A DNA stretch of 61,018 nucleotides from a virus. Lineage: Duplodnaviria > Caudoviricetes. Position 1 is the stretch's first letter. Each line of letters opens with the position of its first letter. The DNA lies in IMG/VR virus record IMGVR_UViG_3300012209_000002, positions 1 to 61,018 of that record; one strand, written 5' to 3'. The notes under the pieces were generated by a model that saw only the letters and a list, made by a program, of their open reading frames with translations, was not told the origin of the DNA and made no database searches. The translations under genes were made by a program, and so were the position numbers. Shown piece by piece: positions 1 through 61,018 of this stretch.

Positions 1-123
1 ATCGCCAGCCCCTACGGCTGCACCTGGGAAGAGTTGCGCAACGATCTCAAGCTGATGTGGCGTGAAACCACCCGCGCGTCCAACTGGCTCATGACCGAAC
101 TCTACACGCGCGATTGCCGGCGC
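1..123. repeat. Terminal overlap (identical to 60896-61018); circular assembly
   Basis: First 123 nt ATCGCCAGCC...GCCGGCGC are identical to the last 123 nt, and an ORF reads through the junction. Confidence 0.97.
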
Positions 124-1035
124 GCGGGCGAGGAGAAGATGCCCCCGATGCAGCCCATCGACTTCTATACGGAGCTGAAGCGTTTCCCGGCATTGCCCCC
201 GCAGACCCGCGTGTCGCTGGCTCAAAGCTGCACCAAGAAATACAAAGCATTGCGTCGGGACGTGATCTGGACCTGTGCCAAGAGCCTGCCTAGTTTCCGT
301 TACCCCGTCCCTTTCCCCGTTCACAATCAGAGTTGGAGCGTGCGCATCGAAAAGGGACGGGCAATTCTCCGGGTGCGTATCGGCGAGGGCTGGCGCGAAC
401 TCCGTCTCAAGAGCGGCCCGCAATTCCGGCGACAGTACCGCTCCGTGCAACTGATAGCGAGAGGCGAGGCGATTACCGGCGAGGCAGCCATTTACCAGCG
501 TCAGTTCGAGGGGAAGTCCGCGCTCATGGTCAAGATGGTGGCTTGGTTGCCGCGTACTCCAGTCACGGGACTCAAGCCGGATTCGGTGTTACCGGTCTAC
601 ACACGGAAAGACGCGCTCCTGCAAGCGGTCAACACCGAGGACGAAGTACTGTGGACCTACAATGCGGATCACTTGCGGAGGTGGAGCGAGGAACATCGCA
701 AGACTCTTCAGAGATTGGCGGACGACAACAAATTCGAGGCCCGGCCAGTTCCGAGCTTCACGGATCGCCGTACCGCCCTGGTGCGGAAGTATCGCGACCG
801 CATGGACTCGGCCACGCACGAGATCGCCGCGCAACTTGCCTCGTACGCCGCCCGCCGCAAGTTCGCCGTAATGCGCTACGATGACACGGAGCGGGGGTTC
901 TGCGAGAGCCTGCCGTGGTACCGTTTAAAGCTACTGATCGAGCAAAAGTGCGAGGCGCTGGGGATACGATTTGAAGCAGCAGGCCCAAAAGAGTCGGAAA
1001 CGAAAGAATCGGAAGCGAGAGAAAACCAGCAGTGA
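1..1035 (+). CDS. 3' part of nuclease-dead TnpB/Cas12f-like RNA-guided DNA-binding protein (full gene 60680->junction->1035, 416 aa)
   Basis: C-terminal region follows the TnpB/Cas12f pattern: LVRKYRDRMDSATHEIAAQLASYAARRKFAVMRYDD (bridge helix/RuvC-II) and LPWYRLKLLIEQKCEALGIRF. The RuvC-I GxDxG is replaced by PVYTRKD, and the protein ends before the C-terminal Zn finger/RuvC-III. Confidence 0.75.
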   Translation: MASPYGCTWEELRNDLKLMWRETTRASNWLMTELYTRDCRRAGEEKMPPMQPIDFYTELKRFPALPPQTRVSLAQSCTKKYKALRRDVIWTCAKSLPSFRYPVPFPVHNQSWSVRIEKGRAILRVRIGEGWRELRLKSGPQFRRQYRSVQLIARGEAITGEAAIYQRQFEGKSALMVKMVAWLPRTPVTGLKPDSVLPVYTRKDALLQAVNTEDEVLWTYNADHLRRWSEEHRKTLQRLADDNKFEARPVPSFTDRRTALVRKYRDRMDSATHEIAAQLASYAARRKFAVMRYDDTERGFCESLPWYRLKLLIEQKCEALGIRFEAAGPKESETKESEARENQQ

Positions 1036-1083
1036 CGTGGATTGAAATCGTTGGCATCGTTTACCGCGATATACTGTTTTCGA

Positions 1084-1304
1084 AGGTCACCGAGGTTAGC
1101 AGACCTAGGGGCAGAAACGCTGAGAACGCTTGCCGACTCAGTATGTGATTGCCCAAATACCGTAAAGTGTTTCGGGATATCTCAGCAGTGTAAAAGCGAG
1201 CGGTCCTGGAAAACGGCGAAAGTCCAGAAGGCTTGAGACCTGCCGTTTCGGTGAAGCGAGAGGCCCGGCGGAAGAGAAAGAGCCGAAACCGCTCGCAAGA
1301 TCGG
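1084..1304 (+). ncRNA. Putative guide scaffold RNA copy 1
   Basis: Hairpin AGGTC/GACCT with loop ACCGA..; stem CTGAG/CTCAG enclosing invariant loop AACGCTTGCCGA (1125-1136); GGGATA; GCGAGCGGT (1196-1204) pairs with ACCGCTCGC (1288-1296). Confidence 0.65.
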
Positions 1305-1334
1305 AAAACAATGAGAAAGAATAGCTTTGAGATT

Positions 1335-1479
1335 ACTGTCCTACCGTACAGGACAGTTCCGACGACGCCGGGAACGCTTGCCGACCCGGTCGCTCGGATA
1401 GATGCTGGTAAGTCTTGGGATATGTGCGGCTTGCCGCGCCAGCCCTGAGAGCGAGCGAAAGCGAAAACGCTCGCTACGG
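1335..1479 (+). ncRNA. Putative guide scaffold RNA copy 2 with fused first repeat
   Basis: Hairpin ACTGTCCT/AGGACAGT with loop ACCGTAC; stem CCGGG/CCCGG enclosing AACGCTTGCCGA (1373-1384); GCTGG/CCAGC; GGGATA; anti-repeat GAGCGAGCG (1449-1457) pairing with CGCTCGC-TACGG (1468-1479). Confidence 0.75.
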
Positions 1480-1650
1480 GCCAAGAAATGGTCTTTCCGC
1501 CATCCACGCCAACGGACTGAGAGCGAGCGCAAACGAAAACGCCCGCTGCGGGTACCTGGCGAAAGCGTAAAACGCGCGTCGGATCGGCAGGAAGATCGCT
1601 ACGGGGTGCCAGCATTGGCCGCTCGCCGCGGGATGGAGAATTGAATTTAC
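1468..1650 (+). CRISPR. Non-canonical mini-repeat/guide array cognate to scaffold 2 (consensus CGCTCGCTACGG)
   Basis: Repeats at 1468 CGCTCGCTACGG, 1540 CGCCCGCTGCGG, 1593 AGATCGCTACGG and 1620 CGCTCGCCGCGG, separated by largely unique sequence. Confidence 0.5.
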
Positions 1651-1804
1651 AGCCCACCGATTAGGGCTAGGCTAGACATACGCTGGAAACGCTTGCCGAT
1701 TCAGTAGCTCTGGCGAAGGCTGGTCCCACTCCTCGGGTTAGTTCTCGTTGAGTGGGCGTAAACACTCCAGATACCTCTTGAAGGGAGCAGCCTGGGGAGC
1801 GACC
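1651..1804 (+). ncRNA. Putative guide scaffold RNA copy 3
   Basis: Hairpin AGCCC/GGGCT with loop ACCGATTA; GCTAGA/TCTGGC; stem CTGGA/TTCAG enclosing AACGCTTGCCGA (1688-1699); GGCTG/CAGCC; anti-repeat GAGCGACC (1797-1804). Confidence 0.75.
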
Positions 1805-1859
1805 TTTGACATTCCAGAGGCAGTTGCGGGGCACATCGCGGCTTGCGGCAACCTTGGCC

Positions 1860-2041
1860 GATCGCATCGGGACCGTCTCTATTTTCGAATCCCGGGAATG
1901 TCGCATCGGTTCAGGTCGCGTCGGGAGCCGCTTCGAGGCGCCGGTGCTATCCAACGCCAATCTATCTTTTCCCCGTCTCTTACTCCATACTTGCGGTTTT
2001 AGATCGTTAGGGTCGTTTCGGTCGGTTACGGGTCGCGTCGG
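1860..2041 (+). repeat. Cluster of GGTCGCNTCGG mini-repeats downstream of scaffold 3
   Basis: Copies at 1860, 1899, 1914, 2011 and 2031 (another at 2278), all on the + strand, irregular spacing. Confidence 0.65.
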
Positions 2042-2055
2042 GAGAGGTTGCCATC

Positions 2056-2277
2056 GTGTCGGTCAATGCGGATCTCTTGTGTCTATTCACCGAGTTGCGC
2101 CAGGAGATCCGCGATTCCAACCTCGAACGCCGGGAATCGGAGAGGGCCTTGGATCTTCGGTTGCGGCGGCTGGAAATTGCGCTAGTGCGGCATCGGGTGC
2201 GGGCGCGGATGTTAACAGCGGCGTGCGGGGCGGGAGCCAGCGCGGCCACGCACCTATTCGCGAAATATTACCATTAG
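2056..2277 (+). CDS. Small hypothetical protein, possibly lysis-associated
   Basis: 73 aa, GTG start after GGAGAGG; coiled N-terminus and weakly hydrophobic C-terminus. Confidence 0.55.
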   Translation: MSVNADLLCLFTELRQEIRDSNLERRESERALDLRLRRLEIALVRHRVRARMLTAACGAGASAATHLFAKYYH

Positions 2278-2327
2278 GGTCGCGTCGGGTAAGGTCACTC
2301 TGCGGAGTCGCCGAGGAGCATCTGAAG

Positions 2328-2588
2328 ATGAACATCGTGAATTCGGCAAAAGGCGAACTGGTGCAAACGGTTCTGCGCAAGATTGTCGACGGCAATACCG
2401 GCAGCACTCTGTTAGGCGGTGTGGCCGTGGCAATTCTGGCCTCGGGCGCCAGCTTTCCCGATTTGTTTTCGACGGATCAAAGTAAACTCGCGCATGCCTG
2501 GGGGCTGGCGATCGGCGGGGCGATTCTGGGCGTCTGGGGCTGGAAGATCGGCCGCAAGCCCGTCGCTCCCGCGCCGCCCGCTGTGTAG
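2328..2588 (+). CDS. Holin-like membrane protein
   Basis: 86 aa from ATG after GAGGAG; two hydrophobic helices (TLLGGVAVAILASGA, WGLAIGGAILGVWGW) and a basic C-terminus. Confidence 0.55.
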   Translation: MNIVNSAKGELVQTVLRKIVDGNTGSTLLGGVAVAILASGASFPDLFSTDQSKLAHAWGLAIGGAILGVWGWKIGRKPVAPAPPAV

Positions 2589-2870
2589 GTCGCTTCGGGG
2601 TGCGTCTGTCGCCTCGACATCGTCCTGATTTGCAGGTTGCTTCGTGCAAGGGCCGATTGGACGCAAAACTACTGTGATTTGGGCCGCTTCGGAATAAGCG
2701 TGCAGGTAACGTCGCTTCAGGATAATCCTCGCGTGGATTGCCGGTCGCCTCGGAGTATGCTGCCCGCCCCCGGTCGCTTCGGTGCTTTGATCGGCTTGGG
2801 TAGTCGCCTCGGGAACGAGGAATACGGGCCGCGCAGGTCGCTTTGTCTTAATGTACCGGCCATTGGACCG
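2588..2870 (+). CRISPR. Non-canonical array of nine 11-nt repeats (GGTCGCYTCGG) with mostly 17-23 nt spacers
   Basis: Repeats start at 2588, 2607, 2635, 2682, 2710, 2743, 2772, 2802 and 2836; spacers are 8, 17, 36, 17, 22, 18, 19 and 23 nt; intergenic between convergent genes. Confidence 0.65.
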
Positions 2871-2877
2871 ATAGCGG

Positions 2878-5202
2878 CTATTGAGCGGCGGCCTGCTTCG
2901 GTTCCGGTTGCTGCGATTTTGCCTCTTGTGCCACCCGCGCGGTTAGTGCCGTTGCTGCGGCGGTCCATGCTGGCGTGCGTACGGGCAGTGTCATAGCTTG
3001 AGTCAACAGTTTTGCTCCACCGGGGCTGAATAAGATCCGCGATCCCAACCAAGGCAAGCCGACGGCCCCGGTTATCTCCAATGCCGCTTGTCCCAATGCC
3101 GCTTGCTTAAACCCTCCGGTAATTGCCGTCACCAAAGCGTGCGCAACCGTTCCGTAAGCGCCTAATGCGTACCAACTGGAAGAAGTACCCGAAGGATTCA
3201 TAATCCGGCTGACCCGCTTGGATGCCAGCATGAACTTATCCAAATCCCCGGTGAGCTGCTTGCCGAACAACAGCTCCTTGGTTTCCGGCCCCAGTCTGTT
3301 CCAGTCGGCCGCAATCCCGGCGCTCCGTCCGAATCCGCCTTCTTTCGTGGATTTATCGATCAGCCCTTCCAGAAACGTGCGTCCGGTGGTTTTCAGTTCG
3401 TTTGGAGCGATCTTTCGCAACTCCCGCAAGGTATTCAACGAACGGTCGCCGCCTTGCACCAAGTTGTAGTAAAATTTCGCGGGCTCCTCGCTCATATCCT
3501 GAAACAGCTCATCCACGTTATGATAGGCACGCACCAATCGTCGGCCGGCTTGCAATTTGCCGAGAACGTCCGATCCCGCCCCCTGCACCGCTCGTTGGAA
3601 TTCGGTTTCTCCTTGCGCGATCGTCATCTTGGCGAGACGCTGCGATTGTGTGGAAAGATAAGGGCTGTCGCCATCGCGCGCCAGTGCTTTCACCGCGCTC
3701 AAGGTCCGGTCGAAATCCATGGCATTCATGAATTTCTTGTCCGAAGTCATCAATTCTTCGAGACTGCGCCATGCTGGGGAATTGGCCCGCCGCGCATCCG
3801 GCAAAGCCCGCTTCAGATCGTCGTAAACCGGCGCTAATCCTTGACGAATGGGCGCGAGATCGACGGGAGTTTCCAGAACGCTGTAAACGGGCACCTGGCG
3901 CGGCATTCCAGCGGGTGTCAGCGTGGCCAACGGGTTCGCTCCGGGCACCGTTTTCGTTCCGGTCTGCACGGTTTGTCGGTTAACCGCTGTCGATTGCCGC
4001 ACCTCGTTGTAGAGTCGATCGGCTTTCCCTTTTAACTGCGCGGTCAGACGAATTCGTCGCTGAATCAACGCCTGTCCCGCGCCGTAAGGATCGGTGACTT
4101 GTCCTCCTGCCCGCGCCGCCAGTTGCTTTTCTTTGCCGGCTAACGCTTCTTCGGTCGCCATACGGGCCTTACTGGCGCGGATGCCCGAGCCCGGCAGACT
4201 TTCCATAGTCTGCTCCACCCGCTTCAATCCGGGATGGCCCGTCCGCTGTCCAATGCTCAATGGCACGTCTTTCTCGATGGACTGAACGGCGGCTTCTTCC
4301 ACCGGGTTATAGACATTGCGCACGGCCGGTTCCAAACGGATTCCTTTGGGCAGCAATTTGGCCGCAGACGGCGCCAGCAATTCGAGCGTATGGGCCGCGC
4401 CCGCACCGTAGCGTCCTGCGCGAAAGTCTTCTCCGGCCTGTACCGCACCTGGACCGGCTATCGGCAAATACGATGCAGCGCGATATCCCAAACCGGCAAT
4501 CCCCGGCTCTTTCTTAGACTTCTCGTACATTTCCCGCTGCTGCCCGTACATCGCACGGCCGGCTTGAATCGGATTCTTCGCTGCCTCTCCGATCGCAGCC
4601 GGCAGATTGGAAATGTCCCCCCAGAGCGTACCCCAAAATCCTTTTGGCTGCATCGCTGTGTTTTGCAAGCCCAATTGCACGGCATTGGCTTTTTCCTTAA
4701 GGGGCAATGCTTTAAATGCCGGATCGTAGGCATCCAGCACCTTGATCTTTTCGATTCCAGGCAATTGCCGGAAGTTCGGGTCGGCGAAGATCTTACTCAA
4801 CTCGTCGGCCCCGCTTGACTGTTCGCCAGTTCTTTGCGTTTGATCCACGATTAGTTTGCCCGATTTGTCTACCAGCCGGTCGCCTTCCCAATGCGGCGCT
4901 TCCTCGGTCGCATACCGGGATTCTTTGGAAAAGTATCTGTGATACGGCGTTTTGTAGGTATCGGGGAAGTGTGCGCTGCCACCGCTCTTAACTCGCGTCT
5001 CCCGTTCCGCCATAGCTTTTGTGTCCCGAAAGAATCCGCGCATGTCGTAGTTAGAGGTCGGCGATTCGGTCCATGGGATCTTATTACTCTGCACCCAGAT
5101 TTGGAATTTCTTCTCTTCATCCGGCGGTAGTTTGGTGAGGTACGGTCCGGGTTTGGCAAAAGGAGACGGCGAAGTAAGTTGCTCGCTCAGTTCGTCAGCC
5201 AC
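2878..5202 (-). CDS. Putative virion ejection/internal (DNA transfer) protein
   Basis: 774 aa, A/G/Q-rich helical protein at the distal end of the virion operon, as in podoviruses. Confidence 0.55.
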   Translation of the reverse strand: MADELSEQLTSPSPFAKPGPYLTKLPPDEEKKFQIWVQSNKIPWTESPTSNYDMRGFFRDTKAMAERETRVKSGGSAHFPDTYKTPYHRYFSKESRYATEEAPHWEGDRLVDKSGKLIVDQTQRTGEQSSGADELSKIFADPNFRQLPGIEKIKVLDAYDPAFKALPLKEKANAVQLGLQNTAMQPKGFWGTLWGDISNLPAAIGEAAKNPIQAGRAMYGQQREMYEKSKKEPGIAGLGYRAASYLPIAGPGAVQAGEDFRAGRYGAGAAHTLELLAPSAAKLLPKGIRLEPAVRNVYNPVEEAAVQSIEKDVPLSIGQRTGHPGLKRVEQTMESLPGSGIRASKARMATEEALAGKEKQLAARAGGQVTDPYGAGQALIQRRIRLTAQLKGKADRLYNEVRQSTAVNRQTVQTGTKTVPGANPLATLTPAGMPRQVPVYSVLETPVDLAPIRQGLAPVYDDLKRALPDARRANSPAWRSLEELMTSDKKFMNAMDFDRTLSAVKALARDGDSPYLSTQSQRLAKMTIAQGETEFQRAVQGAGSDVLGKLQAGRRLVRAYHNVDELFQDMSEEPAKFYYNLVQGGDRSLNTLRELRKIAPNELKTTGRTFLEGLIDKSTKEGGFGRSAGIAADWNRLGPETKELLFGKQLTGDLDKFMLASKRVSRIMNPSGTSSSWYALGAYGTVAHALVTAITGGFKQAALGQAALEITGAVGLPWLGSRILFSPGGAKLLTQAMTLPVRTPAWTAAATALTARVAQEAKSQQPEPKQAAAQ

Positions 5203-5205
5203 GGT

Positions 5206-6957
5206 TTATTTTCCGATTCCACGCAGACGCAGGTACTCATCGGCGGTTTTGGGAGGTGGTCCCGGAGCACCCGTAGGTCCGCTCGGCCCAGATGGTCCTG
5301 TAGGTCCGCCCGGCCTTGGCCCCGCACCTTGCCCTGTATCTTGCGCCGGTCCCCCAATCTCCACCCCGCCTTCCGTCATCGCCGGACTGTTTCTGATCGA
5401 GTTCAGCCGGTATCCTAGGTTCTTGCGCGTCAAGTTCACCGCGGCCCGCAGCGTCTTGTCGTCCCAATCGCCGCTTAGAATCTTCATGGCCTGCCCGAGA
5501 CTTTTATCGGTAGGAGTGTTTCCTCCCTGATAGACTGTGGCGAGTTCGGATTGCAGATCGGTGATTTGGATATCGAGAAGCCGCGCTGCTTCCGCCGCCG
5601 GTTGCCCGAAAATTCCGCTTTTCGCCGTGTTCAATGCCAGTTTGTTGATAATCGGAAACTTGGTGCGCGGAACGGCATTGCGTAAATCTCCGAGCAAATC
5701 CTTACCCGGTTGTTGAGAATTGTCGATCAGGTCCAGACTTTCCACGGTGAAATCGACGGCTTGCCGCAATCGCACCTGCGTCGGTCCGTTCAAAGTCCGT
5801 ATCCAGATAGTTGTAGCCATCCAGTCTTTCTGGGCTTTGGCGAGATTGTATCCTTCCCTAGCCAGTTCGGCGGTCACGCGTCCCGCCATTCCTGTACGAC
5901 CCAACCCTGTCAGCATGGGCGACAGCAACCCATTTTTAATCCCTTGTGCGATGCTGGGCGCATCTTTCTCTGTCTGTTGCAAGTTGATGATGGACGCGGG
6001 CAGACGGTCGGCCTTGGTAATGGATTCCTGTCGCGCTTTGGCGTATGCCTCTGCAAACGGCATTCCTTTGGCCATGAATGCGTCGGTGCGAAATCTGGTA
6101 ATTGTAGCCATCTGATCGGATGCGTAATATTGGCGCGCCTGTTCTCCTTGTTCTGGAGTCAGCGGTAATTTCAATCCTGCCTTTTGTGCGTAAGCCTGAT
6201 GTAATTCCTCATCCTTCAGTTTGGCTTCGGACGGTACAGCGGGTTTATCGGTGCGAGTCCAGTTTTCCGGCGGTCGGAACGTTTTGCCCGCCATGCGATA
6301 CACATCGGGAGGATCGGTGGATAACTTGTCCAAAATTACGACGGTGCCATCCGGCTTGAGAAAATGCGCTTCCTTCTCGGAACCGGTTTTGGCCTCGACA
6401 TTGTACAGCTTGGCAATGCCGGTATCGTACTGATCCTTGGTAATTTGTCCGGTGCGTAGCGCCTCATCCAGCCGGTCCCGTCCCGTTTCGATTCCCATTT
6501 GCTGGGCAACGAACAAATCTTCGTCCGCCTGCCGCTGTACGATGCTTTTCTTTTGCGCTTCCCGTTGGGCTGTCTGCTGCGCGATTTCGTCGCGTTTGAC
6601 TCGTACCTGTTCCGGAGTAAGGCTGGCTCCCGCGGGCATGGGCGGCACCGCCGGTCCCTTCCCCACCGGGTCCAGTTGCCCTAGCCCCTTTCCCATGGCC
6701 TTTCCCGCGCCTGCCAATGTTCCCAACATGCCGAACAGCTTCCCCGAGTGCTGCTTCATCTGTGGGGGGCCTTCTTTCTGAAACAGCTTTTCGTAGTTCT
6801 GCAGCGCCCAGGCTTTGAGCACGGAAGGATCTTGACCGGCGGACAGCAATTCTTCGTCGGGCGCGGTGAACAGGTGTGTATACATCGCCGACTGGTTCAT
6901 CACGTCGCGTTGCTTGGACTCCTGATGCGTCCGAATCAGATTGGTGATGACACCCAT
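5206..6957 (-). CDS. Putative ejection/internal virion protein with collagen-like C-terminal GXX tract
   Basis: 583 aa; GPTGPSGPSGPTGAPGPPP near the C-terminus; operon position. Confidence 0.55.
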   Translation of the reverse strand: MGVITNLIRTHQESKQRDVMNQSAMYTHLFTAPDEELLSAGQDPSVLKAWALQNYEKLFQKEGPPQMKQHSGKLFGMLGTLAGAGKAMGKGLGQLDPVGKGPAVPPMPAGASLTPEQVRVKRDEIAQQTAQREAQKKSIVQRQADEDLFVAQQMGIETGRDRLDEALRTGQITKDQYDTGIAKLYNVEAKTGSEKEAHFLKPDGTVVILDKLSTDPPDVYRMAGKTFRPPENWTRTDKPAVPSEAKLKDEELHQAYAQKAGLKLPLTPEQGEQARQYYASDQMATITRFRTDAFMAKGMPFAEAYAKARQESITKADRLPASIINLQQTEKDAPSIAQGIKNGLLSPMLTGLGRTGMAGRVTAELAREGYNLAKAQKDWMATTIWIRTLNGPTQVRLRQAVDFTVESLDLIDNSQQPGKDLLGDLRNAVPRTKFPIINKLALNTAKSGIFGQPAAEAARLLDIQITDLQSELATVYQGGNTPTDKSLGQAMKILSGDWDDKTLRAAVNLTRKNLGYRLNSIRNSPAMTEGGVEIGGPAQDTGQGAGPRPGGPTGPSGPSGPTGAPGPPPKTADEYLRLRGIGK

Positions 6958-6966
6958 GGAACGCTC

Positions 6967-7164
6967 CTAATAGCGCTTGGCGGCTTGCCGTTTGCGGCGG
7001 CCGCTGCTCATATCGTAGGTGTCCCGGTATGCCTCGCCCAGCGGGTCTTCCGATGCCGGTTCCTGCCGCTTCTTGCCGAGTTTGTCCGCGATGCTGATGG
7101 CATCTCCAATGGCACCGCTGTCTTTTGCCTTTCCCATCGTTGCAATATCTCTCAGCGCACCCAT
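6967..7164 (-). CDS. Small hypothetical protein
   Basis: 65 aa MGALRDIATMGK..., RBS AAGGGAG, tightly packed in the operon. Confidence 0.55.
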   Translation of the reverse strand: MGALRDIATMGKAKDSGAIGDAISIADKLGKKRQEPASEDPLGEAYRDTYDMSSGRRKRQAAKRY

Positions 7165-7175
7165 AGTTGTCTCCC

Positions 7176-7916
7176 TTAAATCAGAGCGTTGATTCCCTGC
7201 GCGACCGTGTTGAAATTGTGCGCGGTCCCACCCTGAATATTGATTCCCATCTTTTCCAGAGCGGCCTGAATGGCGGATTCCAGTGAAGCCAACCCTTGCC
7301 CGGTCTGCTGCGAGCCGATCCCCGCTACGCCCAATCCCAATTGCCCTTGCAACCCGCCCAGTTGTCCCAATCCCTGCGCCGCCGCCGGTTGCAACCCCAG
7401 CACCGCGTTGCCCACCATGCCCGCCTGCGCGAACGGCAGCTCGCTCATGACCTGGCTCCGGTACCCGCCCATCGGCAGATTCGCATCGGCGCCCTGCCCC
7501 GCGCGCTGAAACTGTTGCCCGATCAGGGCCGAGGTCGGAGCCAGTGCCTCGGTCATAGTTTTGGGATCGCCGGAAAGCAGTTTCGTGTAAAAATCCACGC
7601 TGGGCTGCATGGTTTGGAAGCCCTGACCGACTCCGCCAAGTCCCATCGCGGTAGTAGCTCCTCCTTGATTGAGCAGGTTTTCGCCGGTTGTGCCCGTCAA
7701 ATTGGTTAAGGAGCGGAAGAACTGAGTTAGCGAATCTCCACTGACAGGTTGCGTGGCCACGTTGCCCACCATCGGATTGGCGGGAGTTGTGCCGCTTGGG
7801 AAGATTCCGAACGGATTTCGCCACCAGGGAGGACCGTAGTCACTGGGTTGAGAAGAAGGCAGCCCGCTCGATACGGGACTTCCGCCCAGCCCTTGTCCCG
7901 ACAATGGATCGGCCAT
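7176..7916 (-). CDS. Putative small ejection protein (G/Q-rich)
   Basis: 246 aa with GLGQLGGLQGQLGLG-type low complexity typical of podoviral DNA-injection proteins. Confidence 0.55.
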   Translation of the reverse strand: MADPLSGQGLGGSPVSSGLPSSQPSDYGPPWWRNPFGIFPSGTTPANPMVGNVATQPVSGDSLTQFFRSLTNLTGTTGENLLNQGGATTAMGLGGVGQGFQTMQPSVDFYTKLLSGDPKTMTEALAPTSALIGQQFQRAGQGADANLPMGGYRSQVMSELPFAQAGMVGNAVLGLQPAAAQGLGQLGGLQGQLGLGVAGIGSQQTGQGLASLESAIQAALEKMGINIQGGTAHNFNTVAQGINALI

Positions 7917-7959
7917 CGGACTCCTATCGGGGGAATTCCGATTTTATCCCGTTTTAGCC

Positions 7960-8475
7960 CTAAGTGCTTGATTTCGGCTGGTTCAGGCTGGACAACAGCC
8001 CGCCCCAGTTCGGTGTAGCCGCGGCAATCAGACGCTTGGCCGCCTTTTCGTACTTCTCCCGCAATCCGTCTACAACTGGGGAGTACCGCGCTGGATCGAG
8101 ATTATCCTCCAAATCGGCCAGCTTCACGATCATGGCATCGGGCATCGTGCAAATCAACTCAATGTACATTTCGTAGTTGCAATTATCGGCATTACGACTG
8201 AGACGCAATACCGTGTCTGTAATGCGTTTACTGAAGCCGATCTGCTTCAGAAGTTCATAAGTAACCCAAGTATCTTCAAGGGTGTCGTGCAGAACTCCGC
8301 AAATCTGCAGTTCTAGATCGTAGCCCTTTTCGGCCAAACGGCGCATCACACCGAGCGGATGCAGGATGAAGGGTTTGCCTTGCCCATCGACTTGCCCGGC
8401 ATGAGCAGCAGCAGCAAGTCCAATGGCAGTGCTTAACCAATCGACCGTGGTTCTAGGGGGATTGAAACCAGTCAT
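7960..8475 (-). CDS. HD-domain RelA/SpoT-type small alarmone hydrolase-like protein
   Basis: AHAGQVDGQGKPFILHP, VLHDTLEDT and VKLADLEDN motifs of the SpoT/Mesh1 HD domain. Confidence 0.85.
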   Translation of the reverse strand: MTGFNPPRTTVDWLSTAIGLAAAAHAGQVDGQGKPFILHPLGVMRRLAEKGYDLELQICGVLHDTLEDTWVTYELLKQIGFSKRITDTVLRLSRNADNCNYEMYIELICTMPDAMIVKLADLEDNLDPARYSPVVDGLREKYEKAAKRLIAAATPNWGGLLSSLNQPKSST

Positions 8476-8484
8476 TTTCAGATT

Positions 8485-8748
8485 TTACTGTACCGGCACA
8501 TATCCTCGTGGCCCGCCCCACTCCCGCTCAATGTGCCGTAGTCTTCGCCACTCCGCGTGCAGCCAGTCCTCACCCGGTATCCAGATGGCCTCGTGATCTG
8601 TCACCAGCCCCTTCCGATGCCGGTAAGCCGCTGCGCATCGCTGCCGGTTGAGCGCCGCGAAACAGTCCTCGCATAACCGTCCGATTTGCGCCCGGCGCCG
8701 CTTCGAACAACGGCCGCGCGCTCCGCACACCTTGCAACTTACCATCAC
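8485..8748 (-). CDS. Small Cys-rich hypothetical protein
   Basis: CKVC...CEDC pairs; coupled to the upstream stop. Confidence 0.5.
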   Translation of the reverse strand: MMVSCKVCGARGRCSKRRRAQIGRLCEDCFAALNRQRCAAAYRHRKGLVTDHEAIWIPGEDWLHAEWRRLRHIEREWGGPRGYVPVQ

Positions 8749-9524
8749 GGCAGTATGCAGTTGGCCGACACATCCGAGATCATGGACTTGCCGTCGGTGG
8801 AAAGCCGCCAGGTCGTACCCTGACCGCTACACGCGCTGTCCTTACGCAAGGAACCGACCAGAGGAAGGATCGCCACCATCGCGATGCGCTGCCACTTGGC
8901 ACCCGGCACGCAGTACCACAGCGCTGCGGCGTCCGGCGGAGTCACCGCGTAAAACGTCATTGGCGCGGAGGCCGGGCAGGCGGAAGGAAGCTGCACCGCC
9001 GGACCGCTCAGGAACCAGGCGTCGGCGGGGGGCGGGGGCACGCCGGGCTGCCCCGCGGGCTGCGCTGCCGTAAGTGCAATGGCCGCACATAATGCTGGAC
9101 AGGGAACCGCGGAACAACCGGCGTAGAAGTTGGTGGAAATCGGTGTAAAGGCCACAGCAATGGGACCGGTAGCGGTCACCGGAAAAGTCTTGTCGATAGA
9201 CTTGGACTGTCCTCCGGCCGCCGCGAAAATATCGAAGTTGGCCAGCACTTTGAGCCCGTTCACGGTCACGTCGAACACACGCTGCCCCGCCGCCGTCCGA
9301 TACGGGTCGAGGAAGGTAAGGGTTAAATTGTAGACCCCTGGCGCCGGCACGGGAATCGTGTAGATGAACGTCCCGATGCGCACGCTGGGCGGGCCTGGAA
9401 TGGCCTGCGTCGCCGGCGACGTGGAGTAGCCGCGGTCGCCGGCAGAACCGCAGAGCGTAGACCACACGGGGGCTTGCGCTTGAAGAAGCACAGCGATGAG
9501 CACGACCAAGAGAAGGAGTTTCAC
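8745..9524 (-). CDS. Secreted/virion malectin-like carbohydrate-binding protein
   Basis: Signal-like start VKLLLLVVLIAVLLQAQ; YNLTLTF..AGQRVFDVTVNG..VLANFDIFAAAGG malectin signature. Confidence 0.75.
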   Translation of the reverse strand: MKLLLLVVLIAVLLQAQAPVWSTLCGSAGDRGYSTSPATQAIPGPPSVRIGTFIYTIPVPAPGVYNLTLTFLDPYRTAAGQRVFDVTVNGLKVLANFDIFAAAGGQSKSIDKTFPVTATGPIAVAFTPISTNFYAGCSAVPCPALCAAIALTAAQPAGQPGVPPPPADAWFLSGPAVQLPSACPASAPMTFYAVTPPDAAALWYCVPGAKWQRIAMVAILPLVGSLRKDSACSGQGTTWRLSTDGKSMISDVSANCILP

Positions 9525-10012
9525 TGGCGCTTCCGTTCGGCAAATTCTGCCACCGCAGCTGCCATCCAGAATTCGTGCATTCCCTGGAGGCCAAGTGCAG
9601 TAAAAGCCTCTTCCATAGCATCTTCGAAATCCCAGCCATCGTGATGGATACGCCAGCAAGCGCATAGCGTGCCCGTGCGGTCGCTGCCGTGCAAGCAGTG
9701 AACGAATACAGGTGCGCCTCGCTGGATTACTTCTCCGCCAGTGCCGTCCATTTGGCCGAGGACAAATTGAACCTGCGCCACGCTGGGGGGAAGTATCCCG
9801 TTCCACTGGACCGCGAGGTAGCCGATACCCGCCGCTGTCGCTAAACCGCACTGACGCTGTGCTTGGTTTCGTGTGCTATTTAGGTCTATCGCCCGTTTGC
9901 AACCGGCAGCTGCCAGCAACGGCCAAGCCGCATCCTCAGGTTGTGCACCGCGCCACACGATGTCATCTACCCGATAGCCGTTGGCGATGCCGAGAATGTT
10001 TAAGGGAATCAT
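9521..10012 (-). CDS. Cys-dependent (dual-specificity/tyrosine) phosphatase
   Basis: Catalytic CX5R loop VFVHCLHGSDRTG; N-terminal YRVDDIVWRGAQP. Confidence 0.9.
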   Translation of the reverse strand: MIPLNILGIANGYRVDDIVWRGAQPEDAAWPLLAAAGCKRAIDLNSTRNQAQRQCGLATAAGIGYLAVQWNGILPPSVAQVQFVLGQMDGTGGEVIQRGAPVFVHCLHGSDRTGTLCACWRIHHDGWDFEDAMEEAFTALGLQGMHEFWMAAAVAEFAERKRQ

Positions 10013-10350
10013 GTTTTCCGGTACCAGGCCCGGTGCCAGGTCGCCAGCGCGGGCGCCGTCGTGTACACGATATCCGGCCCGGTCAGGGTGTAATCGATGC
10101 CTTGTAACAACAACAATCCGCCCAGAAACAACTGGAGAGAGGCGGGCGGGTTCGGGGCAAAAGCCAGTTGGAAGATTTTATTGGTTCCGTCCACGAGACC
10201 TCGCGGGGTCTCCGCGTCCACAAACGTCATTGCAAGCTGATCGCGCAGATCGTAGATTTTTTGAAAGGCGTTCCGTATACCTGTGCGAAGCTCTGGAGAA
10301 ATACCTGCTTGCTCAAGGGAAGGGAAATACCGGGGAAGGGGAGTGGCCAT
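10009..10350 (-). CDS. Putative minor tail/virion protein
   Basis: ETPRGLVDGTNKIF...LFLGGLLLLQGIDYTL is a small beta-domain motif common in phage tail proteins. Confidence 0.55.
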   Translation of the reverse strand: MATPLPRYFPSLEQAGISPELRTGIRNAFQKIYDLRDQLAMTFVDAETPRGLVDGTNKIFQLAFAPNPPASLQLFLGGLLLLQGIDYTLTGPDIVYTTAPALATWHRAWYRKT

Positions 10351-10353
10351 GGT

Positions 10354-10722
10354 CTATGCCTCGACCAGGAGCATCTCGACGATGACTGCGGCTGTGTGCG
10401 CCTTGGCGTTGGGAGCAGTGCATCCCAACCGGCCCATGAAGAACTCGCCAGGTTGCAGCCGAATGAATGGCACCGCGTCGGTGGAAACAGCGAAAAAGTC
10501 ACAGTAATTCGTGGCGTCGGTGTTGACAACAAAGAACCAGCCCAATGTGCCCACACCGCCCAGATTTACCACCGTCATCGTGGTAGCAATGCTCTGAGTG
10601 CTCTCCGAGAACGCACTCCCCGCTACCGTGAACTTCTTCTGGTTCTGCGGCGGCGCGTTGATCGGCCCAATGCCGCCCTTCAAAAAACTCATTGCTGCCG
10701 ATACTGTGAGTTCTGAGGCCAT
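10354..10722 (-). CDS. Hypothetical (putative structural) protein
   Basis: 122 aa, RBS AAGGA, operon context. Confidence 0.55.
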   Translation of the reverse strand: MASELTVSAAMSFLKGGIGPINAPPQNQKKFTVAGSAFSESTQSIATTMTVVNLGGVGTLGWFFVVNTDATNYCDFFAVSTDAVPFIRLQPGEFFMGRLGCTAPNAKAHTAAVIVEMLLVEA

Positions 10723-10757
10723 TTCAATCCTTCCGGGGGGAAGGGTTATTGTAACCG

Positions 10758-10964
10758 CTAGCCGGTAGCCGTATGGTTTCGCTTTTTAGCCTGCGCCGCC
10801 GCTTTCCGGATTCGCGCCTGGATCGCGAGAGGCCGGCAGTTTGGACAATACTTGCGCTGCCGGTGATACGTGTGAAATTCCTCGCCGCAACGAACGCAGA
10901 ATCTGGTTAGAATCTCGCCAAAAGCATCGTTCGGCGCTTCGTTGAGGAAAGAACTGCCGATCAT
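10758..10964 (-). CDS. Small zinc-ribbon protein
   Basis: CVRC...YCPNC; start overlaps the upstream stop (ATGA). Confidence 0.55.
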   Translation of the reverse strand: MIGSSFLNEAPNDAFGEILTRFCVRCGEEFHTYHRQRKYCPNCRPLAIQARIRKAAAQAKKRNHTATG

Positions 10965-12445
10965 CCCGGCCCACCGATATCCCCGGCCTGACAATCCCCA
11001 ATCGCAATGGAACACGTCACTTGAGCAATCGTGCTGGCCCCATCCACCGCGCGCACGACGAAAGTCCACGATCCATTGGCAATCGGCGTCCCCGCTATCG
11101 TGCCACTCATACTCAGGGTCAGGTTCGGCGGCAGGCTTCCCGACACCAGGCTCACTACGTAGGGTGCCGTGCCCCCGGTAATCGTCAGGGTGTGGGAATA
11201 GGCTGCGCCCACTGTGCCAGCCTGGGGATTGTTGCAGGAGATCGCCAGCGGAATTGCCGCCACTAACAGGTAGACTGACAACGAGGCATACTTTGCTCCC
11301 GGTGTAATGCCGGTGAACAACTGCGGATCGACCGTGCCCTGAATCGCCGCCCACGATGCCGAAGAGACCGCCACCGGGTACGGTGTCAATGCGTCTACGC
11401 CAAGGGTAGTGGTATAGGCCAGCGTAGGAGCAGACCATGCCCCGCACGCCGTCGAGGTCGCGTAGTACAAAAACCCCTGGTCGGTGGCATCGTAGTTCAG
11501 CGGCTTGGATACCACGTAGAAACAGTAAAGAGTGCCGCCCACATCCACCAAACTCGCGTCGTACCAGTCCAGCAGCGTGAAGGGAGAAAGCACGTAATCG
11601 GCGGGCAGGCCGGTTTCGGAAATCACCAACCGATCGGCAAGCGCAAGCGATCCGGAATCGGCGCCGGAACCGCAGATTACATGCAGCTCATCGTGTCCGC
11701 TAATCGTCATTTTGATGGCAAGAGCGACATTGCCGCCCGAGGCCGCGCCGGTTTCCACTTCCGCGAGAAACGGCGGGGCGGTAAAATTGTAGACCGTCTG
11801 CCATGTACCGGGAGTTAGAGTTGTGGCATCGATAGTGAGGCAACCTATTCTGGCTAATGCTGTAAGTACGCCCGTGACGAATAGATAAACCCGGTTGGCG
11901 TCCCAGGTTACCGATTTTAGTTTTGTGCCTGTATAAGGCGAAGCGCTCAGCGAAACCGGCGCATCCCATGTCACGCCATTGAACCGGGACACACTCGCGA
12001 GCGTAAGCAGGAGCGGCGTGCCGTCCGCCAGAATCGCCAGTCCTGCAGGATTGCTGGTAATGGCGCTGGCCGGATAACCGGTGGTAAATGTATCGGCCGC
12101 GGCGGTGTCGAGCGAGTAGATCGCCGTGCCGGGAGTGTGACCGCCGGTGCTGCTGAGATTTACCGTAATCCAGATTTTGGCGCCGGCCAGGGCAGCGGCC
12201 AGCACTTCGTAGCTGAGATATGTTGGCGGCGCGTAGTTCACGATGCGCGTCCAGGTTACCCCGCCGTCCGCCGATTTGAGAATCCAGAGATTGAACGTGG
12301 ATTCGGTAAGCGCATTGGCCCCCACTTCCGCGCCGGTCACATAGTAATAGCTCCCGTTTGGCGCATGAAACAGCAACCGGTTCTGAAGCGGCGTGCTCGG
12401 CTCCATGTACTGCGTGGGCGTGACCGGATGGACGGCGATAGGCAT
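10961..12445 (-). CDS. Putative tail/receptor-binding protein: Asp-box beta-propeller plus C-terminal Ig-like (He_PIG-type) domain
   Basis: KSADGGVTW Asp-box; GTVGAAYSHTLTITGGTAPY..SGSLPPNLTLS..GTIAGTP. Confidence 0.7.
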   Translation of the reverse strand: MPIAVHPVTPTQYMEPSTPLQNRLLFHAPNGSYYYVTGAEVGANALTESTFNLWILKSADGGVTWTRIVNYAPPTYLSYEVLAAALAGAKIWITVNLSSTGGHTPGTAIYSLDTAAADTFTTGYPASAITSNPAGLAILADGTPLLLTLASVSRFNGVTWDAPVSLSASPYTGTKLKSVTWDANRVYLFVTGVLTALARIGCLTIDATTLTPGTWQTVYNFTAPPFLAEVETGAASGGNVALAIKMTISGHDELHVICGSGADSGSLALADRLVISETGLPADYVLSPFTLLDWYDASLVDVGGTLYCFYVVSKPLNYDATDQGFLYYATSTACGAWSAPTLAYTTTLGVDALTPYPVAVSSASWAAIQGTVDPQLFTGITPGAKYASLSVYLLVAAIPLAISCNNPQAGTVGAAYSHTLTITGGTAPYVVSLVSGSLPPNLTLSMSGTIAGTPIANGSWTFVVRAVDGASTIAQVTCSIAIGDCQAGDIGGPG

Positions 12446-12448
12446 GAG

Positions 12449-12757
12449 CTAGGCTTCCTGCCGGACGAGGATCATCAGTCCGCGGGAGCGCGTCAGCCCC
12501 AATTCGTGCAGACCGAAGAGGGTGGCGGTTTGACGCACAAAGGTGGCGGCCATGTAGCGCTGCCAGAAATCCTCGGGCGCGGTAGGCAGGAGATCCTCTT
12601 GCTTCATTTCCTGAACTCGCACCACGATTGCGTCTTTCATGGCGTCCACGGATGGCGCGGAGATATTCAGGTCGAGACAGGTGTATGTGCCCGCGCGATC
12701 GAGCAGCAGATGCGCGACCTTCCACTTCCAGAGCGTGCGGTCGGGGAGCAGGCCCAA
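12449..12757 (-). CDS. Hypothetical protein (start uncertain)
   Basis: 102-aa ORF with a TTG start, ending 3 nt before the next start. Confidence 0.45.
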   Translation of the reverse strand: MGLLPDRTLWKWKVAHLLLDRAGTYTCLDLNISAPSVDAMKDAIVVRVQEMKQEDLLPTAPEDFWQRYMAATFVRQTATLFGLHELGLTRSRGLMILVRQEA

Positions 12758-13045
12758 GGCTCCTTCGAGTGCAGTAGACGGGGGTTCGGGCGTCAGTGGA
12801 AATCTCCAGCAAGCACGATTTCAGCGAAATCCCATTATATCTAAGGCTTGCAAAGAAAGACGATCGGGGCGTCGACGGCTTTTCCACGGGGTTTTCCACT
12901 GCTTCGATCCACGACGTAAATTGCGACAACAGCTCCGTGCGGTACACCCACACAGCCGATTGAAATGTGTCGCACTGCCGGGCTTTGCTCCACGCCTTGT
13001 CCGCAATATAAGCAAGCCGAAGAACCAGTCGCTCGCGCTCCGGGG

Positions 13046-16000
13046 TCAAATTCGCGCCCCGCGCTCGAAGTGCAGGTCGCCGTGGACGCGCACGATCTGG
13101 CACCCTTCGCTTGTGCCCCACTCCTTGACCGCCATAGCACAATCTTTTTGGAAGACTCGAAAGGGTTTACAGGCCAACAGCGTGTACTGAGACAACTTCG
13201 CTTTCATCGGCTGGAGCACTTCATAAGGCTTCCTGATTTCACCGCCCGTGGACGGAATGAGATAGGTGTACACGCGTCCGTCGTCCTGTGTCACGATCAG
13301 CTTCACGTCGGAGTAAGACTGCAAGGTCACGAAGCAATCCCGGTGCGAGTGATAGCCCCGAAATCCGTGCGAGGTCGTCTGCGTGATCCAGTATTTGGCA
13401 AGGTCCGGGTGCGGCTCCCAGATCCACTTGATGCGCCATGGGCCGATATAGCGCAGAGGGCCATCCGGGATTATGCGCACCTGATGCGCTACGAAGGGAA
13501 CCGGGAAAGAGTAGGCAAGCTGGAGATTGCCGGCGTGGTTGACTTTTGTGAAAACCCCGCCAACCTGTCCGCCGTCGTATTGCACGGTAAGAGTGCGGTC
13601 TTGCCCGAGAGTATCAGCCCATAGCACAAATCCTTGGAAGAATTTAGCCGCTTGCACTCCATCGTCGGTCCACTCCGAATACAAGGCGGCGAGGTCCGGA
13701 CGCGCATCGCCAATCCAACGCACTTTCCAATCGGCGTGCTGGCGCCACGGAGGATTGGGGAATCCTGGCTGATCGAGTGGAACCAGTTTGACTTCGGTAG
13801 AAGTGAATGCCTCGGCAAAGGAATACGCCTTTTGAACTCTACCGTTATGATTGCAGGTTAGCCGCCGAACCTCAATCCCCTCCGAAATCACCTGCACCGC
13901 AACATCTTGCCCGCCCGTGTCCGCCTCGATGGCCACGCCGCGATAGGCGATGGGGTCGGTGGGCGAGTAGTCGGGAACGAAAGAGGTTAACTCCGGTTGC
14001 AGGGTCCAGAACCACTTCACCGAGTAGAGCTGCCATGCCGATTCGTCGCGCGGGCTGATGCGCATGTGGTGCGTGATCAGGGGGTCCACAAAGTAATAGG
14101 GTTTGGTCTGCTGCCCGTCGTGCTGAATGCTCAGAGTGGCGATGAGCAAATCGCCGTCGCCCAGGATTTCCACCGTGCGCGGTACATTGTACGTGTCGGC
14201 TTCGATCAGACACCCGTACAGATATTTGTTCTGCGCGGTGCCTTCGTCCTCCCAGTCGGTTGCCCGCTTCACCGTGATCTCGGGTTTGGGCACCCAAGAG
14301 GGCTCCCATTCATAAAACAGCGAGGGCAATCCCCCGGAGACATTTTCCGTCCACGCGAAATCGAGCGCGAAGCTGGACGCGGGCCGGCCCAAACCGTCGG
14401 TCAGATCGAGCACCTGCTGTTTGCGTCCCGATCCGGCGCCGCTGCCAATGCCGTTAATGAGAATCGAGCCGATCGCGGCATCCATCTCCGGGGAGAAGCG
14501 CGGCGTCACCCCGATATCCACGCGCGGATCGAGATCGAGGTACGCGTCTCCCCAGATCTTCTGTGCACGCGGATCGCCCGCGTCGAACGCCGCCGTGACC
14601 AACCGGCAGGAGATGGGATTGCCGGCATCGCCCACCGTATATTTGTTGTAGTTGTAGACGATATTGCCCTGGGAGAACTTCAGATTGGATGCGGCGACTT
14701 CGTAGGCACGGCCCAGAGGGCGATTGCTGACGCCGTTGTACACATCGAACGCGATCCAACCGTTAGGCTCCTGCCGGCCTTCGTACACCAGGGTCGAATA
14801 ATGGCCCGTCGTTGCTGCCGGGTAGTCGTAAAACAGCACGCCTTCAAACCAGCACAAGTTGTGATATTGCGTGAAATTGGAGTAAGGACCTTGTTCGGTT
14901 CCGGTAATCGGCGGTCCGCAAACCGTGTCCTCGCCGGTCAGCCACGGATACAGCAGGCTCAACACCACGGGATTCTGGTTGTCATGGCTGAAAAACGGGT
15001 AGAGCGTGGCGTCGGTGAGCGACCGTAGACCGGCCCCCGAATAGTCGTAGATGCCGTCCTTGCTTCTCCAGGTCATGGACTGGTCCGAGATGCCGTTGGA
15101 GTGGACCGAGTGCGCGTAAGGCATCGCGAGGCCCTTGCCGCCGGGGATCTCTTCCACCAGGAATTGCCCCGCGACCGCCAGGCTCGGATACACGCGAAAC
15201 ATACGCTCCGTGCTCCACAGATACGGCGTGCCGTCGTAAATCGCCCCGCCCATTAGCGGCTCCGAAGGCGCGGTCACGATCACCGAATTGGCGGTGTCGG
15301 CGGAATCTGGATCGTTGCCGTTGGTCCAGTAGAGTGTGCCCGCGGTCAGATCGTTGCCGAGCCCGAAAATGTACGATCCACTCTGCCCGGTGCCGTAAAG
15401 CCCGAAGATGCAGCGCATGGGGGCACCCGCGGTCAACACGCCTAACCCGGTATCCCAATCGACAATATCCCCGCTGGCCATCCCCACGTTCGCCAAATTC
15501 TCGGTCAACTCGATGACCGCTCCCGCTCGCCCCGCTTGTCGCACCTGGTAAAGCGTGGTGTACGCCGTGGGATGCACCTTGAAAAACGAGCCCGGTGTCC
15601 AGCCGACATTGAACTCGTCGCCCGATTGCCAGACAATAATCCACACCCCGTTGGGAAGCTGTTCGATGATGCCGGTGCCCTTGCGCGGAATGTCGAGCAC
15701 GGGAAAAGGCTGAAATAAGTTGAACCGCGAGATGCCCGTGTCTGGATCGGTTACGGCGGGCGGTCCCGGCGCCGACAAGAGCGCGGAATCCGGCGTGGTA
15801 TCGACCATATTGCTGCCGGCCGGGGCGCTGCCCACGAATACCCAGCGCGGCAGCACGTCCGAGAAGCGATACACGTCCACCACGATATTGGTGTCCGGCA
15901 AGCCGGTCTGCGGATCGATGGGCGCGGGGGGCAGGTCAATGGAAGCGCTGGCATTATTGATGAAAATTGCAGGCGTGGCCCAGGTCGTGCGCGTGGCCGG

Positions 16001-16627
16001 CGAAGGATTCGAGCGTGCCCCGGTGTAGTACCGGCGATAGGCGAATCGCCATTGATAATTGCCGTTCAGCAGGCCGGGATCGCTACCGATCGCCGGCACG
16101 GTCAAGGAGGGTGGCGCAGGCAGCCCCATCGTAAACGCATGGGCCATTTGCGTGTCCGGATCGTCGAACGGGTAGTAGCCCACTGTCAGCAGAGTTTCGT
16201 GGTCGCCGATGTACTTCCAGCCCGGCGAACCCGAACGCGGCGCCGCGTCCACCATCGTCAGGGGTTTCCCCGAGAGCAAACCAGTCGTGGCACCGAACAG
16301 CGGCAGTTTGAGCGGGTTGAGCGCTGTGTTTTGCAAGTGCGCCTCGTCCACACCCATGTAGATCGAATCGTCCGCGCCTACCAAGTACGTGTGGGTGAGG
16401 TTGAGAGCTGGCGAAAAATTATTCAATCTTGAAATTGAATGAACCCAGGTCTTGCCGGGAATGGTGGCGAAGTGCTCCAAGCCGGATCGCGCGCCGACTA
16501 CGCCCTGCCGGGGACTGCGAATGTTGCGGCCGAACAAGATTTGGCCGTCGGGCAGGGTGTCCAGCGAGCGGTTGAAATTCATCCCGCCATTCGCAAAATT
16601 CATACGTTTGCGTGAGAAGGCAGCCAC
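13046..16627 (-). CDS. Large tail/head-closure (nozzle, tail tubular B-like) protein
   Basis: 1193 aa, beta-rich; N-terminal FANGGMN..D.LP...GRNI start typical of nozzle/stabilisation proteins; follows an adaptor-like gene. Confidence 0.6.
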   Translation of the reverse strand: MAAFSRKRMNFANGGMNFNRSLDTLPDGQILFGRNIRSPRQGVVGARSGLEHFATIPGKTWVHSISRLNNFSPALNLTHTYLVGADDSIYMGVDEAHLQNTALNPLKLPLFGATTGLLSGKPLTMVDAAPRSGSPGWKYIGDHETLLTVGYYPFDDPDTQMAHAFTMGLPAPPSLTVPAIGSDPGLLNGNYQWRFAYRRYYTGARSNPSPATRTTWATPAIFINNASASIDLPPAPIDPQTGLPDTNIVVDVYRFSDVLPRWVFVGSAPAGSNMVDTTPDSALLSAPGPPAVTDPDTGISRFNLFQPFPVLDIPRKGTGIIEQLPNGVWIIVWQSGDEFNVGWTPGSFFKVHPTAYTTLYQVRQAGRAGAVIELTENLANVGMASGDIVDWDTGLGVLTAGAPMRCIFGLYGTGQSGSYIFGLGNDLTAGTLYWTNGNDPDSADTANSVIVTAPSEPLMGGAIYDGTPYLWSTERMFRVYPSLAVAGQFLVEEIPGGKGLAMPYAHSVHSNGISDQSMTWRSKDGIYDYSGAGLRSLTDATLYPFFSHDNQNPVVLSLLYPWLTGEDTVCGPPITGTEQGPYSNFTQYHNLCWFEGVLFYDYPAATTGHYSTLVYEGRQEPNGWIAFDVYNGVSNRPLGRAYEVAASNLKFSQGNIVYNYNKYTVGDAGNPISCRLVTAAFDAGDPRAQKIWGDAYLDLDPRVDIGVTPRFSPEMDAAIGSILINGIGSGAGSGRKQQVLDLTDGLGRPASSFALDFAWTENVSGGLPSLFYEWEPSWVPKPEITVKRATDWEDEGTAQNKYLYGCLIEADTYNVPRTVEILGDGDLLIATLSIQHDGQQTKPYYFVDPLITHHMRISPRDESAWQLYSVKWFWTLQPELTSFVPDYSPTDPIAYRGVAIEADTGGQDVAVQVISEGIEVRRLTCNHNGRVQKAYSFAEAFTSTEVKLVPLDQPGFPNPPWRQHADWKVRWIGDARPDLAALYSEWTDDGVQAAKFFQGFVLWADTLGQDRTLTVQYDGGQVGGVFTKVNHAGNLQLAYSFPVPFVAHQVRIIPDGPLRYIGPWRIKWIWEPHPDLAKYWITQTTSHGFRGYHSHRDCFVTLQSYSDVKLIVTQDDGRVYTYLIPSTGGEIRKPYEVLQPMKAKLSQYTLLACKPFRVFQKDCAMAVKEWGTSEGCQIVRVHGDLHFERGARI

Positions 16628-16652
16628 TTATAACTCCTGGACGGGCGTCGCG

Positions 16653-16668
16653 AGTTTCACGTGAAACA
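16653..16668. promoter_or_regulatory. parS centromere-like site
   Basis: AGTTTCACGTGAAACA is 15/16 identical to the chromosomal parS palindrome TGTTTCACGTGAAACA; intergenic. Confidence 0.75.
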
Positions 16669-16671
16669 CTA

Positions 16672-16700
16672 TTGCGCACCACCTCTGAGTCTGATATAGT
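16672..16700 (+). promoter_or_regulatory. Sigma70-type promoter of the RAMP/Cas7-like gene
   Basis: TTGCGC (16672-77), 17 nt spacer, TATAGT (16695-700); followed by a 5' UTR hairpin and a GGAGGT RBS. Confidence 0.75.
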
Positions 16701-16768
16701 GCGGTGGTCCCCGTGCGGTTCAAGACACACGAGGACCAGCATCCTAGCCTTCTGGGAGGTAGGCCAAG

Positions 16769-17401
16769 ATGCCCAAAACAAAAGGTATCACAATACCACT
16801 GACCATTCTGGCTCCGGTTTCTAACGATGCCCAAGGCATCATCTCTTATGAACATCCGTACACTATTTCGGTAACGATTACCGGAGTTGCACCATTTCTG
16901 TTTCATCGCTGGAACATTGAAGTGGTGGAAGAAAAGAACAAAGCTGCCAGAGGAAGCCGAGCCCGCAAGGAAAACGATCTGGAAAGTTTCGTTCATCGCG
17001 ACGTAAAAGGGAATTTGGCAATACCTACCGAGTATTTGCGTCAAGCAATTATCGGCGCTGCCCGATACAAATCAGATCCACGAAGCCCCAAGAAAACCAT
17101 GATGGATCTAGTCAAGGCCGGAATCGTGGCCGCCGAAGAGTTTTGTAACTTTGGCGTTAAGGATTGGGACTACGTGGACCGGCGAAGAGTTTTGATCCAA
17201 AGAAACGCGATTACCAGGAGCAGGCCGGCAATGCACATCGGTTGGACGGTGACTGCTCTTTTCACCGTGATTACCGCTGAATACATTAGCCCAACCATGT
17301 TCAACGAGTTGATTCAGACAGCCGGAAAACTGATCGGCATCGGAAATTTCAGGCCAAGTTTCGGAAGATTTCAGGTTACGGTTTTCAAACTGTTAACCTA
17401 A
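16769..17401 (+). CDS. Standalone RAMP/Cas7-like protein (Vipr-like)
   Basis: 210 aa; N-terminal strand VTITGVAPFLFH, LAIPTEYLRQAI helix, and C-terminal G-rich loop AGKLIGIGNFRPSFGRFQV; no other cas genes adjacent; inverted relative to the surrounding operon. Confidence 0.8.
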   Translation: MPKTKGITIPLTILAPVSNDAQGIISYEHPYTISVTITGVAPFLFHRWNIEVVEEKNKAARGSRARKENDLESFVHRDVKGNLAIPTEYLRQAIIGAARYKSDPRSPKKTMMDLVKAGIVAAEEFCNFGVKDWDYVDRRRVLIQRNAITRSRPAMHIGWTVTALFTVITAEYISPTMFNELIQTAGKLIGIGNFRPSFGRFQVTVFKLLT

Positions 17402-17408
17402 CAAATGT

Positions 17409-17545
17409 GGCTCGCTATGGCTGCACAAGCTAAGGCTTGTCCATACTCGTCGCGACACTGCGGGGCAATGGCAGTGGCATGGTTTGGCCGCACACGGCAC
17501 GCTTCGGCAAAGGCAGTGACATGGTGTAGCGTGGCACGTCATGGA
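17409..17545 (+). ncRNA. 5-nt periodic GGY-NN tandem array (VIPR-like guide RNA), three units
   Basis: ggc TC gct AT ggc TG cac AA gct AA ggc TT gtc CA tac TC gtc GC gac AC tgc GG ggc | aatggcagt | ggc AT ggt TT ggc CG cac AC ggc AC gct TC ggc | aaaggcagt | gac AT ggt GT agc GT ggc AC gtc AT gga. Confidence 0.8.
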
Positions 17546-17583
17546 AACCCGGAAGCGTTCGATTGTCGGACGCTTTCCGGGTT
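17546..17583. terminator. Strong hairpin closing the array, between convergent transcription units
   Basis: AACCCGGAAGCGTTCGA-TTG-TCGGACGCTTTCCGGGTT. Confidence 0.7.
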
Positions 17584-17586
17584 CAA

Positions 17587-18900
17587 TTACATTCTGACCG
17601 CTTCTGCTGATTGAAGCCGAGCAGGTTTTTCCAAGGATGGCCGGAAGAAAGCTAAATTGCGAAGTCTTGAGTTTTGTTCAGCGGCGGCGGTCATGAAATT
17701 TGCGCGAAGTCTTGCCGTTGCCGCAAATTCAGATCCGCCCATTCTGAATGATGCAATGTGTTGGGCATAATCCAGTAGTGGATCTATTGCGTCTTTTGTA
17801 ATTTGTAGATAGTCCGAGTCATTTGCTGGCATTATTGCATTTCTTGTTACGTCCATGGTCACCGTGTACGTGCCATCAGCCACCGGCCCCATCGCTACCA
17901 GGTTGCGCCCCGCCATGCCCGCGAAGGACGGCGTGCCCGTAGTCGCTTCCCACGAGGTGCTGAAGGCGTCCAGTTCGAACACGGAACCGCTCCAGACCGG
18001 CGCACTTGCCACTTGAGTCATGAGCACGGTGGGGTTCATGCGAGCCGCCTGCACCGCCTCTGCATACCGGGATTCGGCGTACTGCGCGCGCGGAATGTCC
18101 TTCCCCGGCCCGTCGAGCGCCAACAGGTCGGCGAGCGCGCCCCAGGTCACCGCCCACGCAAAATCGTCGGGGATGCCCAAGATCGCAGAAGTATTATAAA
18201 CTGTGGCCGGGGAACCCCCAACTGTAACCACGGGCGCCACCGCAATCAGTTCCACAGTGCCCGTGGCTAACGGGGGCGGATACATCTCGATGGCGACCGG
18301 GGCCAGATCGAACTGCGCATAGACTACGGGCGTGGTAACCGGAGCAGCGTTGAAGCGAAAACTCTGCGCACCGTACTCGTCGTCACGCCACAAAACCGAT
18401 GCTCCACCGGTTAACCACGCCACGCGCCGGATATCCGTAATCGAGTCCGCCAGCGCGGTGCGGCCCGCCCCTACGCCGGCCTGGGTGATGCGCGTTAAGC
18501 AGACGCCCGAATCGCCCTGAAATCGATTTAAACGCGCCTGGATAGCCCCGGCGATGGCAGCAAAGGTGAACTGCCCGGTGCCGGTCCAGATGGCGGACAG
18601 GGCGGGTTCGAGTAAATGGGCGAGGACGGCGTCCACCGCGTCGCGGTCGGTAACCGTGTACGCAAGCAAAGAGGAAAGGACTGTAGGTAAGTCGTAAAAT
18701 GCCTGGTTGGCGACAGTATTAAACGTGCCACGGTCTTTATAGGACGCTGTGAGCGCCTGCCACGTCCGAAGACTTTCCTGAATCCAGCGATTGGCATTGG
18801 CCGGGGAACCGCCATCGCCAAAATAAACCGCGTTGGGATCTTCCAAACGCTCTAGAAGTTGAGCACGTGCAGAGGCGAGCGTGGTGGTCGAGTACGGCAT
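17587..18900 (-). CDS. Putative head-tail adaptor (tail tubular A-like) protein
   Basis: 437 aa; TTLASARAQLLERLED..ANRWIQESLR..YDLP and IEMYPPP..IPDDFAWAV motifs of adaptor families. Confidence 0.6.
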   Translation of the reverse strand: MPYSTTTLASARAQLLERLEDPNAVYFGDGGSPANANRWIQESLRTWQALTASYKDRGTFNTVANQAFYDLPTVLSSLLAYTVTDRDAVDAVLAHLLEPALSAIWTGTGQFTFAAIAGAIQARLNRFQGDSGVCLTRITQAGVGAGRTALADSITDIRRVAWLTGGASVLWRDDEYGAQSFRFNAAPVTTPVVYAQFDLAPVAIEMYPPPLATGTVELIAVAPVVTVGGSPATVYNTSAILGIPDDFAWAVTWGALADLLALDGPGKDIPRAQYAESRYAEAVQAARMNPTVLMTQVASAPVWSGSVFELDAFSTSWEATTGTPSFAGMAGRNLVAMGPVADGTYTVTMDVTRNAIMPANDSDYLQITKDAIDPLLDYAQHIASFRMGGSEFAATARLRANFMTAAAEQNSRLRNLAFFRPSLEKPARLQSAEAVRM

Positions 18901-18920
18901 TCCCGCCCCCGCGAGTCAAA

Positions 18921-19124
18921 CTAGCGTCCGTACTTTACGATGTTGCCACCCGACATCGGGGATCTTATCGGGGCCGACTGCTTGGAGATGCCCGAAGTCG
19001 TGGTGTTTGCCGCTATTGAAGGGTGCAAATTGGGCTTCGCGGGCAGGCACCCAGCCATCGGACTCCTGAGCGGACCGTTCATAGTGGCAACACGCCGTCC
19101 CTTGCTGCTGTTTCCGTTGTACAT
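18921..19124 (-). CDS. Small hypothetical protein
   Basis: 67 aa, strong RBS GAGGAGG. Confidence 0.6.
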   Translation of the reverse strand: MYNGNSSKGRRVATMNGPLRSPMAGCLPAKPNLHPSIAANTTTSGISKQSAPIRSPMSGGNIVKYGR

Positions 19125-19138
19125 GTTTCCTCCTCGAA

Positions 19139-19384
19139 CTACTTTACCGCGTGCGAGAGCGCCCCCGCCGCACTTAGGCTCCCCACGACCGCGTCCACCG
19201 CCGCCGAGACCGCCTTCACATGCGCTTCCGGGATTGCCTGTCCGGCGTGTCCTGCGGCTTCGAGCGCGCTCATCAGCACGGTTTTCTTGACAGACCCCGG
19301 CTGGCCCGGCAGCGCGGCTTCAATAGCCTGAACCGCTTGGAGGATGTACGGGAGAATTTGCAAGATAAGAACGACGATGTTCAT
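19139..19384 (-). CDS. Holin-like small membrane protein
   Basis: N-terminal TM MNIVVLILQILPYIL followed by EAALPGQPGSVKK...AAVDAVV. Confidence 0.5.
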   Translation of the reverse strand: MNIVVLILQILPYILQAVQAIEAALPGQPGSVKKTVLMSALEAAGHAGQAIPEAHVKAVSAAVDAVVGSLSAAGALSHAVK

Positions 19385-19746
19385 GCCCACAACTCCAAAT
19401 GCAAAGTCGCAGCGGCGCTGGCAAAAATTTGGATAGGACCGATCGGAGCCGAGATGCCACCGCCCGAAGAATTGCGGTAACTCGATCCGCCGGGGACCAG
19501 TTCAAAGCCGTAATTCGTATCGGAAAGTGCCCCGGCAATCTTGGTCGGACAACCGATCTTCACGGACACCGTGTTGGCGCTGTCGGCTTGCAAGTTGAAA
19601 TACAAACCCGCCCCCGGCGTATTGGGTTCTAATTGGGCTATGGCAAGCGCCAGGAGGTTCTGCGGCACACCGATCTGTCCACCGGACACGGTAATCGTAC
19701 CTGCGATGTACTCCGGGGCTTGAAGCGGATTGTATGCGGAACCCAT
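19381..19746 (-). CDS. Hypothetical structural protein
   Basis: 121 aa, beta-rich, RBS GAGGA. Confidence 0.55.
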   Translation of the reverse strand: MGSAYNPLQAPEYIAGTITVSGGQIGVPQNLLALAIAQLEPNTPGAGLYFNLQADSANTVSVKIGCPTKIAGALSDTNYGFELVPGGSSYRNSSGGGISAPIGPIQIFASAAATLHLELWA

Positions 19747-19764
19747 ACGAATCCTCAGTTTAGC

Positions 19765-19947
19765 CTAGTTTGGGGGAAGTCGGCGCTGTTCCTCGGCGTC
19801 TTTTTTGCGCTGCTTCCGCGCCTGCGCGATGTCCACCGCCATGGCAACCGCGCCCGCTATCAGCAAAAACAACACGACCACACCCACCGCGCTCCAGAGC
19901 AGGATCGTGAAATTCCAGAACCAGTCTTGGGGAGAGGGAGGAGTCAT
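19765..19947 (-). CDS. Small single-pass membrane protein
   Basis: Hydrophobic segment followed by a basic tail. Confidence 0.55.
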   Translation of the reverse strand: MTPPSPQDWFWNFTILLWSAVGVVVLFLLIAGAVAMAVDIAQARKQRKKDAEEQRRLPPN

Positions 19948-20285
19948 TTGGATGGCGGCGCAGGAGTTACGGACTTAACCGCGGCAGGTTCCGCTTTAGG
20001 CGCACAGCTCGCCTTCCCCTTTTCGTCCACGGCAAGGTCGTATTTGTCGCCGCAGACCGCGATCAGCTTGTTGCGCACGGCCTCGAAAGCGCGGAGAGCG
20101 CGTTCGGCGGCAAGCGCGGCCGCGGCCTGGTCGCCAAACGCTTTCAGAAACTCGATTTGCTGGTCGGTGGAGATCGTGGGCGTCACGGCGCCGAGAATCG
20201 CGGCGGGCTTACCCGGTGCGTTCGCATTGGCATTGGGGCTTTGCGCCAATAGGGGAAGTGTAAGGAATAAAAGTAGAGTTCTCAT
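19944..20285 (-). CDS. Small secreted hypothetical protein
   Basis: Signal peptide MRTLLLFLTLPLLAQ; ATGA coupling at both ends. Confidence 0.55.
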   Translation of the reverse strand: MRTLLLFLTLPLLAQSPNANANAPGKPAAILGAVTPTISTDQQIEFLKAFGDQAAAALAAERALRAFEAVRNKLIAVCGDKYDLAVDEKGKASCAPKAEPAAVKSVTPAPPSK

Positions 20286-21775
20286 GGTGTTGAATGGGCA
20301 TCGTAACCCAAAGCCTTCCACTGCGCGTAGGTTTTTGTGACGCCATTCACGGTAAATGCCGCCGCACCTGTCCCGAAGTCGTTGTTGTCCGAGACCGCCG
20401 TAAAAGCGCTTCCAAAGTGGTAATACTTGCTCGTAACCCCAGACAGATTCAGCCCGCTCGCGTTCAGAGTAACGCCCGATCGCGTTTGCACCACGCCGGA
20501 TTCTCCAGCCAAAGTTATGCCAATCAGATTCAGAGTCGCATTGTTCACTGCCCCATTGAAAATCGCATTGGAGCCGCTACCGGAAACTGTCACGGAACCA
20601 TTGTTCACCGTGAGAATCAGCGATTGCGGACTGGCTTCGAACGCATCGGCCTGAATGTCGATTCCGCGGCTGGCCCCCGAAGAAAGCGCGATAGACGAAT
20701 CGCCGATCGTCACCGCAGAGCCGCCCAACTCGGAAGACATCTGAATTCCCGGCGTAGTAGCCGTTACTGTCACATTCTGAAGATACGCATTGGCCACTTG
20801 CGAAAACACGATTCCCGCCGGTCCCATGAACTGCGAATCGACGATGGATAGATTTCCCAAGTTGCCGGTGCCGTGCGCCAGCATCGCATCTCCGGCAGTG
20901 GGCATGACCGTGAAATGCGAGTACACGTTGCTCAAAGAGATCGAGTCGCCCGCTCCCCAAGTGTCGTTTAGGACCAACGGGCTAGGCCCTCCCACGGTGC
21001 CCCAGTAACCGTCCAATAACTCAACATGAGTGAGAGCGGCGTTTTTCTTGACATAGCAGGAGTGCTTGCTGCCCTGCGTGACCAAACTATGCGCCAGAGT
21101 GCAATACGAGCCAAGGACCGTGCTGCCATCGGTATGCAGATTGCGCCTGGTCCATGCACCCGAGATCGTCACGCCCGTGACACTCCGGGTTGTAATGCCA
21201 AATGGCCGCGTGGAGACTTCGATCCAGCCATCGGCTTTTGCGGTCGGGTCTGCATCGCCCGTCAGATGCACGTAGAGCGTGATGGTTCCCAAATCGGCAC
21301 TGGGATAATAACTGCCTGCCGTAGACTGACAAGCAACCAGCGAGGCCGCCCGCACCGCCACTGTGCCGTTTTCGTAAGAGGTCACGAATCCGCCGCCGCT
21401 CGATACCGATGGATCGAGAACAACGGCGGCCTGATATACATTCGCCTGCCCGTCTGTTGCCGTCCAGGATGTCGCGGCTACTGCGTCCGAGGCATCGAGC
21501 AGATATTTCAGCCCCGAACCCATCGGGTCCCAGGCATCGATGGTCATGTTGTTGCGCGGTACCGTTACCGCTTCGCGCCACTGCCGCTGCGTGGCCGGAT
21601 GCGCAGCGGACGACACCGCAAAACGCCAACGGCTCTTGTTCGCCCCGGTATCTACCGAAACCAGATGCGCCACGGTCTGAAAAGGCTGATTGTAAGCACC
21701 GGTGTTGCTATTGGAGCCATCCAGCACGTCCACATAATAAGCGTCCACCGTGGGAATAACTGCACCGAAATGCAT
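20282..21775 (-). CDS. Right-handed beta-helix tailspike/depolymerase-like protein
   Basis: YYVDVLDGSNSNTG..QPFQTV start and repeated beta-helix turns; ends WKALGYDAHS. Confidence 0.7.
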   Translation of the reverse strand: MHFGAVIPTVDAYYVDVLDGSNSNTGAYNQPFQTVAHLVSVDTGANKSRWRFAVSSAAHPATQRQWREAVTVPRNNMTIDAWDPMGSGLKYLLDASDAVAATSWTATDGQANVYQAAVVLDPSVSSGGGFVTSYENGTVAVRAASLVACQSTAGSYYPSADLGTITLYVHLTGDADPTAKADGWIEVSTRPFGITTRSVTGVTISGAWTRRNLHTDGSTVLGSYCTLAHSLVTQGSKHSCYVKKNAALTHVELLDGYWGTVGGPSPLVLNDTWGAGDSISLSNVYSHFTVMPTAGDAMLAHGTGNLGNLSIVDSQFMGPAGIVFSQVANAYLQNVTVTATTPGIQMSSELGGSAVTIGDSSIALSSGASRGIDIQADAFEASPQSLILTVNNGSVTVSGSGSNAIFNGAVNNATLNLIGITLAGESGVVQTRSGVTLNASGLNLSGVTSKYYHFGSAFTAVSDNNDFGTGAAAFTVNGVTKTYAQWKALGYDAHSTP

Positions 21776-23575
21776 TTACGTGCCTACGCACGCGGCTGCG
21801 CTCGATACCAGTTTCCCCGCAGTGTCGATACAAACGTACCGCTGGCCAGTGCTGGCCTTCTGTCCCGTAATCGTTACATCGTAGCTGGCATCGATGTAGG
21901 TCTGTGCCGTGCCGGAATTGTTGTCCACGTGAAATAACTGGGTGGTGCTCTGCGCCTGTCCCGCCACTATGCCGACGGATGCGGTGGTTGCCGAGGTATG
22001 GATGCCCGTAAACGTGCCGCTGCCGTCCTGTCCCACTACAAGCTTAGATGCGCCCGTGCTGGAAGTGCTGTCAATGACGCAGGCCGTACCCGTGCAGGAC
22101 GCGCCGCCGCTGGTGGTTTTGCCGATAAACACGCCCCCGCCTACAATAGCCACCCCGTTGCTGCCATTGTCCCAGTCCATGCGGCCCGATAAGCTACCGA
22201 ACAACCCGGACGCCCCCGTGTCTGGAGCTACCTTGAAATCTACGATCCGGTTGCCGGAACTGAAGGTATTGCGGACTCGAATCTGCACCGCGGAATTGGC
22301 GGCGTTTTCCACCTGCAACGGAGACACGGGGCTTACTGTCCCAATCCCTAGCCTGTGATTGGTAGAGTCCCAGAAGAATTGCCCGCCGGAGGTCTGATCC
22401 TGCTGCAAGGTGCCGGAAACCGAGACGTACGGAATCGCGCCTACCGTGGTAATGTTGCTGCCGCCCGTTACCAACGTGCCTGAGACCGGGAGAGTTACAG
22501 ACGTGGTAGCCGTTTGTGTCAGCGTCAGTGCGAAGTTACCCGCCGTGGTGAAGCTGTTCGCCAGCGTCACTGTCTTGCCGCCGATGGCCCCTACCGTAGT
22601 TGCCAGCGATCCGGCAGAATTGGTCATGTCTCCGGTATGCGCCGGCTCCGCCCCCGCCGTTAGTACCGCTGACAACGACGCCGCGCTCCCCGTGGTGTTC
22701 TGGTTGAGCGTGGGGAAATCGGCCGCCACCGCAATGCTCGGAACCCCCGTGGTCGTCGTGTTTTTAAGAATGCCCGTAGCCAATCCCGAGAGCGCCGTAC
22801 CATTCAATGAAGTGGCGTCGATCGTTCCTGTACCGGAAACGGTCAAGGAACCGCTAGAACCGATTACCAGCGCCGTTGCGTTGGTGCCCGCAGTCACTGT
22901 CGAGAACGCGCTGGAGATCGCCGCGCAAGTCCCGTCGCCCATCAGCACATGGGAGGAGTCGCAGGTACCCGACCACTTCCCGATAATGATGGCCGAAGTC
23001 AGCGCTCCGCCCAGCTCGATATCCACAATGACCGAGGAGTTGTTCTTGCGCTGTAGATGATGCGTCGTCGGATCGAGAAACAGGCTTTGCGTCGTGGCCG
23101 AAGGAACGAACGCAGGCGTGCCTTCGTAAGCCGTAATCGTTCCCGCTACCGCGCTGGTGCCGACCGTGAACCGGGGGCTCTTCACGCCATCCGATCCCAT
23201 GGTGGAGCCTTCCGTGGGGGCGCCGCCGGGAGGAGCCACATAGAACACGCTGGGATTGGCAAGGTTCGCATTAACGCTCGCATCCAACACCAACGGCCCC
23301 AACGCCGCATTGGGGAGGGCAAATGCCGGATTGGGGTAGGTTCCAGCCAGCGCACCGCCCGCCGTGCCTGAGGCTGCCCCGCCCGCCGCCGCCGTCCACA
23401 CGCTCGCCCGGCACGTCGTAATCACGCCCGTAGTGCGATTCACCGTGATATAGGCCGCGCTGCACGCTCCCGTGGGATCGGTCGCGACATAGCGCACCTC
23501 GGGGTTGCGCACCTGCGCTGCCAGATCCGTGCCCCAGATCGCCGCGAGAACTACGCCGATGGAAAGAAGCTGCAT
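21776..23575 (-). CDS. Tail fibre-like protein
   Basis: ~600 aa, T/G/S/A-rich; GGALAGTYPNP, DFPTLNQNTTGSA and FFWDSTNHRLGIGT fibre motifs. Confidence 0.7.
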   Translation of the reverse strand: MQLLSIGVVLAAIWGTDLAAQVRNPEVRYVATDPTGACSAAYITVNRTTGVITTCRASVWTAAAGGAASGTAGGALAGTYPNPAFALPNAALGPLVLDASVNANLANPSVFYVAPPGGAPTEGSTMGSDGVKSPRFTVGTSAVAGTITAYEGTPAFVPSATTQSLFLDPTTHHLQRKNNSSVIVDIELGGALTSAIIIGKWSGTCDSSHVLMGDGTCAAISSAFSTVTAGTNATALVIGSSGSLTVSGTGTIDATSLNGTALSGLATGILKNTTTTGVPSIAVAADFPTLNQNTTGSAASLSAVLTAGAEPAHTGDMTNSAGSLATTVGAIGGKTVTLANSFTTAGNFALTLTQTATTSVTLPVSGTLVTGGSNITTVGAIPYVSVSGTLQQDQTSGGQFFWDSTNHRLGIGTVSPVSPLQVENAANSAVQIRVRNTFSSGNRIVDFKVAPDTGASGLFGSLSGRMDWDNGSNGVAIVGGGVFIGKTTSGGASCTGTACVIDSTSSTGASKLVVGQDGSGTFTGIHTSATTASVGIVAGQAQSTTQLFHVDNNSGTAQTYIDASYDVTITGQKASTGQRYVCIDTAGKLVSSAAACVGT

Positions 23576-23652
23576 CGAAACACCCGTCCGTTTCAGGGGG
23601 AGCTGGGAAAACCGGGAAAGCCTGTAGAGATTGGCGTACATGGTAACACCGC

Positions 23653-24450
23653 TCACGAGGGGAGTGGAATCGCTGAACAAAACCGTTTGAGCTTAGCTCC
23701 CCTTGTTTCTTTCCCGCCAGGGTCCATCCAAGGAATACCGTGATAATTCAAGCGGTGTTTTAAGTTCGCCAGCGGGATATCGAAGATCTCCGCGACCTTA
23801 CGGCAGTTGTTCTGAAAGGTTTCCATCGCCGCCACAATGTCTTCCAATGAAGTATGCGCCCGTAGAATGTTGGATTCCGCAGTAGAATTCACTTTGTACC
23901 CGAACCGTTTCGCCTTGATCCACACCGAAGAATAGTCCATACCATGTATTCGGGCGATGTCCGCAATACTTTTGCCGGAAGCCATCAGGTTAAAAAACAC
24001 GTCCCGACGAAGCTTGATCTGGCTGGTGTTGTTTAATCCGTTGAGAGGCTGAAATAGGATGGCGTACCTGCGATAGTCCTCGGCACGTTGCTTTTTGATG
24101 CGCAGATAGGGAAGCATCCCCTCAATGAACAAGCGAATTGACCGTTGTTGGGTAATCCAGAGGTTCCACATCGGTTTGCGCCTGCCGGGATGCTCACGCT
24201 GCTCTTTTCGGTTGTGGTGAGCACAGATGTAAGCAAAGATTCCTTGTGCCGTTAGAAAATCAGCAATCTCTTGAAGAGTTCTCTTCCCAAGATCTTCCGC
24301 CTGCGAGATAGTGGCTCGAAACCTTCCGTTTCCCTCGCCTCCAGCTCCAAGAGCGTGAAGACAACCCTCTCCATCGAAGAAACCAGCGATATACGCCCAT
24401 GTTATTTTCATGAGCCGTATCGTTTCGCATTTCCATTCGGCGGTCAACAT
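23653..24450 (-). mobile_element. Free-standing LAGLIDADG homing endonuclease with C-terminal HTH region
   Basis: WAYIAGFFDGEGC motif; LPYLRIKKQRA. Confidence 0.85.
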
Positions 24451-24461
24451 GGCAATGTCTT

Positions 24462-25517
24462 TTAGTATGAAGGAAATAGAGACGAAATATCATGACCTTG
24501 AATAAATGCGCCGCCGAGGGGAAAAATAAAACCAGCGCCTTGCGTCAGCATGCCCCACGGCAGAATTTCGTCGTCCATTTTTATCGAGAGTTGCAAGCTC
24601 TCTTTCGCCTCCGCTTTCATCGCGGCCATGTACGCGATCCAGTTGACTGTGCCAAGCTCCTGGAAAGTGGCGACGTTTGCTGTGGCCCACTGCGCCGCGT
24701 ATACCTTCGCCAAATGAATGACGCAGTCCGAAAGCGAGTAGGGCATAACTGGCAAATCTTGCGCGGGCGAGAGATCGGGCCAACGAGTAAGATAAACAGC
24801 ATTGTACACGCAAGATTTCACCGGATTGGGGTACAGCTCAAATATGGGCACCCCTGCCGCACCGCGACTGTAGTTGGCTTGCAGATACACATCGCCTTGA
24901 CCGCCACGCTGTGGATCGAGCGTATTCAACTGCTCTTGACTGCGGTTGAGATTTTTCCCGGAAAAGGCATAACCGTTAAAACGATTGACGATGGAAATAA
25001 ACTTGATGAGACTCCGGTCGCTCGATCCAGCTACGAACGGCAAATTGGGCGCGTTGTAGTAAACCTTCAGAACCTGGTAGAGAGCGTTGCTGGCAGTAGC
25101 TTCCCCATAGGGCTTATCAATGGTAATTGTCCCAATTCCCGCGCTATAGACCCAGCTAAGAATGGTGTAGTATGGCCCGTTGGAACTGTTGACTCCCGAT
25201 GCCGAAGTAACACGGATTTGACGGCCAATGCCCAAGACACCCGCCAGAGGAGGCGTGGCTGCCGCTACGGCATTGAGAGCGGTTCCGGCTGTGGCATCGG
25301 TTGTGATTGCAGTGGAACCGTTGGTGGTGTTGATATGGCCGGCGGAGATTGCATCGGGCACCCAAATCTGCGCATCCGAAATCAGGTTGAAGGACCAGAG
25401 GCGGTAGTCACGAATACGGCCCCAGGCGCGGTTTAAAATCTGCTGGGCATGCAACGCCGAGAGTTTGGGCACGGTCCCAACCAGCTCCGCCACTCCCGAC
25501 ACGAAATCAGCAGCCAC
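24462..25517 (-). CDS. Putative head-tail connector/structural protein
   Basis: 351 aa; AQQILNRAW...ELYPNP adaptor-like motifs; downstream of the capsid genes. Confidence 0.55.
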   Translation of the reverse strand: MAADFVSGVAELVGTVPKLSALHAQQILNRAWGRIRDYRLWSFNLISDAQIWVPDAISAGHINTTNGSTAITTDATAGTALNAVAAATPPLAGVLGIGRQIRVTSASGVNSSNGPYYTILSWVYSAGIGTITIDKPYGEATASNALYQVLKVYYNAPNLPFVAGSSDRSLIKFISIVNRFNGYAFSGKNLNRSQEQLNTLDPQRGGQGDVYLQANYSRGAAGVPIFELYPNPVKSCVYNAVYLTRWPDLSPAQDLPVMPYSLSDCVIHLAKVYAAQWATANVATFQELGTVNWIAYMAAMKAEAKESLQLSIKMDDEILPWGMLTQGAGFIFPLGGAFIQGHDISSLFPSY

Positions 25518-25529
25518 ACATGTACCATC

Positions 25530-25901
25530 CTACCGGCCAATCGCCAAGATCCGCACTGTCCGAGAAGATAGATCCGTGGCCGCCGTGACTTCCGCTCCAG
25601 TCGCCGCCACGATCCATTGCAGGATAATCCCTGTGAGCGATCCGGCGCCCGCATTGAACGGAGACAAGATCGGCACCGCGCGATACTGTCCGTTATCGGA
25701 AACCATCGACGTAGTTGCAAAGATCACCGACACGGGCAAGCCCATGGTCGAGCACGAGATGGCTTGGCCACCTGTAGGCGGACTTCCTGTGGTAATAACC
25801 GTGTACGAAGCGGGCCCGGCCACGTCAAACACTGACCACGGACAGTTCCCAGGCACACATGGGAATTGCTCTTGGGTGAGAACCTGTGTCACTCCAGCCA
25901 T
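25530..25901 (-). CDS. Putative head decoration/structural protein
   Basis: 123 aa; GPASY..GG and GAEVTAATDLS..VRILAIG pattern. Confidence 0.55.
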   Translation of the reverse strand: MAGVTQVLTQEQFPCVPGNCPWSVFDVAGPASYTVITTGSPPTGGQAISCSTMGLPVSVIFATTSMVSDNGQYRAVPILSPFNAGAGSLTGIILQWIVAATGAEVTAATDLSSRTVRILAIGR

Positions 25902-25910
25902 GTCGCTCCT

Positions 25911-26558
25911 TTAGAAGATCTGTTTCAGTGCCAGCCAAACGGGACTCACGGTGCTCGCTGCCGGTGCCGCCGTCAAAGCCACGCCGATAAATTTTCTGAG
26001 CAGGATCGTGCTCACCGTGCTTCCTTCCATGTCGTCGGCCAGTTGCGGATTGGCATTGGTCCCGACAAAGATGGCGTCGCCGATAGCGGGCGTTGCGGCG
26101 GTAATGGATGCCTGCACCTTGACCTGCGCGATGCCTTGGGTTTGGATGAAGTCATAATTTCCCTTGGTGGTCGCGTTCAACGCCACGCCCGCGCAGGAGT
26201 TGTCCCCCGTCGCGCTGCCGTCCGGCGTGACCACATACAGCGCCGTCGCCACCGTGGGAGTCACCCAGCGCACCAGGCAGCCGCGCGCCGCCGTCGCTGT
26301 CGAGGTCAAGAGAAACCGCACGTACTGGTAGACGCCGCCGTAGAGCGCGCCCGTGGCCGTGTCCGAGAGCACCGTGGCATCGGCCGCGGAAAGCGTCAGC
26401 TTGCCGCCCAGCATCCCCGAATAGGGCTGCACGATGGAGCCGGAGACATTGGCGGTCGAGACCACCACGCCGGGGGCCGGGTCGCCCACGCGCCCCACGG
26501 AGTTGAGCGCCGCGGTGGTCACGCGGGGAGATTGGTTTGCACTTTGAATCGCTGCCAT
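25911..26558 (-). CDS. Putative capsid cement/decoration protein
   Basis: 215 aa directly after the MCP; YQYVRF..AGVALNA..GNYDFIQTQG. Confidence 0.6.
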   Translation of the reverse strand: MAAIQSANQSPRVTTAALNSVGRVGDPAPGVVVSTANVSGSIVQPYSGMLGGKLTLSAADATVLSDTATGALYGGVYQYVRFLLTSTATAARGCLVRWVTPTVATALYVVTPDGSATGDNSCAGVALNATTKGNYDFIQTQGIAQVKVQASITAATPAIGDAIFVGTNANPQLADDMEGSTVSTILLRKFIGVALTAAPAASTVSPVWLALKQIF

Positions 26559-26593
26559 GATATCCTCTTAAATAACTGAAAACAAAAGACTTC

Positions 26594-27736
26594 TCAACTA
26601 TTCCAACCGTACCCCTGCACGTTGGCCCAGGGCGCGGTGCATTCCAGGTTCACGGCGGCCTTGAGCTGACTCGCCACACGGGTCGAGTCGGGCGCCCGGA
26701 TGAAATCGGTGCAATTGAAACCGAACTCCGAATCGTTCGAAACCCGGAACCTCCATCGGCTCGTGTTCAGCATGAGCAGCACTTCGCCGACCGTCAGCGT
26801 CACGTTGCTGGTGGGGAAATTGTTGATCTGGTTCGAGGCCGTGGACACGTAGGCGATGGTGCCCGTGAGGTTGTTCCCCAAGCCCGCATTCGAGGCGTCG
26901 GCGTAGCCGGCCAATGCCGATGGGAAATAATCGTCCATCATGACCATGGCGTTTTTGAAGCGGAAGCCGACCGCGCCGAAATACGGATCGCGCACGCTGG
27001 CCCCGTCCTGCCCGAAGCGCTGCTGCGCCTGAATGCGGTTCTCGACGAAGCTCACGATGGGCTTGTTGCCGACGATCAGATCCGCCTCATCGCCGCCGCG
27101 CTTGCCCAGGTTGTACATCGCGTTGAACGCCGGATAGGTGATCGTGGCGCAGCCGCCGGCCGCGTTGCCGCCCCAATAGACGTTGCCGTTTAGGGTCTTG
27201 CGCACGTTGCCGTTGCGGGCCGCGGTGCCGTAGCTGGTGTAGATGCCGCCGTCCCACGAGGGATTGAGTCCGTCGTTCACCGCCTCCACCCAGCCGTTGA
27301 TGTTGATCGCGCGCGCCCCGGTTACCCCGTTCTGCTGAAGATCGAGCGCCATGATCGCCGAGATGGTCTGGTAGGCGTTCGCCATGTCTGTTTCGAGGAG
27401 ACTGAAAACGGCGAGGTCGCCCGTGTTCAAGACGGAGATGTCTTCCAAGTACTCGATAATCATGACCACGTAGTAGCGCGGATCGAACACCGTCGAGGAG
27501 AGCGTGTTGGGCTTGGTCAGATTGAACCCGCCGATGCCTTTCGGATACGCGCCTCCGTTCAGCGGATTGTATAACTGAAGGTTCCGGCTGAAAGCGCCTC
27601 CCTTGAACGGGACAAGTGCTTTGGCCCGCAAATGAGCTTGAAACACAGAGCCCAAAAAAAATGTGTCCTCGATCGCCGCGTCATTGATTTCCGGGAGAGT
27701 GGTCGAGTTTATCTCGTCAAGTAGTGGGTCGGCCAA
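26594..27736 (-). CDS. Major capsid protein
   Basis: 380 aa after the scaffold; HK97-like size and composition (AIEDTFF, GFRFKNAMVMMDDY, LMLNTSRW). Confidence 0.8.
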   Translation of the reverse strand: MADPLLDEINSTTLPEINDAAIEDTFFLGSVFQAHLRAKALVPFKGGAFSRNLQLYNPLNGGAYPKGIGGFNLTKPNTLSSTVFDPRYYVVMIIEYLEDISVLNTGDLAVFSLLETDMANAYQTISAIMALDLQQNGVTGARAININGWVEAVNDGLNPSWDGGIYTSYGTAARNGNVRKTLNGNVYWGGNAAGGCATITYPAFNAMYNLGKRGGDEADLIVGNKPIVSFVENRIQAQQRFGQDGASVRDPYFGAVGFRFKNAMVMMDDYFPSALAGYADASNAGLGNNLTGTIAYVSTASNQINNFPTSNVTLTVGEVLLMLNTSRWRFRVSNDSEFGFNCTDFIRAPDSTRVASQLKAAVNLECTAPWANVQGYGWNS

Positions 27737-27760
27737 AGTACTTTACCTCGTAAAGTCCCA

Positions 27761-28255
27761 TCAGTTTAAGACAACGGGACCCGATTTTTCTTTTGTGTAA
27801 TCCATGGGCTTGTTGCGCCTGTTCATGGACTTGGAGGCTTCGTAAAAACCTTCAAGCATCGCTACTGCTTCAGGATCGCGAGCTTCGTAACGAGCCGGTT
27901 GAGACGTCTCCACTAACGTTTGGAACGCTATACCAAGCTGGGCGTTCGCCTTTTTTAAAACCAAATACGGCAACAGCTTTTTGAGAACGATTACCGCTTT
28001 CTTGCCGTGAATCCGATACCACCAGTAGGTCCAGCCGTGAGTTTTTAGCTTCGACAGATGACCGCCGAAAACCTTCACTAGCATGTCCATTGGAAGCCGA
28101 GAGCGCTGGCAAATAACAACTTGCAACTGATATCCCGGATAGCAAGCAATGCTTCCGTCTTTACGCTGTTGGCGAGTGATCGGCTTGGAGATGCTGACGC
28201 AGCCCTCTCCATCGAAGAATCCGGCCGCCCAAACGAGTTGTTCATGTTTCGTCAT
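27761..28255 (-). mobile_element. Free-standing LAGLIDADG homing endonuclease
   Basis: WAAGFFDGEGCVSI; LLPYLVLKK. Confidence 0.88.
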
Positions 28256-28264
28256 GGACCGATT

Positions 28265-29299
28265 CTACGCGCTCTTCACCGCGTCGGGCTGCCCCATCTG
28301 GATGCCGTTCGCCCTTCTCTCCAGGAACCGTTTCGCCGCCCGCTCGGCCCCGGTCAATGCCTGTCGCTGCTCCCCGCTGGGCATGGTCCGCACGTGCTCG
28401 CCGGGTTTGACCTCTCCCGGCGTCTGCGGCACGGTCTGCCCCGGATCGACCCCGCGCTCCGCGAACTGCTTCTTCAGCACGGGAGAGAGCCGGAGCCCCG
28501 TCTCGTCCGCGGCGCCCGGCCGTACGCCTTCGAGCGCTTCCTGGGATCGCTTGGCCGTCTGCTCGGCGTCCCATTTGCCCCTGGCCTCTTTCTCCCAGGC
28601 GGCGTATTCCTGCTTCTTGCGGGCATCGGGGATGGCGAACTTCTCCTCCCACACGTCCACCAGCTTCCGGCCCTTCTCGCGCGCTTCCTTGAGAATGGCC
28701 CGCTGGTCGTCGGCGGACAGCCGCTTGCCGGTCAGTTCCCGATGCTCGTCCCGCATGTTGGCCCAGATGATGTCCAGGTCCGTCATGGAGGACAGCTCGG
28801 GAAGCAGGCGCTCGGCAATGGTCTTCTCGAAGTCCTTGCGAAAGGCGTCGAGGCGCGCGTCCAGATCGGCGGTCGAGTCCTGTGGCTTCTCGGTCTTCCG
28901 GGTGGCGATCAGATCGCGCATCGGGGGTATGTCCTCGTCCGAGAGCTGGTAGGTCTCTTTCACGGCTTGGAGTCTGGCCTGGGCCTCGGCCGTGGTGACT
29001 TTGTGCTGCGCCAAGTCCCGCAAAATCTTGGCCTTTTCGGTTTCCGCGGCTTCGAGCGCAGTCCGATACTGTTCCATCTGGCCTTCGATCTTCTTGCGGT
29101 CCTCGGCCAGCCGGTTCCGGTCGTCGGCCAGCGCTTGCGATTTGCGCGTGTAATCGGCGGTGCGCGTGAACCCGCCGGTGAACGAAGCCGCCAGCGAGTC
29201 GTTGGCCGCGAGCTTCTGTTTTAGAAGCGCTGCCAGCTCGGCATCGCCGTGTACGGCCTCCTGGATCGTTTGTTCGAGTAGCTGTGCGTCTACGGGCAT
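28265..29299 (-). CDS. Capsid scaffolding protein
   Basis: Coiled-coil with the GFTRTADYTRKSQALA scaffold motif; upstream of the MCP. Confidence 0.8.
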   Translation of the reverse strand: MPVDAQLLEQTIQEAVHGDAELAALLKQKLAANDSLAASFTGGFTRTADYTRKSQALADDRNRLAEDRKKIEGQMEQYRTALEAAETEKAKILRDLAQHKVTTAEAQARLQAVKETYQLSDEDIPPMRDLIATRKTEKPQDSTADLDARLDAFRKDFEKTIAERLLPELSSMTDLDIIWANMRDEHRELTGKRLSADDQRAILKEAREKGRKLVDVWEEKFAIPDARKKQEYAAWEKEARGKWDAEQTAKRSQEALEGVRPGAADETGLRLSPVLKKQFAERGVDPGQTVPQTPGEVKPGEHVRTMPSGEQRQALTGAERAAKRFLERRANGIQMGQPDAVKSA

Positions 29300-29317
29300 T
29301 CTGGATTTGTCCTCGCC

Positions 29318-29629
29318 TTATCCACCGATCGGTGGGGCTGCGGGTTCCGGCTGTCCGGGGTTCGCAATGATCGCGCGCAGTGCTGCGCGAATGTTAGTAG
29401 TCGCCTGCCGCAAGGACGAGGCCGCGGCGGGAAATCGCCCAGCCATCTCCTGCATTTCCATCTCGGCGGAACGGAGTTTTTCGACGGCCTCCTTGAGCGC
29501 CGATCGAGGTCCGCCCGCTTCCTCTCCGCCCGCCTGGGGAGACGGTGGCGAAGAAGGCCCCGCGCCGGCCAGGACGGATGGACCGGCCGGCGGTGCGGGG
29601 CTCGCGGATGGCGATTGGACAGGTGACAC
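29318..29629 (-). CDS. Pro-rich hypothetical head-module protein
   Basis: GTG start after GGAG; 103 aa. Confidence 0.55.
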   Translation of the reverse strand: MSPVQSPSASPAPPAGPSVLAGAGPSSPPSPQAGGEEAGGPRSALKEAVEKLRSAEMEMQEMAGRFPAAASSLRQATTNIRAALRAIIANPGQPEPAAPPIGG

Positions 29630-29723
29630 AAAACCACTCCATCGAAACCCCAACCTCCGCTCGGAATGCCGGCGCCGGGCGTTGGGCTTCCCTGGCGCCG
29701 CCTCTGGGGATGAATCGCGCCCC

Positions 29724-29786
29724 TTACCGTTTCTTGTGGCGCCGGCCGCCGCGGCGGTAGGCAACCTGGGTGAGTTCGTTCAGCAT
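29724..29786 (-). CDS. Possible 20-aa basic peptide MLNELTQVAYRRGGRRHKKR
   Basis: Purine-rich leader GGAGAAAGGAAG; below the ORF-track size cutoff. Confidence 0.4.
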   Translation of the reverse strand: MLNELTQVAYRRGGRRHKKR

Positions 29787-30068
29787 GCTATCGGTCTTCC
29801 TTTCTCCGGGGTTTGCCCGGACTACTCGGGTCGCGCTTCCTCTGAAAAAGTGCTTAAAAACGCCAAAAGCCCGCAGTCCACCACCTCCCCCGAGAATGGC
29901 TGGCTACGGGCCTTGTGCGTATCCGCCCGGATTAAGAGCGAAGCACCGTAAAGACGAATCGCGTTCCTGAGAAGCACAGTATCATCAGTACTTGCGGAAA
30001 ACAAGGGGAAAAACGGACTATAATCGACGAAGACCCCTATTCACTCCCAAAGGAACGGGCCGGGAAGC

Positions 30069-30347
30069 ATGGAACCGGCCCGTAAGACCCTGCCGATGAA
30101 CCTCAACCAGACGCTGCGTTTGCGCCGGAGAGCGATGCGGCGGGAAAAATCCCCGGTCGCCATCGAGCGCATCGAAGTCCGCGCAAACGGCGTGCTCCTG
30201 CATCTTTCGCACGGGGAGCCGCTGGCGGTGGACGCAGACTGGGTCGTGCGGGAAGAGCCGCGGCCGGGCGGCTACCTGCTGATCGGGCGCGACGGGCAGA
30301 TGCAGTTTCGGGCCAGGGAAGCGCTGCACGATTCGACTGCGATCTAG
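30069..30347 (+). CDS. Hypothetical protein
   Basis: 92 aa; first gene of a small plus-strand island. Confidence 0.5.
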   Translation: MEPARKTLPMNLNQTLRLRRRAMRREKSPVAIERIEVRANGVLLHLSHGEPLAVDADWVVREEPRPGGYLLIGRDGQMQFRAREALHDSTAI

Positions 30348-30359
30348 CTTGGCTTTGCG

Positions 30360-30788
30360 GTGCGCGGCCTGCTAAGATTCGCGGTGTCCCTATTCGGCAA
30401 CTCGTCCATCGTCCTGAAAGCCATCGTGCAATTGCAGGCAATGGTTTTGGACGCGGCGGTAGAGCTGCGCGATGTGCGAACGTTGCTCAAGGGTCTCGTG
30501 GAGAAAGGAAATCGCATGGCAGTGGATCTGGCGCAATTGAAAACGGATTTGGCCGCTTTGGTAGCGTCCGAAAAAGCGGCGGAAGCAGCGGAGAAAGCCG
30601 ATCTGGCTTTGATTTCGGATAACATCGCCGCATTGAAAGCGCAACTGGCGAACGGCGGACCGGTCACCCAAGCCGATCTGGACGCCCTCGATTCTCAAGT
30701 GCAGACGGTGTCTAGCGGATTGCAAACCATCGTGAGCAATCTGGACACGGCGGCGAAACCGGCAGTAGCGCCGACACCGCTGCCCTAA
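30360..30788 (+). CDS. Coiled-coil hypothetical protein (start may be later, at MAVDL)
   Basis: Ala-rich heptads; internal AAAGGA RBS. Confidence 0.55.
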   Translation: MRGLLRFAVSLFGNSSIVLKAIVQLQAMVLDAAVELRDVRTLLKGLVEKGNRMAVDLAQLKTDLAALVASEKAAEAAEKADLALISDNIAALKAQLANGGPVTQADLDALDSQVQTVSSGLQTIVSNLDTAAKPAVAPTPLP

Positions 30789-30797
30789 ACGGCACGT

Positions 30798-32021
30798 ATG
30801 GTTCAGGCCGAATTTCTTTTTCTACTGGACCGTTCCCGCGAAGCCCGTCTCAGCGGAAACCCCACAGAAGCCCTGCGATTGGCCTGCTGCGCCAATCGTC
30901 TTTTACCCAACGAACCCGCCGGACACCATACCGTTGCCCTGGCACTCTCCGATTTAGGCAGCCACGATCGTGCGTTTTTCGCATGGGAAAGGGCCATGCG
31001 TCCTCTTCAAGATCCTGTCCCCGACAACCTCTTAGACAGCTACCAGAAAATTGTTTTCGCCTTTGCCTGGGCATTGCTGCGACGCGGCGAATGGCGACGC
31101 GCCTGGCCTTACTGGGAAGCCGGACGCATTTTGGCTGCTTGGAGTCCCTTTCCCGGCACTGAGCCCTGGAATGGCGAATCCGATGGCAACTTGCTGATTT
31201 TGCCCGAGGGCGGCTACGGCGATCTCTTCTGCTTCTCCCGTTTTCTCCGCACCTTGCACCGTTCCCCGATCCGTCCTCCTCAAATCGGACTCTGCGTGCC
31301 TCCGGCTATGCAATGCGCGCGCAACTGGCAAGACCTGGGGGTCGATGCAGTGTACGAAATCGGCGGTGCAGTGCCCATGGGCCAATACCGCTATTCGATT
31401 TCTTTACTCAGCCTGCCGGGATTGCTGGGAATCGGCTCCCCGGTCGATATGCCTATGGATTGCCAATGGCCGGATACCTTGCATATACGACGACGGCGGC
31501 CATGGTTCGCTGCGGCACCGCGGCCCCGGCGTATCGGATTCTGCTGGCGGGCCGAAGAAGCGGGAGAATCCGGCGGGCGCAAAGTGCGGTCCCTGCCGCC
31601 TCCAACTGCCGGAGAGATCGTCGCCAAGCTATCGAAACTATCCAGCGTTTTCGATCTTTGCCCCCACGCGGAAGGACAACCCGTTTCCTGGGGGTTCATT
31701 CACGAGGAAGACTGCATGAAGACCTGGACGGACACTGCAGATTATCTAACCACAATGAACCTGATCCTCACCGTGGACACCGCCGTGGCGCATCTAGCCG
31801 GATTGTTGGGACTCGATACGCTGTGTCTGCTGCCGGTCAACTCGGATTGGAAATGGCTGCTCGACCGCGAGGATACAGTATGGTATCCGGGCAATTTCAA
31901 GTTATTTCGCAATGCGACGACGGCGTGGGAAGCGGAGCCGATTGTGGAAGCGGCCATCGCTACCCTTTCTTCGAGGTGCGCCACTCGACTTCCCCGGCCA
32001 CACTGCCATTCAAAAAGCTGA
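30798..32021 (+). CDS. TPR + GT9-like glycosyltransferase
   Basis: N-terminal TPR-like helices; EGGYGD, IGFCW, ILTVDTAVAHLAGLLG and DWKW..DTVWYP motifs. Confidence 0.85.
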   Translation: MVQAEFLFLLDRSREARLSGNPTEALRLACCANRLLPNEPAGHHTVALALSDLGSHDRAFFAWERAMRPLQDPVPDNLLDSYQKIVFAFAWALLRRGEWRRAWPYWEAGRILAAWSPFPGTEPWNGESDGNLLILPEGGYGDLFCFSRFLRTLHRSPIRPPQIGLCVPPAMQCARNWQDLGVDAVYEIGGAVPMGQYRYSISLLSLPGLLGIGSPVDMPMDCQWPDTLHIRRRRPWFAAAPRPRRIGFCWRAEEAGESGGRKVRSLPPPTAGEIVAKLSKLSSVFDLCPHAEGQPVSWGFIHEEDCMKTWTDTADYLTTMNLILTVDTAVAHLAGLLGLDTLCLLPVNSDWKWLLDREDTVWYPGNFKLFRNATTAWEAEPIVEAAIATLSSRCATRLPRPHCHSKS

Positions 32022-32193
32022 GAGAGAGCGAGCCGGTCGAGCCCAGGCTCTTGATGGTGCGCAGAACTTCGTCCAGATTGCGAGCGTTGAACGAGACCGA
32101 TTCCACGGTCTTCACGCGGGCGCCGGCCAGAGATGCCAGGGAAGCGCGGGTGCGTTCCGCGCCATTACTCGTGCCATTGCTACCGTTTTCCAC
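31960..32193 (-). CDS. Small hypothetical protein
   Basis: 77 aa, GTG start after AAGGAAGG. Confidence 0.45.
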   Translation of the reverse strand: MENGSNGTSNGAERTRASLASLAGARVKTVESVSFNARNLDEVLRTIKSLGSTGSLSLSFLNGSVAGEVEWRTSKKG

Positions 32194-32323
32194 AGCCTTC
32201 CTTGCGGTGTTCCGACATAAGGATCGCTAATGCCTGGCGATGAGAGCGCACCTTGGGGCCGCCCTTAGACCCACTGCGCAGCGTCCCCTTCGAGAACTCG
32301 CTCATGACTCGATCGGATGGCAT
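32180..32323 (-). CDS. Small DUF6496-like protein
   Basis: 47 aa MPSDRVMSEFSKGTLRSGSKGGPKVRSHRQALAILMSE; not in the ORF track. Confidence 0.65.
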   Translation of the reverse strand: MPSDRVMSEFSKGTLRSGSKGGPKVRSHRQALAILMSEHRKEGCGKR

Positions 32324-32423
32324 TCTATTCTCCCTCTCGCATGACCGACAGCAAAATCAACAGCATGAGAACCCCGAAGGCCAACAACGCGCCGACAATG
32401 GCGCAAATCACGCAAGACATGGC

Positions 32424-34601
32424 TTATCCCGGTCTATGTTTGGATTCACGAATAATCGATGCTCCACCCGGTCGTGCTTCTAATGTCGGAGGCTGTTGAG
32501 CGGTTCCCGGCCTGCCCGCTCCCGGCCTTTGCCCCCCCGCACCCATCGCGCCCTGCATGGCTTGCGCCACCGCAGCTTGCACACGTGTCCAAACTTGCCA
32601 TCTTTCAAATCCGGTACGGGGCTCCCGCCACTCACCTGTTTCTGGATCTTGAATACGGGGCGGATCGCCGAAGTTGCGGTCGTCGAAGAGTTCCGCCTCG
32701 GTCCACGGATCGAGCGGGAACCCGGCCTTCTTGCGCTGCATCCAGATCAAACGCCGGGTGATCGAGTTCATCTCGTGCAGGGAATACGGGGTTACCGAGA
32801 ACTGAAAAGTGTCTTTGTGCCAGCGCGCCCGCTCGAACTGCGGGATCACGCTCGATGCGCCCTGGTCGAACGGAGCGAACATATCCCAGGTGTCGGGAGT
32901 CTTCTCGCGCTCGCGCATTTGCAGGAGCCGGGGATCGGACGATGCGGGAATCAGCGTGCCTGGATCGTAATCGAAATCTTCGTCAGCCAGTCCCTCAAAA
33001 CCCTGAATCTCCAGGCGTCGTGCAGCCGTGATGAACTGGAAGAAGTTGGATTTCCAGAACTCCCCAAGCCAGCGGATGGACTGCTCCATATTGCGGGATT
33101 GGTCTTTGATTAAGGGCCCGAGCGATTCCATCAGCTTCTCCTGCGAGTCGCCGGAGGGGAGCTGGCGGGCGCGGGCGAGAGCCGCCACATCGGCGGTGCC
33201 CATCTGATCTTTCACCATGCTTTTCAGTTGGTCTTGCGCTTGCAGATAGTGCGGCGGGTAGTCGTACCACTGGAACGGGAGTAAGGGTTTCGGTAAAGCA
33301 GCATCGCCAAGCATTCCCAGATCCAGACCGACATATTGATTAGGAATGCGAGTATTGATAGCGGCAGCAAGACCACCCGAAGTATTTGTTCGATCATAAG
33401 CTCGGGGCGGCGACAGGCGGCAGTTCATCGCGTCCACCATTCCCCGCCACATCTCAATGCTGGCCTTCTCCAAACTCTGTCCGTAGCGCGTCAGCGGGAA
33501 CCCCAGGAAGTTCCAAGCCCAGTCGTCGGCGCGAAACTGGATCGCCGGGACGCGCGCGTGCCAATAAGGGCTGGCCTGGCACTCAGGATCGGGATTGACA
33601 ATGGTATCGGCGGCGAAAATCAGCAGACGGCGATTCGGGTACAACAGGCAATCGGCGCGATTGGCTTTGCGCACGATGGGGTTGCCGTTCTTCTTGCCTA
33701 CCTGGATTTCTTGCCCAATAAAAGGTACGCGATAAGCCCAAGAAGTGCCATACTGACCATCTGGCCCACGCATTTCGACGGGGACTCCGGTATCGTTGAC
33801 AGAATCGTCGTCAATGTAGATGTAATAAACATCGACCATCTCCCACGGAACCGCTTCGCGCTCGTGCCGCGTGCCTTGGCCGAACCGCTTGAGCGCCGCC
33901 GTGGCGAACTTCACAGCCTGGGCGATGACCGTGCCCCGACCCATCGTTTGCGAGCGCTCCGGGGCGATCTTGTCCACGTAATCGGGGAAAAGCCGCCAGG
34001 CTTCGTGCAGCGGCGTCTCCACGCGCATCGCCACCGCGTAGGCTTTCTGCAAGTCGTGCTGGCGGCCCATGCCGAGCGGTAGCACATCGAGCGGCCCATA
34101 GGCATCCAGCACGATATCGCCGTGACCCTTGTAGTAATAGTTGGGGTCGTAGCGGACGCCGAGATAGCCCGTGCCTGCCGCGACCGCATATTGCCATGTC
34201 TTGCGAATGGAGCGGTCGGCGAAGGTCATGCCCTGCCACGCCATAAACCCCTTATTGAGAATCTGGGTCTGGTGGCGGAATTCGGGGATGTCCGATTTGA
34301 ACGCGGGGATGATCCGGATGTTCGTTTGCGCGGCGACGATTTCCTTTACATTGCGGACAGTTTGTTCGGTGCGAACGCTGGAGAGGGTTTGGATATGGGC
34401 AGGCGCCCAATCGCCGTTGACTATGTCAATGCCATCGCTTATATAGCGGTAGGCTGGCTGGAGACGCAAGTAGCTTTTGCCGTCCGCGATGCAATCGCGC
34501 GCCCAGGCAGCGAGCGAGTCCGGGGTGCAGATGGCGTCAGGAGTGGCGCCGAAGGGCAGGGGCGCGAGATAACCGCGGTCACGGGGCATTAGAACCACCA
34601 C
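32424..34601 (-). CDS. Portal protein
   Basis: 725 aa between the terminase and scaffold; YAVAAGTGYLGVRYDP; Q/G/P-rich C-terminus. Confidence 0.8.
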   Translation of the reverse strand: MVVLMPRDRGYLAPLPFGATPDAICTPDSLAAWARDCIADGKSYLRLQPAYRYISDGIDIVNGDWAPAHIQTLSSVRTEQTVRNVKEIVAAQTNIRIIPAFKSDIPEFRHQTQILNKGFMAWQGMTFADRSIRKTWQYAVAAGTGYLGVRYDPNYYYKGHGDIVLDAYGPLDVLPLGMGRQHDLQKAYAVAMRVETPLHEAWRLFPDYVDKIAPERSQTMGRGTVIAQAVKFATAALKRFGQGTRHEREAVPWEMVDVYYIYIDDDSVNDTGVPVEMRGPDGQYGTSWAYRVPFIGQEIQVGKKNGNPIVRKANRADCLLYPNRRLLIFAADTIVNPDPECQASPYWHARVPAIQFRADDWAWNFLGFPLTRYGQSLEKASIEMWRGMVDAMNCRLSPPRAYDRTNTSGGLAAAINTRIPNQYVGLDLGMLGDAALPKPLLPFQWYDYPPHYLQAQDQLKSMVKDQMGTADVAALARARQLPSGDSQEKLMESLGPLIKDQSRNMEQSIRWLGEFWKSNFFQFITAARRLEIQGFEGLADEDFDYDPGTLIPASSDPRLLQMREREKTPDTWDMFAPFDQGASSVIPQFERARWHKDTFQFSVTPYSLHEMNSITRRLIWMQRKKAGFPLDPWTEAELFDDRNFGDPPRIQDPETGEWREPRTGFERWQVWTRVQAAVAQAMQGAMGAGGQRPGAGRPGTAQQPPTLEARPGGASIIRESKHRPG

Positions 34602-34718
34602 CCGTTCATCACAAATTCGTGAATGCCAGAAAGCTTACCGCAATTGTCACAGCGAAACCCAACCATGAGAAGGTGTTGCGGCTCGACCCACCATGTTTCC
34701 ACTTGTCGGGGCTGTAGC

Positions 34719-34976
34719 TCATTGCCGGTCTTTTTCTTCAAGAATCCATTCCGTGGCCATACGCAACGCCACGGAAACCGCTTGCGCTTGTTTAATCGTC
34801 ATCGAAGTGGCGCGGGCTTGAATCCGATACATAGGAACCTTTGGCCAAGTCCATGCCTGGCAACACATCCACGGTACTGAATCATAATAAATCAGAAACT
34901 CGGCTTCGGCCCCATCCTTTCCCCGGCGCACCACCCGCTCAATCTTTAATTCGACAGTGGTAATGCTAACACTCAT
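34719..34976 (-). CDS. Hypothetical protein
   Basis: 85-aa ORF in operon. Confidence 0.5.
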   Translation of the reverse strand: MSVSITTVELKIERVVRRGKDGAEAEFLIYYDSVPWMCCQAWTWPKVPMYRIQARATSMTIKQAQAVSVALRMATEWILEEKDRQ

Positions 34977-34982
34977 CGACTC

Positions 34983-35522
34983 TTAGGCTTTCCGATCTTT
35001 CCACCCGGTCTCCCGCGAGGAGTATCCCTGCCGATTGCCCGCGTCGAACTCCAGCGGTTGCAAATGGAAATTGGGCTCGATCTTCTGTCCGTACTTCCGC
35101 TCCCGCTTGGCATCCCGGTACCGCGCTATGGCTTCCATCAGGGCCAACGCCTGCGGGTTGTGCCCCAATCTCGCGCGGCGATCGGAGCGAGATTGCTTAA
35201 TGCGATCGTCCCAGTAGGCTTTTTCCATGGCCCGTTCGCCGCTCAGCCGCTCCCGCTCCTGCGCATTGAACTCGCGCGTGAAGCGCTCAGCTTTGCTTAA
35301 AGTGTCCAGCACCACGGGCCGGTAACCGGCAGGACAGGGTTCAGAGGAGGAGCCAGGAAAAGAATATTGACCCGGATTAGAGACGGATTGCCAGACCACT
35401 GCCGGGTCGAAAGAGAGGGCGTCCTTGGCGTAAACGGAAGCATGGCCTCCGGGTGCGGAGCAAAAAGGATACGAGCCGATTTCCAGTTCCTCGCCGCACT
35501 CGGGGCAAATCGTCGCGCTCAT
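34983..35522 (-). CDS. Hypothetical protein with N-terminal Zn ribbon
   Basis: MSATICPECG..YPFC; RBS GGAGAGGAG. Confidence 0.6.
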   Translation of the reverse strand: MSATICPECGEELEIGSYPFCSAPGGHASVYAKDALSFDPAVVWQSVSNPGQYSFPGSSSEPCPAGYRPVVLDTLSKAERFTREFNAQERERLSGERAMEKAYWDDRIKQSRSDRRARLGHNPQALALMEAIARYRDAKRERKYGQKIEPNFHLQPLEFDAGNRQGYSSRETGWKDRKA

Positions 35523-36040
35523 CTCCTCTCCGGCACCGTCCAATTCCCGATGTACTGCCAGCTCATGATCAGCTCGCCGTCGGCGGCATAAGCGAAGATA
35601 TTCCGCACGCCGCTATAAGTTTCCCGGAACGATACGTCCAAAGTCAATTCCAGGACGTCGCGCGAGATGCGCCTGGCTCGCGAACGCAACATGTGAAACG
35701 CGCATTGCCGGTTGGCGACATCCGGCAGTTTGCCGAGATTGCCCATGATCCACTGCTCTCCGGCATCGTCTTGCACGAACACATTGGCCGGGGCATTGTA
35801 CTCCGCGCGGCAGTTGCCCGGCCCCGCCACCCGCGAGCCGAAACAGATATCCAGCTCCTGCACGCGGGCGGCGCCCTGCGAGCTGGACACATAGAAGCGG
35901 AACGTTTGCGACCAGCCCGCGCCGCTTCGAGGCTCCACGCGAACGGTCAGGGAAGGCAGAACCGCGCGAACGGCGAAATACATGGTAAGCGGAGCCAGCA
36001 AGATGACCAGGCTGGCCAGGATAGTCTCGCGAAGAGTCAC
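35519..36040 (-). CDS. Membrane-anchored beta-sandwich protein
   Basis: N-terminal TM; P.SGAGWSQTFRF...LTLDVSF...RNIFAYA...WQYIGNWTV. Confidence 0.6.
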   Translation of the reverse strand: MTLRETILASLVILLAPLTMYFAVRAVLPSLTVRVEPRSGAGWSQTFRFYVSSSQGAARVQELDICFGSRVAGPGNCRAEYNAPANVFVQDDAGEQWIMGNLGKLPDVANRQCAFHMLRSRARRISRDVLELTLDVSFRETYSGVRNIFAYAADGELIMSWQYIGNWTVPERR

Positions 36041-36258
36041 CGGCCCCGGCTTCCCATCGCGGGCTTACGAATATCCGTCCGGTCCGCCGCCATCAGCTGG
36101 TCCGTATTCGCATAGCACTCCCTGCATTCGCGATTCTCATCCAGGCGAACGCGCCAGTCCGTCCGGCTCAACCCTTGCCCGAACGCAACCAGCGTTCCCT
36201 CGCATCCCGCGTACTGGTGCTTCCGGTCGGCGATGAACACGCGATCTCCCGGCTTCAT
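36037..36258 (-). CDS. Small SH3/KOW-like protein
   Basis: MKPGDRVFI..YAGCEGTLV. Confidence 0.5.
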   Translation of the reverse strand: MKPGDRVFIADRKHQYAGCEGTLVAFGQGLSRTDWRVRLDENRECRECYANTDQLMAADRTDIRKPAMGSRGR

Positions 36259-36497
36259 CGGCCTCGGCTCCGCATCGCGGGTAGCACCCGCGAGCCCTTG
36301 CCGAACGCCGGAATAATGTAAGCGTGCAAGTGCGTGCCCTTGGAGCCCGCCTGCGCGAACCGGTCGTACTCCGCCTGGGGCACTCCCGCGTAACTGTAAA
36401 CGGACCCGTTGACGAACTCTACCGTGAGCGTGCTCGATTCCGGGTCGTACGAAAAATGCTGGATATGGCTGGATTGGGCCACCGGCATAGTTTTCAT
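36255..36497 (-). CDS. KTSC domain protein
   Basis: SSHIQHFSYDPESSTLTVEFVNGSVYSYAGVP..AGSKG. Confidence 0.88.
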   Translation of the reverse strand: MKTMPVAQSSHIQHFSYDPESSTLTVEFVNGSVYSYAGVPQAEYDRFAQAGSKGTHLHAYIIPAFGKGSRVLPAMRSRGR

Positions 36498-37027
36498 GAT
36501 AGCGCAAGACATTTCCAGCATCTGCCCCTAACGATATTGGCAATGTGCCCCGCGCTAACGTTCAGAGACTTTGCAATAGAGATCTGAAGTTCACCATCCC
36601 GCACCCTTCGAATAACTTCACGAACCTCATGCTCATGGAGTTTAGCGGCATAATGCTGTTCGCCGGAACAGGCTTTGCCAATTTTCTTCCGGCCCTTTTG
36701 AATCATGTCCGTCGTGTTATCTTGTTTTGTGCCGAGAAACAAATGGTATGGTTTAACGCAATCGCGTTGATCGCATTTATGTAGCACACACAAACCTTTT
36801 GGAATTTTCCCAAACACTAAATACCAAGCAACCCGATGGGCCGCTACTGGTCTTCCCTTCAAATGAACGCTGCCGTATCCAGCTTGTGGATGTTTGTACG
36901 CTGTCCAAATCCAGCATCTCCCCAATTCCGGACAGTGTTTCGGTGTGGGACCATTCAATCGAACTTTGGTCCAAAACCGATCCTCGACGGAACCGTCAAT
37001 GCGCGGGCTATACTGACGTTTGGACAT
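36494..37027 (-). mobile_element. HNH homing endonuclease
   Basis: RFWTKV..CWIWT..AHRVAW..VLHKCD..CVKPYHLFLGT..DN; C-terminal HTH. Confidence 0.9.
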
Positions 37028-37092
37028 TGCGAGACTCCCGTTCTCGTAGTGTTCGTGGAGCGATTGTGTCTAGCAGTCGCTCCACAAAAATT

Positions 37093-39324
37093 CTATCGGG
37101 GTTCGACGATTTTTGGAGTAGCCCCGCTGAATTCCTGCGCTCCGTAACGCCAAGTTGCGTATTGTTTGATCCGCGCGGGTTTATTGACCGGCGAACGGCC
37201 AGAATAGGCGGCGATCTTGGCGGAACGGTAATTTTCAGCATCGAATTTGAGGAGGGATACCAAAATGAAGCCCAGCGCAAGCACCCTGTCATCGTGTCCG
37301 CCGTAAGCCGCCCGCAAACTTTGCACAGCCTCTTGCCCCTCAAGCGACGCCATTTCCTGGACAAACCAAGGGGAACAAATCTCGACCTCCGCATCCCGCA
37401 GCATTTTCACAAGAAGCGAGATCATGCCGTCTCGGAACCATCCCGCCGCTGTATAGATTCCGATCTTATTGTACTTGCTAAGATTCGGTATTCTTGCATC
37501 CAACTGTTTATCGACCCAGGGATGGAAGTTGCTCCACCCGCACATTCTGATGATGTTCTGCGGTAGATCCCCCTGGCCCTTGCACTCGATGGCCATTCTG
37601 GGTTGTTGGATTTGCCCTCGATCGTCGGGGACGGAGTACAGCGTACCCAGTGCCAGCAGGAAGGGCCAGCTATCGAGCGCGCTGCACTTGCCCGACGCAT
37701 ATTCGGCGATTTGCTTGTTCGGCCCGTCGATCGAGTACTTCCTCAATCCCTCGATGACGGTGCGGTCCTTGTCGATGCCGTCGGCGGTGTCCATGCCGAA
37801 GCCGTAGGTTTCGCCCTCCACGGGCATTTCGTAGATGTAGATTTTGTCGAGCCCGTCGTCCAAGGCCACCGGACGCAGCGGGACGAGATCGAACTGGATG
37901 GGGTAGCCGGTGGAGTTGGCGGCGTTGACGGTAAGCGCGGGCTTGTTGGGATCGCGGGCGAGGCGGTCCGGTTGGAGGCGGGGATTGACGATTTCAGGGG
38001 GACCGACTAAGCCATAGATGCCCACGGTATTTTGGGCCGCAGCGTTATCGCGGTAGTAGGTGATGGTTTCCGTGCTGAATACTGAGATGTTCGTACTTTG
38101 GAAGGCTTCGTCATCGGTGCAGGGCATCTCCTGGAGAAAGCGATTCAGCCGGTTTTCGTTGATGGCCTCTTCGCGTTCGCACTCGTAGTACCAGATTTGC
38201 CAGAGAGACATTTCCCAGTTCGAGCCCAGGCGCTTTTGCAAATAGTCGGTCTTTTCCACGTAGCTTTTGGCCATGCGGGCGTGAGTCTCGGCCCATGGCG
38301 CCATGCCGGTCGAGTAATCGGCGGGGATCGGGTGCGCCGTTTTCCATCCGGGATCGGGGTAGAGCTCGCCCACAAACCAGGGAAGAAACAGAGGACGCAA
38401 ACGCGAGCGACCGGCCCTCCATCCGTCTTTGGAGCTTACCCACTTTTTGTTCCACCAGTTGTTCATGCCCTTGGCCGTGCCTTCGAGCGCGAGAAAGTTG
38501 GTGGGCGCATTGTGCATGGCTTTGAGAAGAGAGGAGTCGATCAGATCTGAGACTCGGCCTTCATCGAATTCGGCCAGCTCCGAGATATGGGCTTTGGTAG
38601 GAGAAGTGCCGCGAGCGATGCCGGTCGCCTGTTGTCCATGCTGCAAGGTCACGGCGGAATCATTGCCGAATTCCAGAAATTTGTTCTCGCGGCGATGAGT
38701 TTCTTCGGGGCGCATCCAATAAGGCAGCCGCTCCAGAGAGAAATCGTAAAGATCCCAAAGCAGATTGGTTTTGTCTTCGGTGCAGGAGGCAACGAAAGAA
38801 TTGATATGCGGCTGAAACACGATTTCGTGCAGGATGATGAGGGAGATTTCACGGGAGAGGCCGAGTTGGCGGGCCTTCAGCAAAATCAGAAGAATGGCAA
38901 TGTTCAATTCTTGCGACTCGGCGCAGATGTCCAGGAAGATTTTCTGGCTATCCCACGGCGACATACGAACCACGCGATCGTCGGGATTCTTAATATAGCA
39001 ATAACGGGTCTGCCAGTAGTCGAAATCGAAGCGGCACATCGCGCGCTCATTGCGAATCCATTGCGCCTCCTCGGCGGTAAGCGTCTTTTTCCAATGCTTG
39101 GTGAAATCGCGCCGGGAAATCCAGTCCTGGCGATCCCCGTTCTTTCCGTAGATCGTGAAAATCGTCAGACCCGGTATGCGGGTGCCGTCCCAGGGCTCGA
39201 TCAATCCCTGCAAGTGCCGCTGCATCGAGTCGCACTGGACAATGGAATGAGGCTCGGGGATGAAAGAGCCCGCCAGAGTGGCAAAGGACTCCAGGGATTG
39301 AGAGATTATTTTTGGGCTGAACAT
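37093..39324 (-). CDS. terL: Terminase large subunit
   Basis: Walker A LKARQLGLS, Walker B AHISE, coupling motif EGT, nuclease motifs FGMDTADG and GHDDRVLA. Confidence 0.9.
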   Translation of the reverse strand: MFSPKIISQSLESFATLAGSFIPEPHSIVQCDSMQRHLQGLIEPWDGTRIPGLTIFTIYGKNGDRQDWISRRDFTKHWKKTLTAEEAQWIRNERAMCRFDFDYWQTRYCYIKNPDDRVVRMSPWDSQKIFLDICAESQELNIAILLILLKARQLGLSREISLIILHEIVFQPHINSFVASCTEDKTNLLWDLYDFSLERLPYWMRPEETHRRENKFLEFGNDSAVTLQHGQQATGIARGTSPTKAHISELAEFDEGRVSDLIDSSLLKAMHNAPTNFLALEGTAKGMNNWWNKKWVSSKDGWRAGRSRLRPLFLPWFVGELYPDPGWKTAHPIPADYSTGMAPWAETHARMAKSYVEKTDYLQKRLGSNWEMSLWQIWYYECEREEAINENRLNRFLQEMPCTDDEAFQSTNISVFSTETITYYRDNAAAQNTVGIYGLVGPPEIVNPRLQPDRLARDPNKPALTVNAANSTGYPIQFDLVPLRPVALDDGLDKIYIYEMPVEGETYGFGMDTADGIDKDRTVIEGLRKYSIDGPNKQIAEYASGKCSALDSWPFLLALGTLYSVPDDRGQIQQPRMAIECKGQGDLPQNIIRMCGWSNFHPWVDKQLDARIPNLSKYNKIGIYTAAGWFRDGMISLLVKMLRDAEVEICSPWFVQEMASLEGQEAVQSLRAAYGGHDDRVLALGFILVSLLKFDAENYRSAKIAAYSGRSPVNKPARIKQYATWRYGAQEFSGATPKIVEPR

Positions 39325-39602
39325 GATGCTGGCGCGATTCCGTAAGGCAGCGTCAGGTTCGTCCAGCCGAACCTGGTAACACTCAAGCTGGAGCCGTGCC
39401 CGTAAGCGCCGATAATGAGCATAACGCCATCGTTGACCTCTTCCATCCATCCGCTCATTGCGGCGATACGAGGCTCCAGACGCAATTTCGGAATCGAGAT
39501 CGACTTGCGCCCCGGCTCCCACAGCAAACGCTCGGGGTCCAGAATAGCGCCAGCCAACAGTGACAAGAACGCGCGACGATCCATCTCAGATAGTATAGAC
39601 AA
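39306..39602 (-). CDS. Hypothetical protein
   Basis: MDRRAFLSLLAGA twin-arginine-like start. Confidence 0.5.
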   Translation of the reverse strand: MSILSEMDRRAFLSLLAGAILDPERLLWEPGRKSISIPKLRLEPRIAAMSGWMEEVNDGVMLIIGAYGHGSSLSVTRFGWTNLTLPYGIAPASCSAQK

Positions 39603-39637
39603 TGGATCTGCGAAAGGCCGAATTGCAGATGCGCTGG

Positions 39638-40345
39638 CTAATCGCCGTCCTCTGCCTCGTCTTCGTTTTCCTCGCCGTTATTTGGCTCCTCGGTTTCTGG
39701 TTCGGGTACTGGGGCGGCGGCAACCTCGATCGCGGCGGCAGGAGATAGACGTCTCGCCAAGCTCACCGATTCTTCGTCGAAGCTTTCGAGTTCTCCGGAA
39801 AATGTGGGCAGGTTCGGCATGGGCGTGCTTCCCAGATTGATGTTGACCGAGGGCATCACACTGTTTCCTTTCCGGTCCGGCAGGCTTCCACTGAGACGGA
39901 AAAAGAGTTCCCGGTCCTTGAAATTCGCCTCCTTATGCGCCAGCTTCACGGTGCGCTCGATCAGGTTGGGATGCGACATGGCGGAAATCATCTTGGATTC
40001 GCCGCTGCCGGTTTCCCACATGCCTTTGGACACCGCCGCCATCAGATCGCCAGGAGTCATCTGAGCCATATCGCAGAGTTGCTCGGGCTTGTGCTCGAAG
40101 CGCTGCTTGTTCGTGAGAGACGCGAAGATTTTCACGAAGCGGTCGCAGTCCTTGTCGCCGTTGCGCGCACAGTAATCCACGAAGTCGATGTAGTTTCTCC
40201 AGGAAGGTTTGATGTGGCGGAAAGCAATCACCATGGGGGTATCGTTGTTTTTGCGGGTAAGGAGCGGGTGGCCGAGCGGGCCGGTGAGCGGACGCGGGGG
40301 CAGGACTGGGGGCGGGTTCTCGGTAAACGGCTTATTGGTTGACAT
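39638..40345 (-). CDS. Hypothetical protein, possible terminase small subunit
   Basis: Helical protein with an acidic tail, two genes upstream of terL; assignment by position only. Confidence 0.45.
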   Translation of the reverse strand: MSTNKPFTENPPPVLPPRPLTGPLGHPLLTRKNNDTPMVIAFRHIKPSWRNYIDFVDYCARNGDKDCDRFVKIFASLTNKQRFEHKPEQLCDMAQMTPGDLMAAVSKGMWETGSGESKMISAMSHPNLIERTVKLAHKEANFKDRELFFRLSGSLPDRKGNSVMPSVNINLGSTPMPNLPTFSGELESFDEESVSLARRLSPAAAIEVAAAPVPEPETEEPNNGEENEDEAEDGD

Positions 40346-40501
40346 GGGGCTTACGGGCAACGGCGCCGGCGAACGATTGGGCGACCAACTCCGTTATCAG
40401 CTTTTTTAGGCCATCGATTTGAGCCTGCATCCGATAGCACCAGAAAATCAAACCCAAAAAACTACCCGTTAGCATTAAAAAAGCGGCTATCGTATCGGGA
40501 C

Positions 40502-40879
40502 TCATAGTTTCCTGGCGGCAACGAATGCCTCGAAGGTGGCAGCATTGACTTGAGCGAACGCCTCGTCCCAATTCACCGTTCCCGCGTCTCCATGCAATCG
40601 TCGCATTTCCGCCTCGTATTCCCGAAGCGCGGCCTCGAACGCGGGCGAGTCCGGGACGACGCCGAAGCGCGCGGCCAGCTCCCGCCGCTGCTCCTTCTCC
40701 CGCTCCTGTGCCTCGGAATCGATCGTGCGCAGGTCTTCGAGCGTGGCCTGGCGAATCTCGGGGGCGTCGGCGAGGGGCGGAAGGAGACGTTCGGCCACTT
40801 CCACGAGACGTTCCACTGCATCCGCGAGACGGGTAACCTGGCCAACGAGACGGGCAAGGTCAATGGGAAAATCGAGCAT
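40502..40879 (-). CDS. Hypothetical protein
   Basis: 125 aa, RBS AAGGA. Confidence 0.6.
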   Translation of the reverse strand: MLDFPIDLARLVGQVTRLADAVERLVEVAERLLPPLADAPEIRQATLEDLRTIDSEAQEREKEQRRELAARFGVVPDSPAFEAALREYEAEMRRLHGDAGTVNWDEAFAQVNAATFEAFVAARKL

Positions 40880-40882
40880 GGG

Positions 40883-41371
40883 CTAGTCCTTGGAATCGAG
40901 CGGGGGCGGAATCGAGCCGCCCATCGCCGCGCGGGCGCGCTGGGGATGCTTGCGCACGGGTAAGAAAGATTCGTCCTCCGGCAACTTCGGCGCTTGTGTA
41001 GGAGTCATGTCCCAATAGAGCGGATCGGTGCCGGTTTTCTCTAACTCCGATAGTCGGACAGCGGGAGATAAACGCTCCACAATCTGAAGTAGCGCATCGA
41101 TCTCCCGTTGCATGCGAGCGACGGTTTGGATCAGCCGTTCGATCTCGCCGGGCCGGTACAGCACCTGCCATTGAGCGGCGGTCGCGGCGAGCACAATCTG
41201 CTGAAACTGGCCCTCGAAGTGGAGCACGAACAGTTTAATGGCTTCGTCGGAGAACTGGCCGAGCACCACGGCGGGAACCGGGTGGGGCTCGCCGTCGTCG
41301 CCGTGCCAGGAACTGAAGCGAGTGCCGGGGACGGGGTAAGCGAGAATCGTGCCGATGGGGAAATCGGGCAT
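40883..41371 (-). CDS. Hypothetical protein
   Basis: 162 aa, coupled to the upstream stop. Confidence 0.6.
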   Translation of the reverse strand: MPDFPIGTILAYPVPGTRFSSWHGDDGEPHPVPAVVLGQFSDEAIKLFVLHFEGQFQQIVLAATAAQWQVLYRPGEIERLIQTVARMQREIDALLQIVERLSPAVRLSELEKTGTDPLYWDMTPTQAPKLPEDESFLPVRKHPQRARAAMGGSIPPPLDSKD

Positions 41372-42150
41372 CAGCGCGACCTCACGTTCTTAAAGATACC
41401 CAAAGACGCGCGCTCTCCGCCCTGGCGCAAGCCCGCCGGCCCTTGGTCCATGTCCACCACGGTCGCATTCTGCATTTTTGCGATTCCCGCGCCGGTGAGG
41501 CCGCCCGAGCCGGTGCGGTCGATGGAAAGGCCGGGGACGGCTTCCACCACGCGGTTCTCCAGCGGATCGGGGGCAATGGGTTCGCCAGTAAAACGCTCAC
41601 CCCCGCCAAATACACGAACATGCGCCTCGAAAGGATTCGGGGCGGAAGCAGCGGGTCTGGAGGTGGCCCCGCCGCTCCCTGCCGGCCGCGCTTCCGACAT
41701 CGCGGCCGGATTCGGAGAAGATGGAACTCCTTCACTATACTCCATCCTCCTGGCGCCATAGTACACCGGAACGATATCGACCGCAGCCGGTACACGTGCC
41801 GCCCCGAAGATAAACGGATGTGCGCCGATCTTCTTGTCCCCATGGTGCGGGGCGGGGATCGCGAGCCCGTGCTCGTCGCGCACCCGGTCGGGCGGGTGAC
41901 CGTCGGGGGTGGGGGCGGCCGAGATGCGGTTTTCGAGAGTCACCGAATCCACGATTTCCAGACGCTCGGGGGTCTGCTGGTCGGCCCATTGGTCCAGATG
42001 CACGGTGAGATGCATGGAAACGCGAGGAAGGGTGAGATGGGGCTGAAGGAAGGGGACTTGGTCCAGGATCTGCGCAAACCGTTGCTTCAAAACAGCTTTG
42101 ATCTCCTCACCGTTGAGATCGTTGTACACCAGGCTGGAAGGGAGCTGCAT
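41371..42150 (-). CDS. Hypothetical protein
   Basis: MQLPSSLVY start after the TAAGGA RBS. Confidence 0.6.
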   Translation of the reverse strand: MQLPSSLVYNDLNGEEIKAVLKQRFAQILDQVPFLQPHLTLPRVSMHLTVHLDQWADQQTPERLEIVDSVTLENRISAAPTPDGHPPDRVRDEHGLAIPAPHHGDKKIGAHPFIFGAARVPAAVDIVPVYYGARRMEYSEGVPSSPNPAAMSEARPAGSGGATSRPAASAPNPFEAHVRVFGGGERFTGEPIAPDPLENRVVEAVPGLSIDRTGSGGLTGAGIAKMQNATVVDMDQGPAGLRQGGERASLGIFKNVRSR

Positions 42151-42177
42151 AAACTCTATCCTTATATGATAAGGGTC

Positions 42178-43275
42178 ATGCAAGCAACCCCCGATCTCGA
42201 ATCTTTAGAGCGCCCCGGCCCCTATTCCCGCCCCATCCGCGAGCTTCTGGATTTTCTGGCCGTGGAGTTCGGAATCGCCGAAGAGGCTCCCGTGCGCGTG
42301 CTTCTCGGCGCGCTTTTGCCCCTGGACGGGTTTCGCCCCCCGCGCCTCACCCTGGAAACCGACTGGTTATCCCGCTATTTCGATACTAGCGCGTGGTTTA
42401 CCTTGGGCGGTCTGGTGCATCCCTACTCGCTCGGCATGGTGCGGGCGCCGGGGATATGGCGGCGGGCGCAGCATGTGCTGGCCGAGGCCAACGACCGCGA
42501 GCGGGCCACGGGGATCGCCAGCGTGTTCGTGGAGCCGGACTGGCACGAGCCGGTGCGCTGGCAAGCGCACGCCAAGCAATACGCGGAGAACTATCTGGCC
42601 GAGAGCTTACGGGTGCGGGTGCACCAGCCGAAGAGAGTGGAGACCCTGGACCGGCAGAAGCAGGAAGCGCGGACGGCGCAGATGCAATTCCTGGTCAAGA
42701 ACGTGTTACAGCTGGGATTGCGAAGCTGGAAAGCGCCCGAGGCTCGGTTTCCCCCCAATTACGCATATTGGTGCGAGCTGGCGCTGAAGCTCGTGCCGCC
42801 TTGGCCCCCCATAGCCTGGCAATGGCTAAGCGCCGCGATCGCGGAAACGGCTGTGAGAAGCGCGGCTCTGGAGGGGCGGGCCAGGGCCAACGAGCGAGAT
42901 TGGAGTCTGGCGGGGAAGGCGCTGTCCTGGCAAGTGCCGGCGTGGACCGCGGGGCTTCTCCAGACGCTCGGGGAAGGGCATACGCAAAAGCGCGGGGCGA
43001 CCTCGATCGACCGGAAGCAGCTTAGCGAACGAATAGGGACCGCCGAATCCCAAAGAACGCGGGAACGCAAGCGCGCGGAAGCGCGGGCGGAGGCCAAACG
43101 TTTGGAGCGAGAGGGCGCGCTCAAATACCGGCCCGCGGGGAAAGAGTGGCGTCTGGCCAATCCTCCTACGTGCTGCCATGTCTTGCGGGTGCTGGAGGGA
43201 AGGGCGTTCGACGGAGACAGCCAGGAGGCCGTGGGGCCGCACCAGCGGGGCTGGAACCCGAGCGGAAAGGATTAG
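42178..43275 (+). CDS. Hypothetical protein (365 aa)
   Basis: MQATPDLE... after TAAGG; the upstream part of the track ORF overlaps a real minus-strand gene. Confidence 0.6.
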   Translation: MQATPDLESLERPGPYSRPIRELLDFLAVEFGIAEEAPVRVLLGALLPLDGFRPPRLTLETDWLSRYFDTSAWFTLGGLVHPYSLGMVRAPGIWRRAQHVLAEANDRERATGIASVFVEPDWHEPVRWQAHAKQYAENYLAESLRVRVHQPKRVETLDRQKQEARTAQMQFLVKNVLQLGLRSWKAPEARFPPNYAYWCELALKLVPPWPPIAWQWLSAAIAETAVRSAALEGRARANERDWSLAGKALSWQVPAWTAGLLQTLGEGHTQKRGATSIDRKQLSERIGTAESQRTRERKRAEARAEAKRLEREGALKYRPAGKEWRLANPPTCCHVLRVLEGRAFDGDSQEAVGPHQRGWNPSGKD

Positions 43276-43472
43276 CGGCGCAGATTCTTTTTCAGAGACT
43301 CGAAACAATCGGGGCACTCCCCGGAACGATACAGGAAACTGGCGGGCACTCCGCAAATCCGGCACACGCCTTCTTCCATGGGCACGGAAAATCGGTTAGG
43401 CGCCTCTTCGATACTGGCAGCATGTTCCTGTTCGATGGACTCCTGCCATGACTCAATCTCGAACTCTTCCAT
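43272..43472 (-). CDS. Small zinc-finger protein
   Basis: CRICG...CPDC; RBS GGGAG. Confidence 0.55.
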   Translation of the reverse strand: MEEFEIESWQESIEQEHAASIEEAPNRFSVPMEEGVCRICGVPASFLYRSGECPDCFESLKKNLRR

Positions 43473-44534
43473 GCGGATAGTTTCTCCCGAATTCCTGCGC
43501 GGCTCCGGGCTCAAGCGCACGGTTCCAACTTGCATCGGCAGGAGCAATGCAATTACACGTGGGGGGTGGCGGGCGGGCGTGGCCTCTTTAGCTACTAGTA
43601 GCAGTTACTGCCGGGGGTAAGTGTCTGAGCAGAAGATAACGCGCGCACGGCGCGCTTTATCTTCGCAGCTCCAACGAGAGCGCGCAGCGCGAACGGGGGA
43701 GCGGGCTCCAGGACCGGCGCTCCGGGCACCCCCGCACTCGCTCCCGCACCGACACCGAACCCGCAATCCGCCGGAGGCCCGGACTCGCTTCTCCGCTTTG
43801 CCCCTTGCAGGGTCAAATGCTCGAATGCTCGCCCTCCCCTGCCCCTGCGCCGATTTCCAACGGAATTCCCTGAATTTGAAAATTCGATTTTTCCCTTTTC
43901 CCAAAAATGGAGACGCGGAGTCAGCCCGGGCCCCCCGCGCCCCACCCCTGCCACAACCTGCGCCGGCGCCGACCGCACGCAGGGCATGGGGGCAGCACCG
44001 GGCTGCGGTGTACGGCGCCGGCATGGGCCCAGGGAGCGAGTACGGGTGGGAGTCGGGATACCGGAGATCCAGATGTGCCACGGAAGCGAGGCGAAGGCGG
44101 GGTTACATATACACCGATTATCGGAAGCAGGGCGCAGCACTGGTGCATGGGTGCACAGGCAGACGCGCATTGCGAGGAGCTGGTGACGCGTACCCGAAAG
44201 GGTACGAGGCCCAGGTCCGAGCCTAAGACGCACGCGCGAAAGCGTTGGTAGCAGGGCGTGCGCGCGCGTTGTCGCAGCATGTGCAGGGGTGCAGGGGGGG
44301 GAGATGGCGGATCGGGGAGTAAGGCGAGAGCGGGGAGTGGGAAGGGCCCCCTACCCCCGGGAGGCAGGAAGGGGAACCCAGGGGCGAGCGTAGCACGAAT
44401 GCGAGAAATCGTGCTACGAGTGCGTTGGGAAACGCGGGAGGGAAAATAACGTTTGACGTGTGTCGGTGCAGCGGCTACGATGGGATTGCTGGCTGAGGCT
44501 GGCGCCGCTCCGACAAGCGGCGATGGAGGAAACG

Positions 44535-44840
44535 ATGGAACGAGCGCAAACACAGACCTGGTGGGACGCCCACCGGGAACCCGTAGAGCTGGACTCGCCG
44601 AGAGACTTACGCGAAGCCGGCGCCAGGCTCCAGCCGGCGGCCAAGCCCGCGCGCCGGATCCGCTTGTCGCTTGCCCGTGTCATGGACGCGGCCGAGTCCG
44701 GCGAGTACCTGGGCTTTTGCCTGGCTTGTGGGGCCGAGGCTAGTGGAGTGGAGCCCGATGCCCATGAGTATCCGTGCGAGTGCTGTGGGGAGGCTCGCGT
44801 GTACGGAGCCGAGGAGATTCTCGTCATGGGGCTGGGGTAG
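44535..44840 (+). CDS. Small zinc-finger early protein
   Basis: GFCLACG..VEPDA..YPCECCG; RBS GGAGG. Confidence 0.7.
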   Translation: MERAQTQTWWDAHREPVELDSPRDLREAGARLQPAAKPARRIRLSLARVMDAAESGEYLGFCLACGAEASGVEPDAHEYPCECCGEARVYGAEEILVMGLG

Positions 44841-44926
44841 CTCGCAATTCCGCGGGGGCCGTGACAGGCTCCCCCAAACCCTGAACCTGCACTGAACCTC
44901 AAATGCCTATGGGCAGGAGAAAGACA

Positions 44927-45233
44927 ATGGCACGATATCGCATGGAAGACGGCTGTGTCCTGGACACGGCCAACGCTACCGCTGAGTGGGAAGAGGACAC
45001 CTATTTCGATGGACATAACCGAATCGGCGTGGCCACGGGCTCCCAGTGGAACCACGAGACCCTGTATCGCTCGCGGAAGGGCCGATACTTACATCGAGCG
45101 CACCGGCCAGTGGCAGGGCAGCGCGAATTATGCCGCGTGGATCGGCAAGCGCGCGGCCGTAGCGTGGCTGCTGGCCAATAACCGGGAGCTGCCGGAGGAC
45201 CTGGCGGAGCTCGAAGCGGAGATCTCGGAGTAA
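44927..45233 (+). pseudogene. Hypothetical gene split by a +1 frameshift
   Basis: Removing one T at 45089-90 joins ...LYRSRKGRY to YIERTGQWQGS...EISE. Confidence 0.6.
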
Positions 45234-45293
45234 CTCCCCTGACGAGCCCGTGAGAAGCGGGCGAAACTCACGGCTTATCCCGTGAGTCGGGAG
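45234..45293 (+). ncRNA. Type I hammerhead ribozyme
   Basis: Stem I CTCCC/GGGAG; core CTGACGA; stem II GCCCG/CGGGC; GAAA; stem III CTCACGG/CCGTGAG; GUC cleavage triplet at 45286-45288. Confidence 0.92.
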
Positions 45294-45302
45294 GTAGTCG
45301 CA

Positions 45303-45428
45303 ATGACGAACGCACTACGCACTGCAACCGCATTGACGAACGAACGGATTTTCCGGCCGAATCGAGCGCTGTGGACGCTGACCGCGCGCATGGCCGAGCT
45401 GGTTTCGGGGGTGTCCCATGCTGCTTAA
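45303..45428 (+). CDS. Possible 41-aa peptide downstream of the ribozyme
   Basis: ATG follows GGGAGG, which includes the 3' strand of hammerhead stem I. Confidence 0.4.
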   Translation: MTNALRTATALTNERIFRPNRALWTLTARMAELVSGVSHAA

Positions 45429-46107
45429 CCGGCATAACCTGAACATTGCCGCGCTGTGCTCCAAAGAGGCTTCGCGGTTTAGCCTGCAAGCGCTATACGT
45501 GACTCCGCAAGCCACGGTCGAAACGGACGGACACCAATTGGTGTCCGTTACCCTGGCGCCGGGATTGCAAGCGGAATCGTTTCCCGAACCCCCCAACACG
45601 CCGAAAGCGGTAGACGAGTGGAAGCCGTTTCTGCTGCCCGCGTCCGAAGCGCTGGCCATTGCCAAGGCGCTTCCCAAAAAGTCTAAGATTCCCGCATTGG
45701 AATGCGCGGCCGTGACGGACGAAACCGATGGCCACGGGCATTCCGCCATTTCCGTGACGGATCTGGAGTTCGCCCGTGTGTTCCGCACTCGCAAGCCCGA
45801 AGGGAATTTCCCGGATTACGAACGCATTATGCCCAAACTGAAGAACGCCACGTTCCAGGTGGCCTTCGATGCCGCGCTGTTGGTCCGCGTGCTGAACCGG
45901 ATTGTCGCGTTCCAGCAAGGGCAGGGCAACGCCAAAGGCGGCAATCCCGCTACCGTCACATTCTCGTTTACGGATAAAAACCATGCGGTGAGGCTGGATG
46001 CCAAGGGGGGTGAGGACCAGCAGCTCACTGCGGTCGTGATGCCGTGCAGTCTGCCGAAAGACAGCAAAGGCAAGAGTGCCGCAGACGGTGCAGGGGGTGC
46101 CCAATGA
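45418..46107 (+). CDS. Truncated DNA polymerase III beta-clamp-like protein (domains 2-3)
   Basis: SKEASRFSLQAL, VETDGHQL, EGNFPDYERIMP and AVVMP match DnaN motifs; only 229 aa. Confidence 0.8.
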   Translation: MLLNRHNLNIAALCSKEASRFSLQALYVTPQATVETDGHQLVSVTLAPGLQAESFPEPPNTPKAVDEWKPFLLPASEALAIAKALPKKSKIPALECAAVTDETDGHGHSAISVTDLEFARVFRTRKPEGNFPDYERIMPKLKNATFQVAFDAALLVRVLNRIVAFQQGQGNAKGGNPATVTFSFTDKNHAVRLDAKGGEDQQLTAVVMPCSLPKDSKGKSAADGAGGAQ

Positions 46108-46538
46108 GCACCCGCTCTACTACTCACTTCATGGACTCGGGGCACTCTCAAGGAGGGTGCCCCATCGTCTACCGCCACACCGACGGTTACCCGGAAGGCG
46201 CGGGTAAAGATCTAATCCGCTTCCTGGAAATCTGCCGCTCGCTGAACGATTCGCGCCTCGAAGATCCCGAATACCTGGCGGCGCGCTATGTCGTGTTTCT
46301 CGCCGGAATCTACACGCACGGTTCCGAGCGGCTGGATTTCCTTTCCGTAGGCGTAGTGTCCGAAGATCCCGGCGATATCGAGTACCGCGATGTCGTGGAT
46401 TGCAGGGAAATCGGTAAGAACGGACTGCCGGAAGTGACGTGCTGGCACATCGAACGCACAAACCGCAGAGAACATTTACAGATGGCGGCAATTCCCGGCT
46501 ACCGCGCAAACGGGAAGGGGAAAGGGGGCGCCCCATGA
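46104..46538 (+). CDS. Conserved phage hypothetical protein
   Basis: MSTRS...VYRHTDGYPEG motif. Confidence 0.65.
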   Translation: MSTRSTTHFMDSGHSQGGCPIVYRHTDGYPEGAGKDLIRFLEICRSLNDSRLEDPEYLAARYVVFLAGIYTHGSERLDFLSVGVVSEDPGDIEYRDVVDCREIGKNGLPEVTCWHIERTNRREHLQMAAIPGYRANGKGKGGAP

Positions 46539-46789
46539 GCACCTCGATCTCCGTCACCGCCGAGGATATCGCCAATGGACGGCCGAAGCATCTGAGTCGA
46601 TGTCCGGTGGCGCTGGCCTTGGCACGCACGTTCTACACCGAAACCGTGCGGGTCTATGAAGACTACTATGCGCTGAACGATTACCCGCGAAATTGGCCCG
46701 TGAGCGTGACCGTGTGGATCGAGCGGTTCGACAAGGGAAAGCCCGTGAAGCCGTTCGCGTTCGATCTGGAAGTGGAGATAGACGCATGA
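46535..46789 (+). CDS. Hypothetical protein
   Basis: ISVTAEDIANG..CPVALAL; ATGA-coupled. Confidence 0.6.
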   Translation: MSTSISVTAEDIANGRPKHLSRCPVALALARTFYTETVRVYEDYYALNDYPRNWPVSVTVWIERFDKGKPVKPFAFDLEVEIDA

Positions 46790-47010
46790 GCGCACAATCG
46801 CACTACGACTTGGTCATCGAGAACCCCGGCTTATCGGGGTTCTTCATCGTCTCCGCGCAATCGGCGCGGGGCAAACGCTGGCTCGCGCGCAACGTGCAAG
46901 ACGCAAAGCACGGCACGGCTTACTCGGACGATCGCAAGTGCGCCTGGAACATCTACCGAGGCGCGATTGCAGACGGGCTCAAAGTGGACGCGAGCAATCG
47001 GGAAGGGTAA
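46786..47010 (+). CDS. Hypothetical protein
   Basis: ATGA-coupled, RBS GGAG. Confidence 0.55.
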   Translation: MSAQSHYDLVIENPGLSGFFIVSAQSARGKRWLARNVQDAKHGTAYSDDRKCAWNIYRGAIADGLKVDASNREG

Positions 47011-47794
47011 GCTGACGGTGCCCCCTTCCAGGCATTCGAACCCGTGTGGCTACCGAGCGGTGGGAGATTCGGTAGCACCCTCTCCTGCCGTCCACTCCCC
47101 GCGCCGCTTCTCCAGCTCTCCCCGATACCCCGCTAGCGCCCGCATTTCCCCCGCGAACGCTTCCCGCAGATCGGAGAACCCATCGGGCGCGGGAAGGCCG
47201 TGCGCGCGATCCTGGGCCTCCAGACGCGCAATCCGGGCCTGTCTGTAGAGTTCGTAGGCAAGGTTGAGTCCGGTGAGCGTGCGCTCGATGCGGACGCGGT
47301 CCTCGGCGAGGGCAACGAGACACGGATTGGCGGTCAGGGAAATTCCCAATTTCGCAGTAAATCTGACTTCTGAGTCCGAAACTCTGCTTCCAGTATGGGC
47401 GCCGGGGAGAGATCGCACAATCGGACATTTGCGCGAGGGGATGGAAGCACACTATGGATTCGCACAATCGGCGCACAACGAGCAAAACGCCTTGGGGGCT
47501 GCGCAATCCGCACAAATGCCCGTTGACAGAGCGGGAGTGCGGGCCGCACAATGCCCGGCTGGAGGTGGAACCATGACCGATGAAGAACCCCAGACACTGG
47601 AAGATGACCGCACAATCGACTGTTACGACCGCAAAACCGGCTGGAGCCGGGTGCCCGATCCGTTTACCGCGGAAGGCGAGGAATACGAGGTCAAAAGAGC
47701 GGCTGGTTTTTACTGATTTGGAAATATTGGCGGAGAAGCCGGTTTCGAGATCCAAATTTGGACTGGTCCCTATGCCCAACAATACAACGTATTA

Positions 47795-48058
47795 TTGAGC
47801 GCTTCTTTTCAGGGTCACGATATTTCGGTGGCCGATTTTCCGTCTCTGGTCGAGTTGATGGAAAAACTGGCTCCCACGATTGCCGCATCGGAGTTGAGTT
47901 GGATTCGGGAGATCGCGTCCGATTTGAAAGAGTTGCTCACCGATCGGGAAGGGCCGCTGGCCGAAGCGGCATCGCTGCGGCGGCGCATCGAGAAACAGGA
48001 ATATGAGGCTACTGTGAAACGTCAAGCGGCCAGGGTTAAGACTCAGGGAAATCCCTGA
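47795..48058 (+). CDS. Hypothetical protein
   Basis: 87-aa helical ORF; start uncertain. Confidence 0.4.
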   Translation: MSASFQGHDISVADFPSLVELMEKLAPTIAASELSWIREIASDLKELLTDREGPLAEAASLRRRIEKQEYEATVKRQAARVKTQGNP

Positions 48059-48114
48059 GAAAACTGTGTCGGGAAAACAGTAGCTGGAAACCAAGTTATT
48101 TGTTTGCAACAAAA

Positions 48115-48386
48115 GGTGTAGGGTGGGTGTAGGGGTGGGTGTAGGGGGCTACACCCTTTTTCCACAGCCTATCGCCATGATTAAAATAGACTTACAAAAA
48201 GGTGTAGGGTGGTGTAGACTTAACCCCAACATATATTGACGCGCGCGCATATGCGCACATAAGAGAAAAGGTGGGCGAAAAAGCTACACCACCCTACACC
48301 CGATAGATAAACGATTGAGGAATAATGACTTAAGTGGGTGTAGGGGTCTACACCCGCTCTACACCGACCCTACACCACCCTACACC
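48115..48386. repeat. Putative replication origin with GGTGTAG/CTACACC iterons
   Basis: Six GGTGTAG (48115, 48126, 48138, 48201, 48211, 48337) and seven CTACACC (48149, 48284, 48294, 48348, 48359, 48370, 48380), with AT-rich spacers, abutting the helicase stop. Confidence 0.8.
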
Positions 48387-49877
48387 TCATGCCTCGACAA
48401 TGGGCGGGCGATTGGCGCAAACGCCCTGATAATTCAGACACTTCTTGCTGCGGGTTTGTTCGTATCCCTTCTTGCGCATGGCTTCCTTGAAAGCGGACTC
48501 GTTCATGATCCGGTCGCGGGCTGCCTCCGCCCACTCGATATAGTTCAGGAATAAATCGTGTGCCGGATGCTTGAAGCCCGGCGCAATGCGACAGCGTTGT
48601 TCCACGAAATGCTGAATGATGTCGCTATCGGATCGCCATTGTGCACGAGCGGTCTCCACGATTTCCGGTCGGTCCAGTCCTTGCAGGTACCAGCGCACAG
48701 CCCCCAGTGCGGCCCATGCGAAAATCCCTTCTGCCTCTTCCGCCAGTTTGTGCGGTAGATCCCTGTCGATCTCTTCTTTTGTCAGGCTTCGGTTGAATGG
48801 CACGAGATGTAGTCGATTCCAGATCGCATTGTCGGTTCCCCGCACAATCGGCTTGTGATTGCCGTCGATCCAGAGCTTGTGCGTTTCGTAAAACTGAATC
48901 GGATTCTCATATTTGCGGACAGCCTTGATTTTGCCCATGCCCTGTGTAATGCGCTTGAGGCGGCTTTCCGCCAACTCCCGGTTTTCCTCTGTCTCGCTGG
49001 TCATGACGAATCGGACGCCGCGCAAGTCCGCAAGATCGGCTTGGCTATTGTTGTTCTCCTGCTTGGTGAGCAGGCTTTCGATTTGGATAACGATGGCGTA
49101 GTCGTCGCCCAGCAACTCGCGCACGGTGGAAAGCAGAGTAGTTTTGCCGTTGTCGCCCGTGCCATGGCAAACGAACACCGCCTTCTGAATCGTCTCGCCG
49201 GTCAAGCTGTAACCGATCGCGGTTTGCATATGTTTTTCCAGCCCCGGCAGGATCTCCGCCAGAAATTGCAGGAATCGCGGGCACTCGGCATCCAGCCGGA
49301 ACTCGTGCTTCACCGATTTCGTGATGAAGTCCGCGGGCGAGTGCGGCCGCAATTCCAGCGTCCGCAGATTTAACGTGCCGTTCCGAAAATTTAACAAATG
49401 TTTCGCGGTGTCGAGCTGGTCGGGATGAATGGTGAGGTGCGGTTGCGCTTCCCGGAGCAGGTTCGTGATGCGCCCGGTATTCTGGAAGGTTGCCATCAGT
49501 TTGGCGCTTTTGTCCCCTGTACAATTGGCCTGCCGTAAGCATTCCGTGACCGTGGCTTGCGCCAGCTCGCGCGCGAGGTCTGCCCTATCCGCCAGCCATT
49601 GCACGCCGTCCCAGACCATCCAGGACTCCAACAAATGGCAATAGCGGGCCTCCTGGCCATGCGCGGCAACGAACCGCTGCGCGTTACCCAGATCGTTAAG
49701 AGGGTAATTGAGAAGATTGATACAGTCGAGTCCAATCCGCGGTTCAACGATTGTACCGTCAATTACTATTGCATGCCCATTGACCTTCTGTTCCGTCTTG
49801 GTTGTTCCGGAAATCACTTTATCCGCAACAGCCTCTTTATCACTGTGAATATGTGCTGTATTCTTGTTTGTAGACAT
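48387..49877 (-). CDS. P4/D5-family SF3 helicase (primase C-terminal type)
   Basis: NDLGNAQRF, WMVWDGVQW, LLNFRNG, Walker A GTGDNGKT, KRITQG, AIWNRL. Confidence 0.92.
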   Translation of the reverse strand: MSTNKNTAHIHSDKEAVADKVISGTTKTEQKVNGHAIVIDGTIVEPRIGLDCINLLNYPLNDLGNAQRFVAAHGQEARYCHLLESWMVWDGVQWLADRADLARELAQATVTECLRQANCTGDKSAKLMATFQNTGRITNLLREAQPHLTIHPDQLDTAKHLLNFRNGTLNLRTLELRPHSPADFITKSVKHEFRLDAECPRFLQFLAEILPGLEKHMQTAIGYSLTGETIQKAVFVCHGTGDNGKTTLLSTVRELLGDDYAIVIQIESLLTKQENNNSQADLADLRGVRFVMTSETEENRELAESRLKRITQGMGKIKAVRKYENPIQFYETHKLWIDGNHKPIVRGTDNAIWNRLHLVPFNRSLTKEEIDRDLPHKLAEEAEGIFAWAALGAVRWYLQGLDRPEIVETARAQWRSDSDIIQHFVEQRCRIAPGFKHPAHDLFLNYIEWAEAARDRIMNESAFKEAMRKKGYEQTRSKKCLNYQGVCANRPPIVEA

Positions 49878-50129
49878 CCAGGATTCCTTTCCAAAAAGAC
49901 TTCAAGCCCTTGGGATCGTGCGTCTTGGATGGCTTCCGGCTCTCCCGAGGCTGGGTTTATCCCCCGCGGCTTCGGCAGGCTCCGGCTCTCTCTCAGGTAA
50001 GAGACCTCACGGGTCTGGCACGCAAATGTCAGGCCCGTCTCGGTTTTCTCACCCGCTTGTCATCGAAGGCACACGCGCTGTAGTCTAACACCGGGCATGC
50101 GTGTCTTACGGTGTTTTTCCGCCCGCCTC

Positions 50130-50158
50130 TTGACACCAATCGATACACTCTGTAAGAT
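50130..50158 (+). promoter_or_regulatory. Sigma70 promoter for the RHH gene/early operon
   Basis: TTGACA, 17 nt spacer, TAAGAT; ATG only 9 nt downstream (near-leaderless). Confidence 0.75.
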
Positions 50159-50167
50159 AGACAGCGT

Positions 50168-50446
50168 ATGAGTAGATCGGCTCAACCGGTACGCCAGAGA
50201 AAGCCGAGCAAGTGGCATCACATCACGCTCCGATGCCCGTTGGATCTGGATCGGGCGCTTGAGATCCGCTGCACCGCGCTGGATATCACCAAGGCAACGG
50301 CATGTCAGCAGGCTTTGCGGCGCTGGCTGGGTAAGCACGCGCCGCCCCCCTCGCCCGATCCCCCGGTGCCGGACCGGCGCGTACCCACGGACGAGGAGCT
50401 GGACCGGCGGGCCCTGGAGCTGGAGTTGGGCGAGCCCGTGGCGTAA
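50168..50446 (+). CDS. Ribbon-helix-helix transcriptional regulator
   Basis: HITLRCPLDLDRALE..LDITKATACQQALRRWL. Confidence 0.7.
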   Translation: MSRSAQPVRQRKPSKWHHITLRCPLDLDRALEIRCTALDITKATACQQALRRWLGKHAPPPSPDPPVPDRRVPTDEELDRRALELELGEPVA

Positions 50447-50487
50447 AACGATCTCAAGGAAACGGATAAAACGAAAGCGAGAGGTGT

Positions 50488-50760
50488 ATGCCCATCGAGT
50501 CGGACCCCGAAATCGTCGCCATCGCCCAGCGAATCCTGGAGGAGCGCGGCTATCTGATTATCGGACGCCGCTACCGCGAATTCTCCCTTGGCGAAATCCT
50601 GCCTCATGCGGACCGGGGTGACCTTCCCGGTCCGCTGGTCGTGGTGGGATTTACCGATTACCGGGAATTCCGACAGCAATATCGCGATTACGCGCTGCCT
50701 GGAATGAAAATACCCGATTCCAGGGAATGCGTGGGGTTCGCGAAAGTGGTGGCCGAATGA
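50488..50760 (+). CDS. Hypothetical protein
   Basis: RBS GAGGT; 90 aa. Confidence 0.6.
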   Translation: MPIESDPEIVAIAQRILEERGYLIIGRRYREFSLGEILPHADRGDLPGPLVVVGFTDYREFRQQYRDYALPGMKIPDSRECVGFAKVVAE

Positions 50761-50930
50761 GTGAGACCCTGAAATCCATAGCCGCCGCCATCGCCGTTGG
50801 ATTGGTAGCGAATGCCGACTATTTCAACAGCCATAGCGAAGACCAACTCGTACAATGCGCGCTCCGCTTAGCCGTTGCCGTAAACGACGAAGCGGACGCG
50901 TGCGGGTTGGGCGAATTGGGCGAAAAATGA
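50757..50930 (+). CDS. Small hypothetical protein
   Basis: ATGA-coupled on both sides. Confidence 0.5.
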   Translation: MSETLKSIAAAIAVGLVANADYFNSHSEDQLVQCALRLAVAVNDEADACGLGELGEK

Positions 50931-52474
50931 CCGCCGCCAAAATCCTCACTCCCGCCTCCCTCGGCTTGCCCCCGCACTTCTCCGCGTTTCGCCCGCACCA
51001 GCTCTCCGCGATCGACTATGTTCTCGCTTCCTCCAAGCGCTTTCAGGGACTCTCGCTCCCGACCGGCAGCGGCAAGACACTGATCGCCATGGCCGTCGCC
51101 CGCGCGCTCGGCGTCAAAACCGTCTATCTCACCTACACCAAGGCCCTGCAGCGGCAAATCGTGGATGAGTTCGGCTGCATCGGGGCGGTGTCGGTCGAAG
51201 GCCGCGCCAATTACTCTTGCCGAACGCTGCTCGCCGGCTCTTGCGAAGAAGGCGCCCAAGCCAATTGCCCCCTACTTGCCTCCAGCCCCGAGTGCCCGTA
51301 CCGCGCCGCCGTTCTCGCCGCCCAGCGCTCCCGTCTCATTGTCGCCAACTATGCCTATTGGTTGCGCGTGCGAGCCGATCGGAGCGATGCGCTGGAGTCG
51401 GGGGAAAAGGTGGGCCGCTTAATCTGCGACGAAGCTGGGGAGGCCCCCAAGGCCCTCTGCGGGCATCTTTCGCTGGAGTTTGCCATGGATCGCTCCGGCT
51501 CGGGCTCTGGACACATGCCCAATCCGGTCTGGTTCGAGTGGGGGAACCGGGAAGCGTTGCGCACGATCCGGGAACGGGCGAACGTGGCGCAAGGTACCCC
51601 CCAGTACTACCGGCTGACCCGCACGCTCGAAGACCTGGCCCAGATCCCGGCAATGGACTCGAACTGGATCTGGGAGCAGGACCGACACGCGGTGCGTTTC
51701 GACGCCATTTGGCCCGCATCCTACGCCGAGTCCCTATGGTCGAACGTGCCTCGCGTGCTCATCCTCTCCGCGGCCTTGCGCCCGTACACCCTCCAACTCC
51801 TGGGACTGGAGCCTGCTTCCTACGATTTTCGCGAGTGGCCCGCCGTCTTCGCCCCGCACCTCGGCCCGGTTTACTACCACCCGCCGTCTCCGCCCGTTCG
51901 CATGACCGCCAAAACCAAGCCCGCCGACCGCGAGCGCGTCTGGAGCCTCATGGACGACTGGCTGGAAGCCCGCCGCGACCGTAAAGCTTTGATTCAAACG
52001 AATTCCTACGACAGAATGCGCGAGCTGGCCGCGTATTCCCGCCATGCCGGCCGCATGATCTTCAACGACTGCGCCGGCGAGAGCGGTCCCGCCGCCGAGT
52101 ATTTTCGCTCGGCCTCTCCCGGTACGATCCTGGTCTCCCCCTCGTTCGGCACCGGATGGGATTTCCCCGGCAGCCAATGCGAGCTGATCCTCATTCCCAA
52201 AATTCCTTACGCCTCGAAATCGTCCGCCGTGGAAGCCGAGCGTCTGCGCTCTTCCGAATACCTGCAAAACGCCGCCGTCCAAACGCTTGTGCAGCAGGCC
52301 GGCCGCGCCCGCCGTCACGAGCGAGACCGGTCGGAGACGGTGATCTTCGACTCGATGCTGAAGTGGGCCATGGGCAGCCCCAGAGAGCCGTGGCGGGGGC
52401 ACGCGCCTCGTTGGTTCCGGGTGCATGAGATCGCGGAGATTCCCCCCGCGCCGCCCAGACTGGAGACCGTGTGA
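50927..52474 (+). CDS. DinG/Rad3-like SF2 helicase
   Basis: Q motif FRPHQ, PTGSGKT, four-Cys putative Fe-S region, DEAG, SAAL, GWDFPG, QQAGRARRHERD. Confidence 0.88.
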   Translation: MTAAKILTPASLGLPPHFSAFRPHQLSAIDYVLASSKRFQGLSLPTGSGKTLIAMAVARALGVKTVYLTYTKALQRQIVDEFGCIGAVSVEGRANYSCRTLLAGSCEEGAQANCPLLASSPECPYRAAVLAAQRSRLIVANYAYWLRVRADRSDALESGEKVGRLICDEAGEAPKALCGHLSLEFAMDRSGSGSGHMPNPVWFEWGNREALRTIRERANVAQGTPQYYRLTRTLEDLAQIPAMDSNWIWEQDRHAVRFDAIWPASYAESLWSNVPRVLILSAALRPYTLQLLGLEPASYDFREWPAVFAPHLGPVYYHPPSPPVRMTAKTKPADRERVWSLMDDWLEARRDRKALIQTNSYDRMRELAAYSRHAGRMIFNDCAGESGPAAEYFRSASPGTILVSPSFGTGWDFPGSQCELILIPKIPYASKSSAVEAERLRSSEYLQNAAVQTLVQQAGRARRHERDRSETVIFDSMLKWAMGSPREPWRGHAPRWFRVHEIAEIPPAPPRLETV

Positions 52475-52634
52475 CCGTATACATAGAGTGCGCCGATTGC
52501 CAGAAGCGTTATCCGGTTTTCCTCGACGGCAGCTTGCCTAGCGAGTTGATCTTGCAATGGAAATGCGATTGTGGGTTTCGCGGCGAATATACCGTGCGAA
52601 CCGCTTCCCCGGTTTCGCCGGGACTGGAGCGCGC

Positions 52635-52985
52635 ATGAGCGTCGTGCTTCTGTTCCACGAACTGGCCGCGACCGGCGAGCGCACCGAGTATACCGACCGC
52701 TATCTGGTCTCCTACGATCCCTCGCACCACTGGGCCAACGGCGATTACGACGGCGGCCTGCCGGTCACTACTCCCGATCCCCGCGACGCCATACAATTCG
52801 CCGATGCCGGAGCGGCCATGGAGATGTGGAAACGAGGGCCGTCTTGTCGTTGCCATCGTCTGCGTCCGGACGGAGAGCCCAACCGCCCCTTAACCGCGTA
52901 TACGGTGAGCGTCGAACCTGTGTCCGCCGTCAATCGAGGCACGTCCGGGGAAACAGTTGAGAAAAAGAGAGGAGAACCGAAGTAA
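52635..52985 (+). CDS. Hypothetical protein
   Basis: RBS GGAG; LRPDGEPNRPLTAYTV motif. Confidence 0.6.
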   Translation: MSVVLLFHELAATGERTEYTDRYLVSYDPSHHWANGDYDGGLPVTTPDPRDAIQFADAGAAMEMWKRGPSCRCHRLRPDGEPNRPLTAYTVSVEPVSAVNRGTSGETVEKKRGEPK

Positions 52986-54017
52986 ATGAGTAAAGTCAGT
53001 TTCGCCCCCGAAGACTTTTATCAGCCCCAATCCCTCGGTTTTGTCGAGATTGTGGGCTCCCCGCGCTTAGGCGAAGTCGTAGACATTGTCGCCCGCTATC
53101 ATCAATGGCAGCCCAGCAAATCGACCGGCGAGCAGCAGCCCCCGCTCACCGGCGTGTTTCTGAGTATTCTGCCGGTCGACGAGCACGGCAATGCGCTCGG
53201 CGTGGACGCCGTGGACCAAGAACTCGTGGCCCAGTGGGGCGACTGGCAGAAGCCCCTGCCCGCGATCCGCCCCGGCCGCATGGAAACGCGCGAAAGCGAT
53301 CCTCAGGACACGGCTGTGGGAGGCACACTGGTGCTGGGCGCAGAAGGCAACAGCCTGTATGCCGATGACAACACCCTGTTAAGCGGCATTGCCCCCTGGG
53401 GCGTGTTGCTCAAGTCCCTGGAAAATTGCGGGTTCTCCGTAGAAGTCCTGCGCGCGGGATATCTGCCGGATTTCGTGGGCCTGCGCGCGAGATTCGACCT
53501 GAAGCCGCGCGAGTACATAGACCGGCGCACGAGCCAGAAGAAGGCCGCAACCGATTTCGTGTGCGTGGAGATCGCGCGCTTGCCCTACGCCACGCGATTC
53601 ACGGAAACTCCGAAAGCGCCTTCCGCCCCGCCGTTGCCCACTCCTATCAAGGGCCGGGGGAGAACGACATCCGCGGACCGCGAGAAACCAACCGTTTCCC
53701 CGGCGGATGTGGGCACCGTGCCTGCTTCGGCGCTCAACGGCCCGCCCGTTATGCCCGGCGCGGACGCCATCGTGGAAGCCGCCGCGCTCGACGCGCTTTC
53801 CAGGGTCGCCACAACCTGCGCCGGCCAGCGCCTCAATGTCAAGCAACTGTTCGTGTACGCGCTCCAGTTCGCCATGCAGCGGGACAATGCCTCGGCGCTC
53901 TACGATCCGTTGGTGGCTCTGTTAAACGGCAAGGGCGCGCAGACATGGCTTACGGCCCATGCGCCCGATTTCCACGCGGCCCCGGTGCCCAATGGCGGCT
54001 TTTTAATGGTGGGGTAA
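52986..54017 (+). CDS. Hypothetical protein of the recombination module (possible SSB-like)
   Basis: 343 aa, RBS GAGGAG, beta-rich N-domain plus Pro/Ala linker; function by context only. Confidence 0.5.
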   Translation: MSKVSFAPEDFYQPQSLGFVEIVGSPRLGEVVDIVARYHQWQPSKSTGEQQPPLTGVFLSILPVDEHGNALGVDAVDQELVAQWGDWQKPLPAIRPGRMETRESDPQDTAVGGTLVLGAEGNSLYADDNTLLSGIAPWGVLLKSLENCGFSVEVLRAGYLPDFVGLRARFDLKPREYIDRRTSQKKAATDFVCVEIARLPYATRFTETPKAPSAPPLPTPIKGRGRTTSADREKPTVSPADVGTVPASALNGPPVMPGADAIVEAAALDALSRVATTCAGQRLNVKQLFVYALQFAMQRDNASALYDPLVALLNGKGAQTWLTAHAPDFHAAPVPNGGFLMVG

Positions 54018-54023
54018 GGGGCC

Positions 54024-54251
54024 ATGAGCCCGGAAACCAAGGATCTTCTTCCGCGCGAACGGGCGAAAGAGTTAGTGCTGGCGGCCATCGGGCGCATCGA
54101 AACCAGCCGCGCCCAATATCTGAAGATGAACGCGGATGCAAGAATCGGTCCGGTAGATCTGCAAAAACAGAAAGCGCAAATCCGACAGTTCGAGAACGAG
54201 TTTGGCTGGCAGTGGCAGAACGTGAAGCGGCTGCTGACGGAAATGGACTAA
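54024..54251 (+). CDS. Hypothetical protein
   Basis: 75-aa helical ORF. Confidence 0.55.
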   Translation: MSPETKDLLPRERAKELVLAAIGRIETSRAQYLKMNADARIGPVDLQKQKAQIRQFENEFGWQWQNVKRLLTEMD

Positions 54252-54258
54252 GTGCAAA

Positions 54259-54885
54259 GTGCAAATCTTGGAAGATGTCACCGTAAATCTCGATCGCCTG
54301 GACCTGGCCGGCCGCACTTCCCCGATCCGGTGCATGTCGGCCCCGCGTTCCCCAGGCCCGCACTTATCCGGCGTATTGCGTTACATCCTGCGTACCGCGC
54401 GCCTGCCGGGATGGGAGCGCTACGACGAGGAGATCGATGCGGATTCGGTCCCGCTCCTCTGGTGTATGGGAATCATGTGGGAGGAGTTCGTCCTGAGCCT
54501 CTACCCCGGTCTGATCTGGCAGCCGGGCGAGCGTTGTCTGAGCGGTGTGTTTATGACGTGCGATGCGCTGAACTGGTTGGACGGCGAAAACGAAATGATT
54601 CTCGAAGAGGCCAAGTACACTTCCGCCAAACCGCGCACCGGGGAAGAGTTCTGTCAGGACTGGCTGAAGCAGATGCAGGGGCGGGGCTATTGCGCGGGCT
54701 ACCAATTGCGCGTGTGTCGCTGGCACGTGCTGTACAACTACAACCCGCGCGAGCCCGTGTACAAACGGTTCGCGATCCGGTACTCGGACCGGGAAATCGC
54801 GGACACCGAACGCACGGTGCTGGCGAACCGGGACGCAGCGGTAAAGGCGGGATACGCGGAGGGAGTGACGGCATGTTCAGCGTAA
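54259..54885 (+). CDS. PD-(D/E)XK exonuclease-like protein
   Basis: HLSG..GIMWEE..TCDAL..LEEAKYT..QGRGY. Confidence 0.75.
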   Translation: MQILEDVTVNLDRLDLAGRTSPIRCMSAPRSPGPHLSGVLRYILRTARLPGWERYDEEIDADSVPLLWCMGIMWEEFVLSLYPGLIWQPGERCLSGVFMTCDALNWLDGENEMILEEAKYTSAKPRTGEEFCQDWLKQMQGRGYCAGYQLRVCRWHVLYNYNPREPVYKRFAIRYSDREIADTERTVLANRDAAVKAGYAEGVTACSA

Positions 54886-55100
54886 GCCAGAAGCGCGAGA
54901 TCGCGGAAAAGGTTCAGCGAATCCTGCGCGCAACCGATCGCCCGGAACTGCCGGAAGGCGAGATCCGGTTTGTCTTGCATGTGGAAGGCGCGGAATCCTG
55001 GAGCTGGGCGGACATCCGCAATAACGGGAGTGTCGATTTCCCTTCCATCAATCCCTGGAACGAGCGGCAAGATGGCGCGCAAAAACAGGAGAAATCGTGA
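54873..55100 (+). CDS. Hypothetical protein
   Basis: MFSVSQKREIAEKVQ...; RBS GGAG. Confidence 0.6.
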   Translation: MFSVSQKREIAEKVQRILRATDRPELPEGEIRFVLHVEGAESWSWADIRNNGSVDFPSINPWNERQDGAQKQEKS

Positions 55101-55211
55101 AAACCGCGCGACGGAGGCGGAGATCGCGGCCCACGGCTTTAAAGGGGAAAGGTTGACATTGTGCCGCGGCTGGGATTCCGGAAACGGAATCGGGAACGTA
55201 ACCGAAACGCT

Positions 55212-55430
55212 ATGACCGTCCAAGAGTACGCCCGCGAACGCTTCCGGAAATGGATCGAGAAAATAGACGCCGAAAACGCGCTGCCTCTGTTTGTGTACGC
55301 AACCGATGCGGGCGGAAGACCGCTGCTGCTGGGAGACGGCAACATGTCCATGGAAGAACTCCGCGCGCTGGTGCGGGATCTGGCGCAGATTATCGAGCAC
55401 GCGCAGTTCGTGAAAGGAATCGTGCAATGA
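55212..55430 (+). CDS. Hypothetical protein
   Basis: MTVQEYARERF..., coupled to the next gene. Confidence 0.5.
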   Translation: MTVQEYARERFRKWIEKIDAENALPLFVYATDAGGRPLLLGDGNMSMEELRALVRDLAQIIEHAQFVKGIVQ

Positions 55431-56299
55431 AGACAGTCCAGCAATCCGAGCCGGTCGAGATCCAGTCCGCCCCCGCGCTGGACGGCCCCGGGGAAACTTT
55501 CCCTGCCGTCCAGCAATTCAAGCAGGAGTTAGACAGATACGACCGCGCCGAGATCCTGAGTACGATCCGCCAGACCGTCTGCCGCGGAGCCTCGGACCCG
55601 CAGTTTCGCATGTTCATCGAGGTCTGCAAAAGCACCGGGCTCGATCCGTTTCTCAAAGAGATCTGGTTCGTACCCGGCGTTGGCATCATGGCCGGCCGCG
55701 ACGGTTACCTGCGCGTGGCCAACCGGCACCCCCAATTCGACGGCATGAAAACGGTGGTCGAGCGGGATGCCAAGAACGTGCCCATTAAGGCCGTGTGCGA
55801 GGTCTGGAGAAAAGACAGGGCGCACTCGGTCTCGTGCGAAGCGTATTTCAACGAGTACGTAAAACCGACACCCTCCTGGAAGCAGTATCCGAGCGCGATG
55901 ATCGGCAAAGTCGCGGAGGTCATGGCCCTGAAGCGGAGTTTCAGCATCAACGGGGTGGTGACCGAGGAGGAGATCGGCAGAAACCCGCCCGCGCCCGTGG
56001 GAGTGCCCGTGGAGATCGAGGCTGCGCCGGAGCCACCCGTGCAAATACCGTCCGATTGGACTGTCGGTCGCGAACCGGCTTACACAGTCGCTTCAGAGAA
56101 ATCGGAAGAACCGCGCTCTCAATGGGGCAACCGTGGCGCCATGCGAAAAGCGTTCGCCGCCGAACAGACGCGCGTGGGCGAGGAAGTCTACCGCGCCGCG
56201 CTCGACAAATGGCGCGCGCGCGATCTGCTCTGGCCGAACGCCCAAGCCGCGGAAGAGTGCTATCGCTGGCTGAGGGAGCAACCGGAGAAATCTGCATGA
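55427..56299 (+). CDS. bet: RecT/Bet single-strand annealing protein
   Basis: FIEVCKSTGLDPFLKEIWFV..GRDGYLRVA..HPQFDGM..WKQYPSAMIGKVAE..LKRSF. Confidence 0.9.
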   Translation: MKTVQQSEPVEIQSAPALDGPGETFPAVQQFKQELDRYDRAEILSTIRQTVCRGASDPQFRMFIEVCKSTGLDPFLKEIWFVPGVGIMAGRDGYLRVANRHPQFDGMKTVVERDAKNVPIKAVCEVWRKDRAHSVSCEAYFNEYVKPTPSWKQYPSAMIGKVAEVMALKRSFSINGVVTEEEIGRNPPAPVGVPVEIEAAPEPPVQIPSDWTVGREPAYTVASEKSEEPRSQWGNRGAMRKAFAAEQTRVGEEVYRAALDKWRARDLLWPNAQAAEECYRWLREQPEKSA

Positions 56300-56718
56300 A
56301 CCGGCATCAGAAGATTGCGCTGGAAAATCATTGCCGCCTAGCGGTGGAGTGCCTGCACCCGCGTTTTCACTGGATACGCAGCGGATTTTCCGTCATTCTT
56401 ACCGTTAACTCGGGTTACGAATGACAAGAAGCGGGTTTTGGCGGGCCGGTCTGGCACGTCTCGGTAAGAGGTTATGGGGACTTGCGAAAACAAGCGTTTT
56501 TAACGCTGGAAGGCGTTGGCGACGAGCAAAAGGGACAATGGGAAGAACATGGACAAGATTTGAAAGCTTATCACCTGCGCCGGCGGTTGTCCGATGCGGA
56601 GCAAAAACTGGCGGGCGGGCTCGTGGACGTGGATATTCGGAATTCGCCGGAATACGGAATCCGCCGCGCCGCCATGCAGCCTTATCTTCCCCCGCAATAT
56701 GCGGATTGGCAGGAGTGA
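56296..56718 (+). CDS. Hypothetical protein interrupted by an in-frame TGA at 56422-56424
   Basis: MNRHQK...NSGYE*QEAGFGGPVWHVSV...DWQE reads in one frame. Confidence 0.55.
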
Positions 56719-56733
56719 TGCCGGAATAACGTT

Positions 56734-57216
56734 ATGACAATTGCATTGCTGGCTGCCAAATTGATACAGAGCTTCGAGGGGGTCAAGCTGCGTTCGTATT
56801 TCGATAAAACCGGGAAAGTATGGACCGTGGGCTGGGGTCATACGGGTTTCGATGTCGAGCCGGGCATGGAAATCACTTTAGAGGAAGCAACAGGATATTG
56901 GATGGATGACAGCGCTCCCCTGATTGCGTTAGTCGAAGACCGCCCCTTGATCGAGGCCGCGGCTTTAGTCAGCTTTGGCTATAACTGCGGGATCGGAGCC
57001 TTGAAGCGCGTGCTCTCGGGCGAGATCGAGGTCACCCACGAGGAGTTCACGGTGCGCGACTCGCGGGCGCCCTATGGCGAGTTGTCGGGCGGGGTGAAAC
57101 TGGCGGGGTTGTACGCGCGGCGGCAACTGGAGGCGGCCTTGATCGAGGCGAGCCGGGAAATGCTGAGCCAGGAACCGATCCGCGAAATGCTACGGGGCGG
57201 GAAGGGGCCGACATGA
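56734..57216 (+). CDS. Endolysin, GH24 lysozyme
   Basis: FEGVKLRSYFD..VWTVGWGHT, ALVSFGYNCG, GLYARRQLE. Confidence 0.9.
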   Translation: MTIALLAAKLIQSFEGVKLRSYFDKTGKVWTVGWGHTGFDVEPGMEITLEEATGYWMDDSAPLIALVEDRPLIEAAALVSFGYNCGIGALKRVLSGEIEVTHEEFTVRDSRAPYGELSGGVKLAGLYARRQLEAALIEASREMLSQEPIREMLRGGKGPT

Positions 57217-57635
57217 TCCGCCCATTGACCCGCGCCGAAATCCGCCGCATGAAAAAGCTCTGGGCCAAAGTGCCGCCGATTACCGGCTGTAAGGGCCTCT
57301 GTTGGGAATCCTGCGCCAACGCTCCCATGCATCCCGTCGAAGCGCGGTATCTGGGAGCGAAGTATCCACGGCAAACTGGAGGCGTGGAACGGCTGTTGGA
57401 ACTGCCGATTTTGGGGCCGCGCGCCGAGACGCTGGAACCGGCCGACTGTCCGTTTCTCGTGAACCGGCGATGCTCGATCTACGAAGATCGCCCGCTAGTG
57501 TGCCGATTGTTCGGCCAGCCTTTATTGGGTCACTTGCGATGTCCATACGGCTGCGACACGACGCATAAGCTAACCGCACAGCAAGGCGCGGATTTGATGA
57601 CAGCGATGGCGCAAGCGGGAAACGAGGTTTCGTAA
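57213..57635 (+). CDS. YkgJ-like CxxCxxCC metal-cluster protein
   Basis: CKGLCWESC..CPFL..CSIYEDRPLVCRLFG. Confidence 0.85.
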   Translation: MIRPLTRAEIRRMKKLWAKVPPITGCKGLCWESCANAPMHPVEARYLGAKYPRQTGGVERLLELPILGPRAETLEPADCPFLVNRRCSIYEDRPLVCRLFGQPLLGHLRCPYGCDTTHKLTAQQGADLMTAMAQAGNEVS

Positions 57636-57637
57636 CA

Positions 57638-57859
57638 ATGCCTGGATATACGCGGGGAGGGTCGATGAGCACCTGGGAATCCTCCTGCGAGCTGGAGCCC
57701 GGCACGCCTCTGCCCCCGCCCTTCGAGCTGCTGAAGATCGGCGAGCTGCTGGGACGCACACCCGCAGGCAACTATCTCTACCGGGTGGGAATTGAGGGAG
57801 AGCCGGTTGCGGACAACGAAATGGAGTTTAGCAGAGAGGCGAAAGAGGTGCAGGAGTGA
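57638..57859 (+). CDS. Hypothetical protein
   Basis: Operon context. Confidence 0.5.
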   Translation: MPGYTRGGSMSTWESSCELEPGTPLPPPFELLKIGELLGRTPAGNYLYRVGIEGEPVADNEMEFSREAKEVQE

Positions 57860-58098
57860 AAATCGCCGTCTGGATTCACCGTCAAGGCCGCCACGAAACC
57901 CAATGGGGCACCTTGCGCGCCTGGATCCTGCAGGATGGCAGGCGTGGCGTAAATCTGCTGGCCGAGCATAAGCCGACCGATCTGGAAAACGCCAAACGGC
58001 AGATCCGGCACGCGCTGGAGCAAAAGCTGGGAAGCGTGGAAATCGAGTGGATGGGCGAGGGAGCGGAATCGCCAGTAACGAAGGAGGCGCATGAGTGA
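57856..58098 (+). CDS. Hypothetical protein
   Basis: GTGA-coupled. Confidence 0.55.
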   Translation: MKIAVWIHRQGRHETQWGTLRAWILQDGRRGVNLLAEHKPTDLENAKRQIRHALEQKLGSVEIEWMGEGAESPVTKEAHE

Positions 58099-58330
58099 TC
58101 CTCATCGACCGGAGATTTCATTAGTTGCCGATGAAGGCAGAGCATTTAGTTATATGGCAATTGAGTTGGACATGGGCGATCTCGATCGGTTATGCGCTCT
58201 CGGTTCGGTGGGATGGCATTGCATTGCCATCGACAAAGATTATGCCTTGTTGGAACGGGAAATACCGAAGCATCGGATTCAAGCAGTGAGACAGTATTAC
58301 GAAGAACGAAAAACAGAGGTAGGTCAATGA
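58091..58330 (+). CDS. Hypothetical protein (inserted cassette)
   Basis: AT-richer than neighbours; bounded by 21-nt near-identical direct repeats. Confidence 0.6.
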   Translation: MSDPHRPEISLVADEGRAFSYMAIELDMGDLDRLCALGSVGWHCIAIDKDYALLEREIPKHRIQAVRQYYEERKTEVGQ

Positions 58331-59110
58331 ATGATCCTCATCGACCGCCGCGAAGACGAGCAATTGACCCGCGAACTGGCTCGCTTCCACTTGCCCTTCG
58401 CCTGCGTCGAGTTGCCCTGGGGCGATTGCTCGTTCGCGGGCAAAGGGCCGGACGGTCCGCTCCTGATCGGCTTCGAACGCAAGCGCCTGCCCGATCTGAT
58501 CCATTCCATGCAGGACCGCCGCCTTGCCGGTTCCCAGCTCGTGGGCATGCGCCAGCTCTATGCCCGTGTCGGCCTGGTGGTGGAAGGACTGTGGCGCCCC
58601 GGCCAGGAAGGCACGATCGAGGTGCAGGATGGGCATGGAGAATGGGTCGAGTATTATCATCGGAAAAAGCAGGGGATTGCCTGGCGCCAGATCGACTCGT
58701 TCCTGCAATCGCTGGTGGAGCTGTGCGGGGTGGAGGTATGGCGCACGGCCACCGTGCGGGAGACGGCGCACTTGTACTGTTCCCGGTACCGCTGGTGGCA
58801 GAAAGACTATGCGCTACATCGCAGCCACCGGCAGATCCACGCGCTCGATCCACTGGCGGCGCGCGGGGGAAGAGTGGAATTCGGGCGCGAACCCAATGCG
58901 ATCGTGCGAGTCGCGGCGCAGATCCCCGGCATCGACCGGAAGGCGTGGTCAATTGGGGAACAGTTTGGGTCGGTGTGGGAAATGACCGATGCTTCGATAG
59001 AGCGCTGGGAAAGCGTGTGGTGGGACGACGGCAAAGGGAAGCGCAAACAGTTCTCGCGGGAGAGCGCGAGAAAGATCGTAGCGTGGTTGCGGGGATTGGA
59101 AGTCGCATGA
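58331..59110 (+). CDS. ERCC4-family structure-specific nuclease
   Basis: ILIDRRE, GDCSF, FERKRLPDL..S, LVVEG, HhH-like QIPGIDRKA. Confidence 0.88.
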   Translation: MILIDRREDEQLTRELARFHLPFACVELPWGDCSFAGKGPDGPLLIGFERKRLPDLIHSMQDRRLAGSQLVGMRQLYARVGLVVEGLWRPGQEGTIEVQDGHGEWVEYYHRKKQGIAWRQIDSFLQSLVELCGVEVWRTATVRETAHLYCSRYRWWQKDYALHRSHRQIHALDPLAARGGRVEFGREPNAIVRVAAQIPGIDRKAWSIGEQFGSVWEMTDASIERWESVWWDDGKGKRKQFSRESARKIVAWLRGLEVA

Positions 59111-59114
59111 GATC

Positions 59115-59192
59115 GGTCGCGTTGGTGTATCGAGCCGTGGACGGAGCAGAAGTCGCGTCGGAAAGTTCTCGGATGGAATTTGGTTGCGTCGG
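59115..59192 (+). repeat. Mini-repeats upstream of scaffold 4
   Basis: GGTCGCGTTGG at 59115, AGTCGCGTCGG at 59151, GGTTGCGTCGG at 59182. Confidence 0.55.
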
Positions 59193-59244
59193 GTTGATCG
59201 AGGAACGGATTTCGGGGAGCGAAGCAAGGATATTTACGGACTAC

Positions 59245-59392
59245 GGGCTACCGAACAAGCCCAGGCCGACTAACGCCGGGAACGCTTGCCGACCCGGTCG
59301 CGTTGGCGAAGGCGGTTCTCCGGAAAACCGGGGATGAAACGCTTGGGATAACCCGGCTGGAACCAACGCCGGGTCCGCCCCAGGAGTGACTG
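59245..59392 (+). ncRNA. Putative guide scaffold RNA copy 4
   Basis: Hairpin GGGCT/AGCCC with loop ACCGAACA; GCCGAC/GTTGGC; CCGGG/CCCGG enclosing AACGCTTGCCGA (59281-92); GGCGG/CCGCC; GGGATA; anti-repeat GAGTGACTG (59384-92). Confidence 0.75.
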
Positions 59393-59528
59393 ACTACCTC
59401 GCGGGAGGATTCGGCAGTGAACTCGGGTTGGAGTGTGGTATCGAAGAACGAGTTGAGTCGGGACCAGTAACGAGTCGCTAAGATTTAGTTACTTCGGAAT
59501 GTTCGTTCAAGTGCAAAAAGGAGAGCGC

Positions 59529-59921
59529 ATGGCATCGCCATCGAAAGACAGATTGAGACGCGCGAACGCGAGCAAACTGACTCCTGTCGAGTCCATGGAG
59601 AATCTGGAGACGCGCAAGCGCCTGGAGTCCCTGTTGCGGGAAGCGCTTGTCCTCAAGGTCCGTATGTCCGCCGACGAGGAGGATTTGGAGCGCATCAAGA
59701 CCGAGCTGGGCGGTCTCGTGCAAGCGCTCAATCTGGCTGGGGTGCGCTCGGGCCTGGTCGGGTTCGAGTGCTCGGGATGGCAGCGGCGCAGCAATCTGCA
59801 AAAGTCTCTGCTGGTGGATCTGCTCTCGCGTTATGGAGCCCCGCTGGAGGAGCTGGAGCGGTGCTACACGACCGGGGAGCCGTATCTGATGACCAGATTG
59901 CATGTGTTCGATGCGGAGTAG
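59529..59921 (+). CDS. Hypothetical protein
   Basis: RBS AAGGAG; 130 aa. Confidence 0.6.
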   Translation: MASPSKDRLRRANASKLTPVESMENLETRKRLESLLREALVLKVRMSADEEDLERIKTELGGLVQALNLAGVRSGLVGFECSGWQRRSNLQKSLLVDLLSRYGAPLEELERCYTTGEPYLMTRLHVFDAE

Positions 59922-59925
59922 AAAA

Positions 59926-60183
59926 ATGAACATTGAAAACATAAAACCTGGCGAGAAACCCGATTGTGTGATTGCGTTAAATAAAGACGATCCGTGTTAT
60001 CGGCCATCCGAGGGCGTAATCGACAATAAGTGCTTGCTATGCGAAGCCACTGTAGCACTGGATCGGGCTAGCCAAGCATTGATGCCTTTGCCGGTTTATT
60101 GTTTGACATGTTTCATGCAATTCAGAAACGCCAATGTTGTGATTAGAAGAGCAGCACCCGTGCATGTGTTCGATGCGGAGTAA
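59926..60183 (+). CDS. Small Cys-rich protein (inserted cassette)
   Basis: CLLC..CLTC; AT-rich; bounded by 22-nt direct repeats. Confidence 0.55.
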   Translation: MNIENIKPGEKPDCVIALNKDDPCYRPSEGVIDNKCLLCEATVALDRASQALMPLPVYCLTCFMQFRNANVVIRRAAPVHVFDAE

Positions 60184-60184
60184 C

Positions 60185-60228
60185 AGTCGCTTCGGTAAAA
60201 ACGATGTGGAGTAGGACAGTCATTTCGG
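60185..60228 (+). repeat. Two mini-repeats cognate to scaffold 4
   Basis: AGTCGCTTCGG at 60185 and AGTCATTTCGG at 60218, 22-nt spacer. Confidence 0.55.
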
Positions 60229-60250
60229 AACCGGAAAGTAAGTGAACGAT

Positions 60251-60511
60251 ATGCCCATGAAATCCCCCGCTGAAGATCAAGAAGAAGCTGCTCGGCTGAT
60301 TGGTTACGGGGCAATCTGGCTACGGCGCGTGGACAATTATGCCGTTGTGGAGATCGAACATGGCGGAGAATGGCATGAAATCGTTCGAGTAGCGATTGAC
60401 GAGAATTTCTCGCATTCGATTTATCCGGTTGGCATAATCTCGGTACTGGCGCGTAAGGGAGTATTGGAAACTAAGTTAGGCCAGCGATTGTGCAAGGCGG
60501 GACTGTTGTGA
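60251..60511 (+). CDS. Hypothetical protein
   Basis: 86-aa ORF. Confidence 0.5.
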   Translation: MPMKSPAEDQEEAARLIGYGAIWLRRVDNYAVVEIEHGGEWHEIVRVAIDENFSHSIYPVGIISVLARKGVLETKLGQRLCKAGLL

Positions 60512-60678
60512 TGCGGTTGAAGCGTTTATGGAACCGCCGGTTAGAGAATGTCCGGCTGCGTTTCAAACGAATCGCGGTCTGCCGCTGGAAAGGGCACCGC
60601 TGGATTCAGACTTACCGGCATCTGGAAGATTTGGAGCCTTTGTTCGTGTGTACCCGCTGTTACGAAGAGATGGATTGA
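60511..60678 (+). CDS. Small Cys/His protein
   Basis: CRWKGHRW..CTRC. Confidence 0.5.
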   Translation: MRLKRLWNRRLENVRLRFKRIAVCRWKGHRWIQTYRHLEDLEPLFVCTRCYEEMD

Positions 60679-60679
60679 T

Positions 60680-61018
60680 ATGTCCGTGAAATCCCCCGAA
60701 TCCCCCGAGCCCGATGTCGTCGCAGTCGAAGTCGTCTGCTGCGATTGCCGGAAGCGCCGCAAGACCAAACTCACCCCGGCCGGCAATCCGCGCACGCCCA
60801 TGGGCTGGCACAAGCACGACAAGGACGCCGAATCCGTGGTCTATTGCCCCGACTGCTGGGCCAAGCGCTATCTGCTCCGCGCCGTCGCCATGCCCATCGC
60901 CAGCCCCTACGGCTGCACCTGGGAAGAGTTGCGCAACGATCTCAAGCTGATGTGGCGTGAAACCACCCGCGCGTCCAACTGGCTCATGACCGAACTCTAC
61001 ACGCGCGATTGCCGGCGC
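60680..61018 (+). CDS. 5' part of the nuclease-dead TnpB/Cas12f-like protein, with N-terminal zinc finger
   Basis: MSVKSPESPEPDVVAVEVVCCDC...YCPDCWAKRYLLRAVAMPIASPYG runs in frame into position 1; missed by the ORF track. Confidence 0.8.
   Translation, partial: MSVKSPESPEPDVVAVEVVCCDCRKRRKTKLTPAGNPRTPMGWHKHDKDAESVVYCPDCWAKRYLLRAVAMPIASPYGCTWEELRNDLKLMWRETTRASNWLMTELYTRDCRR
60896..61018. repeat. Terminal overlap identical to 1-123
   Basis: Exact 123-nt match. Confidence 0.97.

Follow-up and report, generated by a model that had tools for sequence, protein, structure and literature searches.

A truncated Cas12f-like gene, four RNA scaffolds and short repeats in a soil phage

The window analysed here is the complete 61-kb record of a soil phage (IMGVR_UViG_3300012209_000002; 61,018 nucleotides), in which positions 60896–61018 are identical to positions 1–123 and form a 123-base direct terminal repeat. 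A dCas12f-like gene crosses the record ends and encodes a product of 416 amino acids, with a series of RNA scaffolds and short repeats before and after it (Table 1). By its WED-REC-RuvC fold, the protein belongs to the TnpB/Cas12 superfamily: its structural neighbours in the ESM Atlas were TnpB/Cas12f clusters (TM 0.63–0.71; ~330–360 residues), and the best solved-structure matches of its family in profile searches were Cas12f, not TnpB. A profile built from 47 homologues matched Cas12f 9nzq (E 5.7e-7, profile positions 114–387) and, weakly, the solved dCas12f 9n9c (E 0.02). Pfam and PHROGs searches with the protein itself returned nothing informative; a zinc-ribbon match was weak.

Essential parts of the catalytic domain are missing. 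The position of the RuvC-I Asp aligns to a variable, non-conserved residue, Asp366/Asp367 occupy the RuvC-II position, and the C-terminus follows ~40 residues later, leaving neither RuvC-III nor a zinc finger; by Pfam, the protein has no TNB domain (PF07282). Without the RuvC D-E-D triad and the TNB zinc finger of an active TnpB/Cas12f nuclease, it is predicted to be nuclease-dead. Neither Cas1 (PF01867) nor Sigma70_r2 was found anywhere in the 61-kb record, and the operonic rpoE (ECF sigma partner) that defines the RNA-guided transcription activators of the dCas12f–sigmaE kind is accordingly missing. The neighbouring ORFs gave only RecT-like, endolysin-like, ERCC4 and CxxCxxCC matches. No RNA run proved to contain this DNA; DNA contigs from four soil runs were near-identical, with no array variants among them.

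A covariance model recovered exactly four scaffolds in the window (S1–S4; next match, E 0.43), where Rfam at gathering thresholds assigned no family. S1 is a fourth scaffold beyond those described in the initial annotation, and S4 lies outside the interval 1335–1924 to which that description referred.

The scaffolds are accompanied by ~25 mini-repeats of twelve nucleotides, all on the scaffolds' strand. Two small ORFs (2056–2277 and 2328–2588) are interleaved with the S3-type repeats, the last few of which are degenerate (distal repeats in the window include TTCAG, TTTGT and CTTCGT); the S4-type repeats occupy intergenic gaps ahead of ORFs starting at 59530 and 60242/60252. Only two 36-nt units occur, 72 nt apart, and the second of these (1517–1552) is a CRISPR-like remnant. 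All other repeats are 12 nt long with spacings of ~15 to 310 nt, and the window therefore holds no regular array of ~36-nt repeats of the type V-F kind. Exact matches to GTCGCNTCGG across the 61 kb numbered ten, every one on the + strand and inside 1900–2812 or 59152–60195. When one mismatch was allowed, the total (31) was close to the shuffle expectation (33.0); 19 of these 31 fell within the same two intervals, again all on the + strand. Neither repeat zone contained a sigma-70 promoter consensus or a useful terminator consensus.

Table 1 Features of the dCas12f-like locus in the phage record.
Feature	Position	Strand	Details
dCas12f-like gene, 5′ part	60680–61018	+	ATG at 60680; N-terminal CxxC...CxxC motif; last 123 bases are the direct terminal repeat
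dCas12f-like gene, remainder	1–1035	+	Stop codon 1033–1035; TnpB/Cas12f fold; lacks RuvC-I Asp; ends before TNB zinc finger and RuvC-III
Scaffold S1, fused single-guide form	1084–1252	+	32.0 bits, E 3e-6
S1 first hairpin	1084–1106	+	Loop CCGAG
S1 conserved core	1124–1136	+	
S1 terminal hairpin	1211–1248	+	AAACGGC...GCCGTTT, then CGG and T; putative guide from 1253
Scaffold S2, fused form	1335–1480	+	99.6 bits
S2 loop	1344–1348	+	CCGTA
S2 anti-repeat	1451–1457	+	GCGAGCG
S2 repeat	1468–1479	+	CGCTCGC-TACGG
S2 putative guide	1481–1516	+	
Second full-length 36-nt repeat unit	1517–1552	+	Own hairpin and TGCGG; 72 nt after the first; 89% identity
S2-side repeats	1468, 1540	+	CGCTCGC-TACGG (1468); CGCCCGC-TGCGG (1540)
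S2-type mini-repeats (two)	1593–1631	+	1593 AGATCGC-TACGG; 1620 CGCTCGC-CGCGG
Scaffold S3, open tracr-like form	1651–1805	+	5′ half 37.7 bits; 3′ half a weak match at 1755–1825
S3 loop	1657–1661	+	CCGAT
S3 terminal anti-repeat	1799–1805	+	GCGACC(T); no adjoining 3′ strand
S3-type mini-repeats (fourteen)	1859–2846	+	1859, 1898, 1913, 2010, 2030, 2277, 2587, 2634, 2681, 2709, 2742, 2771, 2801, 2835
Mini-repeats directly upstream of S4 (three)	59114–59192	+	59114, 59150, 59181; S3-type; best pairing with S3
Scaffold S4, open form	59245–59392	+	52.5 bits
S4 loop	59251–59255	+	CCGAA
S4 core	59280–59292	+	
S4 anti-repeat	59386–59392	+	GTGACTG
S4-type mini-repeats (three)	59486–60228	+	59486 TAGTTAC-TTCGG; 60184 CAGTCGC-TTCGG; 60217 CAGTCAT-TTCGG

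Mini-repeats match their neighbouring scaffold mainly through the anti-repeat half

The initial annotation had proposed a two-part code, with the 5′ half of each repeat complementing the 3′ strand of its scaffold and the 3′ half complementing the loop of the first hairpin. The loops, anti-repeats and repeats it quoted are all present in the sequence, and the predicted complementarity of both halves is borne out by the sequence together with covariation across homologous loci (see below). The neighbouring scaffold was the best partner for 18.7 of the 25 repeats (ties split; permutation mean 10.2; reached in 0 of 5000 permutations), a signal that comes from the anti-repeat half (17/25, P 0.0006) and not from the 5-nt loop half alone, for which preference for the neighbour was not significant (11/25, P 0.13)—all P values being optimistic, since adjacent repeats are probably mutual duplicates.

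The same annotation regarded the scaffold:crRNA pairs as partly orthogonal, which holds for one division only. What separates the S2 class from the S3/S4 class is a single pseudoknot position (CCGT:ACGG vs CCGA:TCGG) together with one to three positions of the anti-repeat; between S3 and S4, G-U wobbles allow cross-pairing. Only two of 14 S3-side repeats fit the fifth loop base by a Watson-Crick pair. Judging from these predicted pairings, orthogonality among the window scaffolds is weak and partial.

Pseudoknot and terminal helix covary across homologous loci

A test suggested at the outset was to look for the same covariation in homologous loci, and both the pseudoknot and the terminal helix were found to covary. 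In an alignment of 19 loci—for which the 3′ ends of single-guide loci were set by eye, with the expected complement known—compensatory changes occurred in 26 of 30 pairs and 94.2% of cells paired, a level reached in 0 of 500 shuffles and compared with 34–45% in slid controls. Within the same alignment, the pseudoknot between the loop and the pre-guide segment paired in 76/76 cells, and one of its pairs occurred as five types (AU 7, CG 6, GC 3, UA 2, UG 1). When repeat ends were delimited automatically, 11 of 12 array loci paired fully, against a permutation maximum of 9/12 in 20000 trials. Among loci outside the model, seven of eleven paired fully by model alignment and introduced the new pair types CCAC:GTGG and CCCT:GGGG; with L060 and L062, which also pair fully when read from their repeat consensus, this makes nine of eleven. 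L050 pairs at three of four pseudoknot positions, and L027, whose gene is truncated, shows no pseudoknot pairing. On the strength of this covariation, scaffold and repeat would pair in the manner of a tracrRNA and its repeat, through one long stem and one short pseudoknot stem.

The covariation also bears on a reading that dispenses with RNA pairing. Being short, one-stranded, intergenic and clustered near early-type genes (RecT-like, ERCC4), the 12-mers could be operators or promoter elements, that is, DNA sites for a phage protein, with only incidental complementarity to the scaffolds. Such sites fail to predict that an RNA hairpin loop changes jointly with the motif from locus to locus, as is observed (loop variants CCGT, CCGA, CCGC, CCGG, CCTC, CCAT, TCGC, TCGA, TTGC, CCAC and CCCT), and offer no reason why the motif should be the 3′ strand of a contiguous hairpin in fused loci. 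Because of the covariation, we regard this explanation as close to refuted and very improbable indeed.

Repeat layouts in relatives suggest secondary reduction

The loci of relatives are viral or come from Acidobacteriota-labelled metagenome-assembled genomes (MAGs), and their guide RNAs come in three layouts: one fused guide, a scaffold with a CRISPR-like array of 72-nt period, or arrays of mini-repeats. Fused and split guide forms are both present within one family, in keeping with part of the initial reading. Regular arrays of ~36-nt repeats occur in L007, L009, L011, L013, L015, L016, L019, L025 and L029, mini-repeat arrays in L005, L006, L055 and L060, and hybrids in L021 and L050. Mini-repeats number roughly 30–46 in L006, L055 and L060, the L060 array extending over 2 kb with, on average, one repeat per ~43 nt. 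The spacers of L005 measure only 8–10 nt, which is too short for a useful guide unless the guide continues into the next repeat. A scan of metagenome contigs with a single protein added one locus, which ends right after the gene.

The initial annotation saw in the scaffold:crRNA pairs a possible intermediate between a fused omegaRNA and tracrRNA/CRISPR. The protein tree, rooted at its midpoint only, lends no support to such an order: all deep branches carry full arrays of 72-nt period, and the window together with L005 forms a nested clade. On this tree, CRISPR repeats appear to have been reduced secondarily to the mini-repeats, a direction already proposed for sigma-associated dCas12f in PMC10691335.

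Reduction could have gone as far as loss of function, the mini-repeats being decaying remains of an ancestral CRISPR-like array of 36-nt repeats and the fused S1 and S2, or perhaps nothing at all, still being functional. The full arrays on deep branches would suit such decay, as would the degenerate distal copies in the window, the very short spacers of L005, and the fact that searches of the phage, 301 genomes, IMG/VR and the L060 record brought up no targets (see below). However, the 12-mers retain exactly the two segments required for pairing, follow the anti-repeat of the local scaffold, lie on one strand throughout and reach high copy numbers in L006, L055 and L060. In addition, S3 and S4 are open scaffolds that stop exactly at the anti-repeat, which is sensible only if their partners are supplied in trans. 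We therefore consider decay an unlikely account of the mini-repeats.

A split guide RNA as the proposed mechanism

We favour as the probable explanation a phage-borne, nuclease-dead, Cas12f-like system for RNA-guided DNA binding whose guide RNA is split at an unusual place. The scaffold would comprise all structural modules through to the last hairpin's 5′ strand. A 12-nt mini-repeat would then add the 3′ strand of that hairpin (6–7 bp), followed by 4–5 nt that close a pseudoknot by pairing with the first hairpin's loop, and the guide would start one nucleotide beyond the mini-repeat. S1 and S2 may serve as fused single guides, and S3 and S4 as open scaffolds that serve many mini-repeat-plus-guide units in trans, all of them presumably transcribed together as one long + strand unit. 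Bound to matching DNA beside a short 5′ motif, the assembled complex would obstruct transcription and leave the DNA uncut.

An alternative is that the mini-repeats act in cis on the polycistronic mRNA of the phage, the scaffold–protein complex docking on the 12-nt tag and holding the 5′ UTR and ribosome-binding site. Either translation or stability of the next gene would then be controlled, or each mRNA leader would be made a guide. The repeats at 2030, 2277, 59486 and 60217 end 14–39 nt before start codons, with a guide stretch that overlaps the ribosome-binding site; the units are not set apart by any promoter or terminator consensus; and, according to PMC11246509, Cas12f1 can use mRNAs as guides when tracrRNAs are reprogrammed. 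Most repeats, however, have no gene following them (1468–1631, 1859–1924 and the dense stretch 2587–2846), and neither the dense 2-kb array of L060 nor the ordinary spacer arrays of relatives fit such a role. Moreover, repeats may be tolerated only in intergenic gaps, since anywhere else they would disrupt a gene. Taken in both its forms together, action in cis appears improbable to us.

In a more far-reaching version of the split-guide mechanism, the open scaffolds would act as programmable tracrRNAs of natural origin. Wherever a long early transcript bears the 12-nt tag, leaders of the phage's own genes included, it could supply a guide, so that guide production would be wired to phage transcription and scaffold variants would act as partly separate channels. 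Half-repeat arrays would then count as a recurrent strategy in their own right for specifying numerous guides in the absence of CRISPR adaptation machinery. We regard this extended model as speculative and improbable.

Relation to known Cas12 guide RNAs

Short, atypical repeats are a feature of the delocalised crRNAs of type V-K transposons, and natural mRNA-derived crRNAs are known for Cas9; in these examples, a repeat cut down to its tracr-pairing portion can still load a guide. They are single, special-purpose guides beside normal arrays, whereas the truncated form is the main array here.

In Cas12b and Cas12f1 guide RNAs, as described in PMC11246509, a long repeat:anti-repeat stem is combined with a short one of 5–7 bp that lies in a pseudoknot, and either stem is open to reprogramming. 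The phage system resembles type V-F Cas12f1 in the small TnpB-derived fold of its effector, in the guide lying 3′ of the repeat and, according to the same source, in the two separate crRNA:tracrRNA helices, of which the short one beside the guide closes the pseudoknot. It differs from Cas12f1 in a long stem of 6–7 bp, in a whole repeat of 12 nt instead of about 36, in having four scaffold copies, irregular spacer lengths and no Cas1, and in an effector that lacks RuvC-I, RuvC-III and the TNB finger.

Nuclease-dead Cas12f homologues described in PMC13472631 include a sigma-E-free cluster near CRISPR arrays. As in those homologues, a C-terminal truncation of the phage protein takes away part of RuvC and retains a Cas12f-like fold, and we count as a further likeness that relatives of the window protein adjoin RND efflux operons. 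The published example stems from Chitinophagaceae, in contrast to the viral and Acidobacteriota-labelled sources here; no sigma factor was found in the phage, guide matches in our set lie in coding sequence, and the profile match to 9n9c is a weak one. Half-repeat arrays and multiple scaffolds receive no mention in the passages of PMC13472631 consulted.

The passage of PMC10691335 on guide evolution proposes an order that leads from RuvC-III loss to a half-repeat array beside a tracrRNA, then to fusion into an omega-like RNA and finally to duplication into omega-RNA arrays. Half repeats, fused guides and duplicated scaffolds occur together in the window, in line with this scenario; unlike in that passage, they belong to another protein lineage and gene context, and half repeats are multiplied here to arrays of up to dozens of copies. 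Our literature search brought up no publication that deals with half-repeat arrays or with members of the family from Acidobacteriota or phages; the supplements and figures of PMC13472631 and PMC10691335 may list such cases. Since the class of protein and its pairing in two helices are already in print, as is the minimisation of arrays to a half repeat, the present finding is an extension and no new principle. It does suggest a natural lower limit for a Cas12f-type repeat, at 6–7 bp plus a pseudoknot of 4–5 bp. If this limit is true, very compact multiplexed guide arrays would be possible, and a 12-nt tag may suffice to make a transcript a guide. With fused guides, classical arrays and half-repeat arrays in one family, these loci would also document, in nature, the splitting and fusion of guide RNAs.

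Guides of two chromosomal lineages match outer-membrane protein genes

We compared the guides of the window with several sequence sets. Against the phage itself, the best 16-nt match was 14/16, which is near chance; with 14 nt and a check of the 5′ flank, a single 13-nt run (35919–35933) emerged that has no TTC flank (~0.2 expected). Among 301 genomes of the order of genome G002, only GC-rich low-complexity matches were found, none of them anchored at the guide start, and two 18-nt window guide starts had two matches and one match in IMG/VR, about the number due to chance and none longer than the 18-mer. The arrays of relatives behaved similarly, with no target for L025 in five host MAGs and nothing significant for L060 in its own 96-kb record. 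For the guides of L018 and L022, no second match reached significance.

A 14-nt guide (GAT CGN AAT CAR GG), differing only in the third positions of codons, is common to the chromosomal relatives L020, L024 and L026, and among 138 guides compared, sharing was restricted to L020/L026 (and L024). This conserved guide starts one nucleotide past CCGG, in agreement with the earlier placement of guides 3′ of NCGG. An exact match to it, flanked by TTC, lies in a second outer-membrane efflux protein gene of G002, and a match with one mismatch in G003. Over its first 16 nt, the guide of L028 likewise has an exact second match, in a paralogous gene for an outer-membrane beta-barrel (~0.004 expected). 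The efflux-gene matches suggest TTC as the 5′ motif; the 5′ flanks of the two target examples are unlike (TTC vs TTG/GTG), and the matches in relatives lie within coding sequence, not promoters. Together, single guides from two chromosomal lineages that match outer-membrane protein genes point to RNA-guided repression. These guides would suggest that Acidobacteriota and their phages control surface proteins by an RNA-guided route, in parallel with the control of flagellin by TldR.

TldRs are nuclease-dead, TnpB-like repressors with short guides against host surface-structure genes (10.1101/2023.11.30.569447; PMC13622181), and are described as direct descendants of transposon TnpB with a single fused omega-RNA and no CRISPR stage. 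The system proposed here would share with TldR a nuclease-dead, RNA-guided protein with short guides directed at surface-structure genes of the host, encoded in part of the cases beside a paralogue of its target. For TldR, this target is fliC. The two differ in that the nearest solved relatives of the window-protein family are Cas12f, and in that most members of this family carry repeat arrays.

Scaffolds and mini-repeats in the phage genome

In the initial annotation, short repeats were proposed to covary with the guide-RNA scaffold beside them, and every sequence quoted there was located in the window. Four scaffolds share the core GAACGCTTGCCGA (Table), and a covariance model derived from relatives recovered exactly these four, at 99.6, 52.5, 37.7, and 32.0 bits, with the next match at an E-value of 0.43. 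Two of them, S1 (absent from the initial discussion) and S2, are fused guides, that is, scaffolds carrying their own 3′ strand and guide. In S2, anti-repeat GCGAGCG pairs with repeat CGCTCGC in a hairpin, after which TACGG complements the first-hairpin loop CCGTA; a second 36-nt unit lies 72 nt after the first and is followed by two bare 12-mers. S3 and S4 terminate at their anti-repeats, the 3′ strand not being attached. The mini-repeat motif GTCGCNTCGG has ten exact copies, all on the plus strand and all within two zones; allowing one mismatch, it occurs 31 times in total, no excess over the 33.0 found in shuffles, with 19 of the 31 in these zones, again all on the plus strand. A list of 25 window repeats was used for the pairing tests described below.

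Features of the scaffold/repeat region in the window
Feature	Position	Core GAACGCTTGCCGA	Remark
Scaffold S1	1084	1124, exact	fused guide
S1 terminal hairpin	1211–1248
S2-like element in putative S1 guide	1290–1304		CGCTCGC-AAGA-TCGG; resembles S2-type mini-repeat with 4-nt insertion between halves
Scaffold S2	1335	1372, exact	fused guide
Scaffold S3	1651	1687, one mismatch	open
Guide after repeat at 1913	1925–1940
Zones with exact GTCGCNTCGG copies	1900–2812; 59152–60195
Early-type phage genes	55250–59110		upstream
Scaffold S4	59245	59280, exact	open
dCas12f-like gene (P0002)	60680 to 1035		ATG to stop, across record end; 416 aa

The 61018-base whole virus record has a direct terminal repeat of 123 bases, making position 60896 equivalent to position 1. 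All scaffolds and repeats, together with the dCas12f-like gene, occupy the plus strand of a single zone running from ~59100 across the record end to ~2870, where it meets a long convergent gene on the minus strand. The zone is not divided by any promoter or terminator consensus found in the window, and no RNA sequencing run containing this DNA was found. The early-type genes upstream encode a RecT/Bet-like annealing protein, an endolysin-like protein, a CxxCxxCC protein, and an ERCC4 nuclease. On another viral record, the 40.5-kb contig that carries L057/L062, the homologous gene likewise crosses the contig ends. As a less probable alternative, the window mini-repeats may act in cis near start codons, because four of them finish 14–39 nt ahead of one, although most have no gene downstream.

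Pairing of repeats with their neighboring scaffolds

For 18.7 of the 25 window repeats (ties split), the best partner was the neighboring scaffold, against a mean of 10.2 under permutation and with none of 5000 permutations reaching this value. The signal is carried by the anti-repeat half (17/25, P = 0.0006), the five-base loop half not being significant by itself (11/25, P = 0.13); since adjacent repeats are probably copies of each other, these P values are generous. Pseudoknot pairing differs by class, with CCGT:ACGG or GCGG for S2 and CCGA:TCGG for S1, S3, and S4, and the anti-repeats differ between classes at one to three positions. S3-type repeats pair with the S4 anti-repeat through G-U wobbles, and the fifth loop base of S3 has a Watson-Crick fit only to the first two repeats after it. 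Because this class separation is modest, the earlier description of the scaffold:repeat pairs as “partly orthogonal” is fair for S2 versus the rest and weak for S3 versus S4.

Covariation of the RNA fold

The same covariation is present in homologous loci, both in 19 aligned units (fused or first) and in loci outside the model; judged by sequence comparison, the scaffold/mini-repeat feature is genuine and has good support as an RNA structure. In the alignment, where the 3′ ends of seven single-guide loci were placed by eye, the nested consensus fold showed compensatory changes in 23 of 26 pairs. When the pseudoknot (loop positions 2–5 versus the four bases preceding the last repeat base) was added, 94.2% of 566 cells paired, a value reached by 0 of 500 shuffles and compared with 34–45% in slid controls. 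The pseudoknot helix itself paired in 76 of 76 cells, with both-sided changes in three of its four pairs, one of which occurs as AU (7), CG (6), GC (3), UA (2), and UG (1).

With automatically assigned repeat ends, 11 of 12 array loci paired fully, whereas 20,000 loop-versus-repeat permutations gave at most nine; in the remaining locus, L007, the boundary rule failed and pairing is seen by eye. Outside model building, 12 model matches were obtained, of which one was cut by a contig end. Of the 11 assessed, seven paired fully in the model’s own alignment, adding the types CCAC:GTGG and CCCT:GGGG. L060 and L062 paired once the array repeat was read in place of the model alignment, L050 paired at three of four positions, and L027, with a truncated gene, showed no pseudoknot pairing.

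Locus layouts and the encoded protein

More than 292 relatives of the window protein, ~400 aa long and without a Pfam domain, were found. We fetched 12 and later 10 more viral loci as well as 13 genome-contig loci, one of which is the same phage and most others of which are titled Acidobacteriota or Bryobacterales MAG. In almost all, the scaffold lies directly 3′ of the gene. Layouts comprised a single fused guide (L018, L020, L022, L023, L024, L026, L028), a scaffold accompanied by an array of 72-nt period (L007, L008, L009, L011, L013, L015, L016, L019, L025, L029, L061, L062), whose ~36-nt repeat contains the entire last hairpin, arrays of 10–13-nt half repeats (the window, L005, L006, L055, L060), and hybrids (L021, L050). 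The L060 array holds ~46 half repeats in 2 kb. A single scaffold is usual, L006 carries two, and no fetched locus exceeded the window’s four. In the protein tree, rooted by midpoint only and with long branches for L016, L015, and L029, the window groups with L005 (support 100/97) inside a set of array and single-guide loci, and only array loci occupy the deepest branches.

Some further features were seen in individual loci. In L007, L009, L011, L013, L019, and L025, the last codons of the gene (...EPLAxE) read CCGCTCGC(G/A)GA... and closely resemble the conserved CCGCTCGCGGAAGG hairpin inside the following scaffold, which may reflect a duplication or an RNA overlapping the gene end; this tail is missing from the window protein. 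Two spacers of a single L025 array (5166–5182 and 5293–5309) have 17 nt in common that, with the repeat end, form a terminator-like palindrome (TGGGCAAATTGTTTTTGCCCA). A tRNA-like sequence read by eye ~120 nt 3′ of the guide of the chromosomal locus L020 (~5010–5085) is suggestive of an integrated element.

Among Cas12f structures, a profile built on 47 homologues matched 9nzq (E = 5.7e-7), a further Cas12f1 (E = 7.5e-4), and a deposited nuclease-deactivated form (E = 0.02). In the alignment to Cas12f, the RuvC-I Asp stands opposite a variable residue and the RuvC-II Glu opposite Asp366 of a conserved YDD, soon after which the window protein terminates, ahead of any zinc finger or RuvC-III. 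The ESM Atlas model of the identical sequence has TnpB and Cas12f clusters as nearest structures (TM 0.63–0.71), among them Bacteroidota clusters of 365 aa that lack Pfam domains. Neither Cas1 nor sigma-70 region 2 was found in the phage.

Both the two-helix pairing and the idea of array shrinkage are already in print. The long plus short repeat:anti-repeat design described for Cas12b and Cas12f1 guide RNAs (PMC11246509) is the same as that in the window. For inactivated Cas12f, PMC10691335 proposes that RuvC-III loss was followed by shrinkage of the array to a half repeat next to the tracrRNA, then fusion, then duplication of the fused RNA; these states occur side by side in the window, in a different lineage. 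One state in the window goes beyond these proposed steps, namely the multiplication of the half repeat into arrays served by open scaffolds.

Guide targets

Window guides gave no convincing match in the phage, 301 sampled genomes, or IMG/VR (two guides tried), and we infer the function of the window feature from its relatives. The guide that follows the 1913 repeat has a 13-nt run in common with 35919–35933, without a TTC flank (~0.2 expected by chance).

Among the relatives, guide matches fit a putative RNA-guided repression of surface-protein genes. The chromosomal loci L020, L024, and L026 lie directly 3′ of an operon for an outer-membrane efflux protein, a membrane-fusion protein (CusB-like), and an RND pump. 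Their guides have 14 nt in common (GAT CGN AAT CAR GG), differ at codon third positions only, and code for D-R-N-Q-G within the F-D-R-N-Q-G site of efflux outer-membrane proteins. Across the three genomes, the complete degenerate codon pattern is found just one, three, and two times, in each case with one copy in the adjacent operon at 2–3 wobble mismatches to the guide. In genome G002, another efflux gene matches the guide exactly with a TTC flank (~0.05 such matches expected), and in G003 a second efflux gene differs from it by one base at that site; both are Pfam OEP. The adjacent outer-membrane gene is a poorer match to the 14-nt guide than a second efflux outer-membrane gene at another place in the genome (L042–L044, corresponding to G001–G003; targets L034 and L035). 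For the L018 and L022 guides, no significant second match was found. The single-guide locus L028 (4767–4926; genome G309) adjoins a CarboxypepD_reg plus beta-barrel outer-membrane gene (TonB-receptor-like). Over its first 16 nt, the L028 guide is identical to a paralogue 2.4 Mb away (~0.004 matches expected) and has one mismatch to another (paralogue loci L068 and L069), in both on the antisense strand of the gene and with a 5′ flank of TTG/GTG, not TTC.

Follow-up and report, generated by a model that had tools for sequence, protein, structure and literature searches.

The question raised by this locus is what a set of short, similarly oriented repeats does in a phage genome: whether the units act as guide RNAs, as handles on a transcript or as sites on DNA, or have lost their function. 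The window, meaning the whole stretch of 61,018 nucleotides that was analysed (IMG/VR record IMGVR_UViG_3300012209_000002, Caudoviricetes), carries nine copies of the motif (G)GTCGCYTCGG between the stop of an ORF on the + strand (2328-2588) and the stop of an ORF on the minus strand (2878-5202). The first-pass annotation had regarded these copies as a cryptic array whose spacer length suits TnpB/Cas12f guides. The repeats themselves are confirmed, and they most likely represent a stripped-down, CRISPR-like guide-RNA array for a phage-encoded, nuclease-dead protein of the Cas12f/TnpB type. The label of cryptic CRISPR array is too strong, because the repeats measure 10-12 nt as against the ~23-55 nt near-identical direct repeats of canonical CRISPR, the spacers (9-37 nt) lack the near-constant length of canonical ones, and there is no Cas1; the absence of Cas1 had been noted before, and a PF01867 search of the whole 61-kb record gave no match while control genomes were positive.

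Units of the same kind are also found elsewhere in the window, and they were located as follows:

2588..2846, + strand: mini-repeat array of nine (G)GTCGCYTCGG units, from motif and spacing counts
1861..2041, + strand: six mini-repeat units starting at 1861, 1900, 1915, 1927, 2012 and 2032, from motif scans and a position weight matrix (PWM)
2279-2288, + strand: unit GTCGCGTCGG, upstream of ATG 2328
2296-2308, + strand: unit GGTCACTCTGCGG, upstream of the same ATG
59116..59192, + strand: three mini-repeat units starting at 59116, 59152 and 59183, just upstream of scaffold RNA copy D (see below)
60186..60228, + strand: units GTCGCTTCGG (60186) and GTCATTTCGG (60219), upstream of ORF 60242/60251-60511

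The 10-nt core GTCGCYTCGG of the nine units starts at 2589, 2608, 2636, 2683, 2711, 2744, 2773, 2803 and 2837 (with the leading G, one base earlier), which reproduces exactly the start-to-start distances of 19, 28, 47, 28, 33, 29, 30 and 34 nt given by the first-pass annotation and corresponds to spacers of 9, 18, 37, 18, 23, 19, 20 and 24 nt; its four example spacers are present in the array. The extent of 2588-2870 that it proposed does contain the array, but the motif is not confined there, as the copies at 1861-2041, 2279, 59116-59192 and 60186 demonstrate. Individual units are imperfect, matching the motif at 8-10 of 10 positions, and the sole low-information position is the sixth, in the middle of the unit; among the sites that went into the PWM, the four that precede 2588 and keep the GTCGC core unbroken all have G or A there. 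Pairwise identity in the array averages 0.81 among repeats and 0.27 among spacers.

The number of motif copies at one mismatch is unremarkable over the whole window (17 observed vs 16.5 expected), but their clustering exceeds chance. Twelve of these 17 copies fall within 1900-2812, all 12 on the + strand; exact copies of GTCGCNTCG number 11 on the + strand and 0 on the minus strand; and five exact copies of GTCGCYTCG occur within 300 nt, the largest cluster in 60 first-order Markov simulations being one. At a threshold of at least 10 bits the PWM, which was trained on 16 of the same sites and is therefore partly circular, has 24 matches on the + strand and three on the minus strand, and 21 of the + strand matches fall in the stretch that runs from 59116 across the contig junction to 2837. 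The region 2580-2880 has no stable structure of its own on either strand (folding z-scores of +0.51 and +1.39), and the whole window yielded no Rfam match at gathering thresholds and no tRNA. Two spacers do begin with −10-like hexamers, as had been pointed out, but nothing points to their having a role: a scan of positions 1-3500 found 0 sigma-70 promoters and 0 intrinsic terminators.

A candidate protein partner is encoded about 1.5 kb upstream of the array, by a gene that is interrupted by the ends of the contig:

60680..61018, + strand: 5′ part of the effector gene, with ATG at 60680; the ORF runs into a 123-bp terminal repeat and goes on at 124
1..1035, + strand: 3′ part of the effector gene (continuing from 124), residues 73-416, with the stop at 1033-1035

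As the 123-bp terminal repeat lies within the effector ORF, the contig ends are arbitrary, and an idea involving Chi sites or terminal protection was dropped for the same reason. The joined product has 416 amino acids and matches protein P0002 at 100% identity. Its AF2 model has a mean pLDDT of 90.3, and a Foldseek search of the model against the PDB gave 86 matches at E≤0.001, the best being AsCas12f (8j12_A, E 2.5e-18); the best 50 of the 86 are all Cas12f, TnpB or other type V/Fanzor-type effectors. The family profile in turn matches OsCas12f (9nzq_A, E 1.4e-7). By predicted fold and profile homology the effector is thus placed in the Cas12f/TnpB superfamily. In the alignment with Cas12f, 'GVDMG' stands opposite 'VLrVrT'; at the RuvC-I Asp column the family has Y, R, H or another non-acidic residue and at the RuvC-II Glu column D or N; and the protein, which carries a four-Cys ribbon at its N-terminus, stops at a point close to residue 369 in the OsCas12f chain of 433 residues (9nzq_A), before the TNB Zn-finger and RuvC-III. 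With neither an intact RuvC D-E-D triad nor a TNB zinc finger, the effector is predicted to be nuclease-dead.

The homologue search returned at least 292 relatives of the effector, the best 120 of the 292 being 48-64% identical; no Pfam match was on record for the 292, and an NCBIfam scan of three homologues gave nothing significant (best E 0.26, far under the cut-off). Among candidate hosts the effector profile matched none of five hand-picked genomes and one of 301 sampled Planctomycetota genomes. Single queries with the flanking proteins of 774 aa and 333 aa found no relatives among viral contigs, and five distant relatives found through a 634-aa protein are without the motif cluster.

In 53 other phage or metagenome loci the effector homologue is followed by a conserved, strongly covarying scaffold RNA of ~150 nt, and after the scaffold there is usually a CRISPR-like array of 36-nt hairpin repeats and ~36-nt spacers. 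The scaffold structure derived with RNAalifold from a MAFFT alignment of 30 loci has 33 pairs, 26 of them with compensatory changes. A covariance model built for it matches 54 of the 86 sources searched; in the model-fitted alignment 94.3% of cells are paired and 31 of 35 pairs change on both sides, a level of covariation that 0 of 500 shuffles equalled. The helix formed by anti-repeat and repeat covaries at all six of its pairs. In a proposed pseudoknot that would pair the repeat end (UCGG) with an invariant loop (CCGA), three pairs are invariant and the fourth is unpaired in 22 of the 61 sequences with letters at both positions. The repeats of the relatives (35-36 nt, period 71-80) end in ...CTGCGGG, ...TTTCGGG or ...CTTCGGG, and this 3′ end abuts the variable spacer; in most family loci scaffold and first repeat form a fusion, much like a natural single guide. 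A 21-nt word from the scaffold had 0 matches among viral contigs.

The window itself contains four scaffold copies and two full repeats of 36-38 nt, the latter at 1443-1552, upstream of the mini-repeat array:

1079..1255, + strand: scaffold RNA copy A (covariance model R1, E 1.6e-6 and 5.9e-7)
1333..1483, + strand: scaffold RNA copy B, the canonical one (model R1, 85.8 bits, E 1e-17)
1481-1516, + strand: canonical 36-nt spacer S1, between full repeats R1 and R2
1517-1552, + strand: second full 36-nt repeat, R2
1646..1833, + strand: scaffold RNA copy C (model R1, 32.6 bits; split matches 1646-1740 and 1741-1833)
59240..59418, + strand: scaffold RNA copy D (model R1, 55.7 bits, E 7e-11)

Copy A has its own repeat hairpin (AAACGGC...GCCGUUUCGG) and copy B ends in the full repeat hairpin R1 (1443-1480), while degenerate short units follow R2 at about 1570-1632. 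The six mini-repeat units of 1861..2041 are placed between scaffold C and an ORF at 2056-2277.

The 10-12 nt motif of the window is the counterpart of the 3′ strand in the family's 36-nt repeat hairpin, and it has its complement in the anti-repeat strand of scaffold C, GCCUGGGGAGCGACC (1790-1804), the pair being AGCGACC/GGUCGCU. Two other genomes have mini-repeat arrays with motifs of their own, each complementary to the anti-repeat of its own scaffold: in L199 (G007) the motif GGAAGCTGCGG occurs in 37 exact copies and pairs as AGCUUCC/GGAAGCU, and in L200 (G008) GGTCACYTCGG occurs in 21 copies on the + strand and 0 on the minus strand and pairs as GGUGACC/GGUCAC(U). Complementarity of anti-repeat and array repeat together with covariation, which is the mark of a tracrRNA:crRNA pair, was therefore observed in three genomes with three different motifs. 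Duplexes of the scaffold C anti-repeat with 19 window units have a mean energy of -13.7 kcal/mol, compared with -7.4 +/- 3.0 kcal/mol for 500 random 12-mers. The complementarity could stem from the parent hairpin rather than from selection for pairing in trans. Together with the adjacent dead Cas12f-fold gene, the covarying scaffold and the homology of motif and repeat, this complementarity gives the central idea of guides for a TnpB/Cas12f-type protein strong contextual backing, to which the first-pass annotation had not referred; its interpretation as a whole is supported in part.

The spacers appear to behave as independent sequence, as judged from their low identity within the array and from comparisons of genomes. 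An unrelated phage contig (L004/G001), the sole true analogue among 58 loci recovered in a two-copy motif scan of viral contigs (nearly all of the 58 were coding or simple tandem repeats), has the same motif with seven of 10 intervals at 28 nt, and its spacers share at most 8 nt with those of the window. A three-copy scan of genome contigs gave at least 120 loci of tandem or coding repeats, among which no analogue was recognised. The spacers of G001 and G007 are mostly 14-23 nt, which is a guide-like length range. The first-pass annotation had named spacer turnover among related phages as something to look for. L223 and L258 share 100% identity across the 854 nt that lead to the first repeat and are wholly different thereafter, and L207 and L208 are 99% identical with a different first spacer, but some spacers are kept among close relatives (L213/L247/L264 and L247/L231/L280). 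Contigs from four soil sequencing runs contain the same phage as the window, with an array that is identical except for one C>T at 2795 in two of the runs (X4, X5), and so do not inform on spacer turnover; no RNA run was listed among the sequencing runs that contain the region. A match of an L247 spacer in L231 and L280 was rejected as a target, as it is the same unit in inverted orientation.

Targets of the window's spacers were sought in several sequence sets. None of 21 window guides has a self match of at least 12 nt anchored at the guide start in its own genome, in agreement with the by-eye statement made earlier; against six phage genomes the window spacers gave chance-level words of 11-15 nt alone, against the collected relative loci no match, and a 22-mer of S1 had 0 matches among viral contigs. 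The proposal that the spacers target the host or competing phages, possibly at promoters, is consequently unsupported, no protospacer having been found for any window spacer searched. In the wider family, spacer 5 of L202 has a 36/36 match in the genome it comes from, inside a methyltransferase-like ORF, this being a single site and one of 14 canonical spacers tested (G009, G010, G011); such a self match would be tolerable because the effector is predicted not to cut. Spacer lengths are uneven, from 9 to 37 nt in the window and down to 3 nt in L200, so some units cannot be guides.

Taken on sequence evidence, the units are probably crRNA-like, pairing in trans with a tracr-like scaffold and guiding a DNA-binding, non-cutting effector. 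The + strand would be transcribed through the array, and each GGUCGCYUCGG handle would pair in trans with the anti-repeat of the scaffold RNA in the manner of a tracrRNA. The effector may then bind the handle:anti-repeat duplex, with the ~18-24 nt downstream of the handle serving as the guide and forming an R-loop on matching DNA beside a TAM. Since the effector is presumably unable to cut, it would act by binding, repressing transcription or otherwise controlling host, rival-element or phage genes. New units would arise by recombination or duplication and not by acquisition of the Cas1 type. A broader proposal is advanced tentatively, as something short of an even bet: the system could belong to an undescribed phage class of RNA-guided systems in which a dead Cas12f-like protein, a tracr-like scaffold and arrays with 10-12 nt handles provide dozens of ~18-nt guides, in several genome clusters, for silencing host or rival-element genes uncut. 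In a bolder variant, a unit may act on its own DNA with the end of the handle as TAM, giving RNA-guided transcription control of downstream phage genes.

Several features of the locus would also be expected if the units were cis-acting RNA handles on phage transcripts, bound by the effector-scaffold complex or by a host RNase and involved in the processing, stability or translation of the small ORFs that follow them; on this view the tail array at 2588-2846 would titrate scaffold or effector, as a sponge or buffer. All units lie on the strand of the + transcription unit, and some precede, by 14-50 nt, start codons that have good ribosome-binding sites (the unit at 2032 before GTG 2056, 2279/2296 before ATG 2328, and 60186/60219 before ORF 60242/60251), where a role as mRNA leader fits at least as well as one as guide. 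The uneven spacers, the lack of targets for the window spacers, and the units of G007, which are intergenic and flank all four of its dispersed scaffolds, point the same way. The nine units at 2588-2846, however, are followed by no ORF on the + strand and face the end of a convergent gene, the spacers of G001 and G007 are mostly of guide-like length, and the family demonstrably uses repeat-plus-spacer units, one with a perfect DNA match; cis-acting handles are considered an unlikely explanation.

Somewhat less probable still is that the units are decaying relics of a 36-nt-repeat array, each repeat having lost its 5′ half and all present function. One locus (L258), in which a repeat has been cut to its 3′ strand within an otherwise normal array, proves that single repeats can shrink in this way, and the imperfect window units and the degenerate units after R2 are of the kind that decay would leave. 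Decay should, however, affect repeats and spacers equally, which the identities of 0.81 and 0.27 contradict; moreover, four clusters in G007 still contain an 11-mer in 37 exact copies and G008 retains 21 copies of its motif, three lineages with different sequences have each kept the complementarity of motif and anti-repeat, and the motif of the window recurs with different spacers in the unrelated phage G001. The least probable of the readings considered, and a distinctly improbable one, is that the units are DNA sites such as origin iterons, partition or packaging sites or operators, recognised either by the effector-guide complex or by some unrelated protein. The units do resemble such sites in being intergenic, directly repeated on one strand and spaced at roughly 28-34 bp, and the motif varies between phages in step with the neighbouring gene, as initiator-iteron pairs do; but that gene has a Cas12f fold and is not a replication initiator or ParB, the D5-type primase and helicase are 12-15 kb distant, the spacing in L200 runs from 13 to over 60 nt (13-63 or more) with no helical phasing, no window guide matches the motif, and the motif is already explained by a covarying RNA to which it is homologous and within which it pairs.

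If the guide-array reading is true, a handle of 10-12 nt suffices for guide arrays when a separate scaffold RNA supplies the rest, which would bear on the evolution of CRISPR repeats and tracrRNAs from TnpB-type guide RNAs and point to highly compact arrays for multiplexing guides with miniature Cas12f-type tools. It would also add a large, conserved phage family of non-cutting RNA-guided proteins to two known domesticated TnpB/Cas12f cases, TldR and dCas12f-sigmaE, and the aim of L202 at its own methyltransferase-like gene would hint that RNA guidance serves to time phage genes or to control rival phages. No description of the effector family or of such mini-repeat arrays was found in full-text searches of the literature outside supplements and subscription journals.

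Among known systems, type V-F CRISPR-Cas12f shares with the phage family a small Cas12f-fold effector, a structured scaffold RNA encoded beside its gene, a repeat strand that pairs with the anti-repeat and has the guide directly 3′ of it and, in most phage relatives, 36-nt repeats with ~36-nt spacers. It differs in that the phage effector has neither the RuvC-I Asp nor the TNB/RuvC-III end and comes with no Cas1, that the scaffold is fused to the first repeat in most phage-family loci, that the repeats of the window, L199 and L200 are only 10-12 nt with uneven spacers, and that the system is phage-borne. Virus-borne mini-CRISPR arrays or solitary repeat units and TIGR-Tas arrays are likewise virus-carried guide arrays without adaptation genes, with a short period and short conserved parts. 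Virus-borne mini-arrays copy the full host repeat and depend on host Cas proteins, whereas the effector here is Cas12f-like and encoded by the phage.

The dead TnpB relatives known as TldR resemble the phage effectors, as far as the available descriptions go, in a dead RuvC, a C-terminal truncation, occasional carriage by phages and a guide RNA just downstream; they are described as repressing through binding (PMC13622181), with guides of 9-11 nt in one clade (10.1101/2023.11.30.569447). Those descriptions present adjacently encoded guide RNAs and contain no multi-guide array, whereas genomes of the phage family contain arrays, with as many as four copies of the scaffold; in addition, the nearest solved relatives of the phage effector by profile are Cas12f and not TnpB, it has the N-terminal four-Cys ribbon, and no association with fliC, oppF or csrA was seen. 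The dCas12f-sigmaE proteins are also naturally nuclease-dead, C-terminally truncated Cas12f homologues, and the dCas12f structure 9n9c is among the fold and profile matches of the effector. The accessible part of their description places guide RNAs 85-105 nt long right after the gene, in some cases as a tandem series, with the guide in their final 14-16 nt, and within that part no 10-12 nt handle arrays are mentioned (PMC13472631). Together with the 9-11 nt of TldR, this guide length is a precedent for short guides among dead TnpB relatives. The dCas12f-sigmaE systems are, on the same partial account, chromosomal in Bacteroidota, in contrast to the soil phages considered here, and no sigma-70 region 2 domain was found in the genome of the window.

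Nine (G)GTCGCYTCGG units lie on the + strand at window 2588-2846, with start-to-start intervals of 19, 28, 47, 28, 33, 29, 30 and 34 nt, in exact agreement with the nine repeats and the spacings that the first-pass annotation had assigned to 2588-2870. The repeats share an identity of 0.81, against 0.27 among the spacers, and the array occupies the interval between two convergent ORFs, neither product of which (86 aa and 774 aa) has a match in Pfam:

2328-2588, + strand: ORF 5′ of the array, 86 aa
2878-5202, − strand: ORF 3′ of the array, convergent with 2328-2588, 774 aa

In the whole window GTCGCNTCG occurs exactly 11 times on the + strand and never on the − strand. With up to one mismatch the motif count is at chance level (17 against 16.5 expected); 12 of these 17 sites fall in 1900-2812, all on the + strand, a placement beyond chance, and exact GTCGCYTCG occurs five times within 300 nt where the largest cluster in 60 Markov simulations was one. 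Further copies, at 59116-59192, 60186, 1861-2041 and 2279, are all confined to one arc of about 4.7 kb around the effector ORF. Because the intervals are not multiples of three, the array is not a coding repeat. A canonical CRISPR array is likewise excluded, by repeat length, by uneven spacers and by the absence of Cas1, which had been pointed out from the start. By itself the region folds into no stable structure (z +0.51 and +1.39), and it shows neither an Rfam match nor, in the scan over it, a consensus promoter or terminator. A direct repeat of about 22 nt (59899-59921 and 60160-60183) forms the final codons (...HVFDAE, stop) of the successive ORFs 59499-59921 and 59902-60183, and a mini-repeat unit directly follows its second copy.

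The effector, P0002 (416 aa), had no match in Pfam, PHROG, NCBIfam or a single-sequence PDB search, and a protein language-model search led to TnpB-related clusters, a lead only. Protein search found 292 homologues of about 400 aa; the 120 listed, all without Pfam domains, show 48-64% identity. With an AlphaFold2 model built on an alignment of 30 sequences (mean pLDDT 90.3), Foldseek returned 86 PDB matches at E ≤ 0.001; the best was AsCas12f (E 2.5e-18), and the best 50 of the 86 were all Cas12f, TnpB, Cas12k/g/m/h, CasX, Cas-pi, Fanzor, TranC or Cas12p. By sequence, too, the family profile matches OsCas12f (E 1.4e-7); here the RuvC-I ‘GVDMG’ Asp of OsCas12f falls on a column without acidic residues (the window has Y), its RuvC-II Glu falls on D or N, and the family stops about 60 residues short of the Cas12f end, with the TNB zinc finger and RuvC-III missing. 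P0002 is thus, as judged from the predicted fold and these residues, a nuclease-dead Cas12f/TnpB relative, predicted to be non-cutting like TldR and dCas12f. The same loss pattern, a dead RuvC and a shortened C-terminus, has been reported for TldR (10.1101/2023.11.30.569447) and dCas12f (PMC13472631). One domain search found no sigma-factor partner. Effector homologues occur in one of 301 sampled Planctomycetota genomes (contig C53, E 4.5e-60; contig C62, two partial matches; L301-L303 in genome G188).

An alignment-based search for effector loci yielded 10 viral and 75 metagenome loci, 54 of them with at least 250 nt past the stop codon. In most of these 54 a conserved sequence of about 125 nt starts 15-45 nt past the effector stop and is followed by a hairpin of 35-38 nt, the 3′ end of which (...YUNCGGG) borders variable sequence. 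For 30 loci aligned with MAFFT, RNAalifold predicted 33 pairs, 26 of them with compensatory changes, and a covariance model built from the MAFFT alignment matched 54 of 86 sources (67 matches in all), invariably on the strand of the gene. In the model-fitted alignment, which unlike the MAFFT result is biased towards structure, 94.3% of cells are paired and both sides vary in 31 of 35 pairs, with shuffles and slides all far below. The hairpin runs from an anti-repeat strand (for example CCCGGAAGUGACC) through a loop to the repeat strand (GGUCAYUUCGGG), and six of six pairs of this helix covary. At least 12 loci carry further arrays with a period of 71-80 nt (repeats of 35-36 nt, spacers of about 36 nt), and one locus (L247, 810-1712) has four tandem scaffold-plus-repeat units at intervals of about 251 nt, every one with a separate spacer, which resemble the tandem guide RNAs reported at some dCas12f loci. 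The window holds four scaffold copies:

1079-1255: copy A, covariance model match
1333-1483: copy B, whose normal hairpin repeat (1443-1480) is followed by a spacer of 36 nt and another full repeat (1517-1552)
1646-1833: copy C, with anti-repeat GCCUGGGGAGCGACC at 1790-1804 and a weak cis partner
59240-59418: copy D, covariance model match

By sequence, the window motif GGUCGCYUCGG(G) corresponds to just the repeat strand of the family hairpin. With the anti-repeat of copy C it can form nine contiguous and three further pairs (consensus unit, computed, -16.8 kcal/mol); computed duplex energies average -13.7 over 19 units, against -7.4 ± 3.0 for 500 random 12-mers.

Arrays of this kind, with other motifs, recur in two relatives. 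At L199, in the 46.6-kb phage genome G007, the motif GGAAGCUGCGG has 37 exact copies in four clusters and the anti-repeat is AGCUUCC; at L200 (G008) the motif GGUCACYUCGG has 21 copies on the + strand and none on the − strand, with anti-repeat GGUGACC. The window, L199 and L200 thus differ in motif, each motif being complementary to its own anti-repeat, so that the two have changed in step. Scaffold copies are dispersed round G007, each flanked by a cluster of the same 11-nt mini-repeat on the same strand:

4868-5022: G007 scaffold copy
20511-20665: G007 scaffold copy
28068-28218: G007 scaffold copy
43466-43616: G007 scaffold copy

A few G007 spacers are near-duplicated between clusters. Among the 54 loci with downstream sequence, large mini-repeat arrays occur in L199 and L200 only, so the array form of the window is a minority variant. 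In L258 a single repeat within an otherwise normal array is cut to its 3′ strand, plausibly an intermediate towards mini-repeats. At the end of the otherwise unrelated 112.5-kb phage contig G001 stand 11-13 copies of the same motif as in the window, mostly with a 28-nt period, and the G001 spacers have at most 8 nt in common with those of the window; neither effector nor scaffold turned up in this contig, and both may lie beyond its end. The motif scan also surfaced a higher-order tandem repeat in a Pirellulaceae MAG contig (L104, 480-1300), with units of about 200 nt holding 3-4 copies of a 25-nt unit beginning GTCGCATCGG, for which kinship to the phage motif is not implied.

The first-pass annotation had taken the spacers for TnpB/Cas12f guides against the host or rival phages, and part of this stands. 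In favour of guides, the window spacers are mutually unrelated and the usual spacer lengths are guide-like (18-24 nt in the window, 18 nt in G001, 14-23 nt in G007). The comparison of relatives suggested in that annotation gave a divided answer: L223 and L258 agree perfectly (100%) over 854 nt as far as the first repeat and are unrelated beyond, and L207 and L208 are 99% identical with the first spacer replaced, but certain spacers are kept among close relatives. In L202 (G010) one spacer (2471-2506) of a canonical array of six repeats matches the phage's own genome at 5248-5283 (36/36, opposite strand), within the first 80 nt or so of ORF 5205-5945, the product of which looks like a DNA methyltransferase from its N-terminus as read by eye. 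Against guides, the shortest spacers are too short (9 nt in the window, 3 nt in L200). Four further soil runs gave contigs of low depth in which the covered part of the array is unchanged apart from one C>T at 2795 (spacer 7) in two of the runs (X4, X5), and no RNA run is among the sequencing runs listed with this region. The window spacers had no match in the window, as had been claimed, nor in six phage genomes; 12 of them shared with the collected loci only 15-16 nt words (E 0.009-0.036), and the 36-nt spacer after copy B had no match in viral contigs. The proposed targets were therefore not borne out, while the guide role keeps the dead Cas12f-fold gene, the covarying scaffold, the motif:anti-repeat complementarity and the guide-like lengths on its side.

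It is rather probable that the mini-repeats are handles that pair in trans with the scaffold, with the sequence downstream guiding a non-cutting effector, much as in a tracrRNA:crRNA system of type V-F. The + strand would be transcribed through the units, each handle would base-pair to a scaffold RNA at the latter's anti-repeat, the effector would bind this duplex with the next 18 nt or so as guide, and the target would be repressed or otherwise controlled by binding without cutting. This draws on the dead Cas12f-fold protein, the covarying scaffold, the identity of the motif with the 3′ strand of the repeat, and the fact that the motif is complementary to an anti-repeat without a good partner in cis. 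The main rival, action of the handles on transcripts of the phage itself, is unlikely, although several sit just 5′ of start codons; 14-50 nt separate mini-repeats from the starts of small + strand ORFs with good ribosome-binding sites:

2032-2058, + strand: mini-repeat 5′ of start codon GTG at 2056
2279-2330, + strand: mini-repeat 5′ of start codon ATG at 2328
60186-60253, + strand: mini-repeat 5′ of ORF 60242/60251

Since these units lie directly 5′ of small ORFs, some of the ‘spacers’ are mRNA leaders. That the mini-repeats are relics, or DNA sites, is less likely still. Full-text literature searches returned no account of the effector family, nor of arrays with repeats of 10-12 nt; many subscription papers and the supplements lay outside their scope, and a prior description may exist.

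The window (61,018 bp) is a complete virus record with a 123-bp terminal repeat, spanned by the effector ORF, which opens at 60680 and resumes across the contig junction at 124..1035. As this repeat lies within an ORF, the contig ends point to an assembly cut in a circular or permuted genome, and the repeat probably marks such an assembly, not physical genome ends. Most window proteins have no family assignment; identifiable genes encode an SU10-type adaptor, a D5-type primase, a helicase, RecT, a lysozyme, an ERCC4 nuclease and two homing endonucleases:

1-123 and 60896-61018: direct terminal repeat, 123 bp, inside the effector ORF
23653-24450: LAGLIDADG-type homing endonuclease gene
36494-37027: HNH-type homing endonuclease gene

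The HNH endonuclease is the sole protein common to the window and G001, at 33% identity.

Follow-up and report, generated by a model that had tools for sequence, protein, structure and literature searches.

A VIPR cassette of a soil phage and the probably coincidental gapped match between its array and its own upstream region

In a 61,018-base stretch of phage DNA, which was analyzed as a whole and is referred to here as the window, a small gene is followed by a degenerate pentamer array, and one unit of this array spells a gapped match to the region located immediately upstream of the gene itself. The locus therefore raises the question of whether the array guides the gene product to its own promoter, as proposed in the first-pass annotation under the term RNA-guided negative autoregulation, or whether the match is a coincidence. 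The reading that we prefer, with a probability of about 0.6, is that positions 16669-17590 constitute a minimal VIPR cassette of a soil phage, composed of Vipr, a single-domain Cas7-like RAMP, and a downstream vrRNA array of GGY/NN pentamers, and that the match of its unit 2 is coincidental.

VIPR (Viral Interference Programmable Repeat) systems were described in preprints from 2026, the members being mostly those of enterobacterial and Pseudomonas phages. Seven types have been defined, with type II present in Escherichia phage SUSP1 (bioRxiv 10.64898/2026.04.26.720920). According to the same preprint, the small Vipr RAMP protein binds vrRNAs that consist of 9-16 YNNGG repeats, and reading of double-stranded DNA by the NN pairs skips one nucleotide, works on either strand and requires no PAM; binding silences transcription, and the natural targets are competing phages and satellites. 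Applied to the present locus, the array would be transcribed and loaded onto Vipr; following the published mechanism, Vipr protomers would assemble into a polymer along the GGY triplets and expose the NN pairs, these pairs would read the double-stranded DNA while skipping every third base, and transcription would be silenced by the complex once bound.

A VIPR cassette in a soil phage

The contig is that of a phage, as seen from its genes for a terminase large subunit (37093-39522) and a helicase (50855-52474) and from the SU10 adaptor domain encoded beside the cassette. The features of the cassette are listed in Table 1.

Table 1. Features of the cassette and its neighbours in the window (positions are those of the 61,018-base stretch).
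Feature	Position	Strand	Basis
Divergent neighbour, 1193-aa ORF, tail-gene block	13046-16627	-	ORF list
Gapped 11/12 match to six unit 2 dinucleotides	16669-16685	+	sequence scan
Putative cassette promoter: TTGCGC (16672-16677), 17-nt spacer, TG (16692-16693), TATAGT (16695-16700)	16672-16700	+	read from sequence
Ribosome-binding site GGGAGG, 9 nt before ATG	16754-16759	+	read from sequence
vipr gene, 210-aa Cas7-like RAMP protein (P0001), C-terminal G-loop GIGNFRPSFGRF	16769-17401	+	homology and fold
Array tract 1, 13 pentamers in one register (TGTGG CTCGC TATGG ... CGGGG CAATG)	17406-17470	+	register parse
Unit 2, first copy of a 42-nt tandem duplication	17464-17505	+	repeat search
Unit 3, second copy of the duplication	17506-17547	+	repeat search
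Strong hairpin at the array end, 25-nt arms (putative terminator and/or vrRNA 3' tail)	17538-17590	+	repeat search and fold
Convergent neighbour, 437-aa protein, SU10 adaptor domain, tail module	17587-18900	-	PF24175, E 1.7e-12

The product of the vipr gene matches phrog_4652 (E 6e-18), a family of unnamed function, and Pfam, NCBIfam and PHROGs yielded no functional name for it. Its AF2 model (pLDDT 72) matched Csm3 and type VII Cas7 in Foldseek with E values of about 1e-4, and VIA-align placed it on the Cas7 family with Z 11.2 and an rmsd of 3.8 over 150 aligned residues, the alignment spanning residues 28-210; the thumb region (139-151) is modelled with low confidence. All 30 aligned sequences share the G-loop motif GxG(D/N)FRPxxGRF. 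When the family profile (A1) was searched against phage SUSP1, exactly one ORF was found, the vipr gene (E 7.1e-14), and this ORF is accompanied by one GGTNN array upstream and three downstream, matching the published description. By this direct homology to SUSP1 Vipr, the P0001 cassette is a member of the VIPR systems.

The family is large, with at least 680 homologues of P0001 in a word-indexed protein search, 379 loci in IMG/VR and more than 562 in metagenomes. No close relatives were found in single-protein scans of IMG/VR and JGI metagenomes, and the genome collection search returned only the window's own record; the nearest relatives show 61% identity at the level of the loci and 70% for protein P0002. 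Nine soil-metagenome runs contain the whole stretch or part of it, with no RNA run listed, and the four that were compared hold identical fragments (0 differences), across which no signal of natural promoter/guide covariation is seen.

In the contig, the cassette sits antisense between two minus-strand tail genes, the divergent one encoding a 1193-aa ORF without a Pfam or PHROG family. It forms a low-GC island (0.48-0.53 at 16600-17900, compared with 0.60-0.65 in the flanks), and the low GC content extends into the last ~200 nt of the 437-aa gene (17587-17800).

In the related loci, GGYNN tracts directly downstream of the gene were identified by the strict parse in 66 of 81 cases, with up to 84 units in one register. 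Single-register arrays of 60-84 units with no visible tails can be observed in L078 (3618-4038), L018 (3118-3615), L043 and L056. The pentamer arrays of L003 (2830-2975) and L013 (2835-2960) are located upstream of vipr and not downstream. The arrays of L010, L022, L026, L030, L032, L046, L054, L062, L065 and L067 contain, within 100-300 nt after the stop codon, small embedded tetraloop hairpins that follow the pattern GGTTCGGG-stem-GAAA/TTCG-stem-CCGGT; their stems vary yet stay complementary (GCC/GGC, ACTC/GAGT, CTTC/GAAG), and these hairpins may represent processing or tail elements. Within +-2 kb of vipr, the 81 loci share no conserved accessory gene: the largest neighbour cluster covers six of them and no shared cluster includes the window. 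One of the neighbour clusters consists of spurious antisense ORFs inside arrays. Since the published loci are described as having a vap gene just 'typically', its absence here is compatible with VIPR membership. The soil-phage clade appears to be without an accessory gene, and often to carry very long single-register arrays.

The array of the window is composed of the first tract shown in Table 1, a 7-pentamer tract (17478-17512) and a shorter third tract from 17520, which together provide 11 in-register six-repeat windows. The first tract is a strongly degenerate YNNGG repeat, the Y being kept in 13/13 pentamers and the GG in just 4/13, and the strict GGY parse found no tract in the window. 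The YNNGG score over 12 pentamers is 26/36, the maximum of the contig (background maximum 25), whereas most relatives' arrays score 31-36 on the same measure; the window array is the most degenerate among the array-bearing relatives. Published VIPR arrays may also show 'internal degeneracy' and relaxed consensus forms (bioRxiv 10.64898/2026.04.26.720920). The G-loop of the window has Asn (GIGNFRP) at a position where relatives have near-invariantly Asp; this Asn was considered as a cause of the degenerate GG and was rejected, as L078 has the same Asn yet a perfect 84-unit array. Tandem Repeats Finder found nothing in 16500-17800, and Rfam gave sub-threshold noise only.

The two copies of the duplication share 75% identity over 36 nt (17464-17499 versus 17506-17541, repeat search), which suggests growth of the array by local duplication and subsequent divergence of the NN pairs. 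The hairpin at the array end (-27 kcal/mol and z -4.4 for the fold of 17536-17596) abuts the stop codon of the convergent 437-aa gene. A 69-aa ATG-initiated ORF (17405-17614) extends across the array and the terminal hairpin into the end of the convergent gene, and is probably an artefact of the repeat composition. Searches for external targets of the window tracts gave a best match of 19/26 for T1 (in a search space of 0.6 Mb), with T2 reaching 12/14 at most; the controls with wrong skips did at least as well, and tract 1 used as an exact 26-base gapped pattern had 0 matches in IMG/VR.

The gapped match and its chance level

The intergenic region upstream of vipr comprises 141 nt. Read from the sequence, the -10 element TATAGT with its preceding TG is a credible one and appears stronger than the proposed -35 element TTGCGC, which agrees with TTGACA at three of six positions; the cassette promoter is absent from the listing of the consensus promoter scan.

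The match is present as described in the first-pass annotation. Starting at 17476, unit 2 reads GGC-AT GGT-TT GGC-CG CAC-AC GGC-AC GCT-TC GGC, with its NN pairs at 17479-17505; in pentamer notation, the in-phase repeats at 17478-17507 are CATGG TTTGG CCGCA CACGG CACGC TTCGG and carry AT TT CG AC AC TC. These are the six in-phase dinucleotides, out of eight in the 42-nt copy, that were used for the match. When one target base is skipped between the pairs, 11 of the 12 bases agree with the sequence at 16669-16685 (read from the contig as CTATTGCGCACCACCTC), the plus-strand alignment being CT a TT g CG c AC c AC c TC. The single mismatch is found at the 5' end of the guide. For unit 2, neither strand of the 61,018-base contig contains another site of at least 11/12 with a 1-nt skip. 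Relative to TATAGT, the matched site occupies the positions 10-26 nt upstream, and it is 42 nt from the start of the divergent 1193-aa ORF. Following the VIPR rule, the partner of the vrRNA at this site would be the minus strand.

Beyond these six repeats the agreement fades. With one further repeat the score is 12/14 (seven repeats). A longer match to the four flanking dinucleotides, through the two 6-nt units before unit 2 or beyond its 3' end, was considered and rejected, as just 4/8 bases are added (hand count). The in-phase dinucleotides of unit 3 (AT GT GT AC AT) mismatch to the promoter site in a hand comparison, and no high-scoring site for the third tract was found in the promoter region by the gapped scan. 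In the scaffold of unit 2, two of the seven GGY triplets are degenerate (CAC and GCT).

How surprising such a match is depends on what is counted as a trial. The chance of about 2e-6 per site given in the first-pass annotation was reproduced by arithmetic (2.2e-6 with uniform bases). With the base composition of the contig, the value for a single guide is 1.35e-6 per site, corresponding to expectations of 0.16 per contig and 3.4e-4 per intergenic region, and all three values refer to one guide. For the 11 in-register six-repeat windows, the probability of any match of at least 11/12 in the shuffled 141-nt intergenic region is 0.0042 (20,000 shuffles), and leaving the skip length free (0-3) raises this figure about 4x. 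Over the whole contig the same 11 windows give four matches, two of which overlap at 16669-16685. Matches of 11/12 quality become common once the register is left unfixed: the 120 period-5 registers of the array give 89 matches of at least 11/12 in the 61 kb of the contig, a caution that 12 informative bases and a period-3 target produce frequent coincidences. The 12/14 score of the seven-repeat unit 2 is reached 5x at skip 1 in ~1.2 Mb, and 4, 1 and 2x at the other skips. With a 3-nt skip, unit 2 also agrees by chance at 11/12 bases with a site in the vipr gene itself (17237-17263), which illustrates the ease of 12-base gapped coincidences. Considering this window alone, the promoter match goes modestly beyond chance, and the window-level p of ~0.004 leaves the autoregulation idea alive but unproven.

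Self-matches and the one-nucleotide skip in related cassettes

Self-matches were surveyed in the homologous cassettes, and the expected counts were obtained by applying the same guides to the upstream regions of the other loci. In the strict survey (GGY parse, at least 6 NN, own 210-nt upstream region, threshold of at least 11/12), a self-upstream match was found in one of 51 non-redundant loci, where 0.40 were expected; this match (L014) is located at -198, away from any promoter. A relaxed parse (Y at least 5/6, GG at least 3/6) admits units as degenerate as those of the window. Among 66 loci it gave two matches at skip 1, those of the window and of L016, with 1.00 expected, and 0, 3 and 2 at skips 0, 2 and 3, including one of 12/12. 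The larger set of 105 loci, which remained from 161 loci (129 usable) after removal of identical upstream regions, gave again the window and L016 at skip 1, with 1.33 expected, and 1, 4 and 2 at skips 0, 2 and 3. The guide of L016 is a poor one, located 470 nt past the stop codon, and the upstream region of this locus is coding-like by eye; as with L014, the match is not promoter-located.

The match consequently does not recur among homologues, the 104 other cassettes giving one match where about 1.3 are expected. Because the self-match counts are near expectation, the family as a whole is not marked by self-promoter matching, and the proposed negative autoregulation through unit 2 finds no support in a survey where two of 105 cassettes match and the wrong skips yield as many or more. 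A rough Poisson estimate from these counts places the 95% upper bound for self-targeting cassettes at ~3%. It is important to mention that the power of the survey is limited, as the nearest loci are 61% identical, with upstream regions that are not alignable by eye, and the true promoters of the relatives are unmapped.

Wider searches gave a similar picture. In the 4-kb locus of SUSP1, skips 1 and 2 each gave one 11/12 self-match, both away from the promoter. Within +-3 kb of the relatives' cassettes, self-targeting was counted 63 times at 11/12 against 41.9 expected, 5 times at 14/16 against 7.1 expected and 0 times at 16/18 against 0.5 expected; the small excess at 11/12 may reflect shared base composition.

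The skip rule itself was analyzed with nine-repeat windows from 56 unique tracts, which were compared to 559,523 bases of array-masked loci plus the window. At 17/18 there were 10 matches at skip 1 versus 1, 1 and 0 at skips 0, 2 and 3, and at 16/18 there were 54 versus 8, 24 and 21. The top skip-1 matches represent one event, in which the first tract of L018 (array 3118-3420) matches the vipr genes of other phages (~3390-3440 of L044, L027, L058, L062 and L064). The tract reads the conserved segment I-N/T-R-T-R-P-A-M-K-A-G-W in frame, with the wobble base skipped. Over 16 repeats the guide scores 24/32 against the vipr gene of L044 and 20/32 against that of its own locus; with L044, the best 13 repeats give 24/26 (counted from the alignment). 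Judged from these alignments, the soil-phage clade seems to have an anti-VIPR guide in the first tract of L018. This agrees with the published guides aimed at rivals' VIPR loci (10.64898/2026.04.26.720920; 10.64898/2026.10.15.759431) and with the self-match scores lower than non-self scores in the phage-satellite competition study (10.64898/2026.10.15.759431).

The 1-nt-skip reading operates in the P0001 clade. The suggestion that the promoter match reveals a 2-match/1-skip code was accordingly right about the code, which equals the published VIPR rule and was found again in the clade; the single 11/12 match from which it was drawn is insufficient to establish it.

Alternative readings and comparison with known systems

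The match of unit 2 has the correct VIPR geometry, and is most likely a chance partial match without function. Coincidence is favoured by the failure to replicate among relatives, the equal yield of the wrong skip rules, the shortness of a match that does not extend, the degenerate scaffold and the self-avoidance of published systems, in which the guides of the P. fulva clade, type III and type V show no self-targeting at an NN match of 80% or more (bioRxiv 10.64898/2026.04.26.720920). The choice of the window acts in the same direction, as it was flagged for the match itself.

Genuine negative autoregulation is an alternative that we regard as possible though unlikely. The vrRNA of unit 2, carrying about six Vipr protomers, would bind the minus strand at 16669-16685 and occlude the -35 element and the spacer, thereby capping the levels of Vipr and vrRNA. 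The geometry equals the published 1-nt-skip rule, the site is the only one of its quality in the contig, the window-level P is 0.0042, two of the four contig-wide matches of the in-register guides fall at this one site, and a filament bound there, immediately before a good extended -10, would be a plausible obstacle to RNA polymerase. Published VIPR represses from promoter-proximal sites on either strand, and three of four promoter-proximal reprogrammed guides repressed GFP (bioRxiv 10.64898/2026.04.26.720920). The cryo-EM study, which describes the filament/triplex structure, is also consistent with a short guide whose mismatch lies at the 5' end, as protomers resolve in its series from the 3' end toward the 5' end and some of its DNA-bound intermediates contained as few as 5 subunits (10.64898/2026.04.26.720927). 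CreR and tracr-L are precedents for degenerate guides with partial promoter matches, and the 95% upper bound of the survey still allows ~3% of cassettes to target themselves.

Against autoregulation stand, besides the survey with its equal or higher wrong-rule controls and the self-avoidance of published systems, several properties of the locus. Six repeats match and the flanks do not, whereas the vrRNAs characterised to date comprise 9-16 repeats; the -35 element is weakly assigned; over its full length the array is the most degenerate of those compared (26/36); and a complex bound here would also form a roadblock 42 nt upstream of another gene, the divergent 1193-aa tail gene. Unit 2 contains the triplets CAC and GCT, and perturbation of GGY abolishes silencing in published work (bioRxiv 10.64898/2026.04.26.720920). 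Functional SUSP1 vrRNAs do hold degenerate units (one has 13/15 good triplets), so the 5/7 of unit 2 is low but not disqualifying. The string 'autoreg' is absent from 10.64898/2026.04.26.720920 and 10.64898/2026.10.15.759431, and the word 'self' is absent from the cryo-EM paper (10.64898/2026.04.26.720927).

The more specific proposal that a degenerate six-repeat vrRNA unit serves as a built-in governor of the VIPR cassette, binding the cassette's own promoter through the 11/12 gapped match, is in our opinion doubtful. If true, it would be the first case of VIPR self-regulation, a convergent counterpart of CreR and tracr-L, and it would mean that about six repeats suffice for silencing. A functional promoter match would thus point to short, partly degenerate guides for VIPR self-regulation and set a lower bound on functional guide length, which would be useful both for understanding how self-harm is limited by phages and for engineering. 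The match is in this respect a testable lead, albeit a probably coincidental one.

It is improbable that unit 2 is aimed at the homologous VIPR promoter of a close rival, its own match being a residue of shared ancestry and the mismatch aiding self-avoidance. Guides against rivals' VIPR loci have been published, and the guide of L018 reaches 24/32 on a rival vipr gene against 20/32 on its own. However, no related locus has a unit 2 match upstream of vipr, the best 12/14 matches being elsewhere; the nearest locus retrieved is just 61% identical; and a single mismatch at the 5' end seems a weak discriminator between self and non-self. That 17405-17614 is a small protein gene with no RNA array, and hence no guide, is highly improbable: an ATG-initiated ORF of 69 aa does span the region, but the conserved period is 5 and not 3, with Y in 13/13 consecutive pentamers, GGYNN arrays of up to 84 units occupy this position in relatives, repeats of this make-up inherently leave every frame open, and the ORF runs through the terminal hairpin into the convergent gene.

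The preferred reading, a minimal VIPR system with a coincidental promoter match, places the cassette beside three kinds of known systems. What is new is a VIPR member from a large clade of soil phages, with at least 680 proteins and 379 IMG/VR loci. With the VIPR system of SUSP1 the clade shares a RAMP protein of ~20 kDa with detectable homology, adjacent GGY/NN arrays, the phage-borne location and the 1-nt skip. It differs in having no conserved vap gene in 81 loci and in the 60-84 single-register repeats of some relatives, as opposed to the discrete 9-16-repeat vrRNAs of published VIPR; the window array, moreover, is short and degenerate, and no counterpart of the SUSP1 pseudoknot tail was recognised here.

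The second comparison is with the autoregulation of CRISPR systems by CreR, derived from degenerated mini-CRISPRs (bioRxiv 10.1101/2023.03.10.532045), and by the type II-A long tracrRNA, tracr-L (bioRxiv 10.1101/2020.05.21.102756). The likeness consists of a degenerate guide beside the effector gene and a short partial match to the effector's own promoter, and the proposal of the first-pass annotation resembles this model. In those systems, pairing is described as experimentally shown and widespread, whereas the present locus offers a single 11/12 match that is unconserved in 104 other cassettes.

The third comparison concerns the protein. P0001 shares with Csm3, Cmr4 and type VII Cas7 the RRM-based RAMP fold and the C-terminal glycine-rich loop, and it differs from the Cas7 family in standing alone, as neither further cas genes nor a CRISPR array accompany it. 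The periodicity of the guide also distinguishes the two: in VIPR the period is 5 nt with three bases sequestered, and in Cas7 it is 6 nt with one base flipped (bioRxiv 10.64898/2026.04.26.720920).
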